The position numbers were made by a program, and so were the translations under genes. The notes below the pieces were generated by a model. The model worked only from the letters and a program-made list of their open reading frames with translations. It was not told where the DNA came from and did not search any database. 5,908 bases of DNA from Candidatus Vampirococcus lugosii (lineage in GTDB: Bacteria > Patescibacteriota > Gracilibacteria > Absconditabacterales > Absconditicoccaceae), in assembly GCF_018420025.1 (NCBI RefSeq), contig NZ_JAEDAM010000083.1, positions 1 to 5,908 of the forward strand, written 5' to 3'. Numbering within the stretch: position 1 is the first letter of the stretch; each line of letters begins with the position of its first letter. Below, piece by piece: positions 1 through 5,908 of this stretch.

Positions 1-320
1 ATTGCAGCTTGTTTAAGTATAGTAAATCATTTACCATATTTTTCTTCATTACCAGCAGCAGTAACCATTTGGAAAGCTCACCAAAGAAGTACTATTAATG
101 CTATAAATGCCATAATTCAAAGTACCCAGTTTATACCCTTTTGAATTACATCTAAAAATCATTCTCATTTCAAACTATCAGAACCAGGTGTATCAGGATT
201 AATTCATCAAGGATCTGCTCAAAATCATGATCTTGCACCAGGATCTTGAGCAAAAGATAATGATCATAAAGATAATATAAAAATAGATAACAATAAAATA
301 ATTTTCTTAATCATATCCAT
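1..320 (-). CDS. Small secreted pilin-like protein, a candidate TrbC/VirB2-type T4SS pilin of the kind common in CPR bacteria. The C-terminus is cut by the window edge.
   Basis: ATG at 320-318, with an alternative ATG at 314-312. The frame is open to position 1 with no TAA or TAG, and I count 10 in-frame TGA. Translation with TGA=G: MDMIKKIILLLSIFILSLGSLSFAQDPGARSGFGADPGGINPDTPGSDSLKGEGFLDVIQKGINWVLGIMAFIALIVLLWGAFQMVTAAGNEEKYGKGFTILKQAA... This shows a signal peptide (..SFA|QDP), a Gly/Pro-rich linker, then a hydrophobic helix followed by WGxFxMxTAxGxxxKxxK, which matches my recollection of small T4SS-pilin-like proteins. The family assignment comes from motif memory only. Confidence 0.6.
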
Positions 321-480
321 TAAATTATAATAAATAAATGTAACATTATTATACAAATATTTTTCAATAATTCAAGTAATTTTTATATATTTTTTATTTT
401 TTTTAATAAAACTAAACTATTTCTATAAAATTATAGTATAGAATTTTTATAACATTTTTTATATTTAAATATATATTAAA

Positions 481-2031
481 TTAAAATAATTCTATGAGGT
501 AAATTAATTTTTGTAAATTTCTATCTGACAATAAATCTTTTTTTGATTGATAAAAATCATTTAATTGTCATTCCAAATTATTAATTTGTAAATTTTCTAA
601 TATTTCATATAATGAATGTATTTTTTTTGTATCTTTTTGAGTTAATAAATAAAACTTTTCTTTATCAGTATTAATTTCTGTATCAATATTATTTTCTGTA
701 TCAATATTATTTTCTTTTTTTGTATAAATATCTTTTTCTGTATAATCCATTTTTAGATTTATTTTTTCTCATATATTTACATTTTTAGTTTCTCATTTAC
801 TGTTTATGAATTTTAAATTAATTTTTTTTAAATCTTCAATCATAGATTCTATTGAATTAGAATTTATATTACATATATCAAAATATTTACATAAAAAATC
901 ATTAAGTTCTGCTAAATTATTTTCATATGTAATATGATTTTCAATAAATCCTATAAATCAATCTCAAAGATTTTCTTTTAAAGATCTAGCAAGTATTTGA
1001 GGACATTTATTTATCAAATGATTCATATTATCATTTATATATTTATTTCTATGTTCAAAATCTTCAAATTTTATCCATCATTCTTTATAATGGCTTAAAT
1101 TAAGACATATTTTGTCTACTCCAAAATAACTATAATCTATTTCATTTCAATCTCAATTATCATCAAATGTTGGATCATAATATTTTCAATCCATTTTTAT
1201 CCAAGAATGCAAATATCAATCAACTCTTATATCACTGTTTAATATACTTTGTATCTCTCATACTATTCTTTCTCAATCAATTCATAAAAGTCTAGCAAAA
1301 AAAAGATAACTTAATACATATCAATCACAAACATTTTTTCATTTTTCCAAAAAATTTCATAATCTCCATGGTCCCATGTCTTTCGGTAGATTCTCTAATT
1401 TATTCAATATATCATAATCATATTCAGTATTGGAAATAATATATTCATAAATTGATTTTTTTAAATCTCATTTTTCTTTATTTAAATTATTTATTTGTTC
1501 CAAATTGGAATCAATTTTATCTTTATTTTCTTCAATATATTTTATATCAAAATTTGTATAATTATTCATTGATATATATAAGTTATTATTACTTACATAA
1601 CATTCATTTCATACATTTCATCAACCCAAAGCTTTTAAATCATAATTATTTACAAATAATAAATGTTCATATGCATCCATATATTTTTTATTTATTGTTA
1701 GTTGTTGACAAATAGATTTTTTTAATTTATTTTTTTTCCTGATTAATGCAGAATATTTATTTCATTCTTTCAAAATAAGTATATCAGAATTATCCAAAGA
1801 AAATTGATCTTTAAGTATTTGTTCATCCGTTTTATTTTCTATCATATAATATGATACACTTCATAAAATAATATAAGAATTTCATTGATTTGATGTATAA
1901 ATTTTGTTTGAATATATTCAGTCATTTATATCTATTATTTCATAATTTTTATTTAAATAATCAAAAAAATTAGCAAAACTCATTCAAAACATTATTCCCC
2001 AAAATATAAATAGACTTATTAATATTTTCAT
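481..2031 (-). CDS. Secreted or membrane-anchored transglutaminase-like (Cys-His-Asp papain-fold) domain protein with coiled-coil-like regions, 516 aa.
   Basis: ATG at 2031-2029 is the first ATG after an in-frame TAA six codons upstream. The stop is TAA at 483-481, and 1551 nt gives 517 codons. There is no in-frame TAA or TAG, and I count about 25 in-frame TGA. The provided 60 aa ORF (568-750) is the C-terminal part of this frame. The N-terminus MKILISLFIFWGIMFGMSFANF is hydrophobic and signal-like. Core motifs: EKGKNVCDGYVLSYLFFARLLGIDGERIVGEI...GYLHSWIKMDGKYYDPTFDD, matching the transglutaminase-like pattern G-x-C...R-x-x-G-I..V-x-G...H-x-W...D-P-T. The Cys codon is at 1329-1327. K/E/N-rich heptad-like stretches lie mid-protein and at the C-terminus. 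Confidence 0.8.
676..715 (-). repeat. In-frame 18 bp perfect tandem repeat of about 2.2 copies inside the 516 aa gene.
   Basis: The plus-strand unit ttctgtatcaatattatt occurs at 676-693 and again identically at 694-711, followed by a partial ttct at 712-715. It encodes ENNIDT-ENNIDT on the minus strand. A diverged third copy (EINTD) follows it in the protein. Confidence 0.9.
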
Positions 2032-2858
2032 ATTATTTTTATAAATTTAGTAAAAAAATTTAATTCATTTAATATTTCTTCCAAAATTTCATCATTATTT
2101 GGCTTTTCTATATCTATCCAAAAAATATATTCAAAAGGATTTTCTTTTGATGGTAAAGATTCTATTTTTGATAAATTAATATTTTTGGTAGCAAAAGATC
2201 ATAAACATTTATATAAAATAGCAGGTTCATCTTTTGTTTTGAATATAATACTTATTTTTCATTTTTTATTTTTGAAATTTTTTATAAATTCATTATTTTC
2301 AAAAATTTCATTATTCATAGATTTATCTTTTATTATAAGAAATCTTGTAGTATTTCATCATTGATCTTGTATGTCGCTATCCAATATATTTAATCAATAT
2401 ATTTCACTACAAAATCCAGATGCAATAGCTCATATACTATCATCTTTTGATTCTGAAATCATTTTGGCAGCTAGTGCTGTATCAGAAAATTCTTGCAATT
2501 TTATTCAATTATTATTTATATATTTTTCACATTGCATAAGTGCTTGAATATGACTATATACTTTTTTTATTTTTGATATATCTTTTGTTTTTGCAAGCAA
2601 TTTATGATTTATCATTTTGTAATATTCTCAAACAATTTCAACATCATTTTCATAAATATGATAAAAGTTTTCATATATAGGTCATGCATAACTATTTTCT
2701 ATAGGAATACATAATAGATTTTTATTATTAATTTTTTGGAAAACATCTTTGAACGAAAAATTTCAATAAATTGAAGTTTCAATATTTAAACTATTTTTTA
2801 ATAATTGTGATACTTCACTTGAATAAGAACCTATTATTCATTGATAATTTATTTTCAT
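2019..2858 (-). CDS. pheA: Prephenate dehydratase (monofunctional PDT catalytic domain plus C-terminal ACT domain), 279 aa.
   Basis: ATG at 2858-2856 and TAA at 2021-2019; 840 nt gives 280 codons. Translation with TGA=G: MKINYQGIIGSYSSEVSQLL...CIPIENSYAGPIYENF...EIVGEYYKMINHKLLAK...KVYSHIQALMQCEKYI...FSDTALAAKMI...IGAIASGFCSEIYGLNILDSDIQDQGGNTTRFLII...ISIIFKTKDEPAILYKCLGSFATKNINLSKIESLPSKENPFEYIFWIDIE...FIKIIGKY*. This matches PDT hallmarks as I recall them: YQG-x-x-G-S/A-x-S, P-I-E-N-S-x-x-G, G-E, SHPQAL-QC, DTA-AA, AIAS, Y-G-L, N-x-TRF, ESRP-x-x-x-NPWEY-F-x-D, and L-G-S-Y at the end. I count 12 in-frame TGA, and most sit on those conserved Gly positions. Confidence 0.9.
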
Positions 2859-2888
2859 ATACAATAATTTATTATATAAATTTTTTCT

Positions 2889-3794
2889 TTATTTCCATAT
2901 GATATGATCATCATCTCAAATTAATGGACTATTCAAAATTCTAAATTTTTTATTTGTATTCCATATATCAACTAATTTATCAAAATTTTTATCTACTTCC
3001 AACATTAAATTAGCTAGTTCATCAATTTCTTCAAAATCTTTTTCCGTAAATTTATCAAATTTATTTCAAATATAATATGGTGCTTGAAGATATAAAATTT
3101 CATTATTCATTAAACTATGAAAATCATAAAAAACAGCCCAAAGAACTGGTAATAATCATTTATAACCTCAAGCATTAATAAAATTATCAGCATTTAATTT
3201 TCATTGTCTAATTCATAACCAAGTATTTGCAGACCAATCAAATTTTTCTTCAGGAATATTATATTGATCAAAATCAAGGAAATCTTCAAAAAATCAATCA
3301 GCATCAAAATTAATCCATTTTTTTTGATTTTGGTCCCAATATTGATTTATCCAATGATCCCAACTTCAATCAGAAAAATATGGAGCAAATCATGAACGAA
3401 CTCTACAAGGAATATTTTTTGATTTCAAAATTGTTGCCATTAATATCGCAACATAACGACAAGTTACAACAATTTTATCTTCAACTTTTCTATCTTTATG
3501 AAATCATTTATCGTCAAGTCTTAATAATTCTGCAATCATTGAAACAGAATTAGGTAAGATATCATCTTCACATCTTAATCTATGCCATGGAAATTTTTCC
3601 ATATCTCAATAAATTAAATTTTTATTTGCATTTGTATTAAGATCTCTTAATGTTACTCTATGAATAATTTGATGACTTATTAAATTTCATAATTGTTTTA
3701 CATCATCTGGTAAGCTCTTTAAAAAATTTTCATAACAACCTGGATTTGTAAATACACTAAAATTTAAATAATGATTTAATATATTTTCATTCAT
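2889..3794 (-). CDS. Cytoplasmic-type transglutaminase-like domain protein (Cys-His-Asp core), 301 aa.
   Basis: ATG at 3794-3792 and TAA at 2891-2889; 906 nt gives 302 codons. I count 12 in-frame TGA and no TAA or TAG. Translation: MNENILNHYLNFSVFTNPGCYENFLKSLPDDVKQLGNLISHQIIHRVTLRDL...DKIVVTCRYVAILMATILKSKNIPCRVRSGFAPYFSDGSWDHWINQYWDQNQKKWINFDADGFFEDF...IGDDDHIIWK*. The pattern C-R-x-x-A...IP-x-R-V-R-x-G-F...D-H-W...W-x-x-F-D-A-D is the transglutaminase-like core arrangement. There is no N-terminal hydrophobic segment. Ten Trp are already encoded by TGG. Confidence 0.8.
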
Positions 3795-3945
3795 ACAAAA
3801 TAATATTTAGATATATAAATATCTTTATATATTATATTAATTTTTTAAAAAAACAATACAAAATAAAAAAAATATCAAAAATATAAAGATATGTTTAATA
3901 AATGATATTCAAAAAAGGAATATAAAATAAGTAATTTTAAATTAT

Positions 3946-4087
3946 GTAGTACAAAAAATATTTTTATTTTCTCGCAAATCCTTGATTTAAATCAAGATTT
4001 AGAAGAAAATAAAATTATAAAATTTGTGTACTACACAAATCTATTTTTATTTTCTTGCAAATCCTTGTCTAAATCAAGGATTTAGAA
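3946..4087 (+). repeat. Two tandem ~60 nt direct repeats in the divergent intergenic region. Function is unknown; they are candidates for a small-RNA or leader element.
   Basis: R1 (3946-4004) is gtagtacaaaaaatatttttattttctcgcaaatccttgatttaaatcaagatttagaa. R2 (4028-4087) is gtactacacaaatctatttttattttcttgcaaatccttgtctaaatcaaggatttagaa. By eye they are about 85% identical with a few indels, and a 23 nt AT-rich spacer separates them. Each copy contains a stem-loop built on the AAATCCTTG/CAAG(G)ATTT arms. Confidence 0.75.
3962..4014 (+). other. Extended hairpin in repeat copy R1.
   Basis: The outer 11 bp arms are perfectly complementary: ttttattttct (3962-3972) pairs with agaaaataaaa (4004-4014). 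They enclose the perfect 16 nt palindrome cttgatttaaatcaag (3981-3996). The structure is inferred from complementarity only. Confidence 0.55.
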
Positions 4088-4095
4088 ATTTTGTT
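4059..4095 (+). other. Stem-loop followed by a T-tract in repeat copy R2. It resembles an intrinsic terminator or attenuator on the plus strand, but no plus-strand gene lies upstream.
   Basis: A perfect 9 bp stem joins aaatccttg (4059-4067) to caaggattt (4075-4083), with the 7 nt loop tctaaat. The sequence agaaattttgtt follows at 4084-4095. On the minus strand no U-tract would follow the hairpin. Confidence 0.4.
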
Positions 4096-4186
4096 CTACA
4101 AAGATGAGGTTAAATTAAAATTTCTATTGATATTTTTTTATTTTTATATATTAAATGTTTAATTTATTGTATAAAATTTAATCTTA

Positions 4187-4558
4187 ATGATTATAAATAA
4201 AGAAAGATATTGAGATATCAATATTTGAAAATTAATTATATTATCAATATCGATAATATTGGCAGTATGGTTGATATGAATATTGTTATATTTCAATATA
4301 AAATACCAAAAAACGGTTGTGTTATACTCAGCATTATGAAATATAGATACTGCTTCTCAAATTTTAATAGATTTAGATATATGTGATGAAGATTCTAAAA
4401 ATATTAAAATTACTTATAATGCAATTTCTTCCAAATATACATTAGATTGTGACTTAATAGAATGAACTATTCAAGATTATAAAATACAAGAATTAACTGA
4501 TTTAAACACAATTAATGCTACGACATGAAAAGCAATTTATTCTATACCTGATAAATAA
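4187..4558 (+). CDS. Small single-pass membrane-anchored protein of unknown function, 123 aa (paralogue 1 of a tandem family).
   Basis: ATG at 4187 and TAA at 4556-4558; 372 nt gives 124 codons. Six in-frame TGA and no TAA or TAG. Translation: MIINKERYGDINIGKLIILSISIILAVWLIGILLYFNIKYQKTVVLYSALGNIDTASQILIDLDICDEDSKNIKITYNAISSKYTLDCDLIEGTIQDYKIQELTDLNTINATTGKAIYSIPDK*. It has one hydrophobic helix followed by an ~80 aa two-Cys domain. That domain is about 45% identical to the next gene over the ASQ..CDL core. Confidence 0.7.
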
Positions 4559-4572
4559 TTATCAAAAATATG

Positions 4573-4600
4573 TTGACTTATAAGATAATATATTTATTAT
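4573..4600 (+). promoter_or_regulatory. Candidate sigma70-type promoter for the 4635 gene.
   Basis: TTGACT (4573-4578), a 16 nt spacer, then TATTAT (4595-4600). The -10 element ends 34 nt upstream of the ATG at 4635. Matches to -10 elements are cheap in DNA this AT-rich, but the G/C-containing -35 hexamer is less so. Confidence 0.3.
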
Positions 4601-4634
4601 TAAGATAATAAATTTATATTTAAAATATATAATT

Positions 4635-5024
4635 ATGAGCAAAAATAAAAAGAATAATTCAAAAAAGCATATTAACGATTTTAAATTTTTGTTTATAATA
4701 TTTGTTGTAGCTATTATAACTATATTAACAATGGCTTGTTATTTTAAAAAAAATACTGTAGAAGTTTTTAGTTATTGAATGATGACTGATATAAATATAG
4801 CATCACAGACTATGATAGATTTTGATGTATGTAAAAAAGATTCGTCTCAAATTTCATTAGAATATAATAACATGAAAAATAATTATAATTTGAGTTGTGA
4901 TTTGAATTTATCGGAATTTGAGAAATATATTTGGAAAATACAAGAAAATCAAAATATTAAAATACTAAACATTAGTTCTACAGGAGCTATATATGAATAT
5001 AAATGATTAACAAAAAGTAATTAA
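4635..5024 (+). CDS. Small single-pass membrane-anchored protein of unknown function, 129 aa (paralogue 2).
   Basis: ATG at 4635 and TAA at 5022-5024; 390 nt gives 130 codons. The provided 75 aa ORF (4779-5006) is the interior of this frame, bounded on both sides by TGA codons. Translation: MSKNKKNNSKKHINDFKFLFIIFVVAIITILTMACYFKKNTVEVFSYGMMTDINIASQTMIDFDVCKKDSSQISLEYNNMKNNYNLSCDLNLSEFEKYIWKIQENQNIKILNISSTGAIYEYKGLTKSN*. It has a basic N-terminus, a TM helix, and the same two-Cys domain as paralogue 1, with 21 residues between the Cys in both. Confidence 0.75.
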
Positions 5025-5036
5025 TAAAAAAATCTA

Positions 5037-5064
5037 TTGAAAAATATATAAAATATTGTATACT
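5037..5064 (+). promoter_or_regulatory. Candidate sigma70-type promoter for the 5117 gene. It overlaps a TGTATACTACA box.
   Basis: TTGAAA (5037-5042), a 16 nt spacer, then TATACT (5059-5064) with TG at 5057-5058 directly abutting the -10 hexamer. The ATG at 5117 lies 52 nt downstream. The AT-rich background makes this weak. Confidence 0.25.
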
Positions 5065-5116
5065 ACAATTGAATAGTAATTATGCAATTTTTTATATATT
5101 TTTAAAAAAAATAAAT

Positions 5117-5908
5117 ATGTCAAATATATATTATATGTTAACATTTACAATAATGTTTAGTTTGGTAGTATTATTAGTTTTTACTATTAGGTCTTTTATG
5201 CTAACAAATGATGCTTATTATTGAGTAAGTTTTGTGTCTATCAATAAAAATTATCAAATAGATACTTTGGACAATATTGATTATGATTCTGAAAACATTA
5301 TTTTTGTAAAAAATATTCCTCAATCTTGTATAGATGATTCTAATCATTCTATATATTGTTTATCAGATTTAAAAAAAAAATGATGATTTTATAATGGAAA
5401 ATGGTTCAAAGGCGAAGATGTTGGTTCTATAAATAATAATTCTTGTAATATAATAGTAGAAAATTGAGAAAGTATACAAACTGCAATAGATAAAGCTAAA
5501 GAAGATTATGTAATATGTTTAAAATCTTGAAATTATGAAGGAGATTTGGAAATAACAAAAGAATGAATTGTTTTAATTAGTATAGGTGAAGATAATGTTC
5601 AAATAGAATGAGACATTGTCTTGTCTGGTGTAGATGAAGATGATTTTAAAATAATTAATATAAGTAATAATTCTTGTGATATAACTGTAGAAAATTGAGA
5701 AAGTATACAAACTGCAATAGATGATGCTCAAGAAGATTATGTGATATGTGTAAAATCTTGAACTTATAAAGAGAATTTAGAAATAGATAAAAAATGAATT
5801 GCTTTAATAGGTGTCGGTACAGATAGATCAATATTGGATGGTACAGATATTAATGAACATTGAATATATATTTATAATTTTGATAATATTGAAATTAAAA
5901 ATATTGAA
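5117..5908 (+). CDS. Membrane-anchored surface protein with a duplicated parallel beta-helix (pectin-lyase-fold, NosD/CASH-like) N-cap module. The 3' end runs off the window.
   Basis: ATG at 5117, open through 5908 for 264 codons. I count 11 in-frame TGA and no TAA or TAG. Translation: MSNIYYMLTFTIMFSLVVLLVFTIRSFMLTNDAYYGVSFVSINKNYQIDTLDNIDYDSENIIFVKNIPQSCIDDSNHSIYCLSDLKKKGGFYNGKWFKGEDVGSINNNSCNIIVENGESIQTAIDKAKEDYVICLKSGNYEGDLEITKEGIVLISIGEDNVQIEGDIVLSGVDEDDFKIINISNNSCDITVENGESIQTAIDDAQEDYVICVKSGTYKENLEIDKKGIALIGVGTDRSILDGTDINEHGIYIYNFDNIEIKNIE... The string SIQxAIDxAxxxDxIxVxxGTYxExLxIxKxIxLxGxG....ldG is the familiar start of right-handed beta-helix surface proteins. Confidence 0.85.
5435..5896 (+). 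repeat. Intragenic tandem duplication of a 231 nt (77 codon) unit, two copies.
   Basis: Copy 1 spans 5435-5665 and copy 2 spans 5666-5896, an offset of exactly 231 nt. The first ~95 nt of each copy differ at about 8 positions and include a 36 nt perfect run (5456-5491 = 5687-5722). The remainder is much more diverged but stays in register at the protein level. Confidence 0.85.

Follow-up and report, generated by a model that had tools for sequence, protein, structure and literature searches.

A 20% GC contig of Candidatus Vampirococcus lugosii almost certainly uses genetic code 25, with UGA as its main glycine codon

Genetic code 25, which gives UGA a sense meaning as glycine, was described in the Absconditabacteria/SR1 and Gracilibacteria by Campbell et al. 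(2013) and by Rinke et al. (2013), according to PMC8629427 and PMC8080830. Genomes with this code are expected to have a tRNA-Gly with a UCA anticodon and to lack release factor 2 (RF2), and reassignment of CGA and CGG to tryptophan has further been proposed for the Absconditabacteria (Shulgina & Eddy 2021, PMC8629427). For Candidatus Vampirococcus lugosii, the genome paper of 2021 states that UGA encodes glycine, and genes were called there by Prodigal with table 25 (PMC8080830). The recoding is therefore already published for both the clade and the organism and is not new biology; the earlier note on this DNA had likewise called it not novel, as known from the clade.

The sequence analysed, referred to here as the window, is a complete contig of 5,908 nt, with a GC content of 20.0%, from the draft genome of the predatory CPR bacterium Candidatus Vampirococcus lugosii (phylum Absconditibacteriota). 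Translation with table 25 gives exactly the protein sequences that NCBI lists for this species, in agreement with the placement in a CPR lineage made from the letters alone. Every gene call on the contig depends on the genetic code, and the proteins obtained with table 25 are those of the deposited annotation. The contig almost certainly uses code 25, with UGA read as glycine and UGG still as tryptophan.

Under the standard code (table 11), the longest stop-free runs in the window are 113 and 91 codons, each antisense to a real gene, and the 113-codon maximum lies inside the range obtained from 500 dinucleotide-preserving shuffles of the window (mean 80, maximum 149). The earlier note had reported three short ORFs under this code. 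The count was loose, as the ORF list has 19 entries of 40 aa or more, the longest of 87 aa, and the substance of the statement, that no long ORF exists, was right, with frames of at least 100 codons covering 5.7% of the window. When only TAA and TAG are treated as stops, this coverage rises to 92% and the longest runs reach 521, 305, 296 and 289 codons, compared with a shuffle maximum of 187, in keeping with the claim that the window is coding only if TGA is sense. Seven genes then occupy 87.5% of the window, within the 85-90% estimated previously for seven long frames, and include 78 in-frame TGA codons (Table 1). TAA is the terminal codon of 5/5 complete genes, and no other codon is seen to serve as a stop in the window. 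When TAG or TAA was read through in place of TGA, the genes were not restored in the frame scan and shuffles.

Table 1. Genes in the window when TGA is read as a sense codon.
Feature	Coordinates	Strand	TGA	GGN	TGG	Remarks
T4SS-pilin-like gene	3..320	-	10	5	2	ATG at 320; truncated by left contig end
Transglutaminase-like protein, 516 aa	481..2031	-	25	5	4	Secreted or membrane; TAA end
pheA, prephenate dehydratase + ACT domain, 279 aa	2019..2858	-	12	2	1	TAA end
Transglutaminase-like-domain protein, 301 aa	2889..3794	-	12	2	10	TAA end
Small predicted membrane protein, 123 aa	4187..4558	+	6	0	1	Open only with TGA sense
Small predicted membrane protein, 129 aa	4635..5024	+	2	1	1	
Beta-helix (pectinesterase-like cap) protein, N-terminal 264 aa	5117..5908	+	11	9		Truncated by right contig end

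The lack of a long ORF under table 11 would fit a window in which TGA terminates translation as usual and the DNA either codes for nothing or is a series of pseudogenes. This reading is refuted by the TAA/TAG-free frames of 289-521 codons, which never arise in the shuffles, by end-to-end full-length matches to prephenate dehydratase (PDT; E=1e-46) and to a 58-74% identical family across all 301 aa of the second transglutaminase-like protein, by the retention of in-frame TGA at the same conserved columns in relatives, and by the synteny of the pheA/516 aa gene pair in the relative L003. It is given practically no credence.

The codon totals in the window are 78 TGA, 24 GGN and 20 TGG, so that TGA represents 4.5% of all codons and, if read as glycine, 78/102 (76%) of the glycine codons, making UGA the main glycine codon of the sequence. 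Amino-acid composition is normal under table 25 only (Gly 5.9%, Trp 1.2%), whereas table 4 gives 1.4% Gly and 5.7% Trp. The comparison of translation tables that had been suggested gave nothing long with table 11, excess Trp with table 4 and normal proteins with table 25. The hand counts of TGA against GGN made previously were exact (25/5 for the 516 aa gene, 12/2 for pheA and 10/5 for the pilin-like gene), as was the predicted rise from 10 to 22 Trp in the 301 aa protein if TGA were Trp (10 TGG and 12 TGA counted).

In all five proteins scored, the Pfam score goes up with TGA as Gly and down with Trp. The pheA gene shares 13 nt with the start of the 516 aa gene and matches PDT with 159.3 bits when TGA is Gly, 142.7 when it is X and 136.0 when it is Trp; its product matches PDB 2qmx (E=1.6e-36) and, translated with table 25, has the same sequence as NCBI protein P0001. 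For the T4SS-pilin-like gene, only the Gly translation passes the T4SS_pilin cut-off of 26.6 bits (27.8, compared with 23.2 for Trp and 22.2 for X), and a complete version of 134 aa is present on sister contig L001. The beta-helix protein matches Pectinesterase with 37.4 (Gly), 28.1 (Trp) and 29.3 (X) bits, and its gene includes an internal 167-nt duplication, a direct repeat at 5428-5594 and 5659-5825 with 84% identity. The 301 aa protein, identical under table 25 to NCBI P0121, matches Transglut_core with 29.0 bits (Gly) or 25.6 (Trp) and has 118 homologs at 58-74% identity. The two small membrane proteins are paralogs of each other (38% identity, E=3e-16). Between the 301 aa gene and this pair, around 3950-4100, lies a 51-nt hairpin repeat, where contig breaks may reflect either a multi-copy element or MDA chimeras.

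In the 516 aa protein, the Cys-His-Asp core is C235/H275/D286-D290, and among 24 cluster representatives of its family H275, D286 and D290 are invariant and C235 nearly so. The family profile matches PDB 9crn, annotated ‘Transglutaminase-like domain-containing protein’ (E=3e-18), and 10 of the 24 members match Transglut_core. A word-index homolog search with this protein was saturated by low-complexity words and returned solely its Logan copy. A relationship of the 301 aa and 516 aa proteins as paralogs was rejected, as profile-profile comparison of the families detected none (probability 0.6%); each matches the transglutaminase-like superfamily on its own.

The residue encoded by TGA was assessed in alignments with homologs. 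At the 12 TGA columns of the 301 aa protein, the 118 homologs, a few of which could be code-25 lineages translated with table 25, carry 76% G and 0% W, with G the commonest residue in 11 of the 12; the homologs with names come from Saccharibacteria, Magasanikbacteria, Woesearchaeota, Dehalococcoidales and Iocasia, all standard-code lineages. The 10 TGG columns of the same protein are 87% W. Two motifs singled out in the earlier note are fully conserved in this family, with G in 118/118 homologs at the TGA of VRS[TGA]FA and W in 118/118 at the TGG of DHW, which had been taken as a genuine Trp.

For pheA, 77 homologs were translated directly from the genome DNA of standard-code organisms, and the TGA columns carry 45% G and 0% W. 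The glycine motifs recognised previously in pheA correspond to column 7, with G in 69/69 non-gap homologs, columns 59 and 277, with G in 78/78 each, column 77 (G 42, A 31) and column 155 (G 44). In the 516 aa protein, the TGA of IV[TGA]E aligns with the G of ‘IRG’ in PDB 9crn. In the motif [TGA]KNVC, also proposed as a conserved glycine, the TGA position proved not to be conserved (K 10, G 3, W 2). TGA columns 32 (mostly Pro among the homologs), 167, 168 and 200 of pheA and 243 of the 301 aa protein vary as well; variability of this kind is expected for surface positions and adds no support for Gly. PDB prephenate dehydratases and UvrC GIY-YIG domains likewise agree with Gly at TGA columns.

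As judged by Codetta-style log-odds over 24 TGA columns, Gly scores +65.2 bits, Ser -35.6 and Trp -85.5, giving Gly a margin of ~100 bits over the next residue and ~150 bits over Trp. In the control, 9 of 10 codons were assigned their standard meaning (TGG, AAA, TAT, GAT, TGT, TTA, AGA, TCA and GGT), the exception being GGA, assigned to E from a single aligned column. At the codon level, among five code-25 pheA genes, TGA stands opposite GGN in 17 pairs and opposite TGG in none. The previous assignment of TGA to Gly rather than Trp thus agrees with the lack of W at TGA columns in two independent proteins and with the Gly score.

Reading of TGA as Trp (code 4), the reassignment of Mycoplasmatales and several insect endosymbionts, has apparent support in public protein collections, where 104/119 close pheA relatives carry W at TGA columns, the 301 aa protein likewise has W there in its Logan copy (P0122), and W is the most frequent residue at TGA columns of the 516 aa family, collected with the W-translated Logan copy P0241 as query; the low GC content also fits that reassignment class. 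However, these W residues reflect table-4 gene calling, and P0122 is itself a table-4 translation of the window's own DNA. Relatives that use GGN have G in those same columns, and at pheA position 10 the window's own GGT lies opposite ‘W’ in 81 relatives. Taken with the 0% W at the 24 TGA columns in standard-code homologs and the strongly negative log-odds, the lack of any TGA/TGG pair and the inflated Trp content that table 4 would entail, the Trp reading is already refuted and is considered extremely improbable.

The practical lesson concerns databases, as large automatically translated collections put Trp at UGA and the close relatives available in public are mostly mistranslated in this way. 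Because relatives mostly carry Trp, a check of TGA columns against close relatives would wrongly refute UGA=Gly; the right answer is obtained only from standard-code homologs or from codon-level comparison.

On the evidence of relatives and the literature, UGA would be read by a dedicated tRNA with the anticodon UCA. This tRNA is predicted to have the glycine identity set G1:C72, C2:G71, G3:C70 and U73 and to be charged by GlyRS, and RF2 would be absent, leaving no competitor at UGA. A tRNA search of the window detected no tRNA gene, and Rfam gave nothing credible there, with a sub-threshold snoRNA match only (E=0.26). On the 8.3 kb sister contig, no UCA-anticodon tRNA was found and the only tRNA is tRNA-Arg(CCU); tRNA(UCA) is likewise absent from the flanks of the code-25 relatives L003-L005, L010 and L013. 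For the complete V. lugosii assembly, 38 tRNAs are reported; release factors, tRNA-Gly, prephenate and transglutaminase do not appear in the supplements of the genome paper (PMC8080830). A metagenome scan, with a pattern that required Gly identity elements and made a Trp-type tRNA(UCA) undetectable by design, identified two conserved tRNA(UCA) families with these elements in 77 low-GC contigs. ORF coverage of the tRNA(UCA) contigs rises from ~0.3 to ~0.85 when TGA is sense, and one of them, Ga0172380_10000129, carries both the tRNA(UCA) with Gly elements and a pheA ortholog (P0067) with in-frame TGAs.

The relatives' tRNA(UCA) is labelled ‘tRNA-SeC’ by ARAGORN, Ala- or Ser-rich TGA columns exist (pheA 77 and 143), and U34 wobble could in principle misread UGG (PMC8629427), all of which might point to selenocysteine, Cys, Ser, Ala or an ambiguous reading of UGA. 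The tRNA is not of the Sec type; it folds as an ordinary cloverleaf of 76-79 nt, in which the acceptor stem has 7 bp and the variable loop is short, and TGA is far too frequent among the codons for selenocysteine. Cys practically never occurs at TGA columns, Ser scores negatively, and the TGG columns are still largely W. Such readings are accordingly rated as having hardly any chance of being correct, and UGA=Gly is retained.

The meaning of CGA and CGG is a separate matter. CGA, CGG and CGC are all absent from the 1,724 codons of the window, where AGA provides 20/24 Arg codons, and CGA and CGG together account for 4/5,822 codons in relative L003. The single CGA on the sister contig is UvrC codon 240, in ‘YE[R]AGFLRD’, a position outside the coverage of PDB UvrC chains. 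This position in the UVR motif is presumably E, R or K and not W. It is possible, though rather doubtful, that CGA and CGG in V. lugosii are no longer Arg and are instead unassigned or read as Trp. If so, table 25 would describe the code of this organism incompletely. The window resembles the proposed CGA/CGG=Trp system in belonging to the same clade and in that these codons are vanishingly rare.

The resemblance to code 4 of the Mycoplasmatales/Entomoplasmatales and insect endosymbionts lies in the capture of the same codon, in AT-rich reduced genomes, and in the expected loss of RF2, but the amino acid differs, the residue at TGA columns being Gly here, never Trp. With the code 25 clade, the window shares in-frame TGA at conserved Gly columns, TGG for Trp, TAA/TAG stops, low GC content and heavy use of TGA for Gly, and no categorical difference was found. 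Use of TGA is at the high end (76% of Gly codons here and 86% in relative L003), and the GC content is at the bottom of the range of 0.21-0.53 quoted for the clade (PMC8629427).

Across the 5908 bp window (20.0% GC), the longest runs free of all three stops span 113 and 91 codons, both antisense to real genes and inside the range of dinucleotide-preserving shuffles (mean 80, maximum 149). With only TAA and TAG as stops, runs of 521, 305, 296 and 289 codons were found, whereas no run in 500 shuffles exceeded 187, and readthrough of TAG or TAA in place of TGA did not reproduce this long-run pattern in the window frames. The observation that the window is coding only if TGA is a sense codon is thereby confirmed. 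Of the seven genes, the minus strand carries four and the plus strand three; together they occupy 87.5% of the window, within the 85-90% estimated in the earlier note, and their 1,724 codons include 78 TGA, 24 GGN and 20 TGG, with TAA as the terminator in all five complete genes. The hand counts of TGA to GGN in that note were exact (25:5 in the 516 aa gene, 12:2 in pheA and 10:5 in the pilin-like gene), as was its count of 10 TGG and 12 TGA codons for the 301 aa protein. Its statement that the standard code yields only three short ORFs is loose but right in substance: 19 ORFs reach 40 aa or more, and the longest has 87 aa. The TGA-sense reading also opens frames of 199 codons antisense to pheA and 109 codons antisense to the pilin gene; neither has a family match, and they are shadow frames, not genes.

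Features of the window and of related contigs, with Pfam scores for TGA read as Gly or Trp
Feature	Sequence	Position (strand)	Pfam family	Score, Gly	Score, Trp
Pilin-like gene	window	3-320 (-)	T4SS_pilin	27.8	23.2
Pilin-like gene	L001	4293-4697			
Pilin segment without BLASTN match in L001	window	134-272			
516 aa gene	window	481-2031 (-)	Transglut_core	17.7	no hit
18-nt tandem repeat	window	656-739			
pheA	window	2019-2858 (-)	PDT	159.3	136.0
pheA/516 aa gene overlap	window	2019-2031			
pheA/516 aa gene overlap	L003	10813-10825			
301 aa gene	window	2889-3794 (-)	Transglut_core	29.0	25.6
Divergent intergenic region	window	3795-4186			
51-nt element, two copies	window	3954-4004; 4037-4087			
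Small paralogs	window	4187-4558 (+); 4635-5024 (+)			
Beta-helix gene (N-terminal part)	window	5117-5908 (+)	Pectinesterase	37.4	28.1
167-nt duplication	window	5428-5594; 5659-5825			
Shadow frames	window	1-330 (+); 2023-2622 (+)			
GC-richer hairpin	L001	215-306			
tRNA pair	L124	3968-4137			

With TGA masked as X, the closest matches of the pheA product (a prephenate dehydratase) and of the 301 aa protein were from Candidatus Vampirococcus lugosii, assigned by NCBI taxonomy to the phylum Candidatus Absconditibacteriota, and the table-25 (TGA as Gly) translation equals the NCBI V. lugosii protein exactly in both cases; the window is accordingly one complete contig from the published draft genome of this species. 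For the 301 aa protein, 118 homologs (58-74% identity) were aligned, the named ones being from standard-code Saccharibacteria, Buchananbacteria, Magasanikbacteria, Woesearchaeota, Aenigmarchaeota, Dehalococcoidales and Iocasia. The 12 TGA columns carry 76% Gly and 0% Trp, four of them having Gly in all 118 homologs or in 117; the 10 TGG columns carry 87% Trp and the two GGT columns 97% Gly.

Of 119 close pheA relatives in a large public protein collection, 104 have >2.5% Trp with W at the window TGA columns, and these are genes from code-25 lineages called with table 4 (TGA as Trp). At position 10, which is GGT in the window, 81 relatives show 'W' (the true Trp column 247 has W in 112), and the close relatives are therefore unusable at the protein level; the consensus of their alignment is 'YYQWxPWAYS', the true sequence being 'YYQGxPGAYS'. 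Even the Logan copies of the contig's own 301 aa and 516 aa proteins (P0122 and P0241) have Trp at TGA, and P0122 equals the table-4 translation of the window exactly. Such entries would mislead any column test built on close relatives. The pheA test was made on 80 loci from species-representative genomes, translated anew from DNA; three of them, L005, L010 and L013, have numerous in-frame TGAs and were omitted, which left 77 standard-code homologs. In these, the 12 TGA columns carry 45% Gly and 0% Trp, columns 7, 59 and 277 being 100% Gly. Prephenate dehydratases in the PDB are consistent with Gly at these columns, and in UvrC of the 8.3 kb sister contig L001 the GIY-YIG motif glycines are TGA codons opposite Gly in PDB 1yd6.

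A Codetta-style log-odds score across 24 TGA columns gave +65.2 bits for Gly, -35.6 for Ser and -85.5 for Trp, and returned the standard meaning of 9 of 10 control codons, the exception, GGA, having one aligned column only. At the codon level, TGA stands opposite GGN 17 times and never opposite TGG in five code-25 pheA genes. Pfam scores rise with Gly and fall with Trp in all five proteins (see table), and composition is plausible under table 25 only (Gly 5.9%, Trp 1.2%; under table 4, Gly 1.4%, Trp 5.7%). The Gly reading favoured in the earlier note is thus supported by concurring columns, log-odds, codon pairs, Pfam scores and composition.

The 516 aa family is small (24 cluster representatives among 1.84 billion), and the Trp-rich, Gly-poor make-up of most members suggests table-4 translations of code-25 genes. 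H275, D286 and D290 do not vary within the family, and C235 hardly does. The family profile matches PDB 9crn, 'Transglutaminase-like domain-containing protein' (E=3e-18), with 'VCD[TGA]Y' opposite VCNGY and 'IV[TGA]E' opposite IRG, and Transglut_core was found in 10 of 24 members; the assignment of a transglutaminase-like core was therefore right. Citing [TGA]KNVC as a Gly position was not, the column being variable. The tandem repeat in this gene has ENNIDT-type units, and the 528 aa allele on L001 has an additional 'NIDIDENIDIDK', a strain-level length polymorphism of an acidic repeat. The 516 aa family has no detectable relationship to the 301 aa family. The 301 aa protein is unusually conserved, its identity to homologs extending over the full length, in CPR bacteria, DPANN archaea (Woesearchaeota, Aenigmarchaeota), Dehalococcoidales, Rickettsiales and the Firmicute Iocasia. 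Pfam covers residues 111-165 only, a sequence search found no solved structure, and the protein seems to belong to an uncharacterised, widely transferred family.

The 13-nt overlap of the pheA stop region with the 516 aa gene start is kept in the relative GCA_964483725.1 (L003; pheA 54% identical), which suggests a translationally coupled unit. L001 and the window are 98% identical across 3.8 kb. In the mature pilin-like protein, the N-terminal ~60 residues are almost unrelated between the two and the C-terminal TM/AAGNEEK part hardly differs; the N-terminal divergence may reflect hypervariability of a surface segment or the swap of a cassette. The 51-nt elements (80% identical, 83 nt apart) each form a long A/U-rich hairpin around AAATCCTTG...CAAGGATTT (z = -5.4 and -3.2) and are not obvious terminators, since both divergent genes lie downstream of them. 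Breaks in two independent Logan assemblies fall there (L002 ends at window 3983, L001 departs after 4006), and the element could be multi-copy, serve as an operator or mark a hotspot of MDA chimeras. The tandem small paralogs (38% identity, E=3e-16) each have a single hydrophobic segment at the N-terminus and a pair of conserved Cys, and no credible family match. The beta-helix duplication (84% identity) gives the cap motif 'NNSC-I-VENGESIQTAID-A-EDYVIC-KSG-Y' twice. The L001 hairpin, GGTGAGCCAGAAACCAC...GTGGTTTCAGCAAATCACC, lies in a part absent from the window and had only sub-threshold miRNA-like Rfam matches.

The window has no tRNA genes. JGI metagenome contigs were scanned for anticodon UCA with the glycine identity set, and 77 of 120 matches fell into two conserved tRNA families (mean contig GC 0.34 and 0.30, minimum 0.18), with ORF coverage rising from 0.29-0.33 to 0.82-0.86 with TGA as sense. 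ARAGORN labels these 77 'tRNA-SeC'; their fold is an ordinary 7/5 cloverleaf with CCA encoded. The other 43 have a mean GC of 0.55; several are tRNA-like, and many seem to be chance matches within genes. On contig Ga0172380_10000129 (155 kb), such a tRNA(UCA) occurs together with the gene for pheA ortholog P0067, which contains in-frame TGAs. On metagenome contig L124 (18% GC), tRNA(UCA) precedes tRNA-Gly(UCC) by 15 nt, and the pair have acceptor and T-arm features in common and strongly different D and anticodon arms. The scan shows that Gly-identity tRNA(UCA) accompanies TGA-sense genomes, a conclusion limited to co-occurrence because Gly identity was built into the search pattern; a Trp-type tRNA(UCA) was outside its reach, and the scan says nothing on its absence.

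The L010 contig (CAZPIB010000007.1), labelled 'uncultured Candidatus Peribacteria bacterium', has a pheA with 11 in-frame TGAs at Gly-type columns, and TGA is thus a sense codon in this MAG, although its label is usually tied to the standard code. Absconditabacteria have been proposed to read CGA and CGG as Trp too (Shulgina & Eddy, PMC8629427). The window is mute on this, because CGA, CGG and CGC are absent from its seven genes; L003 has 4 CGA/CGG in 5,822 codons, and Arg is almost wholly AGA. The recoding itself was rightly judged not novel, being already published: the V. lugosii genome paper gives UGA as Gly and called genes with table 25 (PMC8080830), tRNA-Gly(UCA) and an absent RF2 are its markers (Shulgina & Eddy, PMC8629427), and code-25 bacteria make heavy use of TGA as a Gly codon (PMC10746230).

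What the first reader, a model, noticed from the sequence alone, without database searches (positions are those of the whole stretch)
3944..4103. Pair of ~60 nt structured tandem repeats in the divergent intergenic region, possibly small RNAs, a leader or attenuator, or a protein-binding array
Two ~60 nt repeats of about 85% identity lie between the divergently oriented gene starts at 3794 (minus) and 4187 (plus). Each has a T-rich tract and a hairpin on the arms AAATCCTTG/CAAG(G)ATTT.

- Copy R2 has a perfect 9 bp stem with a 7 nt loop, followed by AGAAATTTTGTT. This is terminator-like on the plus strand, yet nothing coding lies upstream of it.
- Copy R1 has lost one G of the inner stem. It has a perfect 16 nt palindrome instead, plus an additional perfect 11 bp outer stem (3962-3972 with 4004-4014), giving a ~53 nt extended hairpin.

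The G/C-containing stem stands out against the almost pure A/T background. Each copy retains a hairpin, although their loops and outer stems differ. That suggests selection on structure rather than on coding, and the two copies are in different reading frames.
Basis: seen in the sequence. Interest (0 to 1): 0.65.

Follow-up and report, generated by a model that had tools for sequence, protein, structure and literature searches.

The report
Duplicated palindromic control-region DNA module
Between two back-to-back operons of an uncultivated, very AT-rich bacterium that reads TGA as glycine lies a real, doubled ~80-nt palindromic DNA module that most likely binds regulatory proteins; it belongs to no described family, but it is an ordinary kind of feature and only three copies are available to test it.

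Summary
Two copies of a non-coding unit, 83 nt apart, sit between g4 (start 3794, minus strand) and g5 (start 4187, plus strand). The genes only appear when TGA is read as Gly (code 25).

Each module has three parts:
- a 9-bp dyad box, P (TGTA-S-TACA);
- an invariant T-tract;
- a 25-nt hairpin, H (AAATCCTTG-7-CAAGGATTT).

Positions 3945-4100 fold as one composite palindrome (z = -7 to -10).

Several readings fail:
- It is not a terminator: T-run before the stem, A-rich after.
- There is no Rfam match, no conserved leader ORF and no DnaA-box cluster.
- The GC-skew switch follows the coding strand.

A strain 99.5-100% identical across g2-g4 and the g4-upstream DNA has only one module. From the hairpin rightward, identity drops to ~80% and then homology ends. 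R1 and R2 are themselves only ~80% alike.

P fits the published GntR/FadR operator consensus. Every module also carries TTGATT-17/18-GAAAAT facing g4.

Best reading (0.38): a DNA-level promoter/operator module, doubled in this strain, at the edge of a hypervariable segment. A MITE/REP-like repeat, an att-like site or an RNA element are not excluded. Three copies give no covariation. Interest is low to moderate.

The parts
3945..3953 (.). P1 box, TGTAGTACA: a 9-bp dyad (TGTA-G-TACA).
   Evidence: It fits the GntR/FadR-subfamily operator consensus NyGTM-N0-1-KACNy, with GT and AC 3 nt apart (PMC4494728). It matches the E. coli DgoR IR1 core TTGTAGTACAA at 10 of 11 positions (PMC11705089). It is identical in L003.
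3959..3972 (+). T-tract of copy R1, TATTTTTATTTTCT.
   Evidence: The 13 nt ATTTTTATTTTCT are invariant in all three copies; at the first base L003 has G where the window has A at 3960. Its complement holds the -10-like GAAAAT (3971->3966, minus strand).
3976..4000 (.). Hairpin/dyad H1, 25 nt: AAATCCTTG ATTTAAAT CAAGATTT. A 12-bp near-palindrome with one bulged C; it contains the perfect 16-nt palindrome 3981-3996.
   Evidence: DNA fold -4.3 kcal/mol, z = -3.45. It holds the minus-strand -35-like TTGATT at 3995->3990.
4004..4014 (.). A-rich complement of the R1 T-tract. It forms the outer 11-bp stem with 3962-3972. Present only in copy R1.
   Evidence: Module 3945-4035 folds at -19.2 kcal/mol as DNA (z = -7.7). 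R2 and the L003 copy have no counterpart.
4023..4039 (.). P2 box: core TGTACTACA at 4027-4035, which is the reverse complement of P1, inside the perfect 17-bp dyad TTTGTGTA-C-TACACAAA. It is the centre of the composite palindrome.
   Evidence: (I15).
4042..4055 (+). T-tract of copy R2, TATTTTTATTTTCT.
   Evidence: Its complement holds the -10-like GAAAAT (4054->4049).
4059..4083 (.). Hairpin/dyad H2: AAATCCTTG TCTAAAT CAAGGATTT (9-7-9).
   Evidence: DNA fold -6.9 kcal/mol, z = -6.2. It holds the minus-strand -35-like TTGATT at 4077->4072.
4092..4100 (.). P3, TGTTCTACA: a degenerate P box with one mismatch.
   Evidence: It is not conserved in L003.
4084..4123 (+). Right tail of the module. It is ~80% identical to the tail of the single L003 copy, and homology to L003 ends near 4123.
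3945..4100 (.). The whole composite: two modules sharing P2, forming one nested imperfect palindrome.
   Evidence: (I1: arms 3976-4017 / 4042-4083, 83% complementary). The assembly of sample SRR13241708 is interrupted over exactly 3984-4083.
2892..3794 (-). Context: g4, a transglutaminase-like gene and the first gene of the leftward operon g4-g3(pheA)-g2-g1.
4187..4555 (+). Context: g5, a small membrane protein and the first gene of the rightward set g5-g6-g7. L003 lacks this set next to the element.

Best explanation
The element works as double-stranded DNA: a modular protein-binding control region for the operon that starts with g4, and possibly for the divergent right-hand unit as well.

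Each module has three parts in a fixed order and spacing. The first is a 9-bp dyad box P (TGTA-S-TACA). The second is an invariant T-rich tract. The third is a 25-bp dyad H (9-bp arms around a 7-nt spacer).

Inferred mechanism. Read on the minus strand, the right half of H supplies a -35-like TTGATT. The complement of the T-tract supplies a -10-like GAAAAT, 17-18 bp away. This would be a weak sigma-70-type promoter pointing at g4. Box P would then lie at about +6 to +14, the position of a repressor operator, and its sequence fits the operator consensus of GntR/FadR-type dimeric regulators. H, which overlaps the -35 and the spacer, would be a second dyad site for another, or the same, dimeric protein.

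This strain carries two modules in tandem and a near-identical strain carries one. The doubling is therefore a strain-level structural variant rather than a required feature. It most likely arose by recombination or template switching at the palindromes. The module also marks the edge of a hypervariable segment.

Shown: the anatomy, its statistical significance, the copy-number difference, the identity break, the fit to the operator consensus, and the failure of the terminator, leader and origin tests.

Inferred: that proteins bind, which proteins, and that the promoter-like hexamers are used.
For: 1. Position. The element lies in the middle of a 392-nt region between divergent gene starts.

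2. Symmetry. It holds two kinds of short dyad-symmetric sites. P occurs 3 times in the element out of 4 matches in the whole window, against 0.61 expected (1 of 200 shuffles reaches 4).

3. Operator fit. P1 and P2 satisfy the published FadR-subfamily consensus NyGTM-N0-1-KACNy, with GT and AC 3 nt apart (PMC4494728). [quoted passage not shown] The same survey describes GntR-type sites, single or double, near the middle of divergent intergenic regions.

4. What is conserved. Among the three copies it is sequence, not pairing potential. 13 of the 14 T-tract bases (ATTTTTATTTTCT) are invariant in all three copies, yet its complement exists only in R1.

5. Promoter-like sites. With TTG required in the -35 and A2/T6 in the -10, the only minus-strand sites in the intergenic region are TTGATT-17/18-GAAAAT, found in R1, in R2 and in the L003 copy.

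6. Missing promoters. g4 and g5 have no promoter match of 10/12 or better. g1, g6, g7, a tRNA and the L003 RNA candidate all have one 20-70 nt upstream.

7. No RNA signals. There is no terminator, no Rfam family and no leader ORF.
Against: - No regulator gene (GntR or other) is present in the ~14 kb known from this organism.
- The promoter-like hexamers score only 8 of 12. They are partly forced, because G is rare outside the modules.
- A 9-11-nt match to an operator consensus can be chance. The two perfect P boxes are copies of one repeat unit, so they are not independent.
- Similarity between copies spans ~55-100 nt, including non-palindromic parts. That is more than separate binding sites would need and is typical of a repeat element.
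- In R1 the right half-site of H is shifted by a 1-nt deletion.
- The copy number differs between near-identical strains.
- The element lies exactly where near-identity between strains ends, which points as much to recombination as to regulation.
- Gracilibacteria are reported to have one of the highest inverted-repeat densities of any phylum (bioRxiv 10.1101/2024.09.29.615628), so palindromes there are cheap.
Confidence: 0.38

Rival explanations
1. The element is a miniature palindromic repeat (MITE-, REP/BIME- or PATE-like). It would be a ~80-100-nt unit with inverted terminal P boxes and an internal hairpin, present in several diverged copies in the genome. It would spread or persist selfishly and act as a substrate for recombination, creating copy-number variation and rearrangements.
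For: - The copies are ~80% alike over 55-100 nt, including non-palindromic parts, although the two genomes are 99.5-100% identical next door. That pattern suggests paralogous copies rather than in-place divergence.
- Module 1 is a near-complete palindrome bounded by P1 and P2 in inverted orientation.
- Copy number is 1 versus 2 between strains.
- Synteny ends at the element.
- An independent assembly breaks at both hairpins.
Against: - There are no further copies in the other intergenic regions of the ~14 kb known from this organism (nhmmer).
- There is no match in 596 Gb of genomes, 241 M metagenome records, IMG/VR, phages or plasmids beyond chance hairpins. These collections appear not to contain this lineage, so that absence is weak evidence.
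- No target-site duplication is visible.
- No transposase or RAYT gene is known.
- The location between two 5' ends is atypical for REPs.
Confidence: 0.24
2. H is a site-specific recombination site. It would be the core site of a tyrosine recombinase (9-bp arms around a 7-bp spacer). P boxes and the T-tract would act as accessory sites. The site would bound an exchangeable segment: g5-g7 in this strain, and a promoter plus a structured RNA in the other.
For: - The 9-7-9 architecture equals that of lox/FRT/dif/att core sites (established knowledge; sequence).
- The L003 copy looks like a hybrid: its left flank is R1-like with 1 mismatch, and its right arm and tail are R2-like.
- Near-identity between strains ends at or just before H, and unrelated DNA follows ~40 nt after it.
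- The neighbours are surface-type proteins, and the pilin gene g1 is also locally hypervariable.
Against: - No recombinase gene lies within the 14 kb known.
- The second boundary of the putative cassette is not on any contig.
- Mismatches between the strains already begin to accumulate left of H (3918, 3938, 3960), so the crossover cannot be placed in the spacer.
- Ordinary homologous recombination would also tend to resolve in the longest conserved stretch, which would give the same picture.
Confidence: 0.1
3. The element is a structured RNA. It could be a small RNA, a 5' leader of g4 or g5, or a processing or stability hairpin transcribed from the intergenic region.
For: - Folding is strong on both strands (z = -7.3 and -10.05).
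- The one arm substitution in the L003 copy (C to T) leaves a G.U pair on the plus strand.
- A 4-bp outer helix TTCT/AGAA is present in all three copies.
- In this strain R1 carries a plus-strand TTGATT-17-GAAAAT (3982-4010) that could drive a ~75-nt transcript ending at H2.
Against: - There is no Rfam match.
- There is no terminator: the T-run precedes the stem and A-rich sequence follows it, the reverse of the true terminators built on the same stem in phage contigs.
- There are 0 compensatory changes.
- The long hairpin is not conserved (the L003 module folds at z = -1.0).
- The R1-to-R2 transcript arrangement does not exist in the one-copy strain.
- There is no leader ORF on the g4 strand.
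Confidence: 0.12
4. The element has no function of its own. It would be a neutral by-product of hairpin-driven template switching or slippage in extremely AT-rich, inverted-repeat-rich intergenic DNA.
For: - The best single inverted repeat is not exceptional against shuffles (15 of 300).
- The phylum is reported as extremely rich in inverted repeats.
- Copy number varies between near-identical strains.
- The B' and P2 segments look like an inverted copy of the left flank (I1 and I8).
Against: - The direct repeat and the overall fold are far beyond shuffles.
- The 26-nt core is kept (1 difference between R1 and R2) while its surroundings differ by ~20% or are unalignable.
Confidence: 0.12
5. 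The element is the chromosomal replication origin, suggested by the GC-skew sign change and the divergent gene orientation at this point.
For: Cumulative GC skew has its minimum at ~3900-4050 and the genes diverge from there.
Against: - The skew follows the coding strand. In L003 it flips again at the uvrC-S1-S15 block (+0.274 to -0.245), and G exceeds C on every coding strand.
- There is no DnaA-box cluster: one 2-mismatch hit in the intergenic region, and the window-wide count is not enriched.
- There is no dnaA or dnaN nearby.
Confidence: 0.02

Closest known systems
GntR/FadR-subfamily operators, for example the two inverted repeats IR1 and IR2 bound by E. coli DgoR at the dgo promoter
   Same: The P boxes are A/T-flanked dyads with GT and AC 3 nt apart (GTA-S-TAC), as in the consensus NyGTM-N0-1-KACNy (PMC4494728). 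P1 matches the DgoR IR1 core at 10 of 11 positions (PMC11705089). There are two sites close together in a promoter region, in the middle of a divergent intergenic region.
   Different: No GntR-family gene is known near the element or anywhere in the 14 kb available. The boxes are 82 nt apart rather than adjacent. They are parts of a larger repeated unit that also holds a different 25-bp dyad (H). Binding is untested.
9-bp inverted-repeat operators such as CIRCE (TTAGCACTC-N9-GAGTGCTAA, bound by HrcA)
   Same: H has 9-bp perfect inverted arms around a short spacer and lies in a promoter region. This is a resemblance of architecture only, recalled from established knowledge.
   Different: The sequence is different, the spacer is 7 nt rather than 9, no heat-shock genes are nearby, and no HrcA is known here.
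Miniature palindromic repeat elements: Correia elements (Neisseria), ERIC/IRU (enterobacteria), RUP/BOX (pneumococcus), REP/BIME and IS200/IS605-derived PATEs
   Same: The element is a ~80-100-nt imperfect palindrome with inverted ends and an internal hairpin. It is intergenic, its copies differ by ~20%, and it is associated with copy-number change and a synteny break. Some of these families carry promoter-like hexamers and protein-binding sites, as this module may.
   Different: Multi-copy distribution, target-site duplication and a cognate transposase or RAYT are not demonstrated. Only three copies are known, all at one locus. There is no sequence similarity to any of these families.
Tyrosine-recombinase core sites (loxP, FRT, dif, att cores)
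   Same: H has two inverted 9-bp arms around a 7-bp spacer. The single copy in the related strain looks like a left/right hybrid, and synteny ends there.
   Different: No recombinase is known, no partner site is known, and the crossover point is not resolvable.
Rho-independent terminators
   Same: It is a short G/C-containing stem in AT-rich DNA. The very same stem (AAATCCTTG...CAAGGATTT) serves in canonical terminators in unrelated phage contigs.
   Different: Here the T-run lies 5' of the stem and A-rich sequence lies 3' of it, on both strands the reverse of what termination needs. No gene ends upstream of it.

Membership tests
Rho-independent (intrinsic) terminator | A G+C-rich stem-loop followed within 0-2 nt by a run of U. 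| tested here: not met
   The scan finds 0 terminator-like sites in 3700-4300. After H2 the plus strand reads AGAAATTTTGTT and the minus strand reads GCAAGAAAATAAAAAT. True terminators with the same stem have A-rich sequence 5' and a T-run 3'.
Rho-independent (intrinsic) terminator | Lies at the 3' end of a transcription unit. | tested here: not met
   Both neighbouring genes start here, at 3794 (minus) and 4187 (plus). No conserved ORF or RNA ends upstream of it.
Any described RNA family (Rfam 15) | A match to a covariance model at or near the gathering score. | tested here: not met
   The best hit over the element is the mir-54 model at 19.7 bits against a gathering score of 70, E = 3.4.
Amino-acid operon attenuator (pheA-type leader) | A short leader ORF rich in the regulatory codon, on the operon's strand, followed by a terminator/antiterminator. 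| tested here: not met
   There is no ATG-started ORF of 8 aa or more on the minus strand in 3795-4190, and no terminator.
Structured RNA in general | Base pairs maintained by compensatory changes across relatives. | tested here: inconclusive
   With 3 copies, 94.9% of cells are paired, there are 0 pairs with changes on both sides, and there is one C-G to U-G change. There are too few sequences to decide.
GntR/FadR-type operator | A palindrome matching NyGTM-N0-1-KACNy, A/T-rich flanks, GT and AC 3 nt apart. | tested here: met
   P1 is GTA-G-TAC and P2 is GTA-C-TAC, with A/T flanks. The consensus comes from PMC4494728. P1 matches the DgoR IR1 core at 10 of 11 positions. P3 (GTT-C-TAC) fails at one position.
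GntR/FadR-type operator | A cognate GntR-family regulator encoded in the genome, often adjacent. | not testable with these tools
   None is among the genes of the window, L003, L004 or L011. The rest of the genome is not available.
GntR/FadR-type operator | Demonstrated protein binding. | not testable with these tools
   Needs EMSA or DAP-seq.
MITE / REP-BIME / PATE repeat element | Many dispersed copies in one genome. | tested here: inconclusive
   There are no extra copies in ~14 kb of this organism. There are no related copies in the genome, metagenome, viral, phage or plasmid collections, but the lineage itself seems absent from them.
MITE / REP-BIME / PATE repeat element | Terminal inverted repeats. 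| tested here: met
   P1 and P2 are reverse complements, and module 3945-4035 is a near-complete palindrome. The L003 copy lacks the right-hand inverted end.
MITE / REP-BIME / PATE repeat element | A target-site duplication, or a conserved 5' tetranucleotide with a cognate transposase or RAYT. | tested here: not met
   There is no direct duplication flanking 3945-4100 (left flank ...AAATTA, right flank AAGATG...). There is no transposase in the known contigs.
Tyrosine-recombinase core site | Two inverted recombinase-binding arms around a 6-8-bp spacer. | tested here: met
   H2 is 9-7-9 and perfect. The L003 copy is 9-7-9 with one arm mismatch. H1 is shifted by one base.
Tyrosine-recombinase core site | A recombinase gene and a partner site; recombinant junctions. 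| tested here: inconclusive
   There is no recombinase in 14 kb. The L003 copy has a hybrid-like composition and identity breaks at the element. The far boundary is unknown.
Chromosomal replication origin (oriC) | A DnaA-box cluster, dnaA/dnaN neighbourhood and a replication-driven skew switch. | tested here: not met
   DnaA boxes are not enriched, with one 2-mismatch hit in the intergenic region. The skew follows the coding strand. The neighbours are unrelated genes.

The most novel reading that the evidence does not exclude
The module is the recognition site of a so far undescribed cassette-exchange or miniature mobile-element system in code-25 Patescibacteria. In this reading, H (9-7-9) is the crossover site and the P boxes and T-tract are accessory sites. 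Recombination between dispersed modules would swap whole promoter-bearing units next to a fixed operon: surface-protein genes g5-g7 in one strain, and a strongly structured ~340-nt RNA gene in another. That would generate strain-level surface and regulatory diversity in a minimal genome.
Probability: 0.08. Interest if true: 0.7.

Novelty: new member of a known kind. Interest (0 to 1): 0.3.

Why it matters
Almost nothing is known about transcription control or genome plasticity in Gracilibacteria/Absconditabacteria-type bacteria. They are uncultivated or episymbiotic, have tiny genomes and few regulators, and use a reassigned stop codon.

A concrete operator/promoter candidate with a recognisable regulator class would be a testable entry point into their gene regulation. 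If the module instead turns out to be a repeat element or a recombination site at the edge of a hypervariable surface-protein segment, it would bear on how these reduced genomes diversify between near-identical strains.

As the evidence stands, it is a well-documented but ordinary kind of intergenic palindromic repeat, known from a single population.

Tried and rejected
1. Table-11 ORFs are all short. I re-translated and found that TGA is a sense codon. It codes for Gly, not Trp: all 12 TGA positions of g4 are Gly in every homolog, and the window's own database protein is the Gly translation.

2. Exact-pattern scans for the H core in genome contigs and metagenome contigs gave one hit each. Both are chance matches in unrelated, GC-richer DNA without a hairpin.

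3. Viral contigs. The core plus its AGAA tail gave 0 hits. The T-tract plus left arm gave 0 hits. The bare 9-N-9 hairpin gave 50 hits, all unrelated hairpins or terminators with no flank similarity.

4. BLAST against the phage and plasmid collections gave no match.

5. Synteny through g4 homologs failed. g4 is 70-78% identical in DPANN archaea and many CPR phyla, in unrelated contexts, and none of those loci carries the module.

6. A search with g2 found no relatives outside this population.

7. A search with g5/g6 found only the same population.

9. The replication-origin idea is rejected.

10. A coding reading of the 64-aa ORF across the repeats is rejected.

11. 'Recent in-place tandem duplication' is rejected. 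R1 and R2 are ~80% alike, while the strains are 99.5-100% identical across g2, g3 and g4 and 98.7% in the g4-upstream DNA.

12. 'A transferred g2-g4 block ending at the element' is rejected. The strains are near-identical on both sides of the pilin's internal variable segment, so the pattern is local hypervariable spots in otherwise identical genomes.

13. A covariation test was run but is uninformative with three copies.
Full report
CONTEXT

The window is a complete 5,908-bp contig with about 20% G+C overall and about 14% in the intergenic region. Under the standard bacterial code it has only short ORFs. With TGA read as a sense codon it resolves into four leftward genes and three rightward genes.

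- Leftward (minus strand): g1, a T4SS-type pilin, 3..320; g2, 484..2031; g3, prephenate dehydratase, 2022..2858; g4, transglutaminase-like, 2892..3794.
- Rightward (plus strand): g5, 4187..4555; g6, 4635..5021; g7, 5117..5908 and beyond.

TGA codes for Gly, that is code 25. All 12 TGA positions of g4 are Gly in every homolog inspected. The database copy of the window's own protein is the Gly translation. A second database entry is the same protein with Trp at exactly those positions. The organism is therefore a code-25 Patescibacterium (Gracilibacteria/Absconditabacteria type).

THE OBSERVATION

- R2 has a perfect 9-bp stem (4059-4067 / 4075-4083) with a 7-nt loop.
- R1 lacks one G in the right arm (CAAGATTT, 3993-4000). 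It has a perfect 16-nt palindrome (3981-3996) and a perfect 11-bp outer stem (3962-3972 / 4004-4014).
- The two copies are 83 nt apart. They are 80% identical without gaps over 51 nt and about 85% with gaps.
- The direct repeat is far beyond chance: score 23 against a maximum of 19 in 300 dinucleotide shuffles of the intergenic region.
- The region folds far better than shuffles on both strands (z = -7.3 and -10.05).
- The best single inverted repeat, taken alone, is not remarkable for DNA this AT-rich (15 of 300 shuffles reach it).

A FULLER ANATOMY

The repeated unit is longer and more ordered than described. Each module consists of:

1. a 9-bp dyad box P: TGTAGTACA at 3945-3953, its reverse complement TGTACTACA at 4027-4035 inside a perfect 17-bp dyad, and a degenerate TGTTCTACA at 4092-4100;
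2. about 6 variable bases;
3. the T-tract TATTTTTATTTTCT;
4. CTYGC;
5. the 25-nt dyad H;
6. AGAA.

Three of the four matches to TGTASTACA (with at most 1 mismatch) in the whole window lie in the element, against 0.61 expected. P and H are palindromic, and R1 is followed by an A-rich complement of its own T-tract. As a result, 3945-4100 is one nested imperfect palindrome (I1, I8 and I15).

WHAT IT IS NOT

- Not a terminator. The scan finds none. The T-run lies before the stem and A-rich sequence lies after it, on either strand. The identical stem is used in genuine terminators in unrelated phage contigs, and there the flanks are the other way round.
- Not a known RNA family. Rfam has nothing, and there are no tRNA or tmRNA genes.
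- Not an attenuator. There is no ATG-started ORF on the g4 strand.
- Not coding. The only ORF across the repeats (64 aa, plus strand) is cut to 32 aa in the sister strain and shows only non-synonymous differences.
- Not an origin. The GC-skew sign change that coincides with the element is a coding-strand effect. On the longer sister contig the skew flips again at the next change of gene orientation, and G exceeds C on every coding strand. DnaA boxes are not enriched.

RELATIVES

Only one population carries this DNA. The H core is absent from the genome and metagenome collections apart from two chance matches. It is also absent from viral, phage and plasmid collections.

g4 is of no use for synteny. 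It is 70-78% identical in DPANN archaea and many CPR phyla, in unrelated contexts and without the module. g2, g5 and g6 have no relatives outside the population.

Three Logan contigs are informative.

- L004 is 99.7% identical to the window and stops at window position 3983, inside H1.
- L011 is identical apart from 3 bases at its end and starts at 4084, the first base after H2.
- That assembly is therefore interrupted over exactly the large inverted repeat (arms 3976-4017 / 4042-4083).
- L003 comes from a sister strain.

THE SISTER STRAIN

Identity of L003 to the window, by region:

- g2: 99.5%
- g3: 100%
- g4: 99.9%
- the 151 nt upstream of g4: 98.7%

L003 has a single module. Its P box and T-tract are R1-like, with 1 mismatch. 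Its hairpin is 9-7-9 with one C-to-T change in the left arm. Its right tail is R2-like but only about 80% identical. Homology ends near window 4123.

To the right, L003 has a perfect TTGACA-17-TATAAT promoter and a strongly structured ~340-nt RNA candidate in place of g5-g7.

The pilin gene g1 shows the same kind of local break. Its ends are 100% identical and an internal ~150-nt segment is 37-60% identical. The two strains are thus essentially identical except for local hypervariable spots, and the element marks the start of one of them.

Two inferences follow.

- R1 and R2 (~80% alike) cannot be a recent in-place duplication.
- The presence of two copies is not a conserved feature.

WHAT IS CONSERVED AMONG THE THREE COPIES

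The conserved parts are the P box, the T-tract and the small hairpin H with its TTCT/AGAA extension. The long R1 hairpin is not conserved. Folded as DNA, module 1 gives -19.2 kcal/mol (z = -7.7), module 2 gives -9.0 (z = -3.1), and the L003 module gives -6.1 (z = -1.0).

The T-tract is kept as sequence although its pairing partner exists only in R1. That argues for a sequence-level (DNA) constraint rather than a structural (RNA) one. The formal pair count gives 94.9% of cells paired, no compensatory change and one G.U. Three sequences cannot decide the question.

MECHANISM: BEST READING

The literature search turned up both P sequences in the operator of E. coli DgoR, a GntR/FadR-family repressor. 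Its IR1 core is TTGTAGTACAA (PMC11705089), and P1 (ATGTAGTACAA) matches it at 10 of 11 positions.

The family-wide survey (PMC4494728) gives the FadR-subfamily consensus as NyGTM-N0-1-KACNy, with A/T-rich flanks and, typically, 3 nt between GT and AC. P1 and P2 meet this consensus and P3 misses at one position. The same survey describes single or double GntR-type sites near the middle of divergent intergenic regions.

Every module also carries TTGATT-17/18-GAAAAT on the minus strand. With TTG required in the -35, these are the only minus-strand promoter-like sites in the region. They would place P at about +6 to +14 and H over the -35 and spacer.

g4 and g5 lack the good promoter matches (10/12 or better) found 20-70 nt upstream of g1, g6, g7, a tRNA and the L003 RNA candidate.

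I therefore read the module as a DNA-level promoter/operator unit of the g4 operon, present twice in this strain. The anatomy, the consensus fit and the negative tests are shown. Protein binding, the identity of the protein and the use of the hexamers are inferred.

Weak points:
- The hexamers score 8 of 12 and are partly forced by the scarcity of G.
- The P boxes are not independent, because they belong to one repeat unit.
- No regulator gene is known.
- The similarity between copies extends over more sequence than binding sites would need.

RIVALS

- A miniature palindromic repeat (MITE/REP/PATE-like) would explain the length of the similarity, the ~20% divergence between copies in near-identical genomes, the copy-number change, the synteny break and the assembly breaks. 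Its defining multi-copy distribution cannot be tested with 14 kb of genome. No target duplication or transposase is seen.
- A tyrosine-recombinase site would explain the 9-7-9 architecture and the hybrid-looking L003 copy. No recombinase or partner site is known. Homologous recombination resolving in the conserved core would give the same picture.
- An RNA element has only the G.U change and the folding energy in its favour.
- A neutral palindrome-driven duplication fits the phylum's reported very high inverted-repeat density (bioRxiv 10.1101/2024.09.29.615628). It does not explain the retention of the 26-nt core amid diverged flanks.

VERDICT

The element is real, non-coding, statistically solid and more elaborate than first described. 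Its kind, a palindromic control-region or repeat module in AT-rich intergenic DNA, is well known. No described family contains it.

The evidence base is three copies from one population. Interest is low to moderate (0.3). The most useful outcome is a short list of inexpensive tests on the full MAG and the reads that would separate the hypotheses.

Noticed in passing
window 1-5908 (whole contig): The contig uses genetic code 25 (TGA = Gly). Standard-code ORF calling fragments every gene. All 12 TGA codons of g4 align with invariant Gly in its homologs. Public gene calls of the sister contigs translate TGA as Trp (code 4), which gives proteins with about 4% wrong residues.
   Followed up: yes
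L003 about 140-513, minus strand (Logan SRR13241709_366), immediately right of the single module: A perfect TTGACA-17-TATAAT promoter is followed by a GC-richer ~340-nt RNA candidate. Its MFE is -103 kcal/mol (z = -9.6). It has a ~70-nt unpaired A-rich linker and a clean terminator. No Rfam match was found, even in a sensitive scan. It may be an undescribed structured RNA of code-25 bacteria, and it occupies the place of g5-g7.
   Followed up: partly
window 2892-3794 (g4): This 301-aa transglutaminase-like protein is 70-78% identical to proteins in DPANN archaea (contigs with fibrillarin, Nop, S17e and Rpr2) and in many CPR phyla, in unrelated gene contexts. That is unusually strong conservation across domains and suggests recent, repeated horizontal transfer. 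In some archaeal contigs a TnpB/Cas12f-like gene lies two genes away.
   Followed up: partly
window 3-320 (g1, T4SS-type pilin), especially 120-270: The gene is a mosaic between near-identical strains. The 3' 90 nt are 100% identical, an internal ~150-nt segment is only 37-60% identical, and the signal-peptide part is 80-87% identical. This looks like a hypervariable, probably surface-exposed segment replaced by recombination.
   Followed up: partly
window 3984-4083, compared with L004 and L011 (sample SRR13241708): In an independent assembly of the same strain, the left contig ends at 3983 and the right contig begins at 4084. The unassembled 100 nt coincide with the large inverted repeat (arms 3976-4017 / 4042-4083). 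Either there is allelic heterogeneity here or coverage is lost over a hairpin-forming palindrome.
   Followed up: partly
window 656-739 (inside g2): An 18-nt tandem repeat (3.3 copies, TTTTCTGTATCAATATTA) encodes the 'ENNIDT' repeats of g2. Seven of the 11 differences between the window and L004 fall in 656-692, so the repeat is a local hotspot of variation.
   Followed up: no
window 4187-5021 (g5, g6) and 5117-5908 (g7): g5 and g6 are tandem paralogs (38% identical): small single-pass membrane proteins with two conserved Cys. They have no homolog outside this population among 5.8 billion proteins. g7 has two internal ~75-aa repeats with a weak pectinesterase/beta-helix match. This looks like a strain-specific surface-protein set.
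   Followed up: partly
window 4581-4636 (between g5 and g6): A 20-nt tandem repeat (2.8 copies, TAAGATAATATATTTATAAT) overlaps the best promoter-like site for g6 (TTGACT-16-TATTAT, 4573-4600).
   Followed up: no
window 3814-3897 (proximal upstream region of g4): This is a second inverted repeat: a 12-nt perfect core ATATCTTTATAT (3819-3830) / ATATAAAGATAT (3881-3892), inside 34-nt arms that are 76% complementary. It lies next to a perfect minus-strand TATAAT at about 3830-3835, which is an alternative proximal promoter for g4. It is conserved in L003, but only trivially, because the whole stretch is 98.7% identical.
   Followed up: no

What the first reader, a model, noticed from the sequence alone, without database searches (positions are those of the whole stretch)
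4187..5908. Tandem family of membrane-anchored proteins with a shared two-Cys N-terminal module, the third fused to a beta-helix
Three consecutive plus-strand genes each begin with a short cytoplasmic tail and one TM helix. A small Cys-pair domain follows, ending in Y-x-L-(S/D)-C-D-L in genes 1 and 2, or Y-C-L-S-D-L in gene 3.

Genes 1 and 2 are clearly paralogous. They are about 45% identical over the ASQ..CDL core, both have a 21-residue Cys-Cys spacing, and both end with T-G-(K)-A-I-Y. Gene 3 resembles them only loosely at its N-terminus (TM helix, YYG, and a Cys pair with a 9-residue spacing) before continuing into a beta-helix adhesin-like or enzyme-like region.

I do not recognise the small domain as any named family. 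In lineages thought to live attached to, or preying on, other cells, a locally amplified set of membrane-tethered extracellular modules next to a beta-helix surface protein is a plausible candidate for a host-contact or surface-display system. That functional reading is inference only.
Basis: partly seen in the sequence, partly recalled or inferred. Interest (0 to 1): 0.7.

Follow-up and report, generated by a model that had tools for sequence, protein, structure and literature searches.

The report
Divergent pilin-like gene array, Vampirococcus
Two small unannotated genes of the predatory ultra-small bacterium Vampirococcus lugosii most likely encode divergent pilin-like filament subunits, and the third gene joins a conserved partner protein to a beta-helix surface domain, which points to an undescribed pilus-like surface apparatus in this lineage.

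Summary
Read with TGA as Gly, the window (a whole 5908-bp Vampirococcus lugosii contig) has three plus-strand genes. Each starts with a short tail and one hydrophobic helix, followed by a two-Cys domain. Genes 1 and 2 are true paralogues.

The N-module of gene 3 is not demonstrably related to them. It is a separate conserved family that stands alone in seven related loci and is fused to a beta-helix only here.

Genes 1 and 2 belong to a 15-member family found only in TGA-recoded relatives. In six loci it lies next to a divergent type II/IV-secretion ATPase cluster. Its N-terminus is the best-conserved part: [KR]-x-[G/A/S], then D-E-N-I-G-K-L-I-V-F. The best library matches, all below threshold, are archaeal type IV pilin and archaellin N-termini in the correct register.

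Best reading (about 0.55): pilin-like subunits of a lineage-specific type IV filament-like system, with gene 3 as a subunit-plus-adhesin fusion. No family threshold was reached, the structure models are poor, and the peptidase and platform roles of neighbouring genes are inference. I class it as a new variant of a known kind, of moderate interest.

The parts
4187..4558 (+). Gene 1, 123 aa. It has a putative leader MIINKERYG (Gly9 encoded by TGA), then DINIGKLIILSISIILAVWLIGILLYF, then a globular domain with Cys66 and Cys88 that ends in AIYSIPDK. It belongs to the pilin-like family.
   Evidence: ORF under table 25. It is identical to NCBI protein P0002, annotated as a hypothetical protein of Ca. 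Vampirococcus lugosii. It is 61% identical to its orthologue L002_9851. It scores 147 bits against the family HMM.
4635..5024 (+). Gene 2, 129 aa. It is a paralogue of gene 1 with a degenerate N-terminal motif (Ser at the putative -1 position) and the same Cys66/Cys88 pair.
   Evidence: BLASTP against gene 1 gives E=1e-14. It is 38% identical to its orthologue L002_10301, E=7e-25. It scores 130 bits against the family HMM.
5117..5422 (+). N-module of gene 3 (residues 1-102). It has a TM helix, a small domain with Cys70 and Cys80, and a GGFYNGKWF motif. It belongs to a separate conserved family that ends every small-gene array.
   Evidence: It is 66% identical to the stand-alone 103-aa gene L002_11553, which ends in a stop codon. 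The family has eight members in eight loci, and all seven members in the relatives' loci stand alone. No homology to the gene 1/2 family was detected.
5426..5908 (+). Beta-helix part of gene 3. The N-terminal cap unit of a right-handed beta-helix is present twice in tandem (unit A about 5428-5594, unit B about 5659-5825), and the contig then ends.
   Evidence: Pfam Pectinesterase 37.4 bits with two stretches; NosD and beta_helix NCBIfam hits. Direct repeat of 167 nt at 84% identity with a 231-nt period. Residues 185-264 are 61% identical to residues 473-554 of the 1076-aa Beta_helix/NosD protein L006_4758.
3795..4186 (.). Divergent intergenic region upstream of gene 1. It holds a 91-nt near-perfect hairpin (3944-4034) and a partial second copy (4027-4103). 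Its function is unknown, and it may be regulatory.
   Evidence: Direct and inverted repeats. Folding energy for 3940-4105 is -46.3 kcal/mol with z=-8.9. Copy 1 alone gives z=-6.9 on the plus strand and -8.2 on the minus strand. There is no Rfam match and no tRNA.

Best explanation
Genes 1 and 2 most likely encode pilin-like subunits of a divergent type IV filament-like system. The system is found only in TGA-recoded relatives of Vampirococcus, which I infer to be Absconditabacteria-type.

Proposed mechanism:
1. Each protein is inserted into the membrane by its N-terminal hydrophobic helix.
2. It is probably processed at a conserved [KR]-x-[G/A/S] site by a membrane peptidase.
3. It is then extracted and polymerised into an extracellular fibre by a PilB/GspE-family ATPase machine. 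The disulfide-stabilised globular domains end up on the outside of the fibre.

Gene 3 encodes the conserved last protein of the array. In relatives this protein is followed by large surface proteins. In V. lugosii it is fused directly to a beta-helix domain that is a separate, larger protein elsewhere, so the fusion would present an adhesin or glycan-active domain on or beside the fibre.

What is shown: the family exists and has a conserved N-terminal motif; it is genomically linked to the ATPase cluster in relatives; gene 3 is a fusion.

What is inferred: pilin identity, processing, polymerisation, the roles of the neighbouring membrane proteins, and any function in prey contact.
For: 1. The family is real and conserved. 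An exhaustive HMMER search finds small homologues. Iterative HMM searching of table-25 ORFs gives 15 members in the window and six related loci.

2. In relatives the array lies next to a T2SSE-family ATPase. That ATPase scores 36.7 bits on PF00437 against a cut-off of 24.9. Its nearest solved relatives are BfpD, PilT, GspE and PilB, and its best NCBIfam match is ComGA. The linkage is seen in L002, L007, L010, L011, L013 and L014.

3. The same clusters also carry three further conserved membrane proteins:
- a 358-aa protein with three TM helices;
- a protein with a TM helix and an SH3 domain;
- a ~165-aa polytopic protein with invariant Asp residues.

4. The N-terminus is conserved: [KR]-x-[G/A/S], then D-E-N-I-G-K-L-I-V-F-A-I-T-I-V-I-A-I-G. 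The putative -1 residue is G, A or S in 13 of 14 members.

5. The best library matches are archaeal pilin-type N-termini, aligned in the right register:
- Pfam Pilin_N, E=0.0025, 19.1 bits.
- Pfam Arch_flagellin, E=0.067, aligned from profile position 1.
- Five archaellins among the nine PDB sequences with E up to 10, including the top hit (5z1l, E=0.052), with KKGASGIGTLIVFIAMVLVAA aligned to kRsGdeniGkLIvfsitiviAv.
- A control profile made from the TM segment of the gene 3 module family gave no PDB hits.

6. The N-terminal segment is 57% identical across genomes, against 24% for the globular part. Pilins typically show this pattern.

7. The proteins are 115-148 aa long. They have a conserved Cys pair, plus a second C-terminal pair in some members. 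The AlphaFold model shows a long N-terminal helix and four strands.

8. Gene 3 is a fusion of two components encoded separately in the same kind of cluster elsewhere, which suggests they act together.
Against: - No pilin, pseudopilin or archaellin model reaches its curated threshold for any member.
- The bacterial prepilin signature (Gly at -1, Phe or Met at +1, Glu at +5) is absent.
- HHalign against E. coli GspG gives under 1% probability.
- The structure models have low confidence (pLDDT 53 and 62), and Foldseek finds nothing significant.
- Neither proposed accessory protein is supported by the tests run. The polytopic protein is not supported as an A24 peptidase: its best Pfam hit has E=6, it has no PDB hit, and HHalign against GspO gives 0.2%. 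The 358-aa protein is not supported as a GspF/PilC platform.
- The ATPase has Trp in place of the second Gly of Walker A in all six orthologues, so its activity is uncertain.
- In the window itself no ATPase lies within 4.2 kb upstream, and no V. lugosii orthologue appeared in the ATPase search.
- Gene 2 has a degenerate N-terminal motif.
Confidence: 0.55

Rival explanations
1. The small proteins are uncleaved bitopic membrane proteins with the N-terminus inside and the C-terminus outside. They would be either static surface-display or host-contact modules, or accessory and alignment components of the ATPase machine, comparable to PilN/PilO or GspL/GspM. In this reading they are not polymerising subunits.
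For: - Basic residues precede the hydrophobic helix, as expected for a signal anchor.
- No pilin family threshold is met and there is no Glu at +5.
- No prepilin peptidase could be confirmed.
- The linkage to the ATPase cluster fits accessory components as well as it fits subunits.
Against: - The conservation of a small residue at one fixed position in the tail, and of the I-G-x-L-I-V-F motif in archaellin register, is not explained by a simple anchor.
- Alignment components usually occur as one or two genes. Here there are arrays of up to five fast-diverging paralogues.
- The N-terminus is much more conserved than the ectodomain.
Confidence: 0.3
2. The array belongs to a type IV secretion (conjugation-like) system of the kind described in Patescibacteria. 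The small proteins would be VirB8-like, VirB3-like or other small T4SS membrane components.
For: - A T4SS_pilin (PF18895) gene lies at the left end of the same contig, scoring 27.8 bits against a cut-off of 26.6.
- VirB11 belongs to the same Pfam family as the ATPase, and there is a weak TraJ hit at E=0.0066.
- Arrays of pilin genes near T4SS genes are reported in CPR bacteria (bioRxiv 10.1101/2025.01.22.634366).
Against: - The T4SS_pilin gene is 3.9 kb away on the other strand, separated by unrelated genes.
- No VirB4, VirB6 or VirD4 gene is called in any of the related loci.
- The ATPase is about 700 aa and is closest to BfpD, PilT, GspE, PilB and ComGA.
- The small proteins have no VirB2, VirB3 or VirB8 hit.
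Confidence: 0.05
3. The gene 3 fusion and its internal duplication are artefacts of whole-genome amplification or assembly. In the organism, the module and the beta-helix protein would then be separate genes.
For: - The genome came from MDA- and MALBAC-amplified cells (PMC8080830).
- All seven relatives keep the module as a stand-alone gene.
- Both assemblies break in or just after the 231-nt repeat.
- Compared with L006, the fusion skips one gene and about 470 codons.
Against: - A second assembly (Logan SRR13241708) covers the junction with 99.8% identity.
- The reading frame is open across the junction.
- The two repeat units have diverged to 84% identity, with changes at all codon positions. 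An amplification chimera would give identical copies.
Confidence: 0.15

Closest known systems
Archaeal type IV pilins and archaellins (Pfam PF07790 Pilin_N, PF01917 Arch_flagellin; class III signal peptides cleaved by FlaK/PibD-type peptidases)
   Same: Both have a short basic leader ending in a small residue, followed by I-G-x-L-I-V-F and a hydrophobic helix of about 22 residues in the same register. These families give the best Pfam and PDB matches. Both have a small globular domain after the helix.
   Different: All scores are below the curated thresholds. The globular domain matches nothing known. The organism is a bacterium, and the associated ATPase looks closer to bacterial PilB, GspE or BfpD than to archaeal FlaI, although those scores are too low to decide. 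Cleavage is unproven.
Bacterial minor-pilin and pseudopilin operons (comGC-GG, gspG-K, fimU-pilVWXE)
   Same: Both are tandem arrays of several small, fast-diverging paralogues with an N-terminal hydrophobic helix, encoded beside a PilB/GspE/ComGA-family ATPase and membrane proteins.
   Different: The G/F/E+5 prepilin motif is absent. There is no N_methyl or pseudopilin model hit, and HHalign against GspG is negative. No confirmed PilC/GspF or PilD/GspO homologue was found.
Modular pilins and pilus-tip adhesins (pilin module fused to a functional domain, as in Streptococcus sanguinis PilB/PilC; recalled from memory, not tested here)
   Same: Gene 3 joins a small N-terminal, membrane-anchored, array-associated module to a large functional domain, here a beta-helix.
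   Different: The gene 3 module is not shown to be a pilin. It has no leader and matches neither the gene 1/2 family nor any pilin model.
Right-handed parallel beta-helix proteins (Pfam Pectinesterase, NosD, Beta_helix)
   Same: The C-terminal part of gene 3 and its orthologue L006_4758 match these models above threshold.
   Different: Only the first turns of the helix are in the window, and the cap unit is duplicated. No catalytic residues can be assessed, so adhesin and enzyme remain equally open.

Membership tests
Bacterial type IV pilin / pseudopilin (class III signal, N-methylation motif) | Leader ending in Gly(-1), then Phe or Met at +1 and Glu at +5 | tested here: not met
   The sequences read [KR]-x-[G/A/S], then D-E-N-I-G-K-L-I-V-F. 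There is no Phe at +1 and no Glu at +5.
Bacterial type IV pilin / pseudopilin (class III signal, N-methylation motif) | Match to a curated pilin or pseudopilin model, or a profile match to a bona fide pseudopilin | tested here: not met
   There is no Pfam or NCBIfam pilin hit for genes 1 and 2 or for five further family members scanned. HHalign of the family against E. coli GspG gives 0.6% probability.
Bacterial type IV pilin / pseudopilin (class III signal, N-methylation motif) | Encoded with a PilB/GspE-family ATPase | tested here: met
   The feature is met in six related loci. It is not seen in the window itself, which has 4.2 kb upstream and where the contig ends downstream.
Archaeal type IV pilin / archaellin N-terminal domain (PF07790, PF01917) | Basic leader with G, A or S at -1, followed by a conserved hydrophobic N-terminal helix that matches the family model | tested here: inconclusive
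   The motif is present, and these are the best hits in two libraries, in register. All are below threshold: Pilin_N 19.1 bits against 25.2, Arch_flagellin 14 bits against 29.5, and PDB archaellin 5z1l at E=0.052. A control profile gave no hits.
Archaeal type IV pilin / archaellin N-terminal domain (PF07790, PF01917) | Cleavage by an A24-family prepilin or preflagellin peptidase | not testable with these tools
   The candidate is a ~165-aa polytopic protein with invariant Asp residues. It gets only E=6 against Peptidase_A24, no PDB hit, and 0.2% HHalign probability against GspO.
Type IV pilin fold (long N-terminal helix packed on an antiparallel sheet) | Three-dimensional fold | tested here: inconclusive
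Right-handed parallel beta-helix (Pectinesterase / NosD / Beta_helix), C-terminal part of gene 3 | Match to the family models above the curated cut-off | tested here: met
   Pectinesterase scores 37.4 bits against a cut-off of 27. The orthologue L006_4758 scores 50.7 bits on Beta_helix and 40.6 bits on NosD.
Gene 1/2 family, membership of the gene 3 N-module | Detectable sequence or profile homology | tested here: not met
   BLASTP gives E of 0.08 or worse, the family HMM gives about 3 bits, and HHalign gives 0.4% probability both with and without the TM segment.
Type IV secretion system small components (VirB2, VirB3, VirB8) | Model match, or VirB4/VirB6 genes in the neighbourhood | tested here: not met
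   The small proteins have no such hits, and no VirB4 or VirB6 gene is called in any locus.

The most novel reading that the evidence does not exclude
TGA-recoded predatory CPR bacteria related to Vampirococcus may carry an undescribed subtype of type IV filament machine with four unusual features:
- Subunits with archaeal-type prepilin N-termini and a new two-Cys globular domain.
- An ATPase with a conserved Trp in Walker A.
- Platform and peptidase proteins too divergent for current models to recognise.
- Large beta-helix or InlB-repeat proteins that the machine presents. In V. lugosii one of these has been fused to a subunit-like module.

Such a machine could be the attachment or feeding organelle at the predator-prey contact.
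Probability: 0.3. Interest if true: 0.8.

Novelty: new variant of a known kind. Interest (0 to 1): 0.55.

Why it matters
Vampirococcus and its relatives kill their prey through surface contact, and the molecular apparatus is unknown. The genome paper speaks only generically of type IV pili and giant surface proteins (PMC8080830).

If this array encodes the subunits of a dedicated filament, and if the gene 3 fusion marks which surface protein that filament carries, there would be concrete candidates for the contact machinery. It would also extend the known diversity of type IV filament systems to a form with archaeal-like subunits in bacteria.

There is a practical point as well. Several public copies of these proteins are translated with TGA as Trp or as a stop, and the word-indexed search did not reach the distant homologues. 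That helps explain why the family has gone unnoticed.

Tried and rejected
- **Word-indexed searches with genes 1 and 2.** They returned only the query genes and their Trp-translated copies.
- **Giant repetitive proteins P0004, P0008 and P0009 from the exhaustive search.** I rejected them. Each stretch scores only 2-13 bits, they lack the Cys pattern, and the totals come from adding up repeats.
- **L005, a Clostridia MAG protein from the genome scan.** I rejected it. It uses the standard genetic code, has no Cys pair, and matched only through its TM helix and the search pattern.
- **The 82-bit hit of the iterated HMM to L002_11886.** This was a self-inclusion artefact. The clean model gives 10 bits.
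- **Accessory proteins.** Ortholog profiles of the 358-aa and ~165-aa membrane proteins against PDB sequences, and HHalign against E. coli GspF and GspO, found nothing.
- **Upstream hairpin.** It has no Rfam or tRNA match and is absent from relatives. The 18-mer hits in metagenome and viral collections are chance matches, because none carries the full hairpin.
- **V. lugosii supplements.** They hold no list of pilus genes in the text available to me.
Full report
**Origin and genetic code**

The window is a complete 5908-bp contig of Candidatus Vampirococcus lugosii. Gene 1 is identical to an NCBI hypothetical protein of that organism, encoded on a 5908-bp contig. GC content is about 19%.

Under table 11 every gene is fragmented. 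Reading TGA as a sense codon restores long ORFs. TGA codons in genes 1-3 align with Gly in orthologues, many of them encoded by GGN, and never with TGG. The genome paper also used table 25 (PMC8080830).

**Gene content of the window**

On the minus strand:
- A T4SS_pilin gene at 3-320, cut by the contig end.
- A 516-aa transglutaminase-like protein at 481-2031.
- Prephenate dehydratase at 2019-2858.
- A 301-aa transglutaminase-like protein at 2889-3794.

A 390-bp AT-rich intergenic region follows. On the plus strand come gene 1 (4187-4558), gene 2 (4635-5024) and gene 3 (5117 to the contig end).

**Checking the observation**

All the quoted motifs, Cys spacings and C-terminal motifs are present. 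Genes 1 and 2 are paralogues: E=1e-14, 32-38% identity overall and 49% in the ASQ..CDL core.

The gene 3 N-terminus has the same architecture, a TM helix followed by a small two-Cys domain. It is not significantly similar by BLASTP, by the family HMM, or by profile-profile comparison. The rest of gene 3 matches the start of pectinesterase/NosD-type right-handed beta-helices.

**Finding relatives**

The word-indexed database returned only the same genes, including copies translated with TGA as Trp. An exhaustive HMMER search with the ectodomain profile found three small homologues. It also returned three giant repetitive proteins, which I rejected as summed weak repeats.

The homologues lie on a contig of a TGA-recoded MAG (L002, GCA_964483725.1). 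There the array is larger: five paralogues, then a 103-aa gene, then a large surface protein. Gene 1 is 61% identical to its L002 orthologue, and gene 2 is 38% identical to its own.

The first 102 residues of gene 3 are 66% identical to the 103-aa gene, which ends in a stop codon.

**The surrounding cluster in relatives**

Directly upstream of the L002 array are three genes:
- a 697-aa T2SSE-family ATPase, above the Pfam threshold and nearest to BfpD, PilT, GspE, PilB and ComGA;
- a protein with a TM helix and an SH3 domain;
- a 172-aa polytopic membrane protein.

Orthologues of the ATPase at 50-68% identity gave seven more loci. These share a conserved set:
- a 358-aa protein with three TM helices;
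- a ~155-aa membrane protein;
- the ATPase;
- the SH3 protein;
- the polytopic protein, which has invariant Asp residues.

Iterative HMM searches of table-25 ORFs place 15 members of the gene 1/2 family in the window and six of these loci. They place eight members of the gene 3 module family in the window and seven loci. That module is always the last gene of the small-gene array, and in all seven relatives it stands alone.

**Identity of the small family**

Its most conserved part is the N-terminus: [KR]-x-[G/A/S], then D-E-N-I-G-K-L-I-V-F-A-I-T-I-V-I-A-I-G. Identity there is 57% across genomes, against 24% for the globular part.

The motif reminded me of archaellin signal peptides, so I tested the idea. 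The best Pfam hits of two members are Pilin_N (archaeal type IV pilin N-terminus, E=0.0025) and Arch_flagellin (E=0.067, aligned from profile position 1). A 43-column N-terminal profile searched against all PDB sequences puts an archaellin first (5z1l, E=0.052), and five of its nine hits are archaellins. All five align across the known signal-peptidase site in one register. A control profile from the other family's TM segment finds nothing.

These scores are below the curated thresholds. Membership is therefore not established, but the signal is specific and consistent.

The bacterial prepilin signature is absent, and HHalign against E. coli GspG is negative. The structure models have low confidence. 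They show a long helix followed by four strands, and the fold search gave nothing.

**Accessory proteins**

The polytopic protein could be the peptidase and the 358-aa protein could be the platform. This rests only on size, topology and genomic position. Pfam, PDB profile searches and HHalign against GspO and GspF give no support.

**Gene 3**

Residues 185-264 are 61% identical to residues 473-554 of a 1076-aa Beta_helix/NosD protein. In L006 that protein lies two genes downstream of the module gene. The V. lugosii gene therefore joins the module to the beta-helix domain, skipping one gene and about 470 codons.

The beta-helix cap unit is duplicated in tandem, with a 231-nt period and 84% identity. 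A second assembly covers the junction at 99.8% identity and breaks inside the first unit. The fusion looks real, but it needs confirmation because the DNA was amplified.

**Conclusion**

The most likely reading (about 0.55) is that genes 1 and 2 are pilin-like subunits of a lineage-specific type IV filament-like system, and that gene 3 fuses the array's terminal protein to a beta-helix surface domain.

The main rival (about 0.3) is that they are uncleaved bitopic accessory or display proteins. A type IV secretion role is unlikely.

The papers I could search make only generic statements about type IV pili in these lineages. I rate this a new variant of a known kind, of moderate interest.

Noticed in passing
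window 3940-4105: A strongly structured element lies in the divergent intergenic region upstream of gene 1. It comprises a 91-nt near-perfect hairpin (3944-4034) with terminal inverted repeats GTAGTAC...GTACTAC, and a partial second copy 83 nt downstream. The whole region folds at -46.3 kcal/mol (z=-8.9). It has no Rfam match, is not found in relatives, and its function is unknown.
   Followed up: partly
L002 5709-7802 and orthologues in L006, L007, L008, L010 and L013: The cluster ATPase has the Walker A motif GKTNSWKST. A Trp encoded by TGG replaces the canonical second Gly of GxxxxGK[ST]. This is conserved in all six orthologues examined, so it is a lineage feature and not a sequencing error.
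   Followed up: partly
window 5428-5594 and 5659-5825: Gene 3 contains a tandem duplication of the beta-helix N-terminal cap unit, with a 231-nt period, 84% DNA identity and about 51% protein identity. Both the NCBI contig and the Logan contig end in or just after this repeat.
   Followed up: partly
window 3-320, minus strand: A T4SS_pilin (PF18895) gene scoring 27.8 bits, just above the cut-off, is cut by the left end of the contig. It is of the VirB2-like kind reported as widespread in CPR bacteria.
   Followed up: no
window 481-3794, minus strand: A prephenate dehydratase gene (PDT plus a weak ACT domain hit, E=1e-46 for PDT) is flanked by two transglutaminase-like proteins. This is unexpected in an organism described as depending on its host for all amino acids.
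   Followed up: no
L002/L004 (GCA_964483725.1, contig CAZACQ010000021.1): The record is labelled 'uncultured Candidatus Peribacteria bacterium', but its genes need TGA read as a sense codon, and they are the closest relatives of the V. lugosii genes. The label is probably wrong.
   Followed up: no
P0001, P0003, P0005, P0006, P0007 and P0010: Public copies of these proteins from Logan and ENA assemblies carry Trp at the TGA positions, or are cut short at them (P0007 is 90 aa instead of 120). This weakens homology searches for code-25 organisms.
   Followed up: partly
L013 15111-17111 and L014 12793-14718: In two loci a ~650-aa ankyrin-repeat protein is inserted between the pilin-like genes and the gene 3-type module gene.
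   Followed up: no
L002 11886-13742, residues 557-605 of the protein: The large surface protein downstream of the array has a weak local match (10 bits) to the C...ISYN...Y-x-x-E-C core motif of the small family. This may be a shared module or may be chance.
   Followed up: partly
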